Below are positions 1-64,000 of a DNA stretch of 64,000 nt, piece by piece. The position numbers were made by a program, and so were the translations under genes. The notes beneath the pieces are model-generated. The model did not search any database and was not told where the DNA came from. It saw only the letters and a program-made list of their open reading frames with translations. Each line of letters opens with the position of its first letter. Positions within the stretch are counted from its first letter, which is position 1. The DNA comes from an uncultured Spirochaetota bacterium (GTDB lineage Bacteria > Spirochaetota > Spirochaetia > SZUA-6 > Fen-1364): positions 576,001 to 640,000 of the forward strand of contig CAWAHW010000002.1 of NCBI GenBank assembly GCA_963781885.1, given 5' to 3'.

Positions 1-505
1 CTTCTTCGCGCGGCTGCGGCGCTGGGTGCGCGGTACGATATTCGGCACGCATCCCGTCATGGGTGTGGTGAGCCTCCTCTTCCACCTCCTCCTGGTGCTT
101 CTGCCCCTTCTTCTTCCGGCGCACAACATCCTCTTCGCGCTGACCTTCCGCGTGAGCCTGCCCACGCTCCCCGAGCCCTTCATGGACAAGGCCACACTCG
201 GGCTTCTGGCGATCGGTGTCTTCTTCCTGGCGCGCCGCATCTTCTCCCCCCGGATACGGGCGCTCAGCACCCTACGCGACTACCTCGTGCTCCTGCTCGT
301 TGCCGCCCCGTTCGTCACCGCATACATGGCCTACCACCATTGGCTGGACTACCGCACGGTGCTCGTGACGCACATGATCGTCGGTGAAATACTCATTGCG
401 CTGATCCCCTTCACGAAGCTCGGGCACATGCCCTTCCTGATCTTCGCCCGGTTTTTCGTGTCCGGCGAATACTCCTGGAGACCGGGGAAGCGGAGGTGGA
501 GATGA
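1..505 (+). CDS. NarI/TmcC/HmcE/DsrM-type membrane cytochrome b subunit (5'-truncated by window)
   Basis: Frame is open from the window edge. Several TM helices carry candidate heme-ligating His (LFHLL, LPAHN, VTHMI) and the C-terminal PFTKLGHM motif typical of the nitrate reductase gamma family. Confidence 0.85.
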   Translation, partial: FFARLRRWVRGTIFGTHPVMGVVSLLFHLLLVLLPLLLPAHNILFALTFRVSLPTLPEPFMDKATLGLLAIGVFFLARRIFSPRIRALSTLRDYLVLLLVAAPFVTAYMAYHHWLDYRTVLVTHMIVGEILIALIPFTKLGHMPFLIFARFFVSGEYSWRPGKRRWR

Positions 506-894
506 GCGGACATTCCGTGGACGCGAAGACACTCCAGAGGATCTCCCGGGTCGTGGAGGGGAAGAAGGACATGATCCGCCTCTCGCTCCAGGCCTGCGTC
601 CACTGCTCGCTGTGCGCGGAGAGCTGCTTCCTGTACCGCCAGAGCGGCGGGGACCCGACGTACACGCCGGCGTACAAGGCCATCAACACGATCGGAAAGA
701 TCGCAAAAAGCAGGGGCAGGCTTTCGGACGATGCCTACGAGCGGATCCGCGAGCTTGCCTGGGACAAATGCGTTCTCTGCATGCGCTGCTACTGCCCCAT
801 CGGCATCAGCGTTCCCTCCCTCATCGCCGCGGCGCGCAGCGCCTGTCGAGAGAAAGGGGTGCACCGCTGGTACACGACAAGGAGGAACGCATGA
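502..894 (+). CDS. 2x[4Fe-4S] dicluster protein (HdrC/TmcB/DsrK N-terminal-like, no CCG domain)
   Basis: CVHCSLCAESC and CVLCMRCYCPIG motifs; ATGA overlap with the upstream stop; GGAGG RBS. Confidence 0.85.
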   Translation: MSGHSVDAKTLQRISRVVEGKKDMIRLSLQACVHCSLCAESCFLYRQSGGDPTYTPAYKAINTIGKIAKSRGRLSDDAYERIRELAWDKCVLCMRCYCPIGISVPSLIAAARSACREKGVHRWYTTRRNA

Positions 895-1295
895 AGGGAA
901 GAAGGGCGTTTTTCGTGCTTCTCGCATTCGCACTCGGAACGTGCGCGCCGGCGATCTTTGCGGACCCCCCCGCCGTTCTCATGCTCGCAAAGGCGAAGGT
1001 CTTCGGCTCGCTCAGCAGGCCCGCGGTGCGCTTTACGCACGGCGCCCACGGCACCATCCAGGGGGTGAGCTGCCTCACGTGCCATCACGTGTACAAGGAC
1101 GGGAAAAACGTCCTCGACCTCGCCCAGCTCACGGTCGGCAATCCCGCGATACGCTGCGAGACGTGCCACGCGAGCCCGCGCGACCTTGAATCGTCCTTTC
1201 ACAAGTTGTGCATCACCTGCCACGACACCGCGAAGGCGCAGGGCAAGGTGACCGGTCCGCGCGACTGCGGCGACTGTCACGCGTGGGACAGGTGA
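891..1295 (+). CDS. Periplasmic tetraheme cytochrome c3 (class III, TmcA-like)
   Basis: Signal peptide (MKGRRAFF...AIFA), four CxxCH motifs (CLTCH, CETCH, CITCH, CGDCH), FTHGAH and FH distal-ligand His, GPxxCxxCH terminus. AGGAGG RBS and ATGA overlap. Confidence 0.9.
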   Translation: MKGRRAFFVLLAFALGTCAPAIFADPPAVLMLAKAKVFGSLSRPAVRFTHGAHGTIQGVSCLTCHHVYKDGKNVLDLAQLTVGNPAIRCETCHASPRDLESSFHKLCITCHDTAKAQGKVTGPRDCGDCHAWDR

Positions 1296-1307
1296 GCAGG
1301 GGGGAAT

Positions 1308-1992
1308 ATGGTCAAAGCGAAACCAAAACCGCTCGGTGAGATATTCGACAGGGTGAAGGGCTACCGGCGCGTCCTGATCGTCGGCTGCGGCGGATGCACC
1401 TCGGTCTGCCTTGCCGGGGGACAGCGCGAGTCGCTCGCCCTCGCCGACGAGCTTTCTGCCTGTGCGCGCGCGGCGCGCGTGCCCCAGCAGTACGCGACGT
1501 TCGTCACCGAAAGGCAGTGCAACGCCGAGTTCGTCGACGAGATCGGGGAGCGGGCCGCCAACTGCGACTGCCTGATCTCCCTGGCGTGCGGGGCCGGTGC
1601 GGGGCTCCTGGCGGACGCGTTCCCTTCGCTTCCGATGTTCCCCGGCCTGGACACGATGTTCGTCGGCGTGGACCGCGACGTGGGCTTCTACGAGGAGCGC
1701 TGCAGGACCTGCGGCACCTGCGTCCTGGGCGACACGGGAGGGATATGCCCGGTCACGCGCTGCTCCAAGGGCGTCCTGAACGGGCCTTGCGGCGGCACAC
1801 GGGAGGACGGCTCCTGCGAGCTTGCCGACGGCATCCGCTGCGCCTGGCACGATATATATGACAGGCTGAAAGCGCAGGGGCGTCTTTCCCAGATGCTCAT
1901 CGTGCGGCCTCCCATGGAGTGGGTCGACCGGGGTGTGCGGACCCTCATCCAGAAGGGCTACGAAGGCGCGGTACGCCGCCAGAACGGGCTGA
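1308..1992 (+). CDS. metV: MetV, Fe-S/Zn subunit of methylene-THF reductase (MTHFR C-terminal domain family); probable +1 indel near 1960-1975
   Basis: KPLxEI...VGCGGCxxxC, ERQC, SLACG, ERCRTCGTC, CPVTRCSKGVLNGPCGG, CAW. The annotated frame runs on to 2450, but removing one base gives ...YAARTG-TGA(1990-1992) just before the metF RBS. Confidence 0.85.
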
Positions 1993-2004
1993 GGGGGATG
2001 CCCA

Positions 2005-2931
2005 ATGAAGTCGGGCAGCAATCTGGAAAAGGTGCTTTCGGCAGGGCATTTCGCCGTGACGGCGGAGCTCGGCCCGCCGCCGGGCGCCGACGTGGATTTC
2101 GTCGCCAAGAAGGCGGAGCTGCTGCGCGGCGCCGTCGACGCGGTGAATGTCACCGACAACCAGACCGCCGTGGTCCGCATGTCCAGCCTCGCGGTGTCGG
2201 CGCTGCTGGTCGGGATGGGCATCGAGCCGGTCATGCAGATGGTGTGCCGCGACAGAAACCGCATCGCCATGCAGAGCGATGTCTTCGGCGCCTCGGCGCT
2301 GGGCATCCGCAACCTCACCTGTCTCATGGGGGACCACCAGGCCTTCGGCAACCAGACCGGCGCAAAGAAGGTGTACGACGTCGACTCCGTCCAGTTGATC
2401 TCCATCGTGAAGCGCATGCGCGACGAGCGGAAGATCCTGGGCAGCGATGAAGAGATCCTCGGCAGCGTGCCGATGTTCATCGGCTGTGCGGCCAATCCCT
2501 TTGCCAAGCCGTACGAGTTCCGCGCCCTGCGTCTTGCGAAAAAGGTGGAGGCGGGCGCGGACTACGTGCAGACGCAGTGCGTCTACGACGTGAAGATGTT
2601 CGCCGAATGGATGAAGGCGGTCCGCGACCTCGGCGTCCACACGAAGTGCCGCATCCTGGCGGGGGTGACGCCCCTGAAGTCGGCCGGCATGGCGCGCTAC
2701 ATGGCCGAGCAGGTCCCCGGCATCATCATCCCGCCCGAGATCATCGCGCGCTTGGCCGCGGCCCCCAAGGGCAAGGGCGCCGAGGTGGGGCTCGCCATTT
2801 GCGCCGAGATCATCGAGCAGCTGCGCGCCATCGAGGGCGTGGCCGGCATCCATATCATGGCAATCGAGTGGGAGCAGAAGGTCCGCGAGATCGTCCAGAC
2901 GGCCACGCTGCTTCCGCGGCCCGTCGTGTGA
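2005..2931 (+). CDS. metF: Methylenetetrahydrofolate reductase, flavin subunit
   Basis: TAELGPP, NVTDNQ, CRDRNRIA, LMGDH, ANPF, KKVEAGADYVQTQ, GIHIM motifs. Confidence 0.93.
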   Translation: MKSGSNLEKVLSAGHFAVTAELGPPPGADVDFVAKKAELLRGAVDAVNVTDNQTAVVRMSSLAVSALLVGMGIEPVMQMVCRDRNRIAMQSDVFGASALGIRNLTCLMGDHQAFGNQTGAKKVYDVDSVQLISIVKRMRDERKILGSDEEILGSVPMFIGCAANPFAKPYEFRALRLAKKVEAGADYVQTQCVYDVKMFAEWMKAVRDLGVHTKCRILAGVTPLKSAGMARYMAEQVPGIIIPPEIIARLAAAPKGKGAEVGLAICAEIIEQLRAIEGVAGIHIMAIEWEQKVREIVQTATLLPRPVV

Positions 2932-3042
2932 GCCATCACCGCGAAGGACGGTTCCCCGACGGCGTCGCGCCCGGGGCCCCGCCCCTCATCGGCGCAGTGC
3001 CCGCCCTTCCGCGCGCGCGGCTTTCATGGTAGCGTGGACTCC

Positions 3043-4008
3043 ATGGACGGGGCAGACGCGCGCGGCAACGACAGGCTGGAGCCGGACGACCTGCAGGAAA
3101 TCGTCGTCGCGTGCGACAGGGACGGGATCATCCTGTCCTGGAACCGGGCGGGCGAGGAGATCACCGGTTTCCTGCACGACGACGTCATCGGCTATCACCT
3201 TGATGCCGTCATAGCCCCAGAGTCGCGCCAGTTCCTCGACCAGATCCTCACGGTGGAGAGGAGCGGATCGCTGCTTCCCGGTCTCCCCGTGCGCCTGCAG
3301 ACGAGCTTCGGCTGGGTGGTGCCGGCGGAGGTGACATCGGTGCCCCGGCGCGGCGCCGACGGCTGGCTGCTCATCTTCCGCGATACGACGCTGAAGGTGC
3401 AGCTCCAGGAGCATCTCGACCGCCTGGACGTGCTCTACCGCGGTCTGGTGGAGGATTCACCCGACATCATCTACGTGCTCGATGAGCGCGCGCGCGTGCT
3501 TTTCATCAACGACACGGTGGAAAAGCTCCTCGGCTATTCAAAAAGGGAGATCATCGGCAATGATCTCATCGAGCTCGTCCATCCCGACGATCGCCAGCAG
3601 GCGTACTGGCCCCTGCGGGAAAGACGCCACGCGGACCGCGCGACGCGCAACCTCCGCCTGCGCTTCCTCACCCGCGCGGGACGGCAGCGGCGCTATGACC
3701 TTGATTTCATCTACATCTCCCTGACGGCGGTCGGCCTGGGGTCGAACAGGCTGGGGGCGCAGCCGCGCGGCGAGCCGGGCGGCGCGCTGGGAACCCAGGG
3801 CGTGGCGCGCGACGTCACGGATCTCGTCATGCTGAACGAGTTTTCGCGACAGGCGGAGCTCATCCTGCCTGTCTGTTCGATCTGCCACAGGATCCGCGTG
3901 ACGTCGGGCAGCACCGTGGAATGGCTGCCGCTTTCCGACTACCTGACGCGCAGGACGGGTGTACTTTTTTCCCACACCTACTGCCCCGACCACGTACCCG
4001 CGCAATAG
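3043..4008 (+). CDS. Tandem PAS-PAS sensor protein with C-terminal Cys/His (putative metal-binding) domain
   Basis: PAS motifs (SWNRAGEEITGF; FINDTVEKLLGY...VHPDD); C-terminal LPVCSICHRIR...FSHTYCPDH; no kinase or GGDEF domain. Start may instead be GTG 3034. Confidence 0.8.
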   Translation: MDGADARGNDRLEPDDLQEIVVACDRDGIILSWNRAGEEITGFLHDDVIGYHLDAVIAPESRQFLDQILTVERSGSLLPGLPVRLQTSFGWVVPAEVTSVPRRGADGWLLIFRDTTLKVQLQEHLDRLDVLYRGLVEDSPDIIYVLDERARVLFINDTVEKLLGYSKREIIGNDLIELVHPDDRQQAYWPLRERRHADRATRNLRLRFLTRAGRQRRYDLDFIYISLTAVGLGSNRLGAQPRGEPGGALGTQGVARDVTDLVMLNEFSRQAELILPVCSICHRIRVTSGSTVEWLPLSDYLTRRTGVLFSHTYCPDHVPAQ

Positions 4009-4042
4009 GCGTTTCCGGTTGCTTCGCTTTTTTCGGCGACCC

Positions 4043-4098
4043 TTGACAAATCTAGTAACTCGTCGTATATTTTAAATAACTACTAACTTGTAGAGTAG
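4043..4098 (+). promoter_or_regulatory. Sigma70 promoter with downstream inverted repeat (probable PadR operator)
   Basis: TTGACA(4043-4048)-17 bp-TATATT(4066-4071); CTACT-N9-AGTAG at 4080-4098 in an AT-rich patch. Confidence 0.75.
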
Positions 4099-4104
4099 AA
4101 AACG

Positions 4105-4689
4105 ATGTCGGTACGAAATGCGATTCTCGGTCTTCTCTCGCAAAAATCCCAGCATGGCTACATGCTACGCGCCGCTTTCGAGTCGCTTGTCGGCGGCGAG
4201 GAAATTTGGGACGTGAAGCCTGCGCAGATCTATACGACCCTCGCGCGTCTTGAGGAAAGCGGGCTCGTCCGGCAGGACGGTATCGACCAGGACGCGGGGC
4301 CGGAAAAGCGCGTCTACTCCCTCACCCCGGAAGGAAAAAAGGAGCTTGCATCCTGGTTCGCCGCAGGGGTGGAGGAGGAGCGCCAGCGCGACGAGTTCTT
4401 TGTCAAGCTCATGCTGAGCATGCGCGCGGAAGGGGCAAACCCCGTCGCGGTGATCCAGGCGCAGCGCGGCACGCTGTACCAGGAGATGCACGACCTGACG
4501 GCGCGGCGCACGAAGGCCGATCCGAAACGCGAGCTTGCCACCATCTTCCTCCTGGACAAGACCCTCATGCACATCGAGGCGGACCTGCGGTGGCTGGACA
4601 TGGTGGAGGCGCGCCTGGACGACATGGATCGCCAGGCCGCGGCCCCGCTCGCCGCGCGGCCGCGCGGAAGACCCAGAAAATCATCGTAA
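4105..4689 (+). CDS. PadR family transcriptional regulator with long C-terminal helical domain
   Basis: ILGLL...HGY, QIYTTLARLE, KRVYSLTPEG, RDEFFVKL, ADLRWLD. Confidence 0.92.
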   Translation: MSVRNAILGLLSQKSQHGYMLRAAFESLVGGEEIWDVKPAQIYTTLARLEESGLVRQDGIDQDAGPEKRVYSLTPEGKKELASWFAAGVEEERQRDEFFVKLMLSMRAEGANPVAVIQAQRGTLYQEMHDLTARRTKADPKRELATIFLLDKTLMHIEADLRWLDMVEARLDDMDRQAAAPLAARPRGRPRKSS

Positions 4690-4714
4690 GCGGAAAACTG
4701 CAAAAGGAGCCGGT

Positions 4715-5452
<738 letters not shown>

Positions 5453-5461
5453 GAGACGTTC

Positions 5462-8029
5462 ATGGGTATACAACTGACACTCGCGGCGCGCTACCTCGCG
5501 GGCCGCCGCCTTCGCGCAATTCTCACGACCCTTGCCGTCATCTTCGGCGTCCTCGTGCTTTTCGGCATGAACATCATCGTGCCGACCATGATGCAGGCGG
5601 TGCAGTCCACCATGATGGCCGCCTCCGACCAGGTCGACGTGACCGCGACGCTCACGACGGGTGAATCATTTGCCGCCGCCGCTGTGGACAAGGTCCGGGC
5701 GGTGAGCGGCGTGCGCGCCGCGCAGGGAATCCTGGAGCGGCCGGTGAATCTTCCCGCCGATTTCTTCGATCACAATCCTGCCACGCCCGACAAGGTGTCC
5801 GTGCTGTCCCTCATCGGCATCGACCCGGCGCGCGCCCGCGGCGTGCGGCCGTACCCCCTGAGCGGAGGCCGCTTCCTCGAACCGACGGACGGAGCGGCGG
5901 CGGTCATATCCGCCAGTCTCGCGCAGTCGCTCGGCATCTCGCTGGGCGGCTCGTTCGCGCTGCCGACGGTGCAGGGACTCGTCCAGCTCACCGTCGTCGG
6001 GCTTCGTGCCCCGCGCGCCGTGCCCGGCAACGAGGAGGTGCTCGTGACGCTGCCCGAGGCGCAGCAGCTCCTTTCTGCCGAAGGCCAGATCAACACCATC
6101 GAGGCGAACTATGACGCAACCGATGCGGCGCGCCGTGCACAGATCAAGGACGCCGTCCAGGCGGCCCTGGGAAGCTCGTTCACGCTCGGTACCCTTTCCG
6201 ACACGAGCAGCCTCTATGGATCGCTGGGGGCAGCGCGAATCGGCTTCACCGCGTTCGGCATCCTCGCACTCTTCATGGGCGCCTTCATCATTTTCAACAC
6301 CTTCCGCACGATCGTGGCCGAGCGCCGCCGTGACATGGGCATGCTGCGCGCAATCGGCGCAAGCCACCGCACCGTTGTTGGGATCTTCATCCTGGAAGGG
6401 CTGATCCAGGGTGTCCTGGGAACGGCGCTGGGGATGCTCTTCGGCTACCTTCTCGCCCTTGCGGCCACCGCGTCGCTGGGCCCGCTGCTTAGCCAGTACG
6501 TGCATTTGACGATGGGGCTGCCGATCGTCTCCCCGGGCATCGTCATCGTCTCCGTCGTCGTGGGCATCGGGGTGACGCTCGCGGCAGGCCTCTTCCCCGC
6601 GCTCGCCGCGCGCAAGGTGACGCCGATCGAGGCGCTGCGTCCCTCCACGGATGCCGCGGTCTACCGCCGCGCAATCGGCGGCAGCGCCATCGCGGGCATC
6701 GTCCTCGTGGTTCTGGCTCTCGTGGCGCTTGCCTCCGGCTCCATGAGCATCCTCGCGCTGGGCATGATCATGTTCATGGTGGGCATCGTGCTCCTGGCGC
6801 CCGCGCTGGTGCGGCCGCTCTCCCTGGTGTTCGGTGCGCTGCTGGCGCGCCTCTTTGCCCGGCAGGGGACGGGAACCCTCGCGCAGCAGAACCTCGCGCG
6901 CCAACCCTCCCGCGCGGCGGTGACGGCAAGCACGACCATGATCGCACTGGCCATCATCGTGGCCATGGGGGGCATGATGGCAAGCGTCTCCGCGGGATTC
7001 CTGGAGATCCTGCGCACGAGCCTGGGCAGCGACTACCTCTTCGTGCCCCCGGCCGTCGCGGTCTGGCAGAACGACGTCGGCGCCTCCGGCTCGCTCGCCG
7101 ATTCCCTGCGAAAAATCGACGGGGTGGACCACGTGAGCACCCTCCGCTACGCCTCCACGATCCTCGATTCCGGTGCAACCCGCAACACCGCCGCGCTCCT
7201 CGGCATCGAGCCGAAGGAGTTCCCGCTCGTTTCCTCCCTGGCGTTTACCGATGGCTCGTCGGAAAAGGCGTTTGCCGCCCTTGCGGACGGGCGGGGCATT
7301 ATCGCCAATCCCATGCTCGCCGCGTCGCTGGGCTTGAAGGTGGGCGGCACCGTTTCACTGGACACGGCGGAAGGCAGGAAGGACTACCAGGTCGTCGGCA
7401 TCGCCACGGACTTTCTCGATGCGAAAATTGCCGCCGCCTTCGTGTCGCAGGCGAGCCTCGCCCGGGACTTCCACAAGACCGAGGACGTTCTCATCCAGCT
7501 CAACCTGAAGCGCGGTGCCGATGCCGCGGCTGCCGGGGCGGCCATCCGTGCAGCCGGGGCTCAATTCCCCCAGTTCTCCATCGTCCAGGGCAAGGACTAC
7601 TACACGCAGATGAGCGGGCTTTTCACCGTGATCTTCACCGCCCTGTACGTGCTGTTTGCATTCCTCGCCTTGCCCTCACTCCTCACGATGCTCAATACGC
7701 TGGCGATCTCCGTGATCGAACGCACCCGCGAGATCGGGATGCTGCGCGCCGTCGGCACGACCCGGCGGCAGGTGAGCCGCACGGTGCTCGCCGAATCGCT
7801 GCTGCTGGCGGCCCTCGGCACCCTGTTCGGACTGGTTGCCGGCGTGTACCTCGGGTATCTCCTGGTCAGGGGCATGGCGTCGGCCGGCTTCCCAACGCCG
7901 TACGTGTTTCCGGCGGCGGGAGTAATCGCCGCGGTTGTGATCGGACTGGTATTCGGGGCCCTTGCCGCAATCATCCCGGCGCGAAAGGCCGCCGCCCTGG
8001 AAATCGTTGACGCCCTCCGGTTCGAATAA
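5462..8029 (+). CDS. FtsX/MacB-like ABC permease with duplicated permease domains
   Basis: Two repeats of periplasmic domain plus ERRRDMGMLRAIG / ERTREIGMLRAVG and TM helices. Confidence 0.92.
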   Translation: MGIQLTLAARYLAGRRLRAILTTLAVIFGVLVLFGMNIIVPTMMQAVQSTMMAASDQVDVTATLTTGESFAAAAVDKVRAVSGVRAAQGILERPVNLPADFFDHNPATPDKVSVLSLIGIDPARARGVRPYPLSGGRFLEPTDGAAAVISASLAQSLGISLGGSFALPTVQGLVQLTVVGLRAPRAVPGNEEVLVTLPEAQQLLSAEGQINTIEANYDATDAARRAQIKDAVQAALGSSFTLGTLSDTSSLYGSLGAARIGFTAFGILALFMGAFIIFNTFRTIVAERRRDMGMLRAIGASHRTVVGIFILEGLIQGVLGTALGMLFGYLLALAATASLGPLLSQYVHLTMGLPIVSPGIVIVSVVVGIGVTLAAGLFPALAARKVTPIEALRPSTDAAVYRRAIGGSAIAGIVLVVLALVALASGSMSILALGMIMFMVGIVLLAPALVRPLSLVFGALLARLFARQGTGTLAQQNLARQPSRAAVTASTTMIALAIIVAMGGMMASVSAGFLEILRTSLGSDYLFVPPAVAVWQNDVGASGSLADSLRKIDGVDHVSTLRYASTILDSGATRNTAALLGIEPKEFPLVSSLAFTDGSSEKAFAALADGRGIIANPMLAASLGLKVGGTVSLDTAEGRKDYQVVGIATDFLDAKIAAAFVSQASLARDFHKTEDVLIQLNLKRGADAAAAGAAIRAAGAQFPQFSIVQGKDYYTQMSGLFTVIFTALYVLFAFLALPSLLTMLNTLAISVIERTREIGMLRAVGTTRRQVSRTVLAESLLLAALGTLFGLVAGVYLGYLLVRGMASAGFPTPYVFPAAGVIAAVVIGLVFGALAAIIPARKAAALEIVDALRFE

Positions 8030-8079
8030 CAGGCACGACGACCCGGGTCTTTCCGTGTCGTCTCCCGTTTCCCCTGCCG

Positions 8080-10074
8080 CTATTCGAAATGCAGAGCCTG
8101 GATGGGATCCATGCGTGACGCCTTGCGCGCCGGGTAGATCCCGAAGAACAGCCCGACGGCGATCGAGAACCCGATGGCGAGGCCCACGGTGCCGATCGTG
8201 ACGGACACGGCCATGCCGCCGACCTTGCTGATGAGCTGTGCCGCGATTGCTCCCAGTGCCCACCCCAGCAAGCCCCCCAGGCCGGAGAGGATGATCGCCT
8301 CCACGAGGAACTGCGCCATGACGTCCCGCCGCCGCGCCCCGAGCGATTTCCTGATGCCGATCTCGCGCGTGCGCTCCGTGACGGACACGAGCATGATGTT
8401 CATGATGCCGATGCCGCCGACCAGGAGGCTGATTCCGCCGATGGCGCCCAGCAACAGCGTCATGATCTGCGATGTCTCCTGCACGGTCTGGAGCACGTCC
8501 TGCTGCGTGACGATGGAGAAGTCGTCGTCGGCTCCCGGCTGGATGCCGTGCCGGCGTTCCAGAAGCGCCGTGACGTCGGCCTTCACCTGATCGAGGTGGT
8601 CCTTGTCCACCGCGGTCACGCCGATGCTCCGCGTGTCCTTCTGGTGGCGGAATCGGGCGTACATGACGGTGAAGGGGATGATCACCGTGTCGTCCTCGCT
8701 GAAGAACCCACCCCCCGCTCCCTTCTGCTTCAGCACGCCGATGACCTTGAAGCTCACGCCGGCGATCTTGATCGTCTTGCCGACCGGGTCCTCGTCGCCG
8801 AAGAGGTTCGTGACAATGTCGACGCCGATCACCGCCACGGCGCGGCTGGAGCGGTAGTCCTCCTCGGTGAAAAAGGAGCCGTTCTCCACCGTCCAGTTGC
8901 GCACGAGCGAATAGTCGGCAGTGGTCCCGACAACCGATGTCTGCCAGTTGTTCTTCTGATACTTCAGGGTTTCCCGGACGCTCACCTCGGATTCCACGCC
9001 GGAGATGTTCGCCACGCCCGCCTTGATTGCTGTCGCATCATCCACGGTGAGCGTGCTCATGGAGCCGAAACCCGCGCGCACGCCGCCCACCCTTGTGCTG
9101 CCTGGCGTGATGGTGAGGAAGTTGCTGCCCAGGCCCTGGATGCGCTGGGTGACGCCCGCCGTCGCGCCCTGGCCGACGGAGACCATGGCGATCACCGCCC
9201 CGACGCCAATGAGGATGCCCAGAATCGTGAGCACGGCGCGCATCTTGTTCTGGACAAGGGCCCGCGCGGCCGAGCGCACGTTCTCCCAGAGCTCGCCGGG
9301 GCTGAAGACGCCGCGCCTCTTTCTTTCGCCGTGCGCCGTGGCGCGCTGGATCTTGCCCACGTCGATCCCCACGCCCTGGATCTGCTTCGGGTCGGGGATC
9401 GCCTCGTCGGAAACGATCACACCGTCCTTGAACTTCACCAGGCGCCGCGCATAGGCCGCCACGCTCTCCTCGTGCGTCACCATCAGGATCGTGATCCCCG
9501 CGCGGTTGAGGCTCAGGAAGATGTCCATGATCTCGTCGCTCATGCGGCTGTCGAGATTTCCCGTCGGCTCGTCGGCCAGGATCAGCGCGGGCGAGTTCAC
9601 CAACGAGCGCGCAATGGCGACGCGCTGCTGCTCGCCACCGGAGAGCTCGCTGGGAGTGTGGTGCCCCCGCAGGGGAAGGCCCACTGCTTCCAGGAGCGCG
9701 TGCGCGGGGGTGACCCGTCGCCGCTCGCCGGTGTAGATGAGCGGCAGCTCGATGTTGCGCTCCGCGCTGGTGCGCGGCAGGAGGTTGAAGCCCTGGAAGA
9801 CGAAGCCGATGGAGCAGCTCCGCACGGCGGCGAGCTGGTCGTCGTTCATGGTGGACACGTCGGTGCCGTCAAGGACGTAGCTGCCGCTGGTGGGGTGGTC
9901 GAGGCAGCCCAGGAGGTTGAGGAAGGTGCTCTTGCCCGAGCCCGACGGTCCCATGACCGCCACGAACTCCCCCTCCTCCAGGGTGAAGGAGACGCCCTTC
10001 AGCGCCTGAACCTCCACGGTCCCCGTGTCATAGGTCTTTGTCAGGTTCTCGGTCACGATCAAAGGGCGTCCCAT
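8080..10074 (-). CDS. macB: MacB family fused ATP-binding/permease protein
   Basis: N-terminal NBD (GPSGSGKST, LSGGEQQR) fused to permease (GGIGIMNIMLVSVTERTREIGIRK, PARKASRMDPI). Confidence 0.92.
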   Translation of the reverse strand: MGRPLIVTENLTKTYDTGTVEVQALKGVSFTLEEGEFVAVMGPSGSGKSTFLNLLGCLDHPTSGSYVLDGTDVSTMNDDQLAAVRSCSIGFVFQGFNLLPRTSAERNIELPLIYTGERRRVTPAHALLEAVGLPLRGHHTPSELSGGEQQRVAIARSLVNSPALILADEPTGNLDSRMSDEIMDIFLSLNRAGITILMVTHEESVAAYARRLVKFKDGVIVSDEAIPDPKQIQGVGIDVGKIQRATAHGERKRRGVFSPGELWENVRSAARALVQNKMRAVLTILGILIGVGAVIAMVSVGQGATAGVTQRIQGLGSNFLTITPGSTRVGGVRAGFGSMSTLTVDDATAIKAGVANISGVESEVSVRETLKYQKNNWQTSVVGTTADYSLVRNWTVENGSFFTEEDYRSSRAVAVIGVDIVTNLFGDEDPVGKTIKIAGVSFKVIGVLKQKGAGGGFFSEDDTVIIPFTVMYARFRHQKDTRSIGVTAVDKDHLDQVKADVTALLERRHGIQPGADDDFSIVTQQDVLQTVQETSQIMTLLLGAIGGISLLVGGIGIMNIMLVSVTERTREIGIRKSLGARRRDVMAQFLVEAIILSGLGGLLGWALGAIAAQLISKVGGMAVSVTIGTVGLAIGFSIAVGLFFGIYPARKASRMDPIQALHFE

Positions 10075-10084
10075 GTTGCTCTCC

Positions 10085-11426
10085 TCATCTCATCATCGGA
10101 CCGAGGATCCCGCCGAGCCCGCCGTCCGGGGGGCCGCCGGGGCCCCCGGTCTGCTGCGCTGCCTGCGTGCTCGTGCTCGTCGCGGTGCCCGCGCTCTTTT
10201 TCGTCGTGACCACCTCCTGACCCTCGTCGAGTCCCGCGATGATCTGGGTCTTCGACCCGTCGGTTGCGCCGATCTGCACATCCCACGCCACGGCCTTGCC
10301 CCCGTCGATGATCGTCACCGTGCTCTCTCCGTTTGTTGTCTTGATTGCCGAGGCGGGGAGGGTGAGGACGTGGGTGAGGGACACCACGGCGATATCGGCA
10401 TCGGCATTCATGCCCCAGAGGAGCTCGCCATCGGGATTCGGCACCTCGATGGTGGCCGCGAACGTGGAGACATTGCTCGACGTCGTCGCTTTCAGATCCA
10501 TGGACTTCACCCTGCCCCTGAACTCCATGTTGGGAAAGGCAGATTGCGTGACCGAGACCGGCTGTCCGATCTTGACCGAGGGTGCGTCGTTCTCATTCAC
10601 CGCCGCAACGAGCAGCATGGGGCTCGGGTCGATGATGGAGGCAATGGCGGTGCCCGTGGTGACGATATCGCCGACCTCCACGTCGAGCTCCGCGACCGTG
10701 CCTGCCCGGGGTGAGCGGATGACCGTCGAGTCGAGGACGATCTTCGCCACTTGCCGGTTGTAGTCGGCCGTGGCGACCGCCGCCTCCTGTGCCTGCAGGC
10801 TTGCCGCGGTCGATTGGGCCTTCACGTTCGCGTAGGAAAGACGGGCGGATTCACATTCGGCCTTTGCCGTGGCGAGCGCCCGTTCCGCTTGCGTGAGCGT
10901 GCTCTTTGCCGCAAGTCCTTTGTCCGTCAACGCCTTCGTGCTGTCGTAGCTTTCCTGCGCGCTCGCCTCGGCGGCCTCTGCCGTTGCGAGCGTTGCCTCT
11001 GCCGCCGCGAGGTCCAGGCCCGCGGGCTTCGCCTCAAGGTTCGACAAGCGCGGCACGCTGCGACTGGTACGTCGCCTCGGCGCTCTTGAGGGCAAGATCG
11101 AGACCCGTGGGATCGATCTCCGCAATCGGCTGGTCCGCGGCCACCTTTTGGCCGACGGCGACGAACAGCCTCACGATCTTGCGCGTCGGCATATTGGAGT
11201 CGGGCCGTATGGTGATGCGGGTGGCCGGCTCGAGCTGACCCGATGCGCTCACCGTGGTCTGGATGTCCCCCCGCGTGACCTTGACCGTCGACACGGCAGC
11301 CTGCGTCGACCCGGTCTTCGCCGCGCCTGTGGAAGGGAAGAGCGTTCCCCGCAAGAACCAGAGTCCCACCCCTGCCACGACCAGTACGCAGGCCGCGATC
11401 AGAAGCCCCTTACCCCGCTTTTTCAT
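10085..11426 (-). CDS. MacA-like periplasmic adaptor (membrane fusion protein), split by a frameshift near 11040-11050
   Basis: The 5' ORF (TM anchor, VTRGDI..VSASG, lipoyl half) and 3' ORF (coiled coil, IRSPRAGTV, LLWGMNA, AGLDEGQEV) join into one adaptor protein. Confidence 0.85.
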
Positions 11427-11444
11427 GATTTCCTCCTTGATGAT

Positions 11445-12866
11445 CTAGTTTCCCAGCGCCGCATCCAGGGCGAGCGCGGCCAGCTGCGCGTCGCTCTTCG
11501 CATTGGCCAGGTTGACCTGCGCCGTGGTCAACGCCACGGAAGCAGTCAGGACGTCCAGGTTGGAAAGCACGCCGTTGGCGAACCGGAGCTGGGCAAGGTC
11601 GTCCTGGCTCTGCGCCAGCTCCATGCTCGCCTGCGCGAGATCCGCGCGGGCCCGCAGGTCGCGCAGCGACGAGACGGCGTTCTTCACGCCCGTGCTGATG
11701 CTGGCAACGAGCTTGTCCTGCTGGATCTTCAGCGCCTGATTCTGAAGCTGCGCTTGTTGCACCGCCGCTGCTGTGGCCCCCGCATCCAGGATGGGAAGGC
11801 TTAAGGTAAGCGCCGCCCCCCAGCCCGTGCTCGTGGAGACAGGGCTCGCCCAGCTCATGTTGAAATCCACCGACCCGTTGGCTTTCACGACCAGCGCGCC
11901 CTGGGCCTTCGCACGTGCTACGGAGATGTCAGCGGACGCGATGTTGAGCGCCGACTGCTTCAGCTCCGATCGCTGCGCCAGCGCCTTCTTCACCGCCTCC
12001 GCGACGTCCATCGTGGGAACGGCCACGTCCCCCACCTCGGCAACGTCGTACTGCCGATCGAGCGGCCAGCCCACGACGGCGGACAGGAGCTCGCGGTCGA
12101 TGCCCAGCGTGTCCTGCGCCTTCTGCAGGTCGAGGTCCGCCTGGGTCCGGTTGATCTGGGCCTGCCTCAGGTCGATCTGGCTGGCGCTCTGCGCGTCGTA
12201 GAGCGCCTGGGTCTTTCGGAGCTCTTCCACCCGCTGCGCGAGTGACTTTTTCAGTATGTCGATCTGCCTCTGCTGGGCGAGCAGCGTGTAGTAGGCCTGC
12301 TTCACCTGATAGACGATCGTCTTCTGGTTTGCATCCTCGCTGGACTGCGTGACCTGCAGGGCAAGGGAAGCCTGCTGGACGGTGGCGCTGCCGCTGCCCC
12401 TGGGGTAGCCATCCCAGAGGGTCGTGCTCGCTCCCAGGTGCAGCGTCGTGGACTGGTCGAGCGCGGAATCTTCCAGCAGCGTCTGCGACACGCTGGCGCT
12501 CAATGTGGAAGAGAGGGGGGCGCTCGCGGCGACGCCTGCATCCGCCGTGTCGTACGGGCTGCCGGCGATCGTGCCGTTGCTGCGCGTGGTGCCGGCTTCG
12601 GAATGGCTCACGCCGCCGGTTCCGCTGAGGCTGAACGAGTTTGCGGCGGCCGCGGCGTCGTATGTCGCCTGCGCGCTGCCCCGGGCAGCGCGGGAAGCCC
12701 TGATATCGGGTCCGTTGGCAAGCGCCTGATCGACGCACTGGGTGAGGGTCAGGCTGTCCGCGAATATCGGAAGGGAGAAGAAGAGCATCAGGACGACCAC
12801 GAGAGTCGTGACCCTCACCCCCTGCGTCGAGCGTGCGGTGAAGAGACCATGTGTCGTCTTCGTCAT
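11445..12866 (-). CDS. TolC family outer membrane efflux protein
   Basis: Signal peptide, LTLTQCVDQALANG, VKQAYY, LSLPILDAG, RFANG..SNLDVL; first gene of a tolC-macA-macB operon. Confidence 0.88.
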   Translation of the reverse strand: MTKTTHGLFTARSTQGVRVTTLVVVLMLFFSLPIFADSLTLTQCVDQALANGPDIRASRAARGSAQATYDAAAAANSFSLSGTGGVSHSEAGTTRSNGTIAGSPYDTADAGVAASAPLSSTLSASVSQTLLEDSALDQSTTLHLGASTTLWDGYPRGSGSATVQQASLALQVTQSSEDANQKTIVYQVKQAYYTLLAQQRQIDILKKSLAQRVEELRKTQALYDAQSASQIDLRQAQINRTQADLDLQKAQDTLGIDRELLSAVVGWPLDRQYDVAEVGDVAVPTMDVAEAVKKALAQRSELKQSALNIASADISVARAKAQGALVVKANGSVDFNMSWASPVSTSTGWGAALTLSLPILDAGATAAAVQQAQLQNQALKIQQDKLVASISTGVKNAVSSLRDLRARADLAQASMELAQSQDDLAQLRFANGVLSNLDVLTASVALTTAQVNLANAKSDAQLAALALDAALGN

Positions 12867-12872
12867 GGTCAG

Positions 12873-13002
12873 AATGTAGCGGGGTCGTTTCCAGAGTTGA
12901 TGAAGTCGGGGCAAAAGCTCTGTGAAACCCGGGTAAAGACTTCGTAAACTGTGCAAAACCACGGCCCCATGCCCTTGCGCATCGAGCCCTCGAGGGTACA
13001 TT
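12873..13002. promoter_or_regulatory. Divergent promoter region with 11-bp-period direct repeats (OmpR-family binding array)
   Basis: ATGAA/GCAAA/GTGAA/GTAAA/GTAAA start at 12900, 12911, 12922, 12933 and 12944; TACATT -10 boxes on both strands (12873-12878 minus, 12997-13002 plus). Confidence 0.65.
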
Positions 13003-13008
13003 GGGACC

Positions 13009-14778
13009 ATGACGAAAGGGGTCATGCAGCGGTCCGCGCCGATCCTCATCGCGATTCTCCTGCTGGCAGGAGGCGCCACGCTCGGCGTGCTGCAGGTGCG
13101 CTGGGTCGGCATCGCCTCCCGCGCGGAGGAGGAGCGCCTCCGTCGCGCGCTGGAGCTCGGGGCTGTACAGACGGCAGGGGATGCGGAGGAAGAGGTCCGG
13201 GTCATCCTGTCCCTGACGCGGATCTCTGCCGCCGACTTTGAGACGCAGAGCTGGAGCCAGATCGAGGCGGGCCTGGGCCTCTGGTACGCAAACGCCCGTT
13301 TCCCCGATCTGTTGCGCGCCTTCTCGATCGTGACCGACTCTCCTGCATCGGCGGTGCGCACCTATTCCCGGACCCAGGCCCGGCTGGTTGCCTCGGTGTT
13401 GCCCGCCGATGTCATGAAGGTGCTTTCCGAGGCGCAGTCCGCCGGAGCACGGTCCAACGGAGGGCAGCGATCGTGGCCTTCCGTCATGCTCGAGGCGAAC
13501 AGACGCATCATCGCGCTTCCCGTACCCGGCGCGGACAACCAGGGCGCCGCGTCAGCGGGTTTCGTCATCATCGAGCTGGACACGAGCGTGTTCTACGAAA
13601 AGGTCCTGCCGTACTTCGTCGCCGTCGACCTTGGTGATTTCCTCTATAGAATCGTTGCGTCGGACAAGACGGTTCTCGCGGAGTCCAGCGGCCCTTTCAC
13701 CAACCGGCAGCCCGAGACCGCCGTGGGCGTGAGCAGCCTGCCCGTGCTGGGGGGGCCCTTTCACGGGCAGGTGCCCGCCGCCCCCGGCGCGGGCTCGAAC
13801 GGCTCAATTTCCGTCGACCCTCTCCTCCAGTTGTGGCTGGAGAGGGCCTCGGGAGCCCAAAGCGCCCGGGTCATGCCGCCGGACATCGGATTCTCTAGTG
13901 ATGCGGAGGCCACCCTCCAGGTCTTCTACCCAAAGGCGAGCCTCGATGCCACGATGAAGCTGCGCCAGGCGCTCAACATCAGTATCAGCCTCGGCATCCT
14001 GTCCCTGCTCATCGTGAGCATGCTCGTGCTCTGGCGCCTGTACCGGCGGAGCCTCAGCCTCCGCGCGAGCGAGCAGGAATTCGTCGCCTCCATCAGTCAC
14101 GAGCTGCGCACCCCCATCTCCGTCATCCAGGCGACGTCGCAGAACCTTGCGCGCGGCGTGGTGAGCGACCCCGCCCGACAGCAGCGCTACGCGGAGGTGA
14201 TTCATGGCCAGATCAGGAGGCTGTCGGGCATGGTGGAAAGCATCCTCCTCTACGCCGGGCTCCAGTCGGGCAGAGGGCGGCCGCCCGGCCTGTCCGACAT
14301 CGACCTCCCCACATTCGTTCAGGACCTCTTTCAGCCCCTGTGGTACCTGGCCCAGGAGCGGGGCTCCCGGGTGAAGCTGGATACCGCGGGCATGCCGGCC
14401 CGCATCTGCTCCGACCGCGTGGCAATCGGGTTGATACTGGAGAACCTCGTGGTGAATGCCATCCGGCATGCGGATCCGGGCGAGATACGGGTGAGCATCA
14501 CGGCGACGGAGGGACGCATCCTGGTGATCGCAGTTGAGGACGATGGACCCGGTATCCCGGCGCGCGAGCAGTCCCGTGTCTTCGAGCCGTTCACGCGCGG
14601 AGAGCGCAGCGTGCGCGACCAGAAGCCGGGAAGCGGTCTCGGGCTGCATCTGGTCAAGCGCGTCACCGCGCTCCTGGGGGGGAAGGTGAGCCTCCAGAGC
14701 CCGTACCGGTCGGGAGCGCAGGGCGGGTGCAGATTCGTGGTGAGCCTGCCGTTCGAGGAGCCGAGCCGTGGCGACTAG
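13009..14778 (+). CDS. Membrane sensor histidine kinase
   Basis: Two TMs flanking a periplasmic domain; SHELRTP H-box, ENLVVNAIRH N-box, DDGPGI, FEPF, GSGLGL. Confidence 0.93.
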   Translation: MTKGVMQRSAPILIAILLLAGGATLGVLQVRWVGIASRAEEERLRRALELGAVQTAGDAEEEVRVILSLTRISAADFETQSWSQIEAGLGLWYANARFPDLLRAFSIVTDSPASAVRTYSRTQARLVASVLPADVMKVLSEAQSAGARSNGGQRSWPSVMLEANRRIIALPVPGADNQGAASAGFVIIELDTSVFYEKVLPYFVAVDLGDFLYRIVASDKTVLAESSGPFTNRQPETAVGVSSLPVLGGPFHGQVPAAPGAGSNGSISVDPLLQLWLERASGAQSARVMPPDIGFSSDAEATLQVFYPKASLDATMKLRQALNISISLGILSLLIVSMLVLWRLYRRSLSLRASEQEFVASISHELRTPISVIQATSQNLARGVVSDPARQQRYAEVIHGQIRRLSGMVESILLYAGLQSGRGRPPGLSDIDLPTFVQDLFQPLWYLAQERGSRVKLDTAGMPARICSDRVAIGLILENLVVNAIRHADPGEIRVSITATEGRILVIAVEDDGPGIPAREQSRVFEPFTRGERSVRDQKPGSGLGLHLVKRVTALLGGKVSLQSPYRSGAQGGCRFVVSLPFEEPSRGD

Positions 14779-15544
14779 GAAACCTGCAACCCGCCGCCCC
14801 GCGGCGACCGCGAAAAGGCCGGCGCGGCCGCGCGCACGCATCCTCGTGGTCGAAGACGAGGAAGGCCTGGTGCTCGCCCTGGAGGATGCCCTCCGCGGCG
14901 AGGGCTTCGAGGTGCGCGCCGCCACGGACGGCGTGAGCGGCCAGCGCGAGGCATCGACGGGCCGCCACGACCTTCTCATCCTCGACGTGATGCTCCCCGG
15001 CCGCGACGGATTCCAGGTCTGCCAGAACCTTCGCGCCGAGGGCGTCCGGATTCCCATCCTCATGCTGACGGCGCGCGGCACGACGATCGACATCGTCATG
15101 GGACTGCGCCTCGGCGCAGATGACTACCTCACGAAGCCCTTCGATACGCAGGTGCTCCTGGCGCGCGTCCAGGCGCTGCTCCGCCGCTCCACGGGTGCCG
15201 CGATGCCTTCCGGCGGGGAGGCGGAAGGCGCTGCCGAACCGGGCGTGCTGCGCTTCGGGGAGTTCAGCCTCGACACCGAGCGCATGCAGCTCCTCCGCGG
15301 CAACGAGCTGATTCCCCTCAACGTGCAGGAGTTCCGCCTCCTTGTCGTTTTTCTCCGGCACCCTGACCGTGTGCTGAGCAGGGACACGCTTCTTTCAGAA
15401 GCATGGGGCTACGACGCGGAAACGACGACGCGGACCGTGGACGTGCATATTGGATGGCTGCGGCAGAAGCTCGGGGAAAAGGATTTCCCCCGGCACCTCA
15501 TTACGGTGCGCGGCTTCGGCTACAAGCTCATTCTGAACCCGTGA
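14768..15544 (+). CDS. OmpR/PhoB family response regulator
   Basis: VVEDE, LDVMLP, LTA, DDYLTKPF, RTVDVHI, TVRGFGYK. Confidence 0.95.
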   Translation: MATRKPATRRPAATAKRPARPRARILVVEDEEGLVLALEDALRGEGFEVRAATDGVSGQREASTGRHDLLILDVMLPGRDGFQVCQNLRAEGVRIPILMLTARGTTIDIVMGLRLGADDYLTKPFDTQVLLARVQALLRRSTGAAMPSGGEAEGAAEPGVLRFGEFSLDTERMQLLRGNELIPLNVQEFRLLVVFLRHPDRVLSRDTLLSEAWGYDAETTTRTVDVHIGWLRQKLGEKDFPRHLITVRGFGYKLILNP

Positions 15545-15587
15545 CCGCCGGAGAGCGCGCCGGCGGCGGCCGGAGGTTCCTGACGCC

Positions 15588-16127
15588 ATGATCGCGCCTG
15601 TTCTCACAATCGCCTCCATCCTCGCGGGCTTCTACCTCGTCTTCTACGTCTTTTTTCCGCTCGGGCGGGGTGCCATCTACTTTCCCAGCACCCCCGAGAA
15701 GACCCTCCTCTTCGTGACACTGTTGCGGGTCTTGCCCGGGGAGAGGGCCGCGGACCTGGGCGCAGGAGACGGACGGGTCGTCATTGCGCTCGCGCAAAGC
15801 GGCGCCGAGGCGCATGGATTCGAGATAAACCCGGCCCTTGTGCTCATTGCGAAGCGGAACATCCGCCGCGCCGGTCTGCGCGGCAGGGCCTTCATCCACT
15901 GGAGGAGCTTCTGGCGCGCGGACCTTTCACGATTCGACGTGCTCACCGTCTTTCAGGGAAGCTTCATCATGAAGAGACTGGAGGCCAAGGTTCGCAGGGA
16001 GCTCTCACCCGGGGCGCGCATCGTCTCCGACTACTGGGGCTTTCCCACCATGGCACCGGAGAGCCTTCACGACACGGTCGTCTGCTATCGGATCCCCGAC
16101 GCCCCGTCAGCTACAGGACGCGGTTGA
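15588..16127 (+). CDS. Membrane-anchored class I SAM-dependent methyltransferase
   Basis: N-terminal TM, GAIYFPST, DLGAGDGR, GFEIN, PGARIVS. Confidence 0.8.
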   Translation: MIAPVLTIASILAGFYLVFYVFFPLGRGAIYFPSTPEKTLLFVTLLRVLPGERAADLGAGDGRVVIALAQSGAEAHGFEINPALVLIAKRNIRRAGLRGRAFIHWRSFWRADLSRFDVLTVFQGSFIMKRLEAKVRRELSPGARIVSDYWGFPTMAPESLHDTVVCYRIPDAPSATGRG

Positions 16128-17125
16128 ACCACGACAACGAGAGCAGCGCCATCATGAGCAGCAGGCCGCAGGCCACCGCCGTGAGGAGCGCGGTGATCTC
16201 CGTCTGCGACTTTTCCAGCTCCAGCCGCGAGCCGAGCGACCGGTAGATGCTGCGAAGCTCCCCGGCGCTGCTCGCCTTGTAGTAGCTGCCACCGGTGATC
16301 AGGGCGATCTTTCGAAGCGTCGGCTCGTCCAGGATGGCGTGAAACGAGAATCCTTCGAAACCGACCATGGCGCCTCCACGGGTGCCGACCCCGACGGTGA
16401 AAACGCGCACCCCGAGATTGGCCGCTTGCTCGGCCGCGTCGAGAGGGTCCGGACCCTGGTTGCTCTGGCCGTCGCTCAGGAGGACGATTGCCGCGCTCCT
16501 GTCGCTGCCGGGCGCGACGGCCGGTGTCTGCTGATCCGTCGCGGCGACCAGCGGCGCGTCCGCCGAATCCGCCGCATCGCTCGAAGGCTTTGGGAAAAGC
16601 GCCTCCAGCGCGGTGATGATCCCGCTCCCGATCGCCGTGAACATCTGCGGACGCAGCCTGTCGATGCCCTCCAGGACCTGTGTCTTGTCCGTGGTCGGCG
16701 GCTGGACGAGGAACGCCGATCCGCTGAAGGCGACGATGCCGACGCGCACGCCGCGCGGCTCGCCATTCACGAACGACGTTGCGGCATCCTTCACGGCTTC
16801 CATGCGGTTGGGCCTGATGTCCCTCGCCCTCATGCTCCCCGACACGTCGATCGACAGGATCACGGTCCCCCGGTTCGCGGGCAGCGTGATGGTCAGGGAG
16901 GGCCGCGACAGGGCAAGGATGCCGACCGTCACGCCAAGCAGGAACAGCACGGGAGGCGCGTGCCGGCGGAATCCGGGTCCCCGTCCCTGCGCGTCCTTCA
17001 CATCGGCAAATGTCGCATGGCGCCGCGCGATCCTTGCCCGACGTCTGCCGGGCAAGCAGATAGGCAATGACCAGGACGGGAATGAGCGCGAGCAGCCAGA
17101 GCATCCCGGGCCACGCGAAAGTCAT
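16111..17125 (-). CDS. BatA-like VWA domain membrane protein, frameshift near 17045-17055
   Basis: N-terminus MTFAWPGMLWLLALIP is in one frame; LSRP, MIDAS DVSGSM, TAIG, LLSDG, TGGSYY are in another. Confidence 0.82.
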
Positions 17126-17240
17126 GTCCCTCAAAAATACTTCGCCGGTGCGGAAATGGCAGGAAAGAAGAGCAAGTCACCACCGCGCGGGCAGGCTCAC
17201 GTGAAGACGGTGCGCCCCGGTCCGCGGGATCCGGGACGCG

Positions 17241-18038
17241 TCAGGCCTTGAGAGGTTTCAGGGCGCTGCGCACCGTCGAGGCGATGATGGCCGCTGCCAC
17301 CACCACGCCGCAGGCGACCGCCGCCACGAACACTACGTGGCTTGCAGGGGTCGCGTCAGCCGATCGCTTCAGGACGATTCCCGCCAGAGCCCAAAGCACC
17401 ACCAGACTGTAGCCCACGTCCCGCCGGGTCGCCAGGACTGCAACCGTGATGAGGGCCGCCACGATAATCACCGCAACCGTCCATACCTCCGGCCGCAGGC
17501 CGAAACCGTTCCAGCCCGCCTTCACCAGGAAAGCCGTCACGTCGGCAATCGTCGCAACGGTTATCCATCCGAGGTAGATGCTGAAGGGCACTCGGAAGAA
17601 CCACCTCTCCGCTCCGCCGGCGCGCGTGCGGCCCGTCCGCAGCCTCACGTAGACGGCGAGCAGCGACGCAAGGATCACCAGCATCGCCAGGACCGACACC
17701 CCGACCAACTGATAGTGCCACAGCAGAAGCCATGCGACATTGGCAGCCGATGACAGAGCAAACAGCCAGCCGATCTGCCGGGTCCCCTCGGGGACGGCCT
17801 GGCCGGCAGAAAACAGGCCGCGCGCCTGCGCAATCGTGAAAAGCAGGAGCAGGAGGTAGATCACGCCCCAGATCGAGAAAGTAAGCCCCGCGGGCACAAA
17901 GAGATTGGGGATGCTATCAGAGAGCGCGCCGGTGAGCCGACCGTTGATTCCGACCGTCGATGCGAGCGTGTTCACGACGAGGACAGCCAGGAAAGAGATG
18001 ATGTTGACAACCTGAATGATCTTCATGTTCGTTTTCAT
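17241..18038 (-). CDS. Tryptophan-rich multi-pass membrane protein (TspO/MBR-like)
   Basis: PAGLTFSIWGVIY, NVAWLLLW, PFSIYLGWITVATIA; about 8 TM helices. Confidence 0.8.
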   Translation of the reverse strand: MKTNMKIIQVVNIISFLAVLVVNTLASTVGINGRLTGALSDSIPNLFVPAGLTFSIWGVIYLLLLLFTIAQARGLFSAGQAVPEGTRQIGWLFALSSAANVAWLLLWHYQLVGVSVLAMLVILASLLAVYVRLRTGRTRAGGAERWFFRVPFSIYLGWITVATIADVTAFLVKAGWNGFGLRPEVWTVAVIIVAALITVAVLATRRDVGYSLVVLWALAGIVLKRSADATPASHVVFVAAVACGVVVAAAIIASTVRSALKPLKA

Positions 18039-18155
18039 GTCTCGAGAATACCATTGCCGTCCCGTTTCGGGCACTCCAAATCCGGCCCGGGTGAGAAAGG
18101 CGGCGTCAGCGCCGCCGATGCTTCCCGGGCCAAACGAGCCGTGATCCGCAGACGC

Positions 18156-19385
18156 CTAGAAGGCGAGGTCAAAAGCGGCGCTGATGGTGTAAGGGGAGCC
18201 GCTCGTCTTTGTTCCGGAAAAAGGATAGGCGAAGTACAGATTGAGGTCCGCCAGATCGAAAACATCTATGTAAATTCCTATTCCGGTGGACCCGAGAAAG
18301 CCGCTGGCCGTGTTGCTGGATTCCTGAAGATAGCCATTGTAGTAGGCGGTATCGACAAAGGCAAATAGTGCCGGCTCCAGGTCCCGCCATACGATCGCCG
18401 GGCCCACGACGCGCAGCTCCAGGTTGTTGATCAATTTCAGTCCGGTGGCGTAGTTTCCGTCATCCAGTCCATGAATCGTCGTGCTGTTTCCTGCGCGCAC
18501 GTATCTTCCGCCAAAGCTTTCAAAGACGAAGACGGGAACCGAGCTCCCGCCGGCATAGTCAACGCCGACATAGTCGGCAAGATACCCGCTTAGAAGGTTC
18601 ATGTTGGGGTCAGACGCGGTGGATTTGGCAAACAGCGTTTGATACAACTTGAGCGTCGCATTGAAGCGATAGTAGTCGGAGCCTCCGATCGTGTTGAAGA
18701 AAAAGCTCGGGCCCCATTCCGCGGACGCTTCGCCGTATATGCCCTGCTCCGTCTTGTGAACGGGGTCGACGGCAACCGTGTTCAGCGAGAGGCCGGCAAG
18801 CAGCGCGTTGGAAAGGATCTGGGTCTTGTCGGGGAAGGTGGAATCGTTGAGAAGCGAAGACTGCTGGCCCCATTCTGTCGATACGGAGTTGTAGTCGTAG
18901 TGGACCCTGTAGAAAAGAAAGCCCTCCAGGAGGTTTCTTTTTTGGCCCGGGTTCCACAAAATGCCTTGACGGATGCCAATGTCATTGACGAACTCGGCCT
19001 GATCGTAGGTCGTCGGTGAGTTTCCCCCGCTCGTCGGGCCCAGGATGTTGACAAAACCGGTCTGCGTGTAGCTCGCCGATGTGTTTCCTCCCGTAAAGGG
19101 GCCCGTGTAGTGGCTTCCATCGGGATTGACGTAGAAATTGTTTGACTGCCAACCGGCTCCCGGGTCATCTTCAATGATTGTGTCCAGCCCCGGTATCAGC
19201 CGCATGCCCGCATAGAGGATGTCGATGCTCGCGCCTGAGGGCACGAACCCATCCAGCCAATAGGCATAGAGTCCATACCCCGTGAATGTCCACGTTCCGG
19301 TGGGGGTCGTGGATTGCGCGAACGCGGTGGCGCCGCCAAGGCACAGAAGGATCGCCAACACGCAGGCGGATGTCGTGCGCTTCAT
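18156..19385 (-). CDS. Outer membrane beta-barrel protein, Omp85/BamA-TamA barrel-like without POTRA domains
   Basis: Signal peptide (..ATAFA-Q), amphipathic strands, NNLELR, FAFVD, GSTGIG, terminal Phe (AFDLAF); GGAGG RBS; visibly lower GC than flanks. Confidence 0.65.
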   Translation of the reverse strand: MKRTTSACVLAILLCLGGATAFAQSTTPTGTWTFTGYGLYAYWLDGFVPSGASIDILYAGMRLIPGLDTIIEDDPGAGWQSNNFYVNPDGSHYTGPFTGGNTSASYTQTGFVNILGPTSGGNSPTTYDQAEFVNDIGIRQGILWNPGQKRNLLEGFLFYRVHYDYNSVSTEWGQQSSLLNDSTFPDKTQILSNALLAGLSLNTVAVDPVHKTEQGIYGEASAEWGPSFFFNTIGGSDYYRFNATLKLYQTLFAKSTASDPNMNLLSGYLADYVGVDYAGGSSVPVFVFESFGGRYVRAGNSTTIHGLDDGNYATGLKLINNLELRVVGPAIVWRDLEPALFAFVDTAYYNGYLQESSNTASGFLGSTGIGIYIDVFDLADLNLYFAYPFSGTKTSGSPYTISAAFDLAF

Positions 19386-19499
19386 TGATACCTCCATTGA
19401 TGGAACTGTCTGCGGGGACTATATCACTCATTGGTCTGGCGCGCGATGCCCTGATTGCGGGAAAAAGACAGGTTGTTCTCAAGCGGCGGGATTAAGGAA

Positions 19500-19574
19500 T
19501 CGGGCTGGGCGGATTTGAACCGCCGACCCCTTGCACCCCAAGCAAGTACGCTAAACCAACTGCGCTACAGCCCG
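19500..19574 (-). tRNA. tRNA-Pro(GGG)
   Basis: Reverse complement CGGGCTGTAGCGCAG...CTTGC-TTGGGGT-GCAAG...GGTTCAAATCC...CAGCCCGA folds as a cloverleaf; CCA not encoded. Confidence 0.95.
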
Positions 19575-19880
19575 ATTTCGGCCTGCAATCTACCACCCGC
19601 ACCGGGGCATGTCAAGTTGCGGCGCGCGCGGCGGCCCACGCGGATCGCGTGGCAGGGCGGCAAAGGCCTCCATGCGGGCCTTGGCTTTGACCAATGTCTG
19701 ATGTAGTCATTTATTGACTACCTATCTTATGCTTGCCTCCCTCACCGGAATCCTCTGGCCTGGCCTCAACCGAGACCGGCAAAGCTGCGTTGCGCATCCC
19801 GCGCGGTGACCGTGCTCCGCACCGGCCCGGCATCGCGCGCGTGGCTTGAAGCGACGCTCTGCTTCCGATACTTTTTCCGC

Positions 19881-21503
19881 ATGACGGCACAGCGCAAGCT
19901 CTGGCTCATTCTGCTGACACTCATCTCCGCGGTGCTTTTGCCGCTCGCCCTGCCGAACGACCTTTTCGGCGGCGCCATCAGGACACTCGGGTTTTCCGCG
20001 GGCGAAAGCTTTTCCTGGGGGAATGCCGTCCTCGGAATCGTCGCCATCGCGCCGTTGTTCTACGCGGTGAGCCTCGCGCCGACCTTCGGGTTTGCGTCCC
20101 TCCTGGGCGTCATCTTCGGCGGCGTTTCCACGGCGCTTTCCAACTTCTGGCTCATGTTTTTCCAGGGCTTCTCCGTCTGGACGTACGGCGGCGTGATCGT
20201 CGGTTACATCGGGTATAACGCGCTCCTTTTCCCCTTCCTGCGCGGCTTCGCGCGCATCAGCAGTCGTTTCCGACCCTTCCTGCTCGCCGCGGCATGGTGC
20301 GGCTACGAGTACTTCAAGTCGATCGGATTCCTGGGATACCCGTGGGGCCTGATCGCCTATCCCATGGGAGGCTTCCTGCCCCTCGTGCAGTTCGTCGACG
20401 TCACCGGCGTATGGGGGCTGTCCTTCCTCATGGCGCTTGTGAACGCGCTTGTCGCCGAGTACGCCCATGCCGGGTGGCGGCCGTTCTTCCGCCGTCAGGC
20501 GGCCTTCCTCGTCGTGCTCGTGGCATGCGCCCTCGTCTATGGCGTCATCCGCCTGGCCACGCCCATCCCGCAGAAGGGGGAGGCCACGCTGCTGCTCGTC
20601 CAGCAGAACATGGACCCGTGGGACGAAGGCCGCAATATCGACCAGAGCCTGCGCGTCAATCTCGATCTCACCTCGGAGGGCATCAGGAATACGCCGACGC
20701 TGCCGGATCTCGCCGTGTGGAGTGAAAGCTCCGTCTACAGCCCCTTCGTGGAAAAGGGACAGTTTGCGCCGCAGAAGAACCAGCTCGTGGACGAAGTGAA
20801 GGCGGGCGGGGTCCCGATCCTTTTCGGCGGCGTGGTGATACTGGACCGGCAGAAGGAACAGGCGATGAATGCCTCCATCCTCGTCGCGAAGGACGGGAGC
20901 ATCGTCGATACCTATGGCAAGACGCATCCCGTGCCGTTCGCGGAAAGCATCCCCTTCTTCGACGTCGACTGGGTGGCGCGTTTCTTCCGCAGGGTGGTGG
21001 GGATCGAGAACCCATGGGTGAGCGGCAATCGATTCACCATCTACTCGACGCCGCTTGCGCGCGGCGGGACCATGAGCTTCGGGACACCGATCTGTTTCGA
21101 AGATGCCTTTGCGCAGGTCTGCCGCAGCTTTGTCGACCGCGGCGCCGACGTGCTCGTGAACATCACGAACAACTCCTGGTCGAAGACGTGGTCGGCGGAG
21201 ATCCAGCACTTCCAGGCTGCACGATTCCGCGCCATCGAAAACAGGCGGGTGCTCGTCCGCTCGACGAATGGCGGCCTTTCCGCCGTGGTGGGGCCGTGGG
21301 GGGAGATCAGATCGCGCATGCCCCTCTTCGAGCGAACCTACCGGGTGGTGGACGTGCCGATCTATCGGGCAGCCACTCTTACCGTGTATGCCCGGTTCGG
21401 GGACTGGTTCGCGTGGGCAATTCTCGCGCTCCTTCTCATCGTGCTCGTGGTCGACGTCCTGCCGAAAAAAAAGAGGCTGCCTCTAGAAAGCAGCCTCCTT
21501 TGA
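19881..21503 (+). CDS. lnt: Apolipoprotein N-acyltransferase
   Basis: Multi-TM N-terminus, GYPWG, nitrilase triad E (WSES), K (YGKTHPVPFAE), C (ICFED), NITNNSW, RAIENRR. Confidence 0.93.
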   Translation: MTAQRKLWLILLTLISAVLLPLALPNDLFGGAIRTLGFSAGESFSWGNAVLGIVAIAPLFYAVSLAPTFGFASLLGVIFGGVSTALSNFWLMFFQGFSVWTYGGVIVGYIGYNALLFPFLRGFARISSRFRPFLLAAAWCGYEYFKSIGFLGYPWGLIAYPMGGFLPLVQFVDVTGVWGLSFLMALVNALVAEYAHAGWRPFFRRQAAFLVVLVACALVYGVIRLATPIPQKGEATLLLVQQNMDPWDEGRNIDQSLRVNLDLTSEGIRNTPTLPDLAVWSESSVYSPFVEKGQFAPQKNQLVDEVKAGGVPILFGGVVILDRQKEQAMNASILVAKDGSIVDTYGKTHPVPFAESIPFFDVDWVARFFRRVVGIENPWVSGNRFTIYSTPLARGGTMSFGTPICFEDAFAQVCRSFVDRGADVLVNITNNSWSKTWSAEIQHFQAARFRAIENRRVLVRSTNGGLSAVVGPWGEIRSRMPLFERTYRVVDVPIYRAATLTVYARFGDWFAWAILALLLIVLVVDVLPKKKRLPLESSLL

Positions 21504-21518
21504 CCGACGAGCCAGCCC

Positions 21519-21797
21519 TTACTGGTCGTCGTACCCGCCCCTGTGCGGCTCCTTGGGCTTTGCGAAATTCACCTTCAAGTTGCGCCCGTCCAGCGGCGTC
21601 TCATTGAGGGCCTTGATCGCAGCTTCGGCTTCCGGTTGCGTGGCCATTTCGATGAACCCGAAGCCCTTGGACCTTCCGGTCTGTCGATCCTTGATCACCT
21701 TGCTCGTTTCGACATTGCCGTAAGGGGTGAACAATTGACGCAGGGAATCCTCGTCAATCCGGTAGGGAAGATTCCCTACGTACAGATTCACAGCCAT
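21519..21797 (-). CDS. Single-RRM RNA-binding protein
   Basis: RNP2 LYVGNL, RNP1 KGFGFIEM; AAAAGGAG RBS. Confidence 0.93.
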   Translation of the reverse strand: MAVNLYVGNLPYRIDEDSLRQLFTPYGNVETSKVIKDRQTGRSKGFGFIEMATQPEAEAAIKALNETPLDGRNLKVNFAKPKEPHRGGYDDQ

Positions 21798-21919
21798 ACA
21801 CACTCCTTTTCCGAAAAACGGGGGATCTTGGGACACGATAGGGGGCACACATCTCGAATAGCACCTAGGGTCGTGACCAAAGCAGGCTGATTCTAAACCG
21901 GTTTTTTTGAGGGCGCAAG
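21798..21919 (-). promoter_or_regulatory. Promoter and structured 5' UTR of the RRM gene
   Basis: Minus strand TTGCGC-17-TAGAAT, then an ~90-nt leader with pairing CUUUGGUCACGA/UCGUGUCCCAAG and UAGG/CCUA. Confidence 0.55.
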
Positions 21920-21984
21920 CACTTTTTTAACGAGTTGTTATGTGGACGTTACGCCGTTGTTCGACGATCGCGCCGGGCAAGGGA

Positions 21985-22012
21985 AGCGCTGCCGGCTTTG
22001 CCCGGCAGCGCT
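21985..22012 (-). terminator. Strong hairpin downstream of argG (possible terminator or 3' stabiliser)
   Basis: AGCGCTGCCGG-6 nt-CCGGCAGCGCT perfect 11-bp stem; U-tract on the minus strand is weak. Confidence 0.5.
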
Positions 22013-22018
22013 AAAAGG

Positions 22019-23259
<1,241 letters not shown>

Positions 23260-23263
<4 letters not shown>

Positions 23264-24456
23264 TCCAGTACCTCCTCTATCAAGTGAATTCCCTGCTCTA
23301 TTTCCTTGCGGCTGATGATCAACGGCGGGGCAAGACGCACGACGTCGGCCCCCGAGCGCAGGAGAAGGATCCCGCCGTCCCGGGCGCGGTCGATCAGGGC
23401 TTTCAGATCCCCGTCAATGTAGCGGAATCCCTGGAGGAGCCCCTTTCCCCGCAGCTCGCCCACCTTCTGCGGGTGGCGTATCCGCATGGCTGAAAGACCT
23501 TCGCGCAGCGCGATCCCCGATTCCTTCACCCTTTCCACGAACGCCGGCTGGCTGATGATCCTCCATACCTGGGAGGCCACGGCGGTCGTCACCGGCCCGC
23601 CGCCGAATGTCGTGCCATGGTCGCCCGCGTGGATGAGGCAGTTGATTTTTGGCGATATGAGCACGGCCGACAGCGGCAGTCCGCCCGCCAGCGGCTTTGC
23701 CAGCGTGATGATATCCGGCTGGAGCCCGACGCCCTCCGAGGCGTAGAACGTGCCGGTCCGGCCCATGCCGGTCTGAACCTCGTCGGCGATCAGGATCGCG
23801 TGGGACCGCCGGCACTGCTCGTTCAGCGCCCGCGCGAACTCCTCCGTCATGGGTGCAAGGCCGCCTTCGCCCTGGACGACCTCCACGATCACGCCGGCGA
23901 ACTCGTCGGTGAGAACGCGCGCGAGCGCTTGAGGGTCGTTGTACGGCGCCACCACGACGCCCGGGATGAGCGGGAAGAAGGGATCCTGGTACTTCGGCGA
24001 CGGCGTGCAGGAAAGCGAGCCGAACGTCCTGCCGTGGAAGGCGCCGCTGAAGCAGAGGAGCTTCTCGTGGCCCGGCCCTTTTGTGCGCAGGGAGTGCAGC
24101 CGCGCGTACTTCAAGGCTGCCTCGTTCGCCTCAGTACCGCTGTTGCCGAAGAAAACCGATGCGAACGGATAGGGCCCCGTCTTCAGCATCGCGCGGGCCA
24201 GGGCAAGGGCGGGCTCGGTCGTAAACAGGTTGGAGATGTGGCTCAGCTTCCGCATCTGCTTCATGGCGGTGCGGGCAAGGTCGGCGCGGCCGTATCCCAG
24301 CGCGTTCACGGCGATCCCCCCGGCAAAGTCCAGGTAGCGGCGGCCCCCCGTGTCCTCCAGCCAGACGCCATGCCCGCGCGCCACCACCAGGAGCTCGCTC
24401 CCGTACTGGGGAGGGAAAGGCAGATCCGTTTCCAGTGCAGCCTTCTTCACTTCCAT
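23260..24456 (-). CDS. argD: Acetylornithine aminotransferase
   Basis: YLDFAGGIAV, NSGTEANEAA, FHGRT, DEVQTGMGRTG, AKPLAGG; arg operon context. Confidence 0.9.
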
Positions 24457-25217
24457 AGTCGTGTTCCCTGCTTTCCTTCCATGAGCCGGGCCAGAGAGCC
24501 CGCCCCGTCGTATTGGCCGATGATCACCTTGTCCACGCCCCGCTCCATCGCTTCCAGGGACGCGGAAACCTTGGGCACCATGCCGCCCGTGATGACGCCG
24601 CGCGCGATGAGGCTCCGCGCTTCTTCGGCGGAGAGTGCCTGCACGATGCTCCCGTCGCAAAGGATGCCCGGCGTGTCGGAGAAAAAGATCAAGGCGTGCG
24701 CGGAAAGCCGGGCGGCGATCCGAAACGCCACCGTGTCCGCATTGATGTTGAGCGCGTTTCCCGCTGCATCCATTGAGGGGGAGGCGACCACGGGGAGGAA
24801 TCCGTGCGCCAGAAGAAGCTCCAGCAGCCGGGGATTCACGTCCGTGACGTCGCCCGTGCGCGTGTCTGCAGGGGAGCCGCCCCGCCGCTCGGCCTTGATG
24901 ACGCCGCCGTCCGTTCCCGTCACGCCCACGGCGTCGAGGCCCCGCGCGCGCAGGAGCCGCACGAGATGCGCGTTGATCCTGCCGCCGAGCACCATGTCGA
25001 CGATGTCCATCTCTTCTGCCGTTGTCTGGCGTATGCCGTCGCGGAAGACGGGCGCGATACCGAAGCGCTTCGACACCGCGGTGACCTCGGGCCCGCCGCC
25101 GTGCACGAGCAGGAGCCTGTTGTCCCGCGAGAGGTCGAGCATCTCATCGGCAAGCGCCAGGAGGGAATCCCTGCTCTCCGCGGCCCGGCCGCCGATCTTC
25201 AGGACGATGGCCGCCAC
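24447..25217 (-). CDS. argB: Acetylglutamate kinase
   Basis: LKIGG, VHGGG, NINAD, GGMVPK. Confidence 0.93.
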   Translation of the reverse strand: MAAIVLKIGGRAAESRDSLLALADEMLDLSRDNRLLLVHGGGPEVTAVSKRFGIAPVFRDGIRQTTAEEMDIVDMVLGGRINAHLVRLLRARGLDAVGVTGTDGGVIKAERRGGSPADTRTGDVTDVNPRLLELLLAHGFLPVVASPSMDAAGNALNINADTVAFRIAARLSAHALIFFSDTPGILCDGSIVQALSAEEARSLIARGVITGGMVPKVSASLEAMERGVDKVIIGQYDGAGSLARLMEGKQGTRLWK

Positions 25218-25218
25218 C

Positions 25219-26270
25219 TTAGAGCTCCCCCCCTGACCGCAGGCCGGCAGCCTCGGGGAGGCCGAACCGGATGTTCATGTCCTGCACGGCCTGGCCCGAT
25301 GCGCCCTTCACGAGATTGTCGAGCACGGAGAAAAGCATGACGTGCCGGCCCTCCCGCCTCCACCCGATGTCGCAGCGATTGGAGCCCCAGACCTCGCGCG
25401 TCTGCGGCACCCGCGCGCCGGCGAGCCCGATGAACGGCCGGCCGGCATAGGCAGCCTGGAACGCCGCCTCGATGCTGCCGGCGCCCGTGGCCGGAGGATC
25501 GCCGGAAAGCTCGGCGACCGTCGTCACGGCCATGCCGCGGCGCAGCGGCGCCATGTGGGGCGTGAAAAGCAGGGAGAGCGTCTCCTGTGCCTGGTGGAGC
25601 TCCTGTGCGATCTCGGGCGCGTGCCGGTGCGACGTGCCGGGGTTGTACGCGTTGACATTCTCCGATCGCTCGCAGTACAGGAGGTCCACCCTTTCCTTGC
25701 GGCCCGCTCCCGAGATGCCCGAGATCGCGTTGGCGATCACCGTCCCCGTGAGAAGCCCTGCCCGCGCGAGCGGCAGGAGCGGCAGGAGGGTGGCGGTGGG
25801 GTAGCATCCCGGGGCGGCGATGAGGTCGGCGCTCCGCAGGGCGTCGGTATGCCATTCGGCAAGACCGTAGACGGCGCGCGGCAGCAGGTCGGGCCGGGGA
25901 ACGGGGGAGCCGTAGGCGGAAAGGAAGACAGCGGGATCGCGGATGCGGAAGTCCGCCGAAAGGTCGATGACGACGGCCTTTCCGAACAGGGGCGCGCAGA
26001 TCTCCGCGGATTTCAGGTGCGGGAGGGCGGAAAAGACGACGTCGAGCTCGTGACTCTCCGCTGCCCGCCGTGCCTCTGCAACGGTGCACAGCAGCCCCCC
26101 GGGAATTTTTCTTCTATCGACGGCGGCAGACCGGGATCCGCCGCGCGCACAGGCGCGCCCGCCTGGGACGAGGAAACCGCATGGATGCGGCGGACCTCGG
26201 GATGCTCCGCCAGGATGCGCAGAAGGACGAGACCGGTATAGCCTGTCGCACCGAGCACGGCTGCTTTCAT
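25219..26270 (-). CDS. argC: N-acetyl-gamma-glutamyl-phosphate reductase, frameshift near 26095-26110
   Basis: GATGYTG N-terminus is in one frame; ALPH, IDLSADFR, PGCYPT, SGISGAG, DNLVKGASGQA are in another; the junction lies in A5/C3/G6 runs. Confidence 0.9.
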
Positions 26271-26822
26271 TCACGCTCCTCCCGGAAAGCCTGGAATGCG
26301 CGCGCGCATGGCACGCGCGAGTCGAAACGGCATGACGCCGCTTCGCGGCACGATCAGGATCGTGTCGTCGCCCGCGATGGTGCCCAGCACCTCGCGGATG
26401 CGCAGGTTGTCCAACGCCGAGGCGACGCTGCTTGCGTGCCCGGGCAGGGTCCGCATGAGGCCGAAGGCGCCCGAGAACTCCAGCGACAGGAATCCGCGCA
26501 TGAAGTCCTGCACGTACGTGGCGTCCGTCCCGGGGCGCACCTCGGCGTCGGAGAGCATGTAGGTGTATCCGCCGCTCGCGCTGGGCGCCTTGCCGATGCC
26601 CAAGCGCTTCAGGTCGCGGGAGAGCGTGGCCTGCGCCACCTCGAAACCCTGGCGCCGCAGGAGCTCCGTCAGGCGCTCCTGGCTGTCCACGGCGGCGTCC
26701 GCCACGATCCGGCGGATGGCCTCCAGGCGCACGCCGCGCGTCGGCGACGCCCCGTGTCCCCTCCCCTTGGGGGGGCGTCCCGCGCCGCCATGCCCGCCCT
26801 TTTTCGTCCGTATGTCGCTCAT
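26271..26822 (-). CDS. argR: Arginine repressor
   Basis: SQERL, QATLSRDL, TLPGHA, GTIAGDDT. Confidence 0.93.
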   Translation of the reverse strand: MSDIRTKKGGHGGAGRPPKGRGHGASPTRGVRLEAIRRIVADAAVDSQERLTELLRRQGFEVAQATLSRDLKRLGIGKAPSASGGYTYMLSDAEVRPGTDATYVQDFMRGFLSLEFSGAFGLMRTLPGHASSVASALDNLRIREVLGTIAGDDTILIVPRSGVMPFRLARAMRARIPGFPGGA

Positions 26823-26878
26823 TGCATATTTATCCTGCTCGATTGGATAATTATACGGTCGTGGGCCGGAAGGGTCAA
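26821..26878 (-). promoter_or_regulatory. arg operon promoter with two tandem ARG boxes
   Basis: Minus strand TTGACC(26878-26873)-17-TATAAT(26855-26850); 18-bp boxes ATTGCATATTTATCCTGC (26821-26838) and ATTGGATAATTATACGGT (26842-26859) separated by 3 bp. Confidence 0.85.
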
Positions 26879-26928
26879 GGGGGGGCGGCGTCTTGAAACC
26901 GCGGCGCGCACCCCGTATAGTGCGGCCC

Positions 26929-27498
26929 ATGAGGATCTGTGTTTTCTGCTCTTCCAGCGACGCGGTGGACACGGTGTATCTCGATGCCGCCGCGGAAGCG
27001 GGCACTCTCATCGCGCAGGGCGGGCATTCCCTGGTCTTCGGCGGCGGACGGGTGGGGCTCATGGGGGCCGTGGCGCGCGCCGTGCACGCCGGCGGCGGGA
27101 AGGTGGTCGGCATCATCCCCACGTTCATGAACAAGCCCGGGGTGCCGTACACAGAGTGCGACGAGCTTCTCTACACGCGCGGCATGCAGGAGCGCAAGGC
27201 GCGCATGATGGCATTGGCGGAGGCCTTTCTTGTCCTGCCCGGCGGCTTCGGGACCCTGGAGGAGATGTCGGAGGTCATGACGCAGAAGCAGTTCGACTTC
27301 TTGAAGGTTCCTCTCGTCGCCGTGAACGTGAACGGCTTCTACGATCGGCTCGCGGAGTTTTTTGAGGTATTCTACGACCGCCGCTTCGCGAAGCCGGCCT
27401 TTCGGGCCACCTGCCCGTTTGTCGGGAGTCCCGCGGAGGCCATGGCCTACATCCGCGACTACAGCCCGCCGGCGTCGACCAGCAAGTGGTTCACGTGA
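26929..27498 (+). CDS. LOG family (TIGR00730) nucleotide phosphoribohydrolase
   Basis: ICVFCSSS, FGGGRVGLMG, RK, LPGGFGTLEE. Confidence 0.92.
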   Translation: MRICVFCSSSDAVDTVYLDAAAEAGTLIAQGGHSLVFGGGRVGLMGAVARAVHAGGGKVVGIIPTFMNKPGVPYTECDELLYTRGMQERKARMMALAEAFLVLPGGFGTLEEMSEVMTQKQFDFLKVPLVAVNVNGFYDRLAEFFEVFYDRRFAKPAFRATCPFVGSPAEAMAYIRDYSPPASTSKWFT

Positions 27499-28288
27499 TG
27501 CCGGCCTGCTGGAGGAGCAGGCGCATCTCGCGGGCGTTCTTCGCGGCGTTTCCCCTCCAGTGATTGTTGAAAAAGAGCAGGAGCATGGGCACACGCTGCA
27601 TGATGGTCCTGATGCGGTCCGCCCACTCCTCCATCTCCGCGGGGCTGTACAGGTAGTTGTAGCGTGAGGCGTTGTCGCCGGTCCACCATTCCTCCTTGTT
27701 GCGGCCGTGGAAGCGAAGGTAGCCGAAGCTCCCCGTCGTCACGGTGGACGGCCGCAGCAGCTTCGGCAGGTCCGGCTCGTCAACGCTTACGAGTGCCACG
27801 CCGCGCTCCCTGAGGCCCTCGTAGACCCGGTCCTGCAGCCAGTCGCTTTTTCGAAACTCCACTGCCAGCGGCAACCCTGAGAGAAGAGAGCAGAGGGTCG
27901 ACAGGCGCGCGCGCGATTCGGGCGAATAGCCGAAGCTGTACGGGAATTGCAGGAGCACGGCGGCGAGCCTCTTTGCATCGACGAGCGGCTGCAGGCCCTG
28001 TCGGAATGTTTCGATCTCCTTCTCCCAGTTCTGCCCGATCTCGTGCGTCATGCTCCGGTGCGCCTTCAGGGCAAAGAGAAAGCCTTCCGGCGTTGCATCG
28101 ATCATGTGTTGCAGGGTCTGTGCGCGGGGTTGCGCGTAGTAGCTGAAGTTGAGCTCGACGATTGGAAACTCGCGCGCATACAAGGACAGGAAGTCCGACC
28201 TCGGGGTCTGGGGCGGATAGACGGGACCGACCCAGTCGTCGTAGGAGTAGCCGCTCGTCCCGATCAGAATTTTCCGCTGCTCGTCCAT
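27491..28288 (-). CDS. DUF72 (YecE-like) TIM-barrel protein
   Basis: IGTSGYSY..W, VELNFSYY, LLQFP.SF, VEFR, YLRFHGR, Y.YLY, FFNNH. Confidence 0.9.
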   Translation of the reverse strand: MDEQRKILIGTSGYSYDDWVGPVYPPQTPRSDFLSLYAREFPIVELNFSYYAQPRAQTLQHMIDATPEGFLFALKAHRSMTHEIGQNWEKEIETFRQGLQPLVDAKRLAAVLLQFPYSFGYSPESRARLSTLCSLLSGLPLAVEFRKSDWLQDRVYEGLRERGVALVSVDEPDLPKLLRPSTVTTGSFGYLRFHGRNKEEWWTGDNASRYNYLYSPAEMEEWADRIRTIMQRVPMLLLFFNNHWRGNAAKNAREMRLLLQQAGIT

Positions 28289-28295
28289 GCTTCTC

Positions 28296-29255
28296 TCAAT
28301 ACCCCGCCTCCTTGTCCACGACGTTCAGGAGCGGCTCTCCCGCGACGTAACGCGCGAGGTTTTGGCAGAAGAGATCGAATGTTTCCTCGTCGTAGCCGGG
28401 ATGGTTCCCGCCATAGTGCGGGGTGACGATCACATTCGGCATGCCCCAGAGCGGATGCCCGGCCGGGAGCGGCTCGGGATCGGTGACGTCCAGCCCGGCG
28501 CCGCGCACGCGCCCGTCCGTGAGCGCCGGGATCAAGGCGTCGGTGTCGATGCTGTTTCCGCGCCCCGCGTTCAGGAGGAATGCCCCTTGCATCGAATCCA
28601 GCTCCGGCTTTCCGACGAAGCCGCGCGTAAGCGGCGTGCCCGGCAGCACGAGCATGATGATGCGCGCCCGCGCGAAGGCGGCCCTCCGTTCATCGGGGCC
28701 GAACACCTCCTCCACGGCGTCATGCGCGCGGGCGTGTCGGCTGATCCCGATCACGTGCATGCCGAAGGCGCGGCCGATCTCCGCGCACCGCGCGCCGATC
28801 ACGCCAAGGCCCGCCACGCACAGCGTCCTGTCGGCAAGCGTGGCAAGGCCCTGCACCATCGCGTCCCTGTCCCATCGCCCTTCCACCTGCGCGCGCACGG
28901 CGCGATGCAGGTTGCGGGTGAGCATGAGCGCCATTCCCCAGAGGTGCTCCGTCATGGCGGAGGCGTGGATGTGCACGTTCGTGAAGATCGCGCCGTGCGC
29001 GCGGGCCTCGGGGATGCGCAGGACGCCGTCCATCCCGGCAAAGCCCGTCTGCAGCCATTGCAGGCGGACGGCCTCCTTCCAGAGAGGGGCCGGCAGCGAC
29101 GGATAGCAGACCTCGATCTTCCCGACGAGCCCGGGGTCCGCGGCAAGCTCTTCCTGCCGGAGGATGCGCGCGCCGGGCGCGAGGGCAAGGATTCTTTTCT
29201 CCCGCGCGGCCTCAAGGGGCGCATTCACAAGAATGATCGGCGCGGCATGACGCAT
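28296..29255 (-). CDS. D-isomer-specific 2-hydroxyacid dehydrogenase
   Basis: GLGVIG Rossmann motif, LNAGRG, LDVTDPEPLP, TPHYGG; start codon uncertain. Confidence 0.88.
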   Translation of the reverse strand: MRHAAPIILVNAPLEAAREKRILALAPGARILRQEELAADPGLVGKIEVCYPSLPAPLWKEAVRLQWLQTGFAGMDGVLRIPEARAHGAIFTNVHIHASAMTEHLWGMALMLTRNLHRAVRAQVEGRWDRDAMVQGLATLADRTLCVAGLGVIGARCAEIGRAFGMHVIGISRHARAHDAVEEVFGPDERRAAFARARIIMLVLPGTPLTRGFVGKPELDSMQGAFLLNAGRGNSIDTDALIPALTDGRVRGAGLDVTDPEPLPAGHPLWGMPNVIVTPHYGGNHPGYDEETFDLFCQNLARYVAGEPLLNVVDKEAGY

Positions 29256-29333
29256 GACGGACACCGGAGCCCCGATCCCGGAGAAAGTCAAGACGCTCTT
29301 GACAATACCTGTAAAAATCATTTGACTCGGCTC

Positions 29334-29351
29334 ATGAATCAATTGGTGTGA
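29334..29351 (+). other. Putative leaderless leader peptide MNQLV upstream of ABC exporter genes
   Basis: TTGACA(29299)-17-TTGACT(29322), then 6 nt, then ATG AAT CAA TTG GTG TGA; followed by an ~85-nt pyrimidine-rich leader. Confidence 0.45.
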
Positions 29352-29437
29352 CCGTCCACCGTCCCGTCTCGCTCGGCTCTTTCGCCTTTCGCTTCCAGGC
29401 GATCGTCACCTTCCCCGACCTGTAAGGAACTAGAGAG

Positions 29438-31228
29438 ATGAAAGCATTCGACCCGCGCACCGCGGCATCGAAGAATCGTCTTGTCGGCTTGTGGCGTCTC
29501 ATGACCGGCTACCGGCCGGGCTATGTCGTCGCCATTCTCTGCACGGGCTTCGCCACCTGCTCGCAGACGGGCACGTATCTCCTCCTGCGGCGCTTCATCG
29601 ACGTCGCGCTTCCGTCGCGCGCCCTGGCGCCCCTCATCGGGGTCGCCGCGGCCTTCGTCGGGCTCGCGGCATTCCAGGGCACGTTCTCATTCCTCGCGGG
29701 GCGCCTCGCCGCGCGCGCCGCCGAAGGGACGACGCGCCGGCTGCGCGACGCCTTCTACGACCAGGTGCAGAAGATGCCCTTCTCCTATCTCGACAGGACC
29801 CCGACGGGGGAGCTCATCGAAAGGGCCACTTCCGACATGGACGCCGTGCGTCGATTCTACGCGGACCAGGCCATCGGCTTCGGCCGCATCGTCCTGATGC
29901 TCGGAGTGAACCTCGCCGCCGTGCTGAGCATGAACGTGCGGCTGGGCCTCGCGTCCATCATCGTGCTGCCCTTCGTGCTCGTCGTGTCGGTGATCTTCTT
30001 CACCGCCATCTCGAAACGCTATGAGAAGTATCAGGAGCAGGAGGCGATCCTGTCCACGACGCTCCAGGAGAATCTCACGGGCGTGCGGGTCGTGAAGGCG
30101 TTCGCGCGCCAGGCGTTTGAGACGGACCGGTTCGAGGCGGTGAACGTCGAGAAGTATCGTCGCGGGCGAAGGCTCGTCACGATGAACGCGCTCTTCTGGC
30201 CCCTCACGGACATCATCTGCGCGCTGCAGATGGTCGGGGGATTCCTCTTCGGGGCCGTGCTCGCCATCCGCGGGACGATCAGCGTGGGGACCTACATGGC
30301 GTTCGTCGCCATGATCGCGCAGATCATCTGGCCCATCCGTTTCCTCGGCAGGCTGATCGTCGACATCTCCAGCGGCCTTGTCTCCTACAAGCGCGTCATG
30401 ACCGTGATGATGGAGACCCAGGAGCCGCTTGCTGCGGGAATCCCGATCCTCGGACCGCGCCTCCGCGGGGACCTGGTCTTCCACGATGTCTCCTTCGGCT
30501 ATGACCCCGCGAAGCCCATCCTGTCCGGGGTGAGCTTCAATTGCTCCTCGGGACAGTCCATTGCGCTCCTGGGCTCCACGGGATCGGGAAAGACCAGCCT
30601 CGTGAACCTCGTGCCGCGCTTCTACGACTACACGGGCGGAAGCATCACGCTGGACGGCCGGGAGCTCGCGGAGTACGCGCGGCACGACCTGCGCCGGCAG
30701 GTGGGCATCGTGGAGCAGGAGCCCTTCCTCTTCTCCCGTTCGTTGCGGGAGAACATCACCTACGGCGTGGCCGGCGACGTGAGCGATGAGGCGGTGGAGG
30801 AGGCGGCCCGGTCGGCTGCCATCCACGACGTCATCCTCACCTTCCCAAAGGGCTATGACACAATGGTGGGGGAAAAGGGTGTCACGCTCTCCGGCGGCCA
30901 GAAGCAGAGGGTCGCCATTGCGCGCACGCTCCTCAAGGACCCCGCCATCCTCATCCTCGACGACTCTACCTCCTCGGTGGACACCGAGACGGAGGCCGCC
31001 ATCCGCGCGGCGCTGGAGATCCTGATGAAGGGCCGCACGACATTCATCATTGCCCACAGGATCCAGAGCCTCATGAAGGCGGACCTCATCCTTGTCTTCG
31101 ACAAGGGGCGCATCGTGGAGCGCGGCACGCACGCGTCGCTCCTGGCGGCGGGCGGGATGTACAGGCGGATCTTCGACCTGCAGACCCGCATCGAGACCGA
31201 GCTGAAAGAGGAGATCAGCCTTGCCTGA
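29438..31228 (+). CDS. ABC exporter half-transporter (TMD-NBD), subunit 1
   Basis: Six-TM TMD; GSTGSGKT, LSGGQKQR, non-canonical Walker B ILDDS. Confidence 0.93.
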   Translation: MKAFDPRTAASKNRLVGLWRLMTGYRPGYVVAILCTGFATCSQTGTYLLLRRFIDVALPSRALAPLIGVAAAFVGLAAFQGTFSFLAGRLAARAAEGTTRRLRDAFYDQVQKMPFSYLDRTPTGELIERATSDMDAVRRFYADQAIGFGRIVLMLGVNLAAVLSMNVRLGLASIIVLPFVLVVSVIFFTAISKRYEKYQEQEAILSTTLQENLTGVRVVKAFARQAFETDRFEAVNVEKYRRGRRLVTMNALFWPLTDIICALQMVGGFLFGAVLAIRGTISVGTYMAFVAMIAQIIWPIRFLGRLIVDISSGLVSYKRVMTVMMETQEPLAAGIPILGPRLRGDLVFHDVSFGYDPAKPILSGVSFNCSSGQSIALLGSTGSGKTSLVNLVPRFYDYTGGSITLDGRELAEYARHDLRRQVGIVEQEPFLFSRSLRENITYGVAGDVSDEAVEEAARSAAIHDVILTFPKGYDTMVGEKGVTLSGGQKQRVAIARTLLKDPAILILDDSTSSVDTETEAAIRAALEILMKGRTTFIIAHRIQSLMKADLILVFDKGRIVERGTHASLLAAGGMYRRIFDLQTRIETELKEEISLA

Positions 31229-33059
31229 CTTCATGCACGACGAAGAGGAGTTCACGACCGGCTTCAACGGGAAGACGGTGCTCCGCATGTTCGGCGAGCT
31301 GCGGAAATACTGGCCACGCGTGCTCGTCTTCTGCTGCCTGGTCGGTCTGGTGGCCGTCGGCGACGGTCTTTTCACCTACCTCAACAAGAGGATCATCGAC
31401 GAGGCGATTGTCACGCATGACACGACGCGCCTGGCGACTATTGCGCTCCTGTTCGGCGCGATCATGGCGGGGCAGGCCTTCGCGGTGTTCGGCATGGTGT
31501 TCTTTGCCGGCACGCTGGGCGAGCGCGTCCAGTACGACCTCAGGAAGAAGATGTTCAACCACCTCCAGGAGCTGTCGTTCTCCTATTACGACCGCACACC
31601 GGTGGGATGGATCATGGCGCGCGTCACCTCGGACTCGGGCCGGATCGCCAATCTCATCACGTGGGGTCTGAATGACGTCTGCTGGGCGATAACGAACATC
31701 ATCTCCTCCACCGTCTTCATGTTCCTCATCGACTGGAGGCTGGCGGCGATCATCTTCGTCACCATCCCCTTTCTCGTCATCGTGGCGGTGCAGTTCAAGA
31801 ACCGCATCGTGGGGGAATACCGCAAGGTGCGGCGGCTGAACTCCAAGATCACCGCCGCCTACAACGAAAGCATCTCGGGGGTGCGCGTCGTGAAGGCCCT
31901 CTGCCGCGAGGAGAAGAATCTCGCGGAGTTCTCCCGTCTCACGGGCGACATGCGGGCGGCAGGCTTCCGGGCGGCGTGGCTCTCCGCGCTCTTCCTGCCC
32001 CTCGTGCAGATCATCAGTGCCGTGGCAATCGGCGCCATTGCGTGGTTCGGAGGCTTGCAGGCGCGCGGCGGGCTCATCAGCGTCGGCGGGATCCAGGCGT
32101 TCCTCGGCTACGTCACCTTCATGATGTGGCCGATCCAGGACCTCGCCCGCGTCTATGCCGACATGCAGCAGTCCATCGCCTCCGCGGAGAGGACATTCTC
32201 CCTCATCGACGCGGTGCCTGAGATCGTCGACGGACCGGAGGCGGCCCCCTCCGCGGCGGCCGGCTCCTGCCTCTCCGGCGACATCGAGTTCGACCACGTC
32301 GACTTCCACTACCAGGAGGGAAAGCCCGTGCTCACGGACTTCTCCCTGCACGTCCGTCAGGGAGAGACGATCGCGCTGGTCGGACCGACGGGCGGCGGCA
32401 AGTCGACGATCGTGAACCTCGTGTGCCGTTTCTATGAGCCGCAGGGTGGCGTCATACGGCTTGCGGGGCGGGACTACCTCACGATCCCCCTCCACGCCAT
32501 CCAGTCGCGCATCGGCATGGTCCTCCAGACCCCGCACCTGTTCTCGGGCACCGTGCGGGAAAACATCCGCTACGGGCGGCTCGATGCCGCCGACGCGGAA
32601 GTGGAAGAAGCGGCGGCGCAGGCAGGGGCGCACGATTTCATCCAGCGCCTGGCGAAGTGCTACGACGCCGAGGTGGGGGAGGGCGGCAATCGCCTTTCTG
32701 TGGGCCAGAAGCAGCTTATCAGCCTCGCACGCGCGATCCTGGCGCGCCCGGACGTCTTCATCATGGACGAGGCCACCAGCTCCGTGGACACGCTTACGGA
32801 GAGCCTCATCCAGAAGGGCATGGAAGCACTCATGCGCGGACGCACGAGCTTTATCATCGCGCACCGGCTGTCAACCATTCGCCGCGCGGACAGGATCGTC
32901 GTGATTCAGGGCGGCACAATCGCGGAGATGGGCACGCACCACGAGCTCATCCAGGCGCGAGGCCACTATTACGAGCTGTACACGCGGCAGTTCCGCCACG
33001 AGCGCGAGGAGGGCCAGGAGGTGCTGGAGCTGCTGGGCAGCGACGCCGCGCCGGTGTAG
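31221..33059 (+). CDS. ABC exporter half-transporter (TMD-NBD), subunit 2 of heterodimer
   Basis: GPTGGGKS, degenerate signature LSVGQ, MDEATS; this asymmetry with subunit 1 is typical of heterodimeric multidrug exporters. Confidence 0.93.
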   Translation: MPDFMHDEEEFTTGFNGKTVLRMFGELRKYWPRVLVFCCLVGLVAVGDGLFTYLNKRIIDEAIVTHDTTRLATIALLFGAIMAGQAFAVFGMVFFAGTLGERVQYDLRKKMFNHLQELSFSYYDRTPVGWIMARVTSDSGRIANLITWGLNDVCWAITNIISSTVFMFLIDWRLAAIIFVTIPFLVIVAVQFKNRIVGEYRKVRRLNSKITAAYNESISGVRVVKALCREEKNLAEFSRLTGDMRAAGFRAAWLSALFLPLVQIISAVAIGAIAWFGGLQARGGLISVGGIQAFLGYVTFMMWPIQDLARVYADMQQSIASAERTFSLIDAVPEIVDGPEAAPSAAAGSCLSGDIEFDHVDFHYQEGKPVLTDFSLHVRQGETIALVGPTGGGKSTIVNLVCRFYEPQGGVIRLAGRDYLTIPLHAIQSRIGMVLQTPHLFSGTVRENIRYGRLDAADAEVEEAAAQAGAHDFIQRLAKCYDAEVGEGGNRLSVGQKQLISLARAILARPDVFIMDEATSSVDTLTESLIQKGMEALMRGRTSFIIAHRLSTIRRADRIVVIQGGTIAEMGTHHELIQARGHYYELYTRQFRHEREEGQEVLELLGSDAAPV

Positions 33060-33121
33060 AGCGGATGTGCGCGGGCTTCGCTATTCTGACCCTTCCACCC
33101 TGTCCCGTCTCTCCCGTCATG

Positions 33122-34124
33122 TCATACCCGGAAATAGTGCGGCCCTTTTGGATCGTAGATCGTGCGAAGCGCACCGGGCAGCAGGTCCACGGCAAAGCGG
33201 GTGGAGAAGATCAGCTCGCCGTCGAGGTGCGCCGGGGCCTCTTCCCGGTATTCATAGTCTATCCTTGCGGTCTGGAAATACCTCACGGCGGGGTTGTTCA
33301 GGTGCGATGCCTTCTTCACCTCGCCGAAGATGCCGAACCTTTTGAAAAGCCCCATCGGCAGCGTCGTGCAGATGTCGAGGAGGCCATCGTTGGCAATTGC
33401 CCTTGGCGTCACCTGCAGCCCTCCCGCGAGCCTCCTGCCGTTTGCGATCGTGTTCAGGAATGTCCTGTGCTCTTCCACCTTGCCGTCCAGGGTGATTTTC
33501 ATCGGCTTTTCGCGATAGAAGAGGATGTTCTTGACGATGTGCCATGTGTACTTGGCCTTGTTGCCGCCCCGGACCCTGCCATTCGACACGGTCGTAATTC
33601 TCCGCGGCGATCTGCGCGTCGACACCGAGCCCCATGCCGTTGATGAAATACCTCCCATTGCAGCGGCCGACGTCCATGTCCTGCGTCGCGCCGTCGAAAA
33701 GGGCCTGCCACTGCGCGTCGCCGAATCGGTCGGGGAATCCGAGGATATGGATGAAGTCGTTGCCCGTGCCCGCCGCCACGGCGCCGAATGTCACGTTCTT
33801 CCTGCCGACGAGGGCCTGCGCGATCTCCCCCAGCGTGCCGTCGCCTCCCACGCCGACGATGAGCGGGTAACCCTTCGCCGCGTAGTCGGCGGCGAGCTCG
33901 GTCGCGTGGCCCTTGGCGCGCGTGAGCACCACGTCGCCGGTGGCGCCGTGACGCTCCATCATCTGGCGGACGGTGCCGGCGCAATGGGCGCCGTACCCGT
34001 TTCCCGCCACGGGATTCACGATGAAGACCCAGGGCCGTCCCTCCTTGTTTCCGGCCCGGGTGCCGCTTTCCTGTGGCCGCTCCCGCTCGCCGCGGGGGGC
34101 TTTTTCGTCCGAGTGGCTCGTCAC
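33122..34124 (-). CDS. Diacylglycerol/lipid kinase family (YegS/DgkB-like), frameshift near 33585-33595
   Basis: VNPVAG, GGDGT, GTGNDF, DVG, GLGVDA in the 5' ORF; ANG..AGG, NDGLLD, HLDGE in the 3' ORF. GTG start overlaps the upstream TGA. Confidence 0.82.
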
Positions 34125-34846
34125 GTCGTTTTTTCTCCCATTTCTTGAAGTTGGCATCGCACTTTTTCCATTATTTCTTCATCACGCAGGCCGGCAAGCG
34201 CCCTGTAGGCAAGCGGCGCGCCGATGCCGATCCGGATCGGCTCCCGGGGGTTCAGCACGACGCTTCCCTTGCGCTTCAAGGCGAACGTGCCGCTGATCGA
34301 AACCGGAAGAACGTCGCTTTCGCTCTCCCGGAGCACCGCGACGAAGCCCCTCTTGAGCTGCTGCACCTTCCCGGTCACCGTGCGCGTCCCCTCCGGGAAG
34401 ATGCCCACCGAGACGCCACCGCGTATCTCCTTTGCCGCCAGGGCCAGAGCCTGCCCGGGCGCTGCGCGCGCTCGTCGTGTCGATGGGCACATAGTGGAGG
34501 ATCTTCAGGAGCCGGCCGAAAGGGGGATCCGCATGAGGTGATCCCTGCCCATGATGGCGATGCCGGGCACCGCGGCCATGAGGGCGGGGATGTCATACAT
34601 GCTGGAATGGTTGGCGACGACAAGGTAGGCCTTGCCGGGCTCCAGGTGCTCGCGGCCGCTGATGCGCGGGTGTCGCCCGAGCGTCCAGAAAAGGAGACGG
34701 GCCCACACCTGGCAGCCGACCCGGATAAAGGCCTTCCAGTTCACCAGGGCTGCCAGGCAGCCGAGGATGACCCCCACGATCGTCAGCGCATATCCCAGGA
34801 TATAGCACGCAAGCGTGGCACCAACCGTTCTCAAGGTATTCAACAC
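34121..34846 (-). CDS. Lysophospholipid (PlsC-like) acyltransferase, two apparent frameshifts (~34520 and ~34455)
   Basis: NHSSMYD (HX4D) in the first frame, YVPID in the second, FPEGTR and LPVSI in the third. Confidence 0.82.
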
Positions 34847-34966
34847 GGCGTCATTGTATAGTCCATTTTTCGAAAATCCGCCATACGTTGGCTGGCGATG
34901 TCCGCGAGGCGCAGGGAAGCCGCGTGCGATGCTGGCACCGCCGCGTGCGAGGGTCTATGATGCGCC

Positions 34967-36262
34967 ATGAGGATCATCGTCGGCCACACGAATATGGACC
35001 TCGACTGCCTCGGCTCCCTCACGCTGGCCCGTCTCCTCTATCCCGGTTACCGCGCCGTCCGCAGCAGGCTGATCCACCCGGTTGCCCGGACGCTCTACAA
35101 CCTCTATGCGGACAGGCTCGACATGGCTTCCCTGGAGGACCTCGCGGGAGAAACGGTGGACGCCATGGTCGTCGTGGACACCAGGTCGGCTGCGCGGATC
35201 AAGGAGTTTCTCACCTGCATGAACCCCCTTCCCGCGTCGATCGAGGTGTGGGACCACCATCCGGCCGATTCATCCGACATCCCCGGCGCGGTTGTCCGGG
35301 AGGACACGGTGGGTGCCAACACCACCTTGCTCGCGCGTGAGGCGATGCGTCGCGGCGTCCATCTTGCTCCGGAAGATGCCACCATCGCGCTCACGGGCAT
35401 CTTCGCCGACACGGGCAACTTCACGCACGAGAACGTGCGCCACGCCGATTTCGACGCTGCCGCGTGGCTCACCGGGCAGGGCGCATCGCTCGTGCTCGTG
35501 AAGTCGTTCCTCCAGACCCTGAAGGAGGAATCGCAGATCACGCTGTTTCACGAGCTTCTCAACCGCCTCACCTACCAGACCATCCACGGTCATTTGCTCG
35601 TCACGGGATATATGGAGATGGACCGCCAGGTGGGCGGTCTCGCCGCCGTCGTCGAGAAAGTGCACGAGGTGGAGAACCCGGACGCGACATTCGCCGTGTT
35701 CTCCTTCCTCCGGCAGAATGAGACACTCTTGATCGCCCGCAGCCAGGAACGGGGCATCGACGTCGCGCAGATCCTTGCCCCTTTCGGCGGCGGGGGCCAT
35801 CACCAGGCCTCCTCCGCGCTCGTCAAGGGAGTCACCGGTCGCACAACATTCCATGCCCTCCAGGCATGCCTGAAGACGATGCTCGCCGAGGCGGCGACCG
35901 CGCAGACCCTCATGAGCCGCGAGTTCGCGGCGCTGGACGTGAATGTCTCCCTCGGGGATGCATCGCTCTTCCTGGAGACGCACGACCGCACGGGGGTGCC
36001 CGTGGTGGACGCGGACTTCCACCTCTGCGGCTACCTCAGCCTCCGCGACGTCGCCAAGGCGCGCCGCGGCGGGCAAATGGCCGCGCCCGTCGGTTCCCAC
36101 ATGGCGCGCCAGGTCGTTCTCGGCACGCCGGCGATGTCGCTGCGCGAGATCGAGGCGCTGTTCTTCACCCACACGGTTTTCGACGTCCCGATCGTGGAGA
36201 ACGGCAAGCTCGTGGGCGTGGTGACGCGTGACGCGTACCTGAAGGCGCGCGCGGCCTCTTGA
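34967..36262 (+). CDS. DHH/DHHA1 phosphoesterase with C-terminal CBS pair
   Basis: HTNMDLDCLGS, VVDT, WDHH, GIFADTG, GGGGH, two CBS repeats. Confidence 0.88.
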   Translation: MRIIVGHTNMDLDCLGSLTLARLLYPGYRAVRSRLIHPVARTLYNLYADRLDMASLEDLAGETVDAMVVVDTRSAARIKEFLTCMNPLPASIEVWDHHPADSSDIPGAVVREDTVGANTTLLAREAMRRGVHLAPEDATIALTGIFADTGNFTHENVRHADFDAAAWLTGQGASLVLVKSFLQTLKEESQITLFHELLNRLTYQTIHGHLLVTGYMEMDRQVGGLAAVVEKVHEVENPDATFAVFSFLRQNETLLIARSQERGIDVAQILAPFGGGGHHQASSALVKGVTGRTTFHALQACLKTMLAEAATAQTLMSREFAALDVNVSLGDASLFLETHDRTGVPVVDADFHLCGYLSLRDVAKARRGGQMAAPVGSHMARQVVLGTPAMSLREIEALFFTHTVFDVPIVENGKLVGVVTRDAYLKARAAS

Positions 36263-36429
36263 CGCCGCGGGGCACCGCGGACGGGCGTCCGTACTTGACC
36301 AAGCTTCAATCATGGAAGCACACTCAGGCCGGTTGGTTCCCGGGGGCACGCCGCGCGCCGCCGGTGAACGAGGCATTCGCGGCTCGCCGCACCGGGCATG
36401 CGCGCGCCGCGTAAAGGAGCGGGCCTTCC

Positions 36430-39261
36430 ATGAACGATATGCTGGCGCATCTCTTCTCCCTCAAGACGGAAACACGCGGCTATTGGGCGGAGCGCATCGT
36501 GGCGGAGCTCGAGTACGCCGTGCACTTGTCCCGGGGCGCGGGGCGGCGCCACGACGCGCTCATCCGCGCCGCCATCGAGAGCCTCGCGTCCGCGCAATCG
36601 TCGCTGGGCGCGATCACGCGCGACATCGTTGAAGAGACCGAGGCGAAGCTCGCCAACGTCGCCGAGGAGGCCAAGAGTCTCACCATCCTGTGCCCGGCGC
36701 ACGCGCATATCGACATGAACTGGCTCTGGCGATTCGACGAGACGGTCGCCGTCACCTTGGACACGTTTCGCACGATGCTCACCCTCATGACCGAATACCC
36801 CGGATTCACGTTCTCCCAGTCGCAGGCCGCCGTCTACCGGGTCGTGGAAGAGTACGACCCCGAGATGCTGAAGGAGATCAAAAAGCGCGTGAAGGAGGGC
36901 CGCTGGGAGGTGACCGCCTCCACGTGGGTCGAAGCGGACAAGAATCTGCCCAGCGGGGAGAGCCTTGCGCGGCAGACGCTCTATACACGGCGCGCCTTGT
37001 CGCGCCTGCTCGACATCGACCCGGATACGCTCCTTCTCGACTTCGAGCCGGATACCTTCGGTCACAGCCGCAACGTGCCGGAAATCCTCGCGCGCGCCGG
37101 CGTGCGCTGGTACTACCACTGCCGCGGGGACGACGCGCACGTCCTCTACAAGTGGCAGGCGCCCTCCGGCGCGCAGGTGCTCGCCTACCGGGAGCCGGCC
37201 TGGTACAACGCCGCCGCGGGACCGTCTTTCGCGGCGATGGTCCCGGACTTCTGCCGGAAGCACGGGATCTCCGCCATGATGCGCGTCTACGGCGTGGGCG
37301 ACCATGGCGGCGGCCCGACGCGCCGCGACATCGAGCGCATCATCGACATGGACGGCTGGCCGCTTTTCCCCCGGGTCCGCTTCTCCACGTTCCGCGAGTT
37401 CTTCACGCTCGCCGAGCAGGCCACGGGGAAGCTGCCGGTCGTCAATCGGGAGCTCAACCCGATCTTCACCGGTTGCTACACCTCGCAGGCGCGCATCAAG
37501 GCGGCAAATCGGATGGCGGAGCAGCGGCTCATCGAGGCGGAGACGTTCTCGAGCATCGCCTCCGTGGTGACGTCCTCCCCGTACCGCACGGCGCATCTCT
37601 GCCGCGCATGGGAGGCGGCGCTCTTCAACCAGTTCCACGACATCGTCACCGGTTCGGGCGTGCCTGACACGCGCGACTACGCGCTCGGCCAGTTCCAGTC
37701 AGTCATGGCCGCGGCGAGCACCGAAGCATCGCTCGCGCTGCGCCGCATCGCCGCGCTGGTGGACACCTCCACGCTCGGGGATCCGCGTGAGGACGCGCGG
37801 GCCACGGTGTCGGAGGGCGCGGGCGCCGGCTACGGGGTTTCGGACTTCCGCCTGTCTCTGGTTGAACGGGGCAGGGGCAGGACCCGTATCGTGCACGTCT
37901 TCAACCCCCTTCCCTGGGAGAGGACGGGCAACGTGGAGGCGGTGATCTGGGACTGGGAGGGGGACCCGGCGCGTCTCCAGGCAAGGGATGGAAATGGCGC
38001 CCCGATCGACCATCAGATTCTGCCCAACCCGCAGCACCCCTTCTTCGGCGAAGGCTACTGGGACCACCATTACCTGCGCGTCCTGCTTCCCGTCTCGGCG
38101 CCCGGTTGCGGCTACGCGACGTACGCGATCTCGGAGGCGCTTCCCCAGGAGCTGCCCGTGCAGGAGCCGGACTATCCCCGGGTCGAGCGCCGGGACGAAT
38201 ACGTCCTGGAAAATGAGCGCCTCCGCGCCGAGTTCGACCCGCACACCGCGGCGCTCGTCTCGCTCGTCGACAAGACGTCGGGCGACCAGATGGTGGACGC
38301 GAGCCGGGGCGGGGGCATCTTCCGCCTCATCATGGAGGATGATGCGAAGGGGATGACGGCGTGGACGGTCGGCAGGTGGAAATCGGCGCGGAGCATCCAC
38401 GATGACGTGCGCCTCACCGCCGCCCCGGGCACGGGCGGCCTGCGCCAGTGGCTCTCCTTCGAAGCACACTTCGCCTCCTCGCGGCTGTCGGTCACGGTCT
38501 CCCTCGACCGAGGCTCCCCGGCGCTTTCCTGGAGCGCCGAGTGCGACTGGATGGAGATCGGGCGCAAGGGCGCCGGCGTTCCGCAGCTGAGCTTTTTCCT
38601 CCCGCTCGCCGGCGAGATGAAAGCGTACCGCTCCGATGTGCCCTTCGGTGTCCTGGATCGCCCGCCCGCGGACCAGGACTTTCCTGCCAACGGCTGGGCG
38701 CTGGGCCTGCCGAAGAAACCGGGCAGGACGTCTGTCATGCTGAACGCCGACCAGAAGCATGGTTTCCGCTGCGTGGACGACTCCCTTTCCCTCACGCTCC
38801 TGCGAAGCTCCTACGATCCGGACCCCTATCCGGAGCTGGGCGTGCATAGGTTCGGCTTTGCGATTGCACTGGTGGAGTGCTCATCCGCTGCACGCCTTGC
38901 CGCTTCCGCTTCCGAACGGGCGCATCCCCTCGCGCCGCTTTCCGGTACGGCGCACGCAGGATCGCTTCCTCTCGCGCAGGGCTTCTTCACCCTTGCGGCC
39001 GGCACCGTGGCGGTCTCTGCCGTGAAGATGCCCGAGGAGGAGGGCGGGGGAAGCCTTCTCGTGCGCCTGTATGAGACCGATGGGAAGAAGACCACGGCGG
39101 AGCTTCGCTTCTTCTGCGCGCCGTCCTCCGCGTGGCGCGTCGACATCAACGAGCGGAAAACCGACGGTGAAGTGATCCTCGATGGCCCCACCGTCCGCAT
39201 CGAGGTCGCGCCATTCACCGTCCAGACCGTCATCGTTCATTTCAACGGCTGCCGGGGGTGA
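36430..39261 (+). CDS. GH38 alpha-mannosidase with intact catalytic motifs
   Basis: HAHIDMNWLW, PDTFGH, GVGDHGGGP, GCYTSQ, NQFHDIVTGS. Confidence 0.93.
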   Translation: MNDMLAHLFSLKTETRGYWAERIVAELEYAVHLSRGAGRRHDALIRAAIESLASAQSSLGAITRDIVEETEAKLANVAEEAKSLTILCPAHAHIDMNWLWRFDETVAVTLDTFRTMLTLMTEYPGFTFSQSQAAVYRVVEEYDPEMLKEIKKRVKEGRWEVTASTWVEADKNLPSGESLARQTLYTRRALSRLLDIDPDTLLLDFEPDTFGHSRNVPEILARAGVRWYYHCRGDDAHVLYKWQAPSGAQVLAYREPAWYNAAAGPSFAAMVPDFCRKHGISAMMRVYGVGDHGGGPTRRDIERIIDMDGWPLFPRVRFSTFREFFTLAEQATGKLPVVNRELNPIFTGCYTSQARIKAANRMAEQRLIEAETFSSIASVVTSSPYRTAHLCRAWEAALFNQFHDIVTGSGVPDTRDYALGQFQSVMAAASTEASLALRRIAALVDTSTLGDPREDARATVSEGAGAGYGVSDFRLSLVERGRGRTRIVHVFNPLPWERTGNVEAVIWDWEGDPARLQARDGNGAPIDHQILPNPQHPFFGEGYWDHHYLRVLLPVSAPGCGYATYAISEALPQELPVQEPDYPRVERRDEYVLENERLRAEFDPHTAALVSLVDKTSGDQMVDASRGGGIFRLIMEDDAKGMTAWTVGRWKSARSIHDDVRLTAAPGTGGLRQWLSFEAHFASSRLSVTVSLDRGSPALSWSAECDWMEIGRKGAGVPQLSFFLPLAGEMKAYRSDVPFGVLDRPPADQDFPANGWALGLPKKPGRTSVMLNADQKHGFRCVDDSLSLTLLRSSYDPDPYPELGVHRFGFAIALVECSSAARLAASASERAHPLAPLSGTAHAGSLPLAQGFFTLAAGTVAVSAVKMPEEEGGGSLLVRLYETDGKKTTAELRFFCAPSSAWRVDINERKTDGEVILDGPTVRIEVAPFTVQTVIVHFNGCRG

Positions 39262-39327
39262 TCCCGGCGGCGTGGCTGGCCGCGCCGGAACGGCGTCGCG
39301 CGCCGACGATGAAGACTGCATGTCGTC

Positions 39328-39356
39328 TTGACGCGCACCCCGCCAGCCGCTATGAT
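39328..39356 (+). promoter_or_regulatory. Near-consensus sigma70 promoter
   Basis: TTGACG-17-TATGAT upstream of a GGGAGG RBS and the 68-aa ORF. Confidence 0.75.
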
Positions 39357-39382
39357 GCGGGCTCGATTTCACGGGAGGCGCA

Positions 39383-39589
39383 ATGGGAAAGACCCATCGA
39401 GGCAAAGGGCTGAAGGATCAGGTTCGCCAGGGTCGGAACGAATGCCCGGTCTGCAAGAGGACCGCGGTGAAGGTCGTATTCGAGGTTCAAGTCAAGGACA
39501 AGACGATAAAGGTCTGCAAGACCTGCAAGGCTTCCATCGGCCACGGCAAGCTCCAGAAGGAAGCGGAAGCGCTCGTTCCCGCCTCCTAG
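39383..39589 (+). CDS. Small basic CxxC...CxxC protein, candidate spirochaete ribosomal protein (bL38-like)
   Basis: 68 aa, Lys/Arg-rich, CPVC and CKTC; own strong promoter and RBS. Family assignment is from memory and unverified. Confidence 0.6.
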   Translation: MGKTHRGKGLKDQVRQGRNECPVCKRTAVKVVFEVQVKDKTIKVCKTCKASIGHGKLQKEAEALVPAS

Positions 39590-39645
39590 GCCGCCCCCGC
39601 GGTGCGTATCCGCACCACGCCCTCCGGGGCGCGGGCGGACATGCG

Positions 39646-39789
39646 TCATTTCTTCCGCAGGGCCTTGAGCACTTCCCGCGAGATGAGCCGAACGATTTCC
39701 TTTTCCATGCTCGTCTGTTTTGTCTGGCAGAGTTTCTTGAAATCCTTGTGAATCGGGTCCGGTAGCGCGCGGATCAGGATGCTTCCCAT
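39646..39789 (-). CDS. 47-aa ribbon-helix-helix protein (FitA/Arc-like)
   Basis: MGSILIRALPDPIH...SMEKEIVRLI matches the RHH pattern; own TTGACG-17-TACTGT promoter. Confidence 0.7.
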   Translation of the reverse strand: MGSILIRALPDPIHKDFKKLCQTKQTSMEKEIVRLISREVLKALRKK

Positions 39790-39903
39790 GGGGAAACAGT
39801 AACACCCGCCCGGAGCGGCGTCAATGAATTCCGCGCCCCGCGCTGCCGCATTCCTTCTTTCAGGCGCCTTTGATACACTGTCGCATCCACGGAGGAAGAA
39901 GGC

Positions 39904-40311
39904 ATGACCGAGCCGGTATTCGTCGCGCTGCTGCTCGCCGACCGGGTGATCACGGAAGACAACCAGAAGAAGACCATCATCGGCACCTTCACGCAGTTCT
40001 CCGTTCGCCAGGTGCCTGCCGGCCTGCCGCCATGGTTCATCTATGCCGCCCTCACGAACATCGAAGGCGAGCATCCCTTTTCCGTCAATCTCGTCGTGGA
40101 CCGGACCCAGCAGGTCATCTTCTCCGCCGGCGGAACCCTGCGGGTGGACGAGCCGCGCCGCGTCGTGGAGCTGGTGATTCCCGTGCCGAATGTCGTCTTT
40201 CCCGAGGCAGGCACCCACATCGTCTCTTTCCACGTCGGGGGGGAGCAGCTTGCCTCCCGGATCCTCGACGTGGTGGTCGTGGATACCCATCCGAACCCGC
40301 CGCAGGCCTAG
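39904..40311 (+). CDS. Conserved hypothetical beta-sandwich protein (DUF6941-like)
   Basis: LLADRV....KKTIIGTF, VVFPEAGTH pattern; GGAGG RBS. Confidence 0.6.
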   Translation: MTEPVFVALLLADRVITEDNQKKTIIGTFTQFSVRQVPAGLPPWFIYAALTNIEGEHPFSVNLVVDRTQQVIFSAGGTLRVDEPRRVVELVIPVPNVVFPEAGTHIVSFHVGGEQLASRILDVVVVDTHPNPPQA

Positions 40312-40332
40312 GCAGGAGGCTTTCCCGCCCCC

Positions 40333-41649
40333 TCAGTCCTCGAAGCAGGCATCCTTCAGCTCGCATTTGCGATGACAGTGCTGCCGTCGCGACTCGAGCT
40401 GCTTCACGTACGCGGGGATATCCACCGTGACGGTGGCCGCACCCGTGTCCATCGCTGCCCGGGCCACGGCGGGGGCTTCCCAGAACAGGATGCGCGGATC
40501 GAGCGGCTTGGGGATGAGGTAGTCCGGTCCGAAGGAGATCGGGCCCGCGCCGAATGCGTCGTGCATGCAGGCGGGCACGTCCTGGTGCGCCAGCGCGGCC
40601 AACGCCCGCGCCGCGGCGAGCTTCATCTCGTCGTTGATGGACCGCGCGCGGACGTCGAGGGCGCCGCGGAAGATGTAGGGGAAACCGAGCAGGTTGTTGA
40701 TCTGGTTGGGGTAATCGCTTCGCCCCGTTCCCACGATGGCGTCTGCGCGCGTCTGGCGGGCGAGCTCGTAGCGGATCTCGGGATCGGGATTGGCGCAGGC
40801 GAAGACGACCGGGCGCGCCGCCATGCTCTCGAGCATCGCGGGGGTGAGGAGGTCCTTTCCCGAAAGGCCGAGAAAGACGTCGGCGCCGCGCACGGCATCC
40901 GCGAGCGTCCTCTCAGGGGTGTCCGCCGCAAGACGCTCCTTGTGGGCATTCATGTTCTCCCGCCTTCCCCTGTAGACCACGCCCTTCGTGTCCACGAGAC
41001 GCAGGTTGCCGCGCGCGGCGCCCATGGTGACGTAGAACTCCGCGCAGGTAATTGCCGCGGCCCCGGCGCCGCAGACGACCACTTTGATGGCGGAGATCGA
41101 CTTGCCGGTGATTTCAAGCGCGTTGAGAAGCGCGGCACCGGTGATGATTGCCGTGCCGTGCTGGTCGTCGTGGAAAACCGGGATGTCGAGCATCTCCCGC
41201 AGGCGGCGCTCCACCTCGAAGCATTCCGGAGCCTTGATGTCCTCCAGGTTGATGCCCCCGAATGTCGGTGCCATGGCGGCGACCGCCGTCACCATCTGGT
41301 CCGGCGTCCGCGCGTCGAGCTCGATGTCGAAAACGTCGATGTCGGCGAAACGCTTGAAGAGGATGCCTTTCCCCTCCATGACCGGTTTCGCGGCAAGCGG
41401 CCCCCGGTTGCCCAGCCCCAGTATGGCCGTGCCGTTTGTCACCACGGCCACGAGATTCCCGCGCGCCGTGTACTCCCAGGCGGCCGATGGCCGCCGCTGG
41501 ATCTCCTCCACGACGACCGCCACGCCCGGGGTATAGGCGAGCGACAGGTCACGCTGCGTGTCGAGCTTCTTCGTGGGAAGCACCTCGATCTTGCCCGGTC
41601 GGCCGGCGCGGTGGTAGTCGAAAACGTCTTGCGGGGAAATGTTCGCCAT
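40333..41649 (-). CDS. NAD(P)-dependent malic enzyme (MaeB-type ME domain, no PTA domain)
   Basis: [48 protein letters not shown]. Confidence 0.93.
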
Positions 41650-41659
41650 GTTGTCTTCC

Positions 41660-44128
41660 TTATTGAAGCAGGAATGTGCGGATCTGGCATCCGTCGAGCG
41701 TGAGCGGGAGGGTGCGCCCGTCGCACCCCGCCATCGGCCGCGGGTTTCTCTCCGCGAGATCGGTCTCCACGATTGCCCGCGGAGCAAACGGAAGGATGAG
41801 CCGCGCATCCGCGATCTTCGCGCCGGTGGCCTCGTAGACGCGGATCACGATCCCGCGATCGCTGCGGCGGACGGCGGAGAGCACGATGCGCGGGTCGGAG
41901 GCCGCGAACCAGGAATAGCGGGCGGGCAGGGAACCCCCGTGCGGCTCCGCGGGGAAGGCGATCACCGGGGTATTGAAATCGTGACCTTCCTCCCACGGGC
42001 GCGCCGCGCGCCAGTCACCGGCGTGGGCGTACAGCGCGTAATGGAACGTGTGCGCCACGCCTTTCTCACGTGCCAGCGCAGAGTCCGCTGACGGCGCCGT
42101 GCACCGGAGCAGCGAAAGCATCATCACGCCATCCACCACGTTGTTCCCCGGCAGGCCGCGGTTGAGCAGCGCCACGCCCCTGCTGCCATCGCGCGCGCCG
42201 TAGTCGATCCAGGTCTGCGCCGGCAGCTCTCCCGCGGGTCTCTCGACCGCGCCGAACGGTATCTCGTGCGTGATCCTGCCGCCGGCAATTGACGTGGGAA
42301 AGGCGGCCCTGTAGCGACAACGCTCGTCGTTGTTCACGATCGTCGTGGCGATCTCCACGCGCGGAAGCCCCGCATAGATGCGCACCCGGGTGGCAACCGA
42401 TCCGGTGCCCCAGGGGCTATCGATGCAAAGCTCGGCAAAGGCATTGCCGTGCCGTATTTTCCCCTCGACGGGGACCATGGGGAAGAAGAGAGCGGCGCTG
42501 TCGTCTTTCGCGGGGAAAGGCCACAGACCCGAAGCGTCGTCAAATTGCCGCAAGTCACCGTCGTCCCGCTCGCGGGCGATGGTGTTGCCGCACCGACGGC
42601 TGCCCGACACCGCGTCCCATCCCGTGGACTTCTCGATCAAGCCGGTGATGATGCCCCTTTGCTCGTCGAGGCAGACCCGGACCCTGGCGTTTTCCAGGAA
42701 TGCCTCCGGCGCCTCAGAGGCGATGATGTCGGAAGCCGCGTTCCCGCCGGGCCGGCAACCCGCGGGGAGCGGCACGATCCTGTAGACCTCGTAGCCGAAC
42801 GAGGGAAGGTCGCGCGCGATGAAGAGCACTCTCCCGCGCAGGATCGCGCCCTGCCGATCGCGCTCGACGGAGAGCAGATCCGAAGGAACCGCGATTCCCT
42901 CCGCGTTTCGCACCTCGATCTCGAAGCAGCCGGAGCCTGCCACGGTGAAATCCGTTTCCACGGCGTCCGCGCGGCCGTGCCCCAGCGTGTTGAAAACCGC
43001 CACGGGCATCCCCTCGCCGCGAGTGTCCACGGACTCCACGATCCGTGCCGCAGCCTGCGCGATTCCGAGGCGTGCCTGCTCCTCAGACGATGCGAAGCTC
43101 TCCAGCGCGGCCCGGTAGAACTCGTCCACGTGGGTGCCGCAGATGATGTCGGGGGCCTGGTTGAGCAGCACGGGCTGCCAGGCAGTCGCCAGGGACGCGG
43201 GCGATGGCGCAGCCTCGACCGATGTCGCGAACGAAGCGGCCGCGTCCAGCTTCTCCCAGTCCAGGAGGCTCGTTTCCAGCGCCCTGTTTCTCTGCTTGAC
43301 CGCGATCCTGGCGCTGAAGCATCCACGGAATGCCCCGGTGAAGTCACCCGCGATGGCAGGAAGCATGCCGTAGTCCATCACTTCCTCGAAATATCGCGCG
43401 GGCGTGGAGAAGACCGCCTCATAGCATTCCTGGGTCTTGTTGTACGCATCCAGCGTCGCGGATCTCGTGAGGTCAGGGCCGCAGAGCGCGAGAAGCCCCG
43501 GCTGCTCGCAGTTTTTCTGGAGAAGCGCGAGGCGCTCGTCGAAGAATCGACGGAGCTCCCCGGTCGACGGAGCGCCACGGAACACGTCGCATCCCAGCGG
43601 CATGCAATGGATGAAGACGCGCGTCCCGTCCATCCCCTGCCACAGGAAGTCGGCCGCGGCGTCTGGAGGCGTCCCGCGCGGGATGATCGCCCAGTCGAAC
43701 CCGCAGCCGGCAAACACCTGGGGCATCTGGGGGTGACAACCGGATGCATCGAGTGTCCACGCGCATCGCGCATCGATTCCCAGCGACTCGAAGAAGGCCC
43801 TTCCCTCGATCACCTGCCGGATGAACGACTCGCCGCAGGGCATGTCGAGGTCGGGGCTCACGAGCATCGCCCCTTCGAGGGTGAGCCGTCCTTCCCCGAT
43901 AAAGCGCATCAGAGCCGGCTTTTTTTCGGGATGACTCTGGAGATAGGCCATGAGAATCCATGCGCCGTCCAGCGCGAACGTGGCGGCGCGATCTTCACCC
44001 AGTGCGTGCAAGGCGCTCTCTATACGCAGAAAACCGGCCTCGACGCCGTCCCCGCCTGCGGGGATGAGCCCCGCATCACCGCGGGTCTGCGGGATCACGT
44101 GCACGCGCCGCCTTTCCGTTTCCGGCAT
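41660..44128 (-). CDS. GH38 alpha-mannosidase-like protein with degenerate active site
   Basis: GH38 architecture throughout ([35 protein letters not shown]), but HxHxD reads QTRGD and FHD reads APD. Confidence 0.8.
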
Positions 44129-44136
44129 ATGCCTCC

Positions 44137-47100
44137 CTATGGCGCGATGCGGTACACGGTGCCGCCTGTCCTGCCAAAGACTTCCGGCTGATACATGAGC
44201 TCCGCCTGGACGGGCGGCGTGGGAAACACCCCCGGAGTCGTCGCGCGGAAGAGGAAGCTCACGTCGTGCCTTCCCCGGTCGAGCTGGTCGAAGAAGAAAC
44301 GCACCTCGCTGTCGTAGATCCGGCTCGTGTACCCTTTGTCAGGGGCCTCGTCGAGCGCGGCGACGTCCGTGTCCTCCGAGCTTTTGTCCGCGGGTGGCTT
44401 CACGACCTGCGACGTGACGAGCGAGCCGTCGATGGGCTCGGCGCCGGAGGGCAGCGGCGCCCGCAGCGCGAAGTAGGTCCTGTCCTTCGATGAATAGAAG
44501 ACGACCCGCATCGTGTACACCTTGCCCAGCGTGAGGTCGTTTCCGGAAACCGCGGCTCCCGTGTCGTCGAGTATTTCCGTCTCGATGCCGATGCCTTCAT
44601 CGCGCGGGTCCGCGCCGGAAGCGGAAAGCGCGTCGCGCAGCTCCGCCGCGTAGTACAACGTGCCCTTGCCCGACAGGCCGAATGTGAGCGGGAGCTGCGC
44701 ACCCGCGCTGCCGAGCTTTGAGGCCGGGATGAATTGGGCGAATGGCGCCCGGGAGGGACCCTTGAATCGAGCACCGGCAATCTCGGTTCCGCCCAGCTTC
44801 ACGCTCGCGGTGAAGTCGGACTGGTTTTCCCTGTTGGCCGCAATGACTTCTGCAAATGCCTGGAGCACCCATCCGGCATTGCTCGTGTTTTCCCAGTGCC
44901 CCGTGCCGTTCGCGGCCAGAAGGTCGTTGGCAAGGCCGAGCACCAGGGGTGAGTCCGGCTGCAGGCGCGTGAAGAGCATGAGAAGCAGCGCCTTTGCCTG
45001 GAGATCGCCTCCGTACCAGAGCCAGTCGTTGACGGTGCCGACGAGGGTGACGGTGCGCGTGCCGACACGGATGAAGCTCTTGAGCCGGCTCAGCACGGCC
45101 TGGGCGGACTTCTGGTTTCCCATCGCCTCGTAGGAAAGCCCGAGGAATCCGTAGCCGAAAACACCCGCCTTGTCGGCAAGGGCGGCGATCGCGGCCGCCT
45201 TCTCCCGTTCGATCCTGCCGTCACTGGTGAGGACGTACAGGGCATAGGCCTGCAGGTAGGTGTCCTGGTCGGCCCATCCGTTGTCGAGATAGGACAGAAG
45301 CGCGTCCCTGTCGAGGTCCGTCGGTATTGCGATACCGTGCGTCTTTGCCGCTGCAAGAAGGTGGGCGACCCGAAGCGAAACGTAGTAGTTGGACCTGCGA
45401 GGCGCAGGGTCGTCCCAGTAGGAGAAGCCGCCATCGGGGTTCGCGAAACGGCTGAGAACGGAGAGATCGGCGGCTCCAATGGAAGGGAAGAGAACGCGCG
45501 CGAAGAGCTTGCTCGTCACCTGCTCGAGGCAGTCATAGGGATAGACGTCGAGGTACCGGATGGCTCCGGCAAGCGATGAGGCGATCGTCGAATCGAGGCT
45601 CAGATACAGCCCTTCCTCCGGCACGCCGAGGAAGGCGGGCGGCACCGTGATGCCTTCCTGTGCAAGGTCGTTGGTCTTTCCGACGATGGTGAAGGATTCG
45701 CTCAGGTGCTCCTCCACCACGGCAAGCGTCTCATCCAGCCTCTCCTTCAGCACGTCGGAGTCCACGCCGAATGAAAGCTTCGCCGTTCCCGGGGAGGTCG
45801 CCTTCATGTCGAACGCGACTTCCGCCGTTTCTCCCTTCTGCAGCGTGACGCTTTTTTTCTGCGGTCCCGTGAGGTCCAGGCCCTGCGCGGAGAGGGTCAC
45901 GGCCACGGTATGCGCAATCGTGTCGATGTTCGTGAGCACGACGCCCGCGGTGGCGGTGTCGTCCACGCGCATCTGCCGGGGAAGCGCCGCGCGCACGTTG
46001 AGGGGGTTCTGGACGACGATCTCCCCTTCGACGATCCCGAAGGCGTCGTCCTTCACGGCAACGGCGGTCGAGCGGAAGCGCGTGAGGCTGTCGGGGAGCT
46101 TGAATGTCGCGCTCACCTTCCCGTCCTTGCCGGTGACAAGACCCGTGCGGAACACGGCCGTGGGGTTGAAGTCGCGGCGCACCGACGCGCCCGGTCCCGC
46201 CGCGGCCTCTTCCAGCTTCTCGTCGCCGCCGGGCAGGTCATTCGCCTTCCACGTGACCGGGTCCATCAGCATGTCGCGCGTGTCGTAGTGCGCGACCTTG
46301 TCGGGGAAGTTGTCCCGGCTGTAGAAGAAATCCATGGGATTGGGGACCCGGTAGTCGATGAGGTCCAGCACGCCCCTGTCCGCGGCGACCAGCGCGATCT
46401 CCGCGCCCTGCACCGGCTGCCCGTTCATGGTGGCCGTGAGGGTGACGGTGGCCTGGCTGCCCGGCCTGTAGCTTTCCTGCGCGTTCGAGATTTCGAGCGT
46501 GATCGTCCTGGACGACGCCTCCACGGGAAGCTCCACGAGACCGGAATAGCCGCGCGGCGTGCCGAAGTCCGGTTCATCGGGGCTGGCCGCGGGCGGCTGG
46601 GTCCGACCCGTTGCCGTTGCGACGAACACGTACACGATCGGGATGTGCGCCGCGGTGAGGGGGATGTCGATGGTTGGGGCGCCGCCCGCCAGATCCATGG
46701 TCTTTCTGTCGATCACGCCGTCGCGCTCCACGCTCACGAGATACGTGCCCCGGGCGACGGGGCTCTTGATGAGGAGGTGGGCGACGTCCCCCGGCGAATA
46801 GACCTTCTTGTCCGGGACGATCTCGATCTGTCTCTCGTCGGTGCGCTGCCAGGCGATCTCGTCCGAGCCGGTGGCGTAGAATGAGAGCTTCGTGAAGCTT
46901 TCCCGTCCGCTCTGGTCTTTTCCCATCAGCTCGATGCGGTAGGAGCCGGACTTCTCCGTGGAGAGCTGCAGCGCCGCCGCGGATCCCTTCGGGTTGACGG
47001 TGAAGGTCTTTTCCACGACGTCCTGCTTCTCATAGCGCGTGTCCACCTCTCCGCCGATTGCCGCCTCCCGCACGAGCTTCCATTCTTCACGGATCAGGGC

Positions 47101-49746
47101 GCCGCTCACCGCCGAGGCCGGGTAGGCCACGCCGTCAGGATCGACGGAAACGACCTTGAGCGTGAATGGCACGGCCTTTGTGACGAAGTACAGCGCGTCA
47201 TCCGATTTCGCATCCGCCGTGAGCTTCGCGCCGAGCTGCTGGGCAGAGGAGAAGACGGTGCGCGCGTCGCGGGTGGAAATTGCCTGCCGGTCGATGTCCT
47301 GGACCGTGGCGACCATCTCGTATGTATAGACGCGTCCCTTCTCCGCATCGCCGAGCTTCTGCGGCGCCTCCACAATCCCGTTCGACGGAAGGGAGCCCGA
47401 ATCGGAGGTGAGGTCCTCCGCCCAACCCTTCTCCACGTCCCCGAATGTGTACGACTCCCATTCGTCTCCCGGCGGTTGATACCAGGTCTCGCGCCGGGTC
47501 CAGAACCAGGTGTAGGTGCCCTTTGCGATCGTCCCGCCCGCCAGGTACGTTCCCGTAAATCGGGCGTCGATGCTGCCGCCGATGAAGAAGCGGTCGTCAG
47601 GGACCGTCAGGTCCACGCCGAACGTGACGCGTCTGAAATTGGCCACTTGCACGGAGGCCGTTCCCGTGTGGGTGTCTTCCTTTCCTGCGATGCGATGGAA
47701 AGAAAGAAGCAGGTCGCCCGGCTCCAGCGTCTTCGGAAGGGCCATTTGCCCTGAGAAGCTCCCGGACGCCGACACCGTTCCCGTGGCGGAGGCAAGCGCC
47801 GTGCCGTCCTCCGAGCCATTGCCGAGGTCCACGCGGAATTTTCCCGGTACGGCGGTGAACCGGCCGAGCGTCAGGTTGCGGTCGATGCCGGCAAAGGAAA
47901 GCGTCTCCCCGGGTCTGTAGATGCCCCGATCCGACCATATGTAGGTGAGAGGTTTCGCGTTTTCCGCCGCATAGGGCGCCTCGGAATTCCACGAGCGGCC
48001 GGGAATCTCGTGGGGACGCAGGACCAGGCGATCCTGGCCCTTGGCGATCTCGATCTCCGCCTTTTCTTCGCTTCCCTGGAAGCCTGCCATGAGACCGCCG
48101 GGCGGCAGCGAGACTGCCGCAAGACCCTTCGCGTCCGTGCGGCCGGATGCCAGGGCCTTGCCGTCGCGCCGAAGCGTGACCGTTGCATCGGCGATCGGCG
48201 CCCCCGTGGCGAGCGAGCTTGCCAGCACGAGGATTGAATTGTAGCCGACGCTCACGGACGCCCCGATGTCGGTGACCTGCACAACGAGCTGATCGTCGGC
48301 ATCCTGCGCCGTGTCACTTCCCCAGAAAAGGCCCTTGAATGCCCAGGAGAGGAATGCCGTGCCCCGACCGGCGCCGTTGAGGTACGGGGAAAGATCGTAG
48401 ACCTGGAAGTGCCGCGTGTTGCGCGGGATCTTTTTCGCGTCGACCCTCACGACCGGCCCCTTGGGAGGGGTCGCGGAGGGGTTGTCCAGCCGTCCGATGA
48501 CGTAGCTGCCGGAGTCGATATTCTCCATCTCGATGGCGACGCGCGGGGGAAACTGCGCTTCGAGGATGCGCTGGCCCGTGCTGCGGAAATCGACGTATGC
48601 TTCCGCCGGTCCCACCTCGAGCTTCACCACCTGGTCCTTGCCCAGCGTCTGGCCGTAGGTGTCCTCGATGCCCGCGCCCAACTTCATGTCGAATGTCGAC
48701 TCGAAATCGACCGGCACGTTGTGGAGGAAGACCCACGAGCCGGACACCTCGAGATTCCTGCCCACGTCATAGCCGGGGAAAGGGAGCTGGATGTTGGCGG
48801 CAACCGTCTCCTCTTTCAGGTCATGATTGAACTGGAGCTCCGCGGTCGCGCTCGCACGCCCCATGCTGACGTCGGATTGGTCGACCGCGAGGGGCAGGAG
48901 GGTGTGGAAGCCCTGGGTGAGATCGTCGTCGGTGCCGTAGTTTTCCGGCAGGGGCTTCGCCCCTTTCAGCACCCGCACGACGATGTCCGCGTCGCGCGGC
49001 AGCGCCTTCACCGGCGTGAGGGAAACGAGCCTGTTGGCGTCCTCGTACGGCCCGAGCTGGAGGCGGCTCGAGATCTGCGGCCGCGCGGCCTTGAATGCCA
49101 CGGGGTCACCGTCAGCCTCGATGCGGATGAAGGGCAGGATGGTCGGAAGATCCACGGGGAAATTGAAGGTGACGACAAGCTCACCGCTGGATGCAGGCTC
49201 GACGTCATCACCCGAGGGAAAGAGGGAGACGATGGAAAGAGGCTCGGTGCGGAAGCTGAAGCGCGTCGTGCCCGTGAGCGGCTCGCCCGCGAGAGATCGC
49301 AGCGACGGGCTCACGGTGAACGTGTATTCCGTGGCAGGCGCGAGCTGGCTCTTTGGCTCGAATGCAAGAAGCCGCGAGCCGTACCAGCGGTAGATGCCGT
49401 CCACGCGCGGCGAGATGGCGAGGATGCCCGACGAGGTGGCAGGCTTCTCCAGCGTCTTCAAGGCAACGACAGGCTTGTTGAAAAGCACCCACACGCCGCC
49501 TTCGAGGTTTTCATGCGCGACCGTTCCCGTGGGCCCCACGTCGTCCACGGCGAACGCCCCTTCCGCCGAACCCGTCCCCAGGGCGGCAAGGACCGTGGGG
49601 ACCTGCGGGCGCGGGCCCGGTCGCACGGGGCCCACCCGGGAGGGGGTGCATGCCCCCAGCGCGAGGGCCAAAAGGGCGGCGATTGCCGCCACGGTGTTCC
49701 GCGGCAGTCCGCGGCTTTCGCGGCCCGCGGGGAGCGCCTTTCTCAT
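44137..49746 (-). CDS. Bacterial alpha-2-macroglobulin lipoprotein
   Basis: Lipobox LALGA-C, VTDIG, DRGIYRPGE, VRRDF, LPDSLT, thioester YPYDCLEQ, PDGGFSYW, LMYQPE; GGAGG RBS before MRKAL. Confidence 0.93.
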   Translation of the reverse strand: MRKALPAGRESRGLPRNTVAAIAALLALALGACTPSRVGPVRPGPRPQVPTVLAALGTGSAEGAFAVDDVGPTGTVAHENLEGGVWVLFNKPVVALKTLEKPATSSGILAISPRVDGIYRWYGSRLLAFEPKSQLAPATEYTFTVSPSLRSLAGEPLTGTTRFSFRTEPLSIVSLFPSGDDVEPASSGELVVTFNFPVDLPTILPFIRIEADGDPVAFKAARPQISSRLQLGPYEDANRLVSLTPVKALPRDADIVVRVLKGAKPLPENYGTDDDLTQGFHTLLPLAVDQSDVSMGRASATAELQFNHDLKEETVAANIQLPFPGYDVGRNLEVSGSWVFLHNVPVDFESTFDMKLGAGIEDTYGQTLGKDQVVKLEVGPAEAYVDFRSTGQRILEAQFPPRVAIEMENIDSGSYVIGRLDNPSATPPKGPVVRVDAKKIPRNTRHFQVYDLSPYLNGAGRGTAFLSWAFKGLFWGSDTAQDADDQLVVQVTDIGASVSVGYNSILVLASSLATGAPIADATVTLRRDGKALASGRTDAKGLAAVSLPPGGLMAGFQGSEEKAEIEIAKGQDRLVLRPHEIPGRSWNSEAPYAAENAKPLTYIWSDRGIYRPGETLSFAGIDRNLTLGRFTAVPGKFRVDLGNGSEDGTALASATGTVSASGSFSGQMALPKTLEPGDLLLSFHRIAGKEDTHTGTASVQVANFRRVTFGVDLTVPDDRFFIGGSIDARFTGTYLAGGTIAKGTYTWFWTRRETWYQPPGDEWESYTFGDVEKGWAEDLTSDSGSLPSNGIVEAPQKLGDAEKGRVYTYEMVATVQDIDRQAISTRDARTVFSSAQQLGAKLTADAKSDDALYFVTKAVPFTLKVVSVDPDGVAYPASAVSGALIREEWKLVREAAIGGEVDTRYEKQDVVEKTFTVNPKGSAAALQLSTEKSGSYRIELMGKDQSGRESFTKLSFYATGSDEIAWQRTDERQIEIVPDKKVYSPGDVAHLLIKSPVARGTYLVSVERDGVIDRKTMDLAGGAPTIDIPLTAAHIPIVYVFVATATGRTQPPAASPDEPDFGTPRGYSGLVELPVEASSRTITLEISNAQESYRPGSQATVTLTATMNGQPVQGAEIALVAADRGVLDLIDYRVPNPMDFFYSRDNFPDKVAHYDTRDMLMDPVTWKANDLPGGDEKLEEAAAGPGASVRRDFNPTAVFRTGLVTGKDGKVSATFKLPDSLTRFRSTAVAVKDDAFGIVEGEIVVQNPLNVRAALPRQMRVDDTATAGVVLTNIDTIAHTVAVTLSAQGLDLTGPQKKSVTLQKGETAEVAFDMKATSPGTAKLSFGVDSDVLKERLDETLAVVEEHLSESFTIVGKTNDLAQEGITVPPAFLGVPEEGLYLSLDSTIASSLAGAIRYLDVYPYDCLEQVTSKLFARVLFPSIGAADLSVLSRFANPDGGFSYWDDPAPRRSNYYVSLRVAHLLAAAKTHGIAIPTDLDRDALLSYLDNGWADQDTYLQAYALYVLTSDGRIEREKAAAIAALADKAGVFGYGFLGLSYEAMGNQKSAQAVLSRLKSFIRVGTRTVTLVGTVNDWLWYGGDLQAKALLLMLFTRLQPDSPLVLGLANDLLAANGTGHWENTSNAGWVLQAFAEVIAANRENQSDFTASVKLGGTEIAGARFKGPSRAPFAQFIPASKLGSAGAQLPLTFGLSGKGTLYYAAELRDALSASGADPRDEGIGIETEILDDTGAAVSGNDLTLGKVYTMRVVFYSSKDRTYFALRAPLPSGAEPIDGSLVTSQVVKPPADKSSEDTDVAALDEAPDKGYTSRIYDSEVRFFFDQLDRGRHDVSFLFRATTPGVFPTPPVQAELMYQPEVFGRTGGTVYRIAP

Positions 49747-49819
49747 CGGAGCCTCCATGGAGAAACACGATAGTAGCAGGTTCGGCGGGCCTGTTTCAAC
49801 GAACGGGTGGCTCAAAGTG

Positions 49820-49848
49820 TTGACAAAAGAAGCCTCTTTGGTCATATT
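49820..49848 (+). promoter_or_regulatory. Promoter of tRNA cluster
   Basis: TTGACA-17-CATATT, 10 nt upstream of tRNA-His. Confidence 0.7.
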
Positions 49849-49858
49849 TCTCGCGCAC

Positions 49859-49932
49859 GGTGGGTGTAGTTCAATTGGCAGAGCACCAGACTGTGGATCT
49901 GGAAGTTGTGGGTTCGAGACCCATCACCCACC
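49859..49932 (+). tRNA. tRNA-His(GTG)
   Basis: Encoded G-1, acceptor GTGGGTG/CACCCAC, anticodon arm CCAGA-CTGTGGA-TCTGG, C73. Confidence 0.95.
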
Positions 49933-50036
49933 CATAGCGTGCCGAAGGCGCGCGAGGGCGGGTAGGCCGCGCGAGCCCGACAGCCGTTGCCACGCAACGG
50001 CAGAAGGGCCACAGCGGGAAGGTAACATGGACTCGA

Positions 50037-50110
50037 GCGTCCGTAGCTCAGTTGGATAGAGCGCCGGGCTTCGAACCCGTAGGCCGCAGGTTCGAGTCCT
50101 GCCGGACGCG
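50037..50110 (+). tRNA. tRNA-Arg(TCG)
   Basis: GCGTCCG/CGGACGC acceptor, D-loop TTGGATA with A20, anticodon loop CTTCGAA, GGTTCGAGTCC T-arm. Confidence 0.93.
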
Positions 50111-50154
50111 ATTGAAAAGAAGGTGCCACGAAACTGCGCGGGCACCGCGCAAGA

Positions 50155-50317
50155 TACCGTGGCCGCAAATGCCACGGATTACCGTGGCCGCAAATGCCAC
50201 GGATTACCGTGGCCGCAAATGCCACGGATTACCGTGGCCGCAAATGCCACGGATTACCGTGGCCGCAAATGCCACGGATTACCGTGGCCGCAAATGCCAC
50301 GGATTACCGTGGCCGCA
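50155..50317. repeat. Perfect tandem array of a 25-bp palindromic unit (6 full copies plus a 13-bp partial)
   Basis: TACCGTGGCCGCAAATGCCACGGAT at 50155, 50180, 50205, 50230, 50255 and 50280, partial at 50305; internal inverted repeat CCGTGGC/GCCACGG; no spacers. Confidence 0.97.
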
Positions 50318-50335
50318 CTGTGGGTTTGACATGAC

Positions 50336-50408
50336 GGGCCGCTAGCTCAGTTGGTAGAGCAGAAGACTCTTAATCTTCGGGTCGCAGGTTCGAGTCCTGC
50401 GCGGCTCA
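50336..50408 (+). tRNA. tRNA-Lys(CTT)
   Basis: GAAGA-CTCTTAA-TCTTC anticodon arm; canonical D and T arms. Confidence 0.95.
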
Positions 50409-50476
50409 ATACGATGAAAGGGAATCGCCAGGGCACCGCGTCTTGACGAGTCCCGGCCGTCGTGGTTACTATCCAG

Positions 50477-50560
50477 GCGAGAGTGGTGGAATTTGGCAGA
50501 CACGCCAGACTTAGGATCTGGTGCCGAAAAGGCTTGAGGGTTCAAATCCCTTCTCTCGCA
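50477..50560 (+). tRNA. tRNA-Leu(TAG)
   Basis: CCAGA-CTTAGGA-TCTGG, long variable arm GCC-GAAA-AGGC; own TTGACG...TACTAT promoter at 50443-50472. Confidence 0.95.
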
Positions 50561-50574
50561 GTGGGAGAGCGCAC

Positions 50575-50647
50575 GCGGGAATAGCTCAGTTGGTAGAGCT
50601 CCACCTTGCCAAGGTGGATGTCGCGGGTTCAAGTCCCGTTTCCCGCT
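50575..50647 (+). tRNA. tRNA-Gly(GCC)
   Basis: GCGGGAA/TTCCCGC acceptor, CCACC-TTGCCAA-GGTGG arm, U73. Confidence 0.95.
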
Positions 50648-50656
50648 CACGGAGAA

Positions 50657-50691
50657 GGCGATCTGGAGGGCAGTCCGGGTCGCTTTTTTTT
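50657..50691 (+). terminator. Rho-independent terminator after the tRNA cluster
   Basis: GCGATCTGGA-GGGCAG-TCCGGGTCGC stem followed by T8. Confidence 0.85.
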
Positions 50692-50783
50692 CGCTACCGC
50701 TGCAGAATGCCACGCGCCTCCCGCACTGTCCGTGCGCGGCAACGCGGCAGGGCCAATACCGTTTCGGAAAGAGGTCATCAAAG

Positions 50784-52133
50784 GTGAATGCGACCAAGGA
50801 AGTGGAGTTCCTCGAGAACTCACAGGTGAAGCTCAAGGTGCACGTGCCGACGGCGGACGTGAAGCAGGAATACGACAGCATCGTCAAGGAGTATTGCCAG
50901 AACGCCCACCTCAAGGGCTTCCGCAAAGGCAAGGTGCCTGCGGACGTCGTCATCCGCAAGCTCGGGCCGTCGCTCATCGATCAGACCCGGGCGGAGGTAC
51001 TGGAGAAGACCCTGTCCGAGATTTTCGAAACCGTGGAGCAGAAACCCATCCCCTATGCCACGCCCGAGATCAAGTCGGAGGAGGCGTTGGAGCTGGGCAA
51101 GGACTTCAGCTTCGAGGTGGTCTACGACACGTGGCCCGCAATCGAGCTGGGTCCCTACCTCGGCCTGGAGGTGGATCAACCGGAATGGGAGATCACCGAC
51201 GAAGACATGGGCCGCGAGCTCACGGGCCTCCAGGAGCAGAACGCGCTCTACACCGACAAGGAAAGCGGTGCCGTGGAGACGGGCGACATCGTCAACATCG
51301 ACTACGTCGAGATCGAGTCTGCCGGCACGGAGCGCCCGGGCACGAAGCGGGAGGCTTTCGTCTTCGAGGTGGGCACGGGGTACAATGTCTACAAGCTGGA
51401 TGACGAGGTCATCGGCATGGCGAAGGCGGAGACGAAGCTTGTCACAAAGACCTTCCCGGAGGATTTCGAGACCAAGGTGCTCGCCGGCAAGACCGTCATG
51501 CTCCGCGTGACGCTCAACAGCATCAAGGAGAAGAAGCTCCCGGAGATCAACGACGAGCTCGCGCAGGACCTGAGCGAGAAATTCCAGACCCTGGACGATC
51601 TGAAGGCGGACATCCGCAAGAAGCTGGAAGACGCCGTGAAGTCGGCGCTGCGCTCGAAGACCGTCACACGCGTGCTGGATTCCGTCGTGGAGACGTCGAA
51701 GATCGCGCTCCCCGCGTCCATGGTGGACTACCAGCTGGAAGCGATGTGGCAGGAATACGCAAACAGGCTGCGCGTGGATGAGAAGCAGCTGGCCGCCATC
51801 CTGGAGCAGCAGGGAAAATCCGTGGAGGACGTGCGCAAGGAGTGGACCCCGGGGGCGGAGAAGAGGGCGCGGCTTCAGCTTGTCGTCTCGGAGATCGCCA
51901 AGAAGGAAGGCATCGGCATCGAGGAAAGCGACCTGGACGCGGAGATCGGCAAGATGGCGGAGGAGCGCAAGGTCACACCGGAGGAGCTGAAGGCGAACCT
52001 GGCGAAGAACGACCTCGTTGACTACATGCGCAGCAACCTGCGCACGGACAAGCTCTACGACTACCTCCTTTCCAAGACGAATATCCGCACGGCGGAGAAG
52101 AGGAAAGTATTGGACATTCTCCAGGGTAATTAG
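50784..52133 (+). CDS. tig: Trigger factor
   Basis: GFRKGKVP ribosome-binding motif, GDIVNIDY FKBP domain, LPEINDELA; tRNA-Leu-tig-clpP-clpX-lon synteny. Confidence 0.95.
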   Translation: MNATKEVEFLENSQVKLKVHVPTADVKQEYDSIVKEYCQNAHLKGFRKGKVPADVVIRKLGPSLIDQTRAEVLEKTLSEIFETVEQKPIPYATPEIKSEEALELGKDFSFEVVYDTWPAIELGPYLGLEVDQPEWEITDEDMGRELTGLQEQNALYTDKESGAVETGDIVNIDYVEIESAGTERPGTKREAFVFEVGTGYNVYKLDDEVIGMAKAETKLVTKTFPEDFETKVLAGKTVMLRVTLNSIKEKKLPEINDELAQDLSEKFQTLDDLKADIRKKLEDAVKSALRSKTVTRVLDSVVETSKIALPASMVDYQLEAMWQEYANRLRVDEKQLAAILEQQGKSVEDVRKEWTPGAEKRARLQLVVSEIAKKEGIGIEESDLDAEIGKMAEERKVTPEELKANLAKNDLVDYMRSNLRTDKLYDYLLSKTNIRTAEKRKVLDILQGN

Positions 52134-52176
52134 GTACCATTAAGGATGATCATGACGGATGCAAGGACGGCGCGCG

Positions 52177-52774
52177 ATGGATGAGATGGACACGAACCTC
52201 GTTCCGATCGTCATCGAACAGACGGGCCGTGGAGAGCGGTCGTACGACATCTACTCCCGGCTGCTGAAGGACAGGATCGTCTTCGTGGACGGGGAGATCT
52301 ACGACGTGAACGCGGACATGGTGGTCGCCCAGCTGCTGTTCCTGGAGTCCCAGGATCCCGAGAAGGACATCCATCTCTACGTCAATTCCCCCGGTGGGAC
52401 GGTGACCGCGGGCCTCGCCATCTATGACACCATCCAGTACATCAAGCCGAACGTGCAGACCATCTGCCTCGGGCAGGCCGCCTCGATGGGCGCGCTGCTC
52501 CTGGCCTGCGGAACCCACGGCAAGCGGGTCGCGCTGCCCTCATCGCGCATCCTCATCCACCAGCCCTGGGGGGGCGTGTCGGGGCAGGCGGTCGACATCA
52601 GCATCCAGGCCCGCGAGCTCGTGCGGATCAAGAAGCTGATCGTCTCCTATTTCGCCGAACATACGCAGAAGGCGCCGGAGGCGGTGGAGCGGGACCTGGA
52701 GCGGGACTACTACATGTCCGCGGAAGAAGCGCTGGAATACGGGCTGATCGACAAGATCCTGAAGCGTGGGAAAA

Positions 52775-52797
<23 letters not shown>
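52177..52797 (+). CDS. clpP: ATP-dependent Clp protease proteolytic subunit
   Basis: [25 protein letters not shown] (Ser), IHQP (His), ERD. Confidence 0.97.
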
Positions 52798-54028
<1,231 letters not shown>

Positions 54029-54041
54029 AAAAGCGCGTCCC

Positions 54042-56633
54042 ATGAGGGTACTGCTCAAGCGCAACGAGCTGTTCATGGTCCCCCTCAAGGACCTGGTCGT
54101 CTTTCCGCGCATGGTCGTGCCCTTTTTCGTCGGCAGGCGCAGGTCGGTGCGCAGCGTGGAAGAGGCGGCGCGGACCGGCAAGTCCCTTTTCCTCGTGACG
54201 CAGAAAAAGACCGTCGTGGAAGATCCCGGGGAGCACGACGTGCACACCGTGGGCACCATCGCGAGGGTGCTCCAGATGATGAAGCTCCCGGACGGCAAGC
54301 TGCGCCTCCTCATCGAGGGCCAGGAGAGAGCGGCCATCGGGCGCTACACGGAGACGAAGGACTGCTTCCGGGTGATCGTGCGGACGATCCCGCCGCACAA
54401 CGACGTCACCCCGCAGATCTCCGCGCTCATGCGCACCGTGCTCTCCCAGTTTACCCAGTTCAACGAGATCTCCAAGAAGGTCGCCCCGGAGGCGGTGACG
54501 GCCATTGAATCCGCCGTGCTCCCCGACGTGCTCGTGGACCTCGTGGCGGGCACCGTGCCGCTGAAGCTCGAGGAGAAGCTGGAGCTCCTCTCCATCGAGG
54601 ATGCCTCCGCGCGCCTGGAGCGCTGCGCGGCGATACTCGGCGCGGAGATCGAGCTCATGAGTCTCGAGCAGGAGATCACCGGCAAGGTCCGCAAGAAGCT
54701 GGAAAAAACGCAGAAGGACTACTTCCTCAACGAGCAGCTCAAGGAGATCCAGAAAGAGCTGGGCACGGAGGGAGACGACCCGACGGGTGCGCGCGAGCTG
54801 GAGGACAAGCTCAAGACAAAAGGTCTCCCCGCCGAGGTTTCCGACAAATGCCAGAAGGAGCTCAAGAGGCTCGCGCGGATGCAGCCGATGTCGCCGGAGT
54901 CGGCGCTCCTGCGGACCTACCTCGAGTGGATGGCGGACCTGCCGTGGAAGGAGACAACGCCGGACAACCGCGACATCGAGCGCGCCCGGGAGATACTGGA
55001 CGAGGATCACTACGACCTGAAAAAGGTGAAGGAGCGGATACTCGACTTCATCGCCGTGCGCCAGCTCAAGAGCCGGATCAAGGGACCCATCCTCTGCTTC
55101 ATCGGGCCTCCGGGCACGGGCAAGACCTCGCTGGGCAGGTCCGTCGCGCGCTCCCTGGGACGCAACTTCGTGCGCGTGTCGCTGGGCGGCGTGCGGGACG
55201 AGGCGGAGATACGCGGCCACAGGAAGACGTACGTCGGGGCGCTGCCGGGCAAGATCCTCCAGTCCATGCGGAAGGCGGGATCGACGAACCCGGTCTTCCT
55301 GCTCGATGAGATCGACAAGATGAGCTCGGACTGGCGTGGGGATCCGGCCTCCGCTCTGCTGGAGGTCCTGGACCCCGAGCAGAATCACACCTTCATGGAT
55401 CATTACCTGGAGGTGCCGTACGACCTCTCCGACGTGATGTTCATCACGACGGCCAACTCCACGCACAACATCCCCTATCCGCTGCGCGACCGGATGGAGG
55501 TGATCGAGATCTCGGGGTACACCGAGTTCGAAAAGGAAAACATCGCGGAGAAGTTCCTCGTGCCCAAGCAGATCCAGGAGAACGGCCTGGACTGGGCCGC
55601 CATCACGTTCCAGAAGTCCGCCATCATGCGTCTCATCCGGTCGTACACGATGGAAGCAGGCGTGCGAAACCTCGAGCGCGAGATCGCCAACATTCTGCGG
55701 AAGATCGCACGCGAGGCGGTGCGCCAGGGCCTGATGCCGCCGGCCGCGGTGCCCGTGGCCAAGACGGAGGCGCCGGGCGCGGGCAAGGATGCCGCGAAGG
55801 AAGGCCCGGCATCCGCCTCCGTGGAGCCGGCCGCGGCCGAAATCCTCGCGCCGACGGAAAGCCCGGCCGCCCCCGCGCCTGTCGAGCCTGCCTTCAAGGT
55901 CGTTGTCACCGGGCGCACGGTGGAGAAATACCTCGGCAAGGAAAAGTTCCAGGAGAGCACATTCTCCCAGGACATGAAGCCCGGTCTTGCCTACGGCATG
56001 GCGTGGACCGAGCTCGGCGGCCAGCTCCTTCCCGTTGAAGTGGCCATTGTCGTCGGCAAGGGCGAGCTCACCCTGACGGGCAGCCTCGGTGACGTGATGA
56101 AGGAAAGCGCGCAGGCGGCGCTCACCTTCCTCCGCGCGCATCACGCGACGCTGGGCATCGATCCCGGGTTCACGAAGGACCGCGACATCCACATCCACGT
56201 TCCCGAAGGCGCCATACCGAAGGACGGGCCGTCGGCGGGCATCACGCTGGCCGCCGCGCTTCTCTCTGCCGTTGCCGGCGTGCCCGTCACCCCCGGCTTC
56301 GCGATGACGGGAGAGATCACCCTCACGGGCCGCCTTCTTCCCATCGGCGGCGTGAAGGAGAAGGTCCTTGCCGCGCACCGCTACAAGATGACGCGCGTGC
56401 TGCTGCCCCAGCGGAACGAAAAAGACCTTGAGGAGATACCCGCCGAGGTGCTGGAGGCCCTGGATTTCCACTTTGCCGACTCGGTGCTGGATGCCCTCTC
56501 GATACTCTTCCCCGACCGGCGTTTCGACCGCGGGGTCACCGACGCTCCCGTCACGGAGGCAGTCGTCGACGCCGTGCGACGCGCGCCACCGGAGCCGCAA
56601 GACCACCCCTCGCTGGAGCAACCCGTCCACTGA
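54042..56633 (+). CDS. lon: Lon protease (endopeptidase La)
   Basis: [31 protein letters not shown] (Ser), GVKEK (Lys). Confidence 0.97.
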
Positions 56634-56710
56634 GGCGTCGGGCGCGCCGGACGGCCCCGCTCCTGATGGCACCCCTTGCGCGACGTACGCCCCGTCATGC
56701 ATTATTTTCC

Positions 56711-57898
56711 ATGATCAATTTCGCACAGAGAATGTCGAGCGTGCACAGGTCCTTCATCCGCGAGATCCTGAAGGCCGCGGTGGACCCGTCAATCATTTCA
56801 TTCGCCGGCGGCCTGCCCAACCCGCGCTTCTTCCCCGTCCGCGAGCTCGAAGAGGCGGCGCGGAGCGTGATCTCCCATGACGGGGATGCGGCACTGCAAT
56901 ACGCCACGACGGAGGGTTATCCGCCGCTGCGGGAAAAGATCGCCGAGCGCTACGCGGCGCGGGGAACGAAGGTCTCGGCCGACGAGATTCTTGTCCTCAA
57001 CGGCTCCCAGCAGGGGCTGGATCTCGCGGCAAAAATCTTCATCGATGCCGGCGACGATATCCTCGTGGAAAGCCCGTCCTATCTGGCGGCACTGCAATGC
57101 TTCGGCCTGTTCGAGCCGCATTTTCGCCCGCTCGCCCTGGACGCCGAGGGAGTCTCCATCGCGGCGCTCTCCGACAGCCTGCGTACCGGCTCCCCCAAGT
57201 TTTTTTACGCCATACCCAATTTCCAGAACCCTTCGGGCATCAGTTATACGGAAGCCCGGCGGCGCGAAACGGCACGGGCGATCGCCGGCTCCTCCACCGT
57301 GCTCGTGGAGGACGATCCTTATGGAGAGATCAGGTTCATGGGGCGTGACCTGCCTTCCCTATGGACCTGCATGGCGGAGGAGGCGACGGGCGCGGAAAGG
57401 GCCGTGCTCCTGGGCACGTTCTCCAAGATCGTCTCACCGGGCATGCGTCTGGGATGGATCTGCGCCGGCCGTGAGATAATGGAGAACCTCGTGGTCGCCA
57501 AGCAGGCGGCGGACCTGCACTCCAATGAGCTCACGCAGAGGATCGTGCACCGCTACCTCTGCACGGCGGACGTGAATGGATACATCGCGCGCATCCGCGC
57601 CGCCTATCGCACGCAGCGCGACGCCATGGTCGGCGCCGTCCACTCCCTTTTCCCAAAGGAGGTCGTCTGCACCGAGCCCGAAGGCGGGATGTTTCTCTGG
57701 ATGACGCTCCCGCGGGGCATGTCGGCGCTTGCCTTCTTCGAGAAGGCGCTGGCGCAGAAGGTGACCTTCGTGCCGGGCAGCGCGTTTTTTGCCGACGGCG
57801 GCGGGGAGAACACGCTGCGCCTGAACTTCTCCAATTGCGACGTGGCCCAGATCGAGCAGGGCATGGAGAGGCTGGCGCGCGTCTACGCCGCCCTGTGA
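56711..57898 (+). CDS. PLP-dependent class I aminotransferase (2-aminoadipate/LysN-like)
   Basis: ISFAGGLP, GSQQG, FQNPSG, EDDPY, TFSKIVSPGMRLG, RLNFS. Confidence 0.9.
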   Translation: MINFAQRMSSVHRSFIREILKAAVDPSIISFAGGLPNPRFFPVRELEEAARSVISHDGDAALQYATTEGYPPLREKIAERYAARGTKVSADEILVLNGSQQGLDLAAKIFIDAGDDILVESPSYLAALQCFGLFEPHFRPLALDAEGVSIAALSDSLRTGSPKFFYAIPNFQNPSGISYTEARRRETARAIAGSSTVLVEDDPYGEIRFMGRDLPSLWTCMAEEATGAERAVLLGTFSKIVSPGMRLGWICAGREIMENLVVAKQAADLHSNELTQRIVHRYLCTADVNGYIARIRAAYRTQRDAMVGAVHSLFPKEVVCTEPEGGMFLWMTLPRGMSALAFFEKALAQKVTFVPGSAFFADGGGENTLRLNFSNCDVAQIEQGMERLARVYAAL

Positions 57899-57993
57899 TC
57901 CGTCCTGCGCGCCACCGACGAGCACGGCCGCTCGGGCTCCTGTACCTTCAGCGTCGTTGCGCGGCAGTAAGGGGGCGCTACCCGCCGCGCGAG

Positions 57994-58854
57994 CTAGTCC
58001 GGCAGGGGCACATCCATCCAGCCGCCCGAGGTGAGCTGGCGCTGCGACGAATAGCCCGCGGCGCGGAGCAGGGCCGCTGCCTGGTCGAAACAGCCGTCGA
58101 TGTCCGAGGGCCTGTGCGCGTCCGCGTTCACCATCATCGGGATGCCCCTGCCGCGCGCCTCTTTCACTATCCACTCTGACGGGTAGAAGGCGCCGCTGGT
58201 GTTGCGCACGACGCCACCGGTATTGATCTCCAGTATGCTGCCCGACCGCGCCACCGCATCGAGCGCCGCGAGGACCGCGGCACGATACCACGGCTCGTCC
58301 TCGCGGAAGTAGTCGGCATTCCTGTTGTTCTTCTTCACGACGTCGAAGTGCCCGATGATGTCGGGCTTCGTGTCGACCGCCATCGCCGCGACAAGGGCAT
58401 AGTAGCGCTCGACCATCGCGCGGACGTCCCCCGCGTACACTTTCTGCAGCCCGGATTCGAGCTCTTCCCGGGATCCGTCCACCGTCCACAGATGGTCTCC
58501 CCCCACGGGCTCGGCGAAGTGAACGGAGCCGATGACGAAGTCCCAGCCCTGCTCCTTGATCCGCGGATGCGCGGGTGAGGTCACCCCAGGGATGTAGTCG
58601 GCCTCGATGCCGAGGAATACCTCGAGCCTTCCCGCGTTGCGCGCCGCCGCCTCGCGCACCTCCCGCCGGTAGCTTTCAAGGTTCTTCTCCGGCATGGTCC
58701 AGTCGGTCGGGAAGGGAAGCACATTGTGGCCGGAGAATCCCAGCCACTTCATTCCCTTGCTGATCGCCGCCGCGGCGTAGTCCTGCGGCGCGCCGTTGCC
58801 GTCGCAGTGATGGGTATGCGTGTGGTAGTTGCCGATTCCGACGCCGGTTTTCAT
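57994..58854 (-). CDS. PHP-family histidinol-phosphatase (HisJ/HisK type)
   Basis: NYHTH...CDG, GIEADY, IGSVH, GHFD, EINTG, NADAH. Confidence 0.88.
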   Translation of the reverse strand: MKTGVGIGNYHTHTHHCDGNGAPQDYAAAAISKGMKWLGFSGHNVLPFPTDWTMPEKNLESYRREVREAAARNAGRLEVFLGIEADYIPGVTSPAHPRIKEQGWDFVIGSVHFAEPVGGDHLWTVDGSREELESGLQKVYAGDVRAMVERYYALVAAMAVDTKPDIIGHFDVVKKNNRNADYFREDEPWYRAAVLAALDAVARSGSILEINTGGVVRNTSGAFYPSEWIVKEARGRGIPMMVNADAHRPSDIDGCFDQAAALLRAAGYSSQRQLTSGGWMDVPLPD

Positions 58855-58913
58855 AGGCGGAAGATACCACGCGCCACGACGCGCCGGATAGCCCGGCCGG
58901 GTTCCGCGCGGCG

Positions 58914-60206
58914 CTACAGGAGCACGAGCTCCCGGGCGCCGACGGGGCGTATCATGAGGTCGTGGCAGGAGGAGGGACCGAAGAGCGCCTTCATTGCCGC
59001 GATGTACGCGTCATGGGCGGAAGCCGGAACGAATGCCTGGATGGTCCCGGCAAAGCCGCCCCCATGCACGCGCCAGGCGCCGATGCCGCCCAGGATCGCC
59101 TGGCTGGCGGCGAGCCCGATGCAGACTCCCTGTTGGTCCACGAACCTGTTCGAATAGCAGTTCTGCAGAAGCATCCAGGAGCTTTGCCCGCTTTCCACGA
59201 CGAGCCTTCGGAAATCCCCGAATCGTCCCTGCTCCAGCGCCGCGACCTGCTCGACGACGCGCGCGTCGTCGGCAAAGAAGTGCAGTGCCCGGAGGATCGC
59301 GCGGTCGCTCACCCTCTTTCGCAGCTCGGGCGTCGCGGCAAGAACCTGGTCGCGGGTGACCTCGCGCAGGACCCGCGCGCCGAGTGCGCGCGCGACGCCC
59401 TTCATCTCGCGCTCGATCGCGGCGTAGTCCTCCGTAAGGTCCTCGTGACTCCCGCCGGTGTCGACGATGACGAGGGAGAAACCGCTCGCCGCAAGGTCGA
59501 ACGGAACACTGCGCACGACGGGCTTCTGAAAATCCTGGAAATCGATCGTGACGAATCCGCCGACCGCGCTGGTGGTCTGGTCCATGAGCCCACAGGGCTT
59601 GCCGAAATAGTGGTTCTCCGCGTGCTGGCAGATCCGGGCGATCTCGGTCTCCTCGATGCGTCCCCCGTTGTACAGCGTATTGAGGATCGTGGCGATCAAT
59701 ACCTCGTAGGAGGCCGAGGAGCTGAGCCCCGATCCCTTGAGGACCGAGCTGATGGCACAGGCGTGAAAACCGCCCACCGTGTGCCCGAGGGCGGCAAAGC
59801 GCGCGGCGACGCCGCGGGTGAGCGCCTGGGTCGTGCCGGTCTCCGCCTCCCGGAAGGCAAGCTCGTCCAGGACGATCTCCTGCCGGCTGTAGCCTTCGCT
59901 TTCCACGATGATGCGACGGTCGTCGCTCCGGGCAACGACCGCCGCGGCGTCCATGTTCACTGCCGCGGCGAGCACCCGGCCGGCATTGTGATCCGTGTGA
60001 TTGCCCGCCACCTCCGTCCGGCCCGGGGCGCTGAAGATGCGCGGCTCCCCGTCAAGCGGAAAAAGCGCGGCAAACCGGTCCAGAAGGTTCGCGTAGCGCT
60101 TCTTCTGGTGCGCGAGGATGTCGGGCCTTTTTCCATACAGCTGCTGAAGCTCGCCGGTGCCGCGTGGGCTGTCCAGCGCGGCATGGAGCGTATGCGCGGA
60201 ATACAT
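58914..60206 (-). CDS. galK: Galactokinase (GHMP kinase)
   Basis: APGRTEVAGNHTDH, GSGLSSSA, CGLMDQ, HGGGFAG. Confidence 0.88.
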   Translation of the reverse strand: MYSAHTLHAALDSPRGTGELQQLYGKRPDILAHQKKRYANLLDRFAALFPLDGEPRIFSAPGRTEVAGNHTDHNAGRVLAAAVNMDAAAVVARSDDRRIIVESEGYSRQEIVLDELAFREAETGTTQALTRGVAARFAALGHTVGGFHACAISSVLKGSGLSSSASYEVLIATILNTLYNGGRIEETEIARICQHAENHYFGKPCGLMDQTTSAVGGFVTIDFQDFQKPVVRSVPFDLAASGFSLVIVDTGGSHEDLTEDYAAIEREMKGVARALGARVLREVTRDQVLAATPELRKRVSDRAILRALHFFADDARVVEQVAALEQGRFGDFRRLVVESGQSSWMLLQNCYSNRFVDQQGVCIGLAASQAILGGIGAWRVHGGGFAGTIQAFVPASAHDAYIAAMKALFGPSSCHDLMIRPVGARELVLL

Positions 60207-60266
60207 TGGTTCCCCCTAAACCGCATCATTTCGCATGGGCGCGCGGCGCGCAAGGGGGGGCCTGCG

Positions 60267-62660
60267 TCAGCGCGCGCGCTCCAGGGTGAGCCGCGTGAAA
60301 GCCCGCACGACGATCCTGTCATTGTTGGCGGGCATCGCGACGCCGTCGATGGTAACACGTTCCACGGCGGCGCCGTGCAGCTGGAGCGCGATCGATTCGT
60401 ACGGCCACGCATAGCCGCCTTCATGTCCCCAGGAAAGCTCCGCCTGCCGGGGCGTCCCGCGGAACGTAAAGCGGTCGATCCGCCTCTCGCCGTCGCCGTC
60501 ACCGGCATCGGAATAGAGCAGGCTCACCCGTTCCGCGCCCGCATCCGGCAGGAAGAGGTGAAGCGTGACCGTCTTGCCGGTGACGTCGGGTATGACGGCG
60601 CCCTGCCGCACGAGGAGGGGATCTTTGAAAGCGGCGCGTCGAGGGCCGCCGTCTGGCCGCCCGGCGAGCGGGAGACCGGTCTCCCACTCGAACCATGTCC
60701 CCGGCGGAAGGCGAACAGTGCGCTGCCGGGCGCCGTCCGCAAGGATCGGTGCGATCAGAAGCGAGTCCCCCGCCATGAACGCGTCGTCGATCTTCCAGAG
60801 GTCCACGTCCGCAGGGTCCAGCCAGAAAAGGGGCCGCAGCAGCGGCGCGCCCGTCTCATGCGCCTGCCAGGCGGTGGTGTACCAGTAGGGCAACAGGCGG
60901 TAGCGGAGCTTCAGCGCGCCGCGCGCGACCTCCAGCACCTCGGGCCCGAGCTCCCAAGGCTCGCGCCGCGGCAGGAAGAAGGCTGCATGCGTCCTGAAAA
61001 ATGGCATGAACGAGCCGAGTTGGAACCAGCGCGCGAAAAGCTCGGGGGATGGGCGTCCCGAGAAGCCGCCAATGTCCGGGCCGGCGAATGGCTGGCCGCT
61101 CAGGCCGATCCCGAGCACCGTGGAAATGGTCAGGCGCAGCATCTCCCAGGAGGTCTGTGTATCTCCCGTCCACGTCCAGGCGGTGCGCTGCATCCCCACC
61201 CAGCCCGAACGGGAAAGCAGGAAGGGCCGCCGGTCAGGTCGAAGCCTGCGCAGGCCTTCGTACCCCGCGTGATTCATGAGGTGACCGTAGATGTTGTGCG
61301 CGCCCCGGTGGTCCCCGCCCGCGCCCTCCATGTCGTGCCGCATGCCCCGCGGCAGGGTCATTTCCCCCCATGCGGTGAAGGCGGACGGCTCGTTCATGTC
61401 ATGCCAGAAGCCGTCAATACCCGCCGCGAGGTGCGGCGCGTACCGGGTGCCCCACCAGTCGCGGGCCGCGGCGGACGTGAAGTCCGGAAAGACGCACACC
61501 CCGGGCCAGACCACGCCGGTCGCGGGCTTTCCGTCCTCATCCTTGATGAAGGCGTCCACCGCGCTGCCGGTATCGTAAACGTCGTAGCCTCTCTCCCGCT
61601 TCACGCCGGGGTCCACGATGGCCACGAGGTGCGCCTCCGAGGCGGCGAGCTCCGCGGAGAATCCGGCGATGGAGGGAAAGCGCGTCTCGTCGATGGTGAA
61701 CGTGCGGTGGCCCCGCTGATGGTCGATGTCCATGACGAGCGCGCTGATGGGCAGATCGTGCGCCTTGAAGCCTGCCCAGACTCGGCGCATTTCCTTTTCA
61801 TCGCCCCATCCCCACTGCGACTGCATGTAGCCCAGCGCCCAGCGGGGCGGGAGTGCCGGTCTGCCCGTGAGCCAGGACAGCCTTTCCAGGAGGACCGACG
61901 GCGCGCCCGCTGCGCAGTACCAGCGTGATGGCCCGCCCGTGAAACGCATCACCGCTTCTTCGCCGAATGTCGCGGAGGACTCGAACTGGTTGTCATAGAA
62001 CGCGAGCGTGGAGCCGCCGCGCTGAAGACAGAGGTACACCGGCATGCAGATGTAGAGCGGGTCCTTTCCCGGGCCGTAGCTTCCGCCCGGATCGTTGTTC
62101 CAGCACCGATAGGACCCGGGCCGCAGGTCCAGCCGCGCCGCCCTCTCTCCCATTCCGCAGATCACCGCCTCGGACGACAGCCTGCACCGGCTCGTCCATT
62201 CCACCCCGGACCATGAAGGGGGCATCTCCTCGCGCACGGTGAGGCCGGCGGCGTTGCTGATACACAGCCCACCGTCCGGCAGGACGCGTACTTCCATTGC
62301 CGCTGTGCGGAGACGGGAGGAACCCTCGCGCTCGCTGACGTCGACCGGCACGGCCGGCGGCGACTCCACGGCGACGGCCCACGACGGGGTCATGCCTGCC
62401 CCGTCCCAGGAGAAAAACGCCAGATCGGTCAGGAGAAAGCGCACCACGAGCGACGCATTCTCGAACCGGTATGTCGCCCCCGACGCGGAATGCGTCGTGG
62501 CCATCAGTCGGCCCGGGACGCGTTCCGCCGCGCCTTTTTCATTTGTCTTGCGCAGAGCGGCATCCCGCTTGTCGCGTCGCCAGGCGAAGCGCACCGAACG
62601 CAGCCCATTGGCAAGACCGATGAGCGTGACGCTGAGGATCGCCTTCTGGATGACGTTCAT
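60267..62660 (-). CDS. GH31 alpha-glucosidase family protein
   Basis: PPRWALGY, MDID, IVDPG, GFWHDMNEP, WTGD, GPDIGGF, FFRTH. Confidence 0.93.
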   Translation of the reverse strand: MNVIQKAILSVTLIGLANGLRSVRFAWRRDKRDAALRKTNEKGAAERVPGRLMATTHSASGATYRFENASLVVRFLLTDLAFFSWDGAGMTPSWAVAVESPPAVPVDVSEREGSSRLRTAAMEVRVLPDGGLCISNAAGLTVREEMPPSWSGVEWTSRCRLSSEAVICGMGERAARLDLRPGSYRCWNNDPGGSYGPGKDPLYICMPVYLCLQRGGSTLAFYDNQFESSATFGEEAVMRFTGGPSRWYCAAGAPSVLLERLSWLTGRPALPPRWALGYMQSQWGWGDEKEMRRVWAGFKAHDLPISALVMDIDHQRGHRTFTIDETRFPSIAGFSAELAASEAHLVAIVDPGVKRERGYDVYDTGSAVDAFIKDEDGKPATGVVWPGVCVFPDFTSAAARDWWGTRYAPHLAAGIDGFWHDMNEPSAFTAWGEMTLPRGMRHDMEGAGGDHRGAHNIYGHLMNHAGYEGLRRLRPDRRPFLLSRSGWVGMQRTAWTWTGDTQTSWEMLRLTISTVLGIGLSGQPFAGPDIGGFSGRPSPELFARWFQLGSFMPFFRTHAAFFLPRREPWELGPEVLEVARGALKLRYRLLPYWYTTAWQAHETGAPLLRPLFWLDPADVDLWKIDDAFMAGDSLLIAPILADGARQRTVRLPPGTWFEWETGLPLAGRPDGGPRRAAFKDPLLVRQGAVIPDVTGKTVTLHLFLPDAGAERVSLLYSDAGDGDGERRIDRFTFRGTPRQAELSWGHEGGYAWPYESIALQLHGAAVERVTIDGVAMPANNDRIVVRAFTRLTLERAR

Positions 62661-64000
62661 TTTTTCTCCGTACCTTCCTGCTTTACGTGCACTTGCGCGA
62701 GCGCCCAGGAGGATATCCCCGGGTCCACGGATTCAGGGTCCTCCATCTTCACCCGTGCGAAGGCGGAGCGCGCCGTGTCGGCGAGGCCGAAGCGCTGGGC
62801 CCGTATGCCGTAGGCAAGCCAGGCAGAGGAGCTGGGCGACGCCTCGCCGCTCTGGTCGAGGTATTTTTCAAAAACCTCCTGCGCCTCGAGGAAACGTCCC
62901 GCGTCCGCCAGGAGACAGGCGAGCGTGTGCAGCTCCGCGGCGTTTCCCTCCACGAGTCGCTGGACGAGCTGCCGCTGCTCCATCACGGCGGGGTCCGGCG
63001 CGCCCGTGTAGAGTCCGTACCAGGCGAAGTTGTTGTAGTCCTGCAGCTCGGCCGTCCCGGAGTCGAGGATGGACCCCGCGACCGCGATGGCCTCGGCGTA
63101 GCGGCCCGCGTTGGCGAGCCGGTCCTCAAGCAAGCGCTGCAGGCCGATGTCGCCCGGCTTCGCCGCAAGGCGCGTGCGGATGAGGGCGTCCGCGTCGGCG
63201 GGCGCGCCGGCGTGCTCCAGGGCGATGCAGAGCAGGCCCAGTGCCACGGTGTTGTCCGGCGCATCCCGGAGGTACCCGGCCGCGACGTCTTTCAGCTCCG
63301 TGAGCATCCCCGCCGTCAGGAGCCCCTGCGCGAGGGACGTCTCGATGACGAGCCGGCGTGCCGCGTCCTGTTCCGTGCGCCACTTTGGCATGACCAAGGT
63401 CGCCCCCAGCCGCGCATCCGCGGGGGACGAGGATCGCGTGAGGGCAACGCCCGCCGCCAGGCGCAGGGCATCCGGACCCGCCCCGTCGGGAGGCAGGAGC
63501 GTGAAGAGCGGGTCGGTTGAGATGTCGGGGAATACGGCGGTCTTCTCGTGCTGCGTACGCAGGAGGTGATACCAGGACCGGGCGTCATTCACGCGCCCCG
63601 CGTCGAGCAGGGCAAGGCTTTCCCTTGCGATGCCCGCGCTGTCCGCCGCGGTGTCCACGATCCTGTAGACGTTTCCTTCCTTCGTGAGATAGAAGACAGT
63701 CGGCGTGAAGCCGGGGAAGGCGGGCAAGGTCACGAGCGCCGCGGTGGCGACGCCGTCGTTCAGGACCTTCACACTGATGAATCGGCTCATGAGGTCGAGC
63801 ATGGTGTCCGCGGGCACGGCCATCCGGGAGACGGCGCCGCGCATCGCATCGATGGTGCGTTCGGTCTTTTCCTGCTCGCTGGGGTCGACGAGCGCGGCGC
63901 GGACGCTGGACGCCATGAGGGCTTCCAGCGCCGGTGTCGTGCCGTCCGCCTGCAGGAGGAGGCTCATGAAGTGGAGGATGAGTCCCGTCGGCGTCGCATC
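62657..64000 (-). CDS. TPR-containing protein (5'-truncated by window)
   Basis: Frame is open to the window edge; helical repeats (GRYAEAIAVA, YNNFAW, LHTLACLLADAGRFLEA); ATGA overlap with the GH31 gene. Confidence 0.7.
   Translation of the reverse strand, partial: DATPTGLILHFMSLLLQADGTTPALEALMASSVRAALVDPSEQEKTERTIDAMRGAVSRMAVPADTMLDLMSRFISVKVLNDGVATAALVTLPAFPGFTPTVFYLTKEGNVYRIVDTAADSAGIARESLALLDAGRVNDARSWYHLLRTQHEKTAVFPDISTDPLFTLLPPDGAGPDALRLAAGVALTRSSSPADARLGATLVMPKWRTEQDAARRLVIETSLAQGLLTAGMLTELKDVAAGYLRDAPDNTVALGLLCIALEHAGAPADADALIRTRLAAKPGDIGLQRLLEDRLANAGRYAEAIAVAGSILDSGTAELQDYNNFAWYGLYTGAPDPAVMEQRQLVQRLVEGNAAELHTLACLLADAGRFLEAQEVFEKYLDQSGEASPSSSAWLAYGIRAQRFGLADTARSAFARVKMEDPESVDPGISSWALAQVHVKQEGTEKK

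What the first reader, a model, noticed from the sequence alone, without database searches (positions are those of the whole stretch)
1..2931. Cytochrome b / Fe-S / cytochrome c3 module in one operon with metV-metF: a candidate membrane-linked methylene-THF reductase
Seen: a NarI-type cytochrome b, a 2x[4Fe-4S] protein and an exported tetraheme cytochrome c3 are joined by ATGA overlaps. metV follows after 12 bp and metF after about 12 bp, with no visible promoter or terminator between them. Known: described MetVF complexes act alone or with the soluble partners RnfC2 or HdrCBA-MvhD, and Tmc/Hmc complexes move electrons between periplasmic cytochrome c3 and the cytoplasm in sulfate reducers. 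Inference: electrons could pass from the periplasm or quinone pool through cytochrome b and the Fe-S protein to MetV and MetF. That would tie the exergonic methylene-THF reduction, or its reverse in methyl/acetate oxidation, to the membrane in a likely spirochaete. I know of no characterised MTHFR with these partners. The operon's 5' part lies outside the window.
Basis: partly seen in the sequence, partly recalled or inferred. Interest (0 to 1): 0.8.

Follow-up and report, generated by a model that had tools for sequence, protein, structure and literature searches.

The report
Membrane cytochrome module wired to MetVF
An uncultured peat or sediment spirochaete encodes, in one operon, a methylene-tetrahydrofolate reductase together with a membrane cytochrome b, a small iron-sulfur protein and periplasmic cytochromes c3, a conserved arrangement that looks like the long-sought membrane-bound form of this enzyme.

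Summary
The genes are real. The operon is complete at five genes: a signal peptide + tetrahaem c3 domain fused to a NarI-like cytochrome b; a 130-aa 2x[4Fe-4S] protein; a free tetrahaem c3; MetV; MetF. A divergent MFS transporter lies upstream, with no hdr/mvh genes.

Two corrections. The first gene is a c3-cytochrome b fusion. metV has no in-frame stop before metF, because of an apparent 1-nt insertion near 1962-1969.

The linkage is conserved. Of 79 loci with a homologous cytochrome b, 57 have MetV within 3 kb downstream (Spirochaetota, Syntrophales/other Thermodesulfobacteriota, Planctomycetota, Myxococcota labels). Many sit inside CODH/ACS clusters or beside Hmc-like genes. The 16 untruncated exceptions form a sister clade; in the one annotated (L068) the Fe-S protein carries a CCG (HdrD-like) domain. 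MetVF therefore appears to replace the catalytic head of a Tmc/Hmc-type complex.

This genome has no ACS, no recognised menaquinone pathway, no periplasmic hydrogenase or FDH found, a separate housekeeping MTHFR, and no other multihaem cytochromes. I read the operon as a membrane-anchored MetVF, here probably oxidising methyl-THF and exporting electrons. Binding and activity are untested. I found no description in nine literature searches.

The parts
1..505 (+). 3' part (167 codons) of gene 1. The gene starts outside the window at G000:C2:575339 (ATG, leader MLRARRVLL...) or 575273. It encodes a signal peptide, a low-complexity linker, a tetrahaem c3 domain (CEQCH, CASCH, CITCH, CNDCH) and a 5-helix NarI-like cytochrome b.
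   Evidence: PF02085 at E 6.6e-09 on residues 104-175; the sequence itself. Nitrate_red_gam 22.5 bits against a 22.9 cut-off. H271, H284 and H367 invariant, H355 and H385 at 90% or more, in 20 sequences. AF2 model with transmembrane-domain pLDDT of about 75-87; best matches NarI at Z 9.3 (144 aligned, 22% id) and M. smegmatis EtfD membrane domain at Z 9.1; the next unrelated chain scores 7.1.
502..894 (+). Small cytoplasmic 2x[4Fe-4S] protein (130 aa). It is homologous to the N-terminal ferredoxin domain of HdrD-like proteins and has no CCG domain.
   Evidence: Fer4_8 at E 9.9e-10 and Fer4_17 at 9.2e-07, with no CCG match; 8 invariant Cys in 54 sequences (C32, C35, C38, C42, C90, C93, C96, C98); 38% identity, E 2e-27, to residues 17-132 of the 446-aa Fer4+CCG protein of locus L068; the weak best PDB match is HdrC.
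891..1295 (+). Exported free tetrahaem cytochrome c3 (134 aa; CLTCH, CETCH, CITCH, CGDCH).
   Evidence: PF02085 at E 1.7e-09; the sequence, a hydrophobic leader MKGRRAFFVLLAFALGTCAPAIFA, and GGAGGA 4 nt upstream of the ATG.
1308..1992 (+). metV. It reads in frame 0 from 1308 to about 1964, then in the +1 frame from 1969 to the TGA at 1990-1992. As assembled, the frame-0 ORF runs on to 2450.
   Evidence: PF12225 at E 9.6e-33; 13 invariant Cys in 54 sequences; relatives are 223-250 aa and end ...YE(G/A)RY...; the junction alignment shows one extra base in the window.
2005..2931 (+). metF (308 aa), the catalytic flavoprotein subunit of the MTHFR.
   Evidence: PF02219 at E 3.1e-37 over residues 7-299; 81-87% identity to MetF of the nearest spirochaete loci.
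3034..4008 (+). Conserved downstream neighbour: a double-PAS protein with a Cys/His-rich C-terminus. It is a possible regulator or sensor. Whether it belongs to the unit is uncertain.
   Evidence: PAS at E 4.2e-29; found directly after metF at 57-72% identity in 6 spirochaete loci (L003, L005, L006, L007, L009, L013).

Best explanation
The five genes encode a membrane-anchored MetVF-type methylene-tetrahydrofolate reductase. It has the architecture of a Tmc/Hmc/DsrMK-type transmembrane redox complex, with the cytoplasmic CCG (HdrD-like) catalytic domain replaced by MetV-MetF.

Proposed wire (inferred): free periplasmic tetrahaem c3 <-> c3 domain fused to the N-terminus of cytochrome b (periplasmic side) <-> two b haems in a 5-helix NarI-like bundle <-> two [4Fe-4S] clusters of the 130-aa cytoplasmic protein <-> Fe-S clusters of MetV <-> FMN of MetF <-> methylene-THF/methyl-THF.

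Electrons cross the membrane, and protons are bound or released on opposite sides. The reaction is therefore coupled to the membrane potential.

[quoted passage not shown] This genome has no ACS, no periplasmic H2- or formate-oxidising enzyme that I could find, a separate housekeeping MTHFR, and corrinoid, MttB and pterin-type methyltransferases. The likelier direction here is therefore oxidation of methyl-THF (E0' -200 mV), with export of the electrons to the c3 pool and on to an unidentified acceptor. I put that direction at about 0.6, given that the complex is real.

Shown: the gene content, the conserved synteny, the homology relations and the genome inventory. Inferred: complex formation, the electron path, the direction and the acceptor.
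For: (1) The operon is complete and self-contained. A divergent MFS transporter lies upstream, with no hdr/mvh/rnfC. Genes overlap by ATGA or are spaced 12 nt apart.

(2) Synteny. 57 of 79 loci holding a cytochrome b homologue have MetV within 3 kb downstream on the same strand. MetF follows in 29 and lies directly upstream in 27. Of the other 22, 6 have under 2.5 kb of DNA downstream.

(3) Gene order varies: c3 between Fe-S and MetV in 33 loci, a multihaem cytochrome after MetV/MetF in 13, none in 10-11. Yet in 57 of the 57 MetV-bearing loci cytochrome b, Fe-S and MetV lie within 3 kb on one strand.

(4) The Fe-S protein has no catalytic domain of its own. In the sister clade (the 16 untruncated loci without MetV, 14 of them among the 73 tree rows), the one locus annotated (L068) has the homologous protein at 446 aa with a CCG domain. 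In the quick ML tree that clade is one branch (SH-aLRT 100) apart from all MetVF-linked rows.

(5) Context in relatives. CODH-ACS-CFeSP-AcsE lie immediately upstream in L024, L043, L022, L026 and L078. HmcA-like multihaem cytochrome, Fer4_11 and NrfD-like genes lie downstream in L054, L052, L078 and L059, and in part in L022, L026 and L050.

(6) Module-linked MetV of other phyla is 46-55% identical to the window's. A second MetV in the same loci (L034, L037, L038) is only 40-42% identical.

(7) This MetVF is not the housekeeping enzyme. A 614-aa homocysteine-methyltransferase/MTHFR fusion lies next to metE elsewhere.

(8) The only two ORFs in the whole genome with at least 2 CxxCH motifs are the two in this operon. 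A CcsA-type cytochrome c biogenesis gene is present.

(9) Direction. No CdhC was found in G000 (92.55% complete), and only 1 of 18 congeners has it. No FdnG-type FDH over the cut-off and no NiFe small subunit were found in G000 or 6 congeners. G000 has FTHFS, two corrinoid protein + URO-D pairs, a 266-aa pterin-binding methyltransferase beside glyA, and an MttB-family methyltransferase.
Against: - No direct evidence that the proteins bind. The complex prediction could not be run.
- No fused Fe-S-MetV or cytochrome b-Fe-S forms were found (a weak test).
- No expression data exist.
- The cytochrome b assignment rests on a sub-threshold Pfam hit and on a structural Z of 9.3, which the tool's own note calls ambiguous for helical bundles.
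- metV carries an apparent frameshift in this assembly.
- The terminal partner of c3 is unknown.
- In 5 of 5 genomes whose loci lack c3, no class III cytochrome c was found anywhere. In 0 of 16 module-bearing spirochaete genomes was MenB (over the cut-off) or MqnA found. The partner of the cytochrome b in the minimal form is therefore unexplained.
- All 57 loci come from metagenome-assembled genomes, so nothing has been tested in culture.
- The methyltransferase evidence for the direction is circumstantial. Most of the 19 URO-D paralogues that I looked at lie in sugar-acid clusters.
Confidence: 0.7

Rival explanations
1. Quinol-linked enzyme. The essential unit is cytochrome b-Fe-S-MetV-MetF acting as a methyl-THF:quinone (or quinol:methylene-THF) oxidoreductase, like DsrMK, HdrDE or EtfD. 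The c3 proteins are accessory.
For: 8 spirochaete-clade loci with room downstream (L008, L011, L012, L014, L019, L023, L028, L032) have the four genes with no c-type cytochrome. 5 of 5 such genomes tested have no PF02085 protein at all. The nearest structural matches (NarI, EtfD) are quinone-reactive proteins; that property is recalled, while the matches themselves are. G000 has a MenA-like prenyltransferase over the family cut-off (125.2 against 102.15 bits), so salvage of a naphthoquinone head group cannot be excluded. Methyl-THF (-200 mV) to menaquinone (-74 mV) is exergonic; both values are quoted in PMC6895022 and PMC8578096.
Against: No MqnA, no MenB and no MenD over the cut-off in G000. 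MenB over the cut-off or MqnA was found in 0 of 16 module-bearing spirochaete genomes. In this genus a c3 domain is fused directly to the cytochrome b, and these are the genome's only multihaem proteins, which argues that c3 is integral here.
Confidence: 0.12
2. Neighbours only. The cytochrome b/Fe-S/c3 module and MetVF are co-located or co-regulated but work separately. For example, MetVF is ferredoxin-dependent as in type II enzymes, and the module serves another acceptor.
For: Purified MetVF enzymes work with reduced ferredoxin and need no further subunit (passages of PMC9430772 and PMC8760232). No binding evidence was obtained here.
Against: The Fe-S protein lacks any catalytic domain, so the module would have no cytoplasmic substrate site. 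The linkage holds in 57 of 79 loci across several phylum labels, despite rearranged gene order. It is inserted between acsE and metF/metV inside Wood-Ljungdahl clusters.
Confidence: 0.1
3. In this genome the unit is decaying. The metV frameshift is real and the operon is no longer functional, or MetV carries an aberrant 380-aa form.
For: There is no in-frame stop before 2450. The conserved RY motif after YEG is lost in frame 0.
Against: Only the last ~8 residues of a ~227-aa protein (the RYAARTG tail) are affected. All other genes are intact. An upstream UvrD-like helicase is likewise split into two overlapping ORFs, which suggests indel errors in a long-contig assembly. The public contigs laid on the region do not cover 1951-2100, so the point is untested.
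Confidence: 0.08

Closest known systems
Type IV MTHFR: HdrCBA-MvhD-MetVF of Moorella thermoacetica and Sporomusa ovata (passages of PMC9430772 and PMC8578096 read)
   Same: A MetV-MetF core is encoded with extra Fe-S electron-transfer partners from the heterodisulfide-reductase world. In S. ovata it is proposed to link MTHFR to membrane electron transport.
   Different: Here there is no HdrA, HdrB or MvhD. The only Hdr-related piece is an HdrC/HdrD-N-domain-like dicluster protein. A genuine integral-membrane cytochrome b and periplasmic c3 are encoded in the operon. [quoted passage not shown]
Type II MetVF (Clostridium ljungdahlii, Thermoanaerobacter kivui and others; passages of PMC8760232 read)
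   Same: MetF (PF02219) plus MetV (PF12225) with adjacent genes. No NAD(P)H-binding subunit.
   Different: Those enzymes are soluble and ferredoxin-dependent, with no membrane partner genes.
TmcABCD complex of Desulfovibrio (subunit composition recalled, not from a call)
   Same: A periplasmic tetrahaem c3, a NarI-like cytochrome b and a cytoplasmic Fe-S protein, proposed to pass electrons across the membrane. A Tmc-like sister clade was seen here (L068: cytochrome b, Fer4+CCG protein, c3).
   Different: The Fe-S protein here lacks the CCG domains that define TmcB/HdrD. MetVF takes their place. c3 is in part fused to the cytochrome b. No TmcD-like gene was seen.
[quoted passage not shown]
   Same: A cytochrome b plus an HdrD-type Fe-S protein forms the membrane-to-cytoplasm pair. 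In the delta/Planctomycetota-type loci, an HmcA-like multihaem cytochrome, a Fer4_11 protein and an NrfD-like protein follow metF.
   Different: There is no CCG domain and no thiol/disulfide substrate. The window itself has no NrfD-like or Fer4_11 gene.
NarI (E. coli nitrate reductase gamma subunit) and the membrane domain of Mycobacterium smegmatis EtfD (PDB 9ojn)
   Same: These are the best structural matches of the transmembrane domain: Z 9.3 over the whole of NarI (1-213) and Z 9.1 over EtfD 2-241. Both share a five-helix topology and conserved His in helices 2 and 5.
   Different: Sequence identity is 10-22%. The Pfam score is just under the cut-off. Neither protein carries a fused c3 domain. 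Their cytoplasmic partners differ (NarGH; the fused Fe-S/CCG part of EtfD).

Membership tests
MetVF-type MTHFR core (types II-IV) | MetF with an MTHFR (PF02219) domain | tested here: met
   E 3.1e-37, residues 7-299 of 308.
MetVF-type MTHFR core (types II-IV) | MetV with the PF12225 Cys-rich domain, encoded next to metF | tested here: met
   E 9.6e-33; 13 invariant Cys in 54 sequences. metV lies directly before metF. The C-terminal 7 residues are reached only across an apparent frameshift.
MetVF-type MTHFR core (types II-IV) | Methylene-THF reduction / methyl-THF oxidation activity with FMN | not testable with these tools
   Needs an enzyme assay.
Type IV MTHFR (HdrCBA-MvhD-MetVF) | hdrA, hdrB and mvhD encoded with metVF | tested here: not met
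   no such domains in the 15 kb upstream; none downstream in the window.
Type III MTHFR (RnfC2-MetVF) | rnfC2 next to metVF | tested here: not met
   no RnfC-like protein in the operon or its flanks.
Tmc complex (TmcABCD) | Periplasmic tetrahaem class III cytochrome c | tested here: met
   two PF02085 domains, each with 4 CxxCH, each behind a leader peptide.
Tmc complex (TmcABCD) | NarI-family dihaem cytochrome b | tested here: inconclusive
   22.5 bits against a 22.9 cut-off. NarI at Z 9.3, which the tool calls ambiguous for helical bundles; conserved His residues.
Tmc complex (TmcABCD) | Cytoplasmic HdrD-like subunit with CCG domains (TmcB) | tested here: not met
   only Fer4 families are matched; the protein aligns to residues 17-132 of a 446-aa Fer4+CCG homologue and ends there.
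Hmc complex | Large multihaem HmcA, a periplasmic Fe-S HmcB and an NrfD-like HmcC | tested here: not met
   Absent from the window and from the genome: only two ORFs have at least 2 CxxCH motifs. Present beside metVF in some relatives.
DsrMK / HdrDE-type quinol-oxidising pairs | A quinone (or phenazine) pool as the partner of the cytochrome b | tested here: inconclusive
   No MqnA, MenB or MenD over the cut-off. A MenA-like gene over the cut-off. The chemistry was not tested.

The most novel reading that the evidence does not exclude
This is a fifth type of methylene-THF reductase: a respiratory, membrane-integral enzyme in which MetVF is the cytoplasmic head of a Tmc/Hmc-like cytochrome b/c complex. 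The methylene-/methyl-THF couple would then be a direct chemiosmotic coupling site. That would make it the membrane-bound MTHFR sought since the 1980s-90s. It has spread as a unit between Spirochaetota, Syntrophales, Planctomycetota and Myxococcota. In ACS-free peat and sediment spirochaetes it would support a respiration-like oxidation of methyl groups (from betaines or methoxylated compounds), with electrons exported through c3 to extracellular acceptors such as humic quinones.
Probability: 0.4. Interest if true: 0.9.

Novelty: new variant of a known kind. Interest (0 to 1): 0.8.

Why it matters
Reduction of methylene-THF is the only clearly exergonic step of the Wood-Ljungdahl pathway, and its reverse is the hard step in methyl and acetate oxidation. 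The review PMC8578096 (passages read) recounts that the enzyme was long sought as a membrane-bound, energy-conserving one. It was always found soluble, and genomes gave no evidence for membrane localisation. The S. ovata work (PMC9430772) still leaves the membrane partner as a question mark.

A conserved operon that physically encodes a cytochrome b, an Fe-S connector and periplasmic cytochromes with metVF gives that question a concrete, testable candidate. It also points to the organisms in which to look: uncultured peat, fen and sediment spirochaetes, Syntrophales and Planctomycetota. Finally, it suggests how ACS-free anaerobes could dispose of the -200 mV electrons from methyl-group oxidation.

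Tried and rejected
- **Complex prediction (MetV alignment A3 + Fe-S alignment A2).** No result.
- **Expression.** No RNA holder was listed.
- **Public DNA contigs (X1, X2) laid on window 1-3000.** Short pieces only, with none over 1951-2100, so the frameshift stays untested.
- **Promoter/terminator scan.** 0 promoter-like sites against 0.2 expected, so it is uninformative.
- **Sequence searches of PDB.** The Fe-S protein, MetV and their profiles gave nothing below E 1e-3 of relevance.
- **Search for longer (fused) relatives of the Fe-S protein.** One unrelated 583-aa hit.
- **SAM-riboswitch-like match at 1973-2068.** It scores 26.3 bits against a gathering score of 44.4. Its 3' half is metF coding sequence, and its 5' half is not conserved in 16 relatives. 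I treat it as chance.
- **URO-D paralogues.** 19 were found. The four that I annotated near the operon lie among sugar-acid and other catabolic genes, not next to corrinoid proteins, so the count is not used as evidence for methylotrophy.
- **Crude Tat-motif scan.** 27 candidates; the two that looked like exported soluble proteins are a sugar-binding protein and a WD40 protein.
- **Careful ML tree.** It did not finish, so the quick tree is reported.
- **Housekeeping methionine-synthesis role.** Rejected because of the separate MTHFR fusion beside metE.


Full report
**What is in the sequence**

The window is G000:C2:576001-640000. On the + strand, searches show five features:
- An ORF that runs off the window start and ends at 505. 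Pfam Nitrate_red_gam scores 22.5 bits, just under the 22.9 cut-off.
- A 130-aa Fer4_8/Fer4_17 protein at 502-894.
- A 134-aa class III cytochrome c at 891-1295, with a leader peptide and four CxxCH motifs.
- metV from 1308 (PF12225, E 9.6e-33).
- metF at 2005-2931 (PF02219, E 3.1e-37).

First, fetching 15 kb upstream shows that gene 1 is 388-410 aa long. It has a signal peptide, a Ser/Ala/Thr-rich linker, a second tetrahaem c3 domain (PF02085, E 6.6e-09; CEQCH, CASCH, CITCH, CNDCH) and then the membrane domain. Upstream of it is a divergently transcribed MFS transporter whose start lies about 100-170 nt away. The operon is therefore complete at five genes, with no hdr, mvh or rnfC genes.

Second, the metV frame as assembled has no stop until 2450 (380 aa). 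Relatives' MetV proteins are 223-250 aa and end '...YE(G/A)RY' plus a short tail, mostly with an ATGA overlap onto metF. In the window the text after YEG makes sense only in the +1 frame (RYAARTG, stop at 1990-1992). The junction alignment shows one extra base relative to L007. An upstream UvrD-like helicase is also split into two overlapping ORFs. I therefore suspect assembly indels, but I could not test this. The public contigs that hold the region stop at 1950.

**The membrane protein**

Twenty homologues share invariant H271, H284 and H367 and nearly invariant H355 and H385, placed in predicted helices 2, 4 and 5. Arg-rich loops fall on alternate sides, consistent with an N-out, C-in five-helix topology (my reading).

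An AlphaFold2 model has mean pLDDT 66.9, with about 75-87 in the membrane domain. Its best matches are:
- E. coli NarI: Foldseek probability 0.99 but E 0.05; VIA Z 9.3, 144 aligned, 22% identity, covering NarI 1-213.
- The membrane domain of M. smegmatis EtfD: Z 9.1, 169 aligned.

The next, unrelated, chain scores Z 7.1. The tool warns that Z below about 13 is ambiguous for helical bundles, so I call the family assignment likely but not proven.

**Conservation**

A protein search found 121 relatives besides the window's own protein. About 40 carry the c3 fusion, and the rest are cytochrome b alone. The few that carry names are labelled Spirochaetia, Spirochaetota or Rectinemataceae MAGs.

Scanning one genome per prokaryotic species with an alignment gave 84 confirmed stretches and 79 distinct loci. 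tblastn with the five window proteins gave these counts:
- 57 of 79 loci have MetV, starting at query residue 5 or lower, within 3 kb downstream of the cytochrome b on the same strand.
- Of those 57, MetF at 50% identity or more follows in 29, lies immediately upstream in 27, and is cut off by a contig end in 1.
- Of the 22 loci without MetV, 6 have under 2.5 kb of DNA downstream. The 16 with room are labelled Desulfobacterales-, Desulfacinum- or Desulfosoma-type, or 'Deltaproteobacteria'.
- A c3 gene lies between the Fe-S gene and metV in 33 loci (my script missed L005).
- A cytochrome lies after metV/metF in 13 loci.
- No cytochrome c hit is seen in 10-11 loci. Eight of these have ample room, and all eight fall in the spirochaete clade.

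The record titles of the 57 name Spirochaetota, Thermodesulfobacteriota/Syntrophaceae/Syntrophales, 'delta proteobacterium', Planctomycetaceae/Thermoguttaceae, Myxococcota and one Thermodesulfovibrionia. All are MAGs, so the labels may be imprecise.

Within the window's own genus, 15 of 18 other species have the cytochrome b, against 0 of 12 genomes from other families of the order. In an even sample of the phylum, 30 of 401 genomes have it, G000 included.

**What the relatives' neighbourhoods say (76 ORFs from 9 loci)**

- Syntrophales-type loci (L024, L043): CODH, ACS (CdhC), CFeSP (CdhD), AcsE-like pterin methyltransferase, MetF, cytochrome b, Fe-S, c3, MetV, a 97-aa ORF (seen in L024), a divergent second MetF, a PAS histidine kinase and HdrB-like (CCG) genes; an HdrC-like gene precedes them in L043.
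- 'Delta'/Planctomycetota-type loci (L022, L026, L078, L054, L052): CODH/ACS/CFeSP/AcsE upstream in three of them. Then cytochrome b, Fe-S, MetV, MetF and a 575-656-aa cytochrome with 3-4 class III domains. A Fer4_11 protein and an NrfD-like protein follow, which together form an Hmc-like set (its composition is recalled).
- Myxococcota-labelled loci (L050, L059): MetF, cytochrome b, Fe-S, MetV, a multihaem cytochrome, (Fer4_11) and NrfD-like.

The module therefore sits inside Wood-Ljungdahl clusters exactly where the MTHFR belongs.

**Relation to Tmc/Hmc-type complexes**

In Desulfacinum infernum (L068), which has no MetVF, the cytochrome b is followed by a 446-aa Fer4_8 + CCG protein, a Usp protein and a c3. 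The window's Fe-S protein aligns to residues 17-132 of that protein (38% identity, E 2e-27) and ends where the CCG part begins. Its eight cluster cysteines are invariant in 54 sequences.

I built a quick ML tree of the cytochrome b domain with 73 rows. Seven rows were dropped as partial or interrupted: L005, L046, L058, L063, L071, L077 and L078. The careful search did not finish. In this tree the 14 no-MetV rows, plus one truncated locus, form a single clade (SH-aLRT 100). All MetVF-linked rows lie outside it, in a spirochaete clade (20 rows, support 100), a Syntrophales clade (23), an Hmc-type clade (10, support 96) and a Myxococcota-labelled group (5). The tree is unrooted. The data fit one exchange between a CCG head and a MetVF head, but they do not give its direction.

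**Genome context of this organism (G000: 4.64 Mb, 7 contigs, 92.55% complete, 2.12% contamination)**

| Feature | Result |
|---|---|
| CdhC/ACS | Not found in G000; 1 of 18 congeners has it, and that one lacks the cytochrome b |
| FTHFS | Present |
| Second MTHFR | A 614-aa homocysteine S-methyltransferase/MTHFR fusion next to metE |
| Cytochrome c biogenesis | A CcsA-type gene is present |
| Multihaem cytochromes | Among 4213 coding-like ORFs, only the two in this operon have at least 2 CxxCH motifs |
| Menaquinone pathway | No MqnA, no MenB, MenD below the cut-off |
| MenA-like prenyltransferase | Passes its cut-off |
| [FeFe] hydrogenases | Present; 579-591-aa frames, which I read (from memory) as the cytoplasmic type |
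| NiFe small subunit | None found in G000 or in 6 congeners |
| FdnG-type FDH | None over the cut-off in G000 or in 6 congeners |
| Corrinoid protein + URO-D-family methyltransferase pairs | Two |
| 266-aa pterin-binding methyltransferase | Beside glyA |
| MttB-family methyltransferase | One in G000; 15 of 18 congeners have at least one |

In the phylum sample, I took the 14 genomes with strong cytochrome b matches (E < 1e-30). Six have a full-length CdhC match; in G243 and G208 it lies about 3 kb from the cytochrome b. Eight have none. The module therefore occurs both with and without ACS.

**Mechanism**

Gene content, topology and homology suggest an electron wire:
- periplasmic c3 (free and fused);
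- two b haems;
- two [4Fe-4S] clusters;
- the MetV clusters;
- MetF flavin;
- the methylene-/methyl-THF couple (E0' -200 mV, quoted in PMC9430772 and PMC6895022).

Because electrons cross the membrane, inward flow (a periplasmic donor reducing methylene-THF) would build membrane potential. Outward flow (methyl-THF oxidation) would be pulled by the membrane potential.

For ACS-bearing relatives either direction is possible. For this genome the reductive direction lacks both a visible periplasmic donor and a sink for methyl-THF. The oxidative direction has plausible methyl-THF sources and solves the known problem that -200 mV electrons cannot reduce NAD+ or protons unaided. I therefore favour methyl-THF oxidation with electron export. 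The acceptor beyond c3 is unknown; humic or other extracellular acceptors are speculation.

**An unexplained point**

The c3-less form of the module occurs in genomes in which I found no class III cytochrome c (0 of 5). I also found no MenB over the cut-off and no MqnA in them (0 of 16 module-bearing spirochaete genomes). What the cytochrome b talks to there is open. It could be a salvaged quinone or another carrier, or the genes could be missed in incomplete MAGs.

**Literature**

I ran nine full-text searches and read passages of nine papers. None describes metVF with a cytochrome b, this Fe-S protein or c3/Hmc genes.
- The accepted classification has four types: MetF; MetVF; RnfC2-MetVF; HdrCBA-MvhD-MetVF (passages of PMC8760232 and PMC9430772).
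- PMC8578096 (passages) recounts the failed search for a membrane-bound MTHFR. It also recounts the 1993 cytochrome-b-mutant result that motivated it.
- PMC9430772 and PMC6895022 (abstracts and passages) argue for membrane or quinone linkage through Hdr/Mvh-like proteins that have no transmembrane helices.

The library lacks most subscription journals, and I saw no supplements, so a prior description elsewhere cannot be excluded. Sources annotate the Fe-S protein only as 'Fe-S oxidoreductase' or '(Fe-S)-binding protein'. They annotate the membrane protein as 'nitrate reductase gamma subunit' or hypothetical.

**Verdict**

The interpretation survived the two of its own refuters that could be tested (a separate metVF transcript could not be). 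The system is best described as a new variant: a MetVF-type MTHFR with a Tmc/Hmc-like membrane module in place of soluble partners. What is missing is any direct evidence of binding, expression or activity.

Noticed in passing
window 1962-1992 (metV 3' end): An apparent 1-nt insertion shifts metV out of frame 7 codons before its expected stop. As assembled, the ORF runs to 2450 and overlaps metF by 446 nt.
   Followed up: partly
L002 3296-6440, minus strand (G000:C2:564296-567440): A UvrD-like helicase is split into two overlapping ORFs of 546 and 594 aa. This is a second candidate indel, which suggests assembly errors typical of long-read MAGs.
   Followed up: no
window 1973-2068 (+): A sub-threshold match to the SAM-I riboswitch model (26.3 bits against a gathering score of 44.4) across the metV/metF junction. 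The 5' half is not conserved in 16 relatives and the 3' half is metF coding sequence, so it is probably chance.
   Followed up: yes
window 3034-4008 (+) and L002 11632-14172 (-): A double-PAS protein with a Cys/His-rich tail follows metF in 6 close spirochaete loci. Two MFS transporters lie divergently upstream in 9. This extended neighbourhood is conserved, and the transported substrate is unknown.
   Followed up: partly
whole genome G000: Only two ORFs in 4.64 Mb carry two or more CxxCH motifs, and both are in this operon. The cytochrome c biogenesis gene at C2:1518-2111 would therefore serve essentially these two proteins.
   Followed up: partly
G000, 19 places (e.g. C2:510150, 534174, 535345, 544849): There are nineteen URO-D-family paralogues. 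Those annotated near the operon sit among sugar-acid and other catabolic genes rather than next to corrinoid proteins, and their function is unclear.
   Followed up: partly
L015 5800-7383, L016, L017 (Rectinemataceae-type loci): An extra gene directly upstream of the cytochrome b encodes a distant MetF (27-28% identity) fused to, or followed by, a MetV C-domain-like segment. In L015 this is a 527-aa ORF.
   Followed up: no
L024 9280-10592 and 13534-14490; L043 9699-10661 and 13147-14558: Syntrophales-type clusters add a 97-aa ORF (seen in L024), a divergent second MetF (34-39% identical to the window's), a PAS histidine kinase and HdrB-like (CCG) genes (plus an HdrC-like gene in L043) downstream.
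   Followed up: no
G401:C21, G402:C22, G406:C9 (congeners): A 725-739-aa molybdopterin enzyme with weak FDH-alpha similarity lies within about 2 kb of the MttB-family methyltransferase gene. This may be a methyl-oxidation gene pair. It was not seen in G000.
   Followed up: no
Phylum sample, e.g. G310:C1:3514239, G328:C4:154974: Short (about 250-280 aa) open frames with weak CdhC similarity (E 1e-8 to 1e-16) occur in spirochaete genomes that lack a full ACS. Their nature is unknown.
   Followed up: no
genomes of L008, L011, L019, L023, L028: These genomes carry cytochrome b-Fe-S-MetV-MetF with no cytochrome c3 found anywhere in the genome and no recognisable menaquinone pathway. The redox partner of the cytochrome b there is unexplained.
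   Followed up: partly
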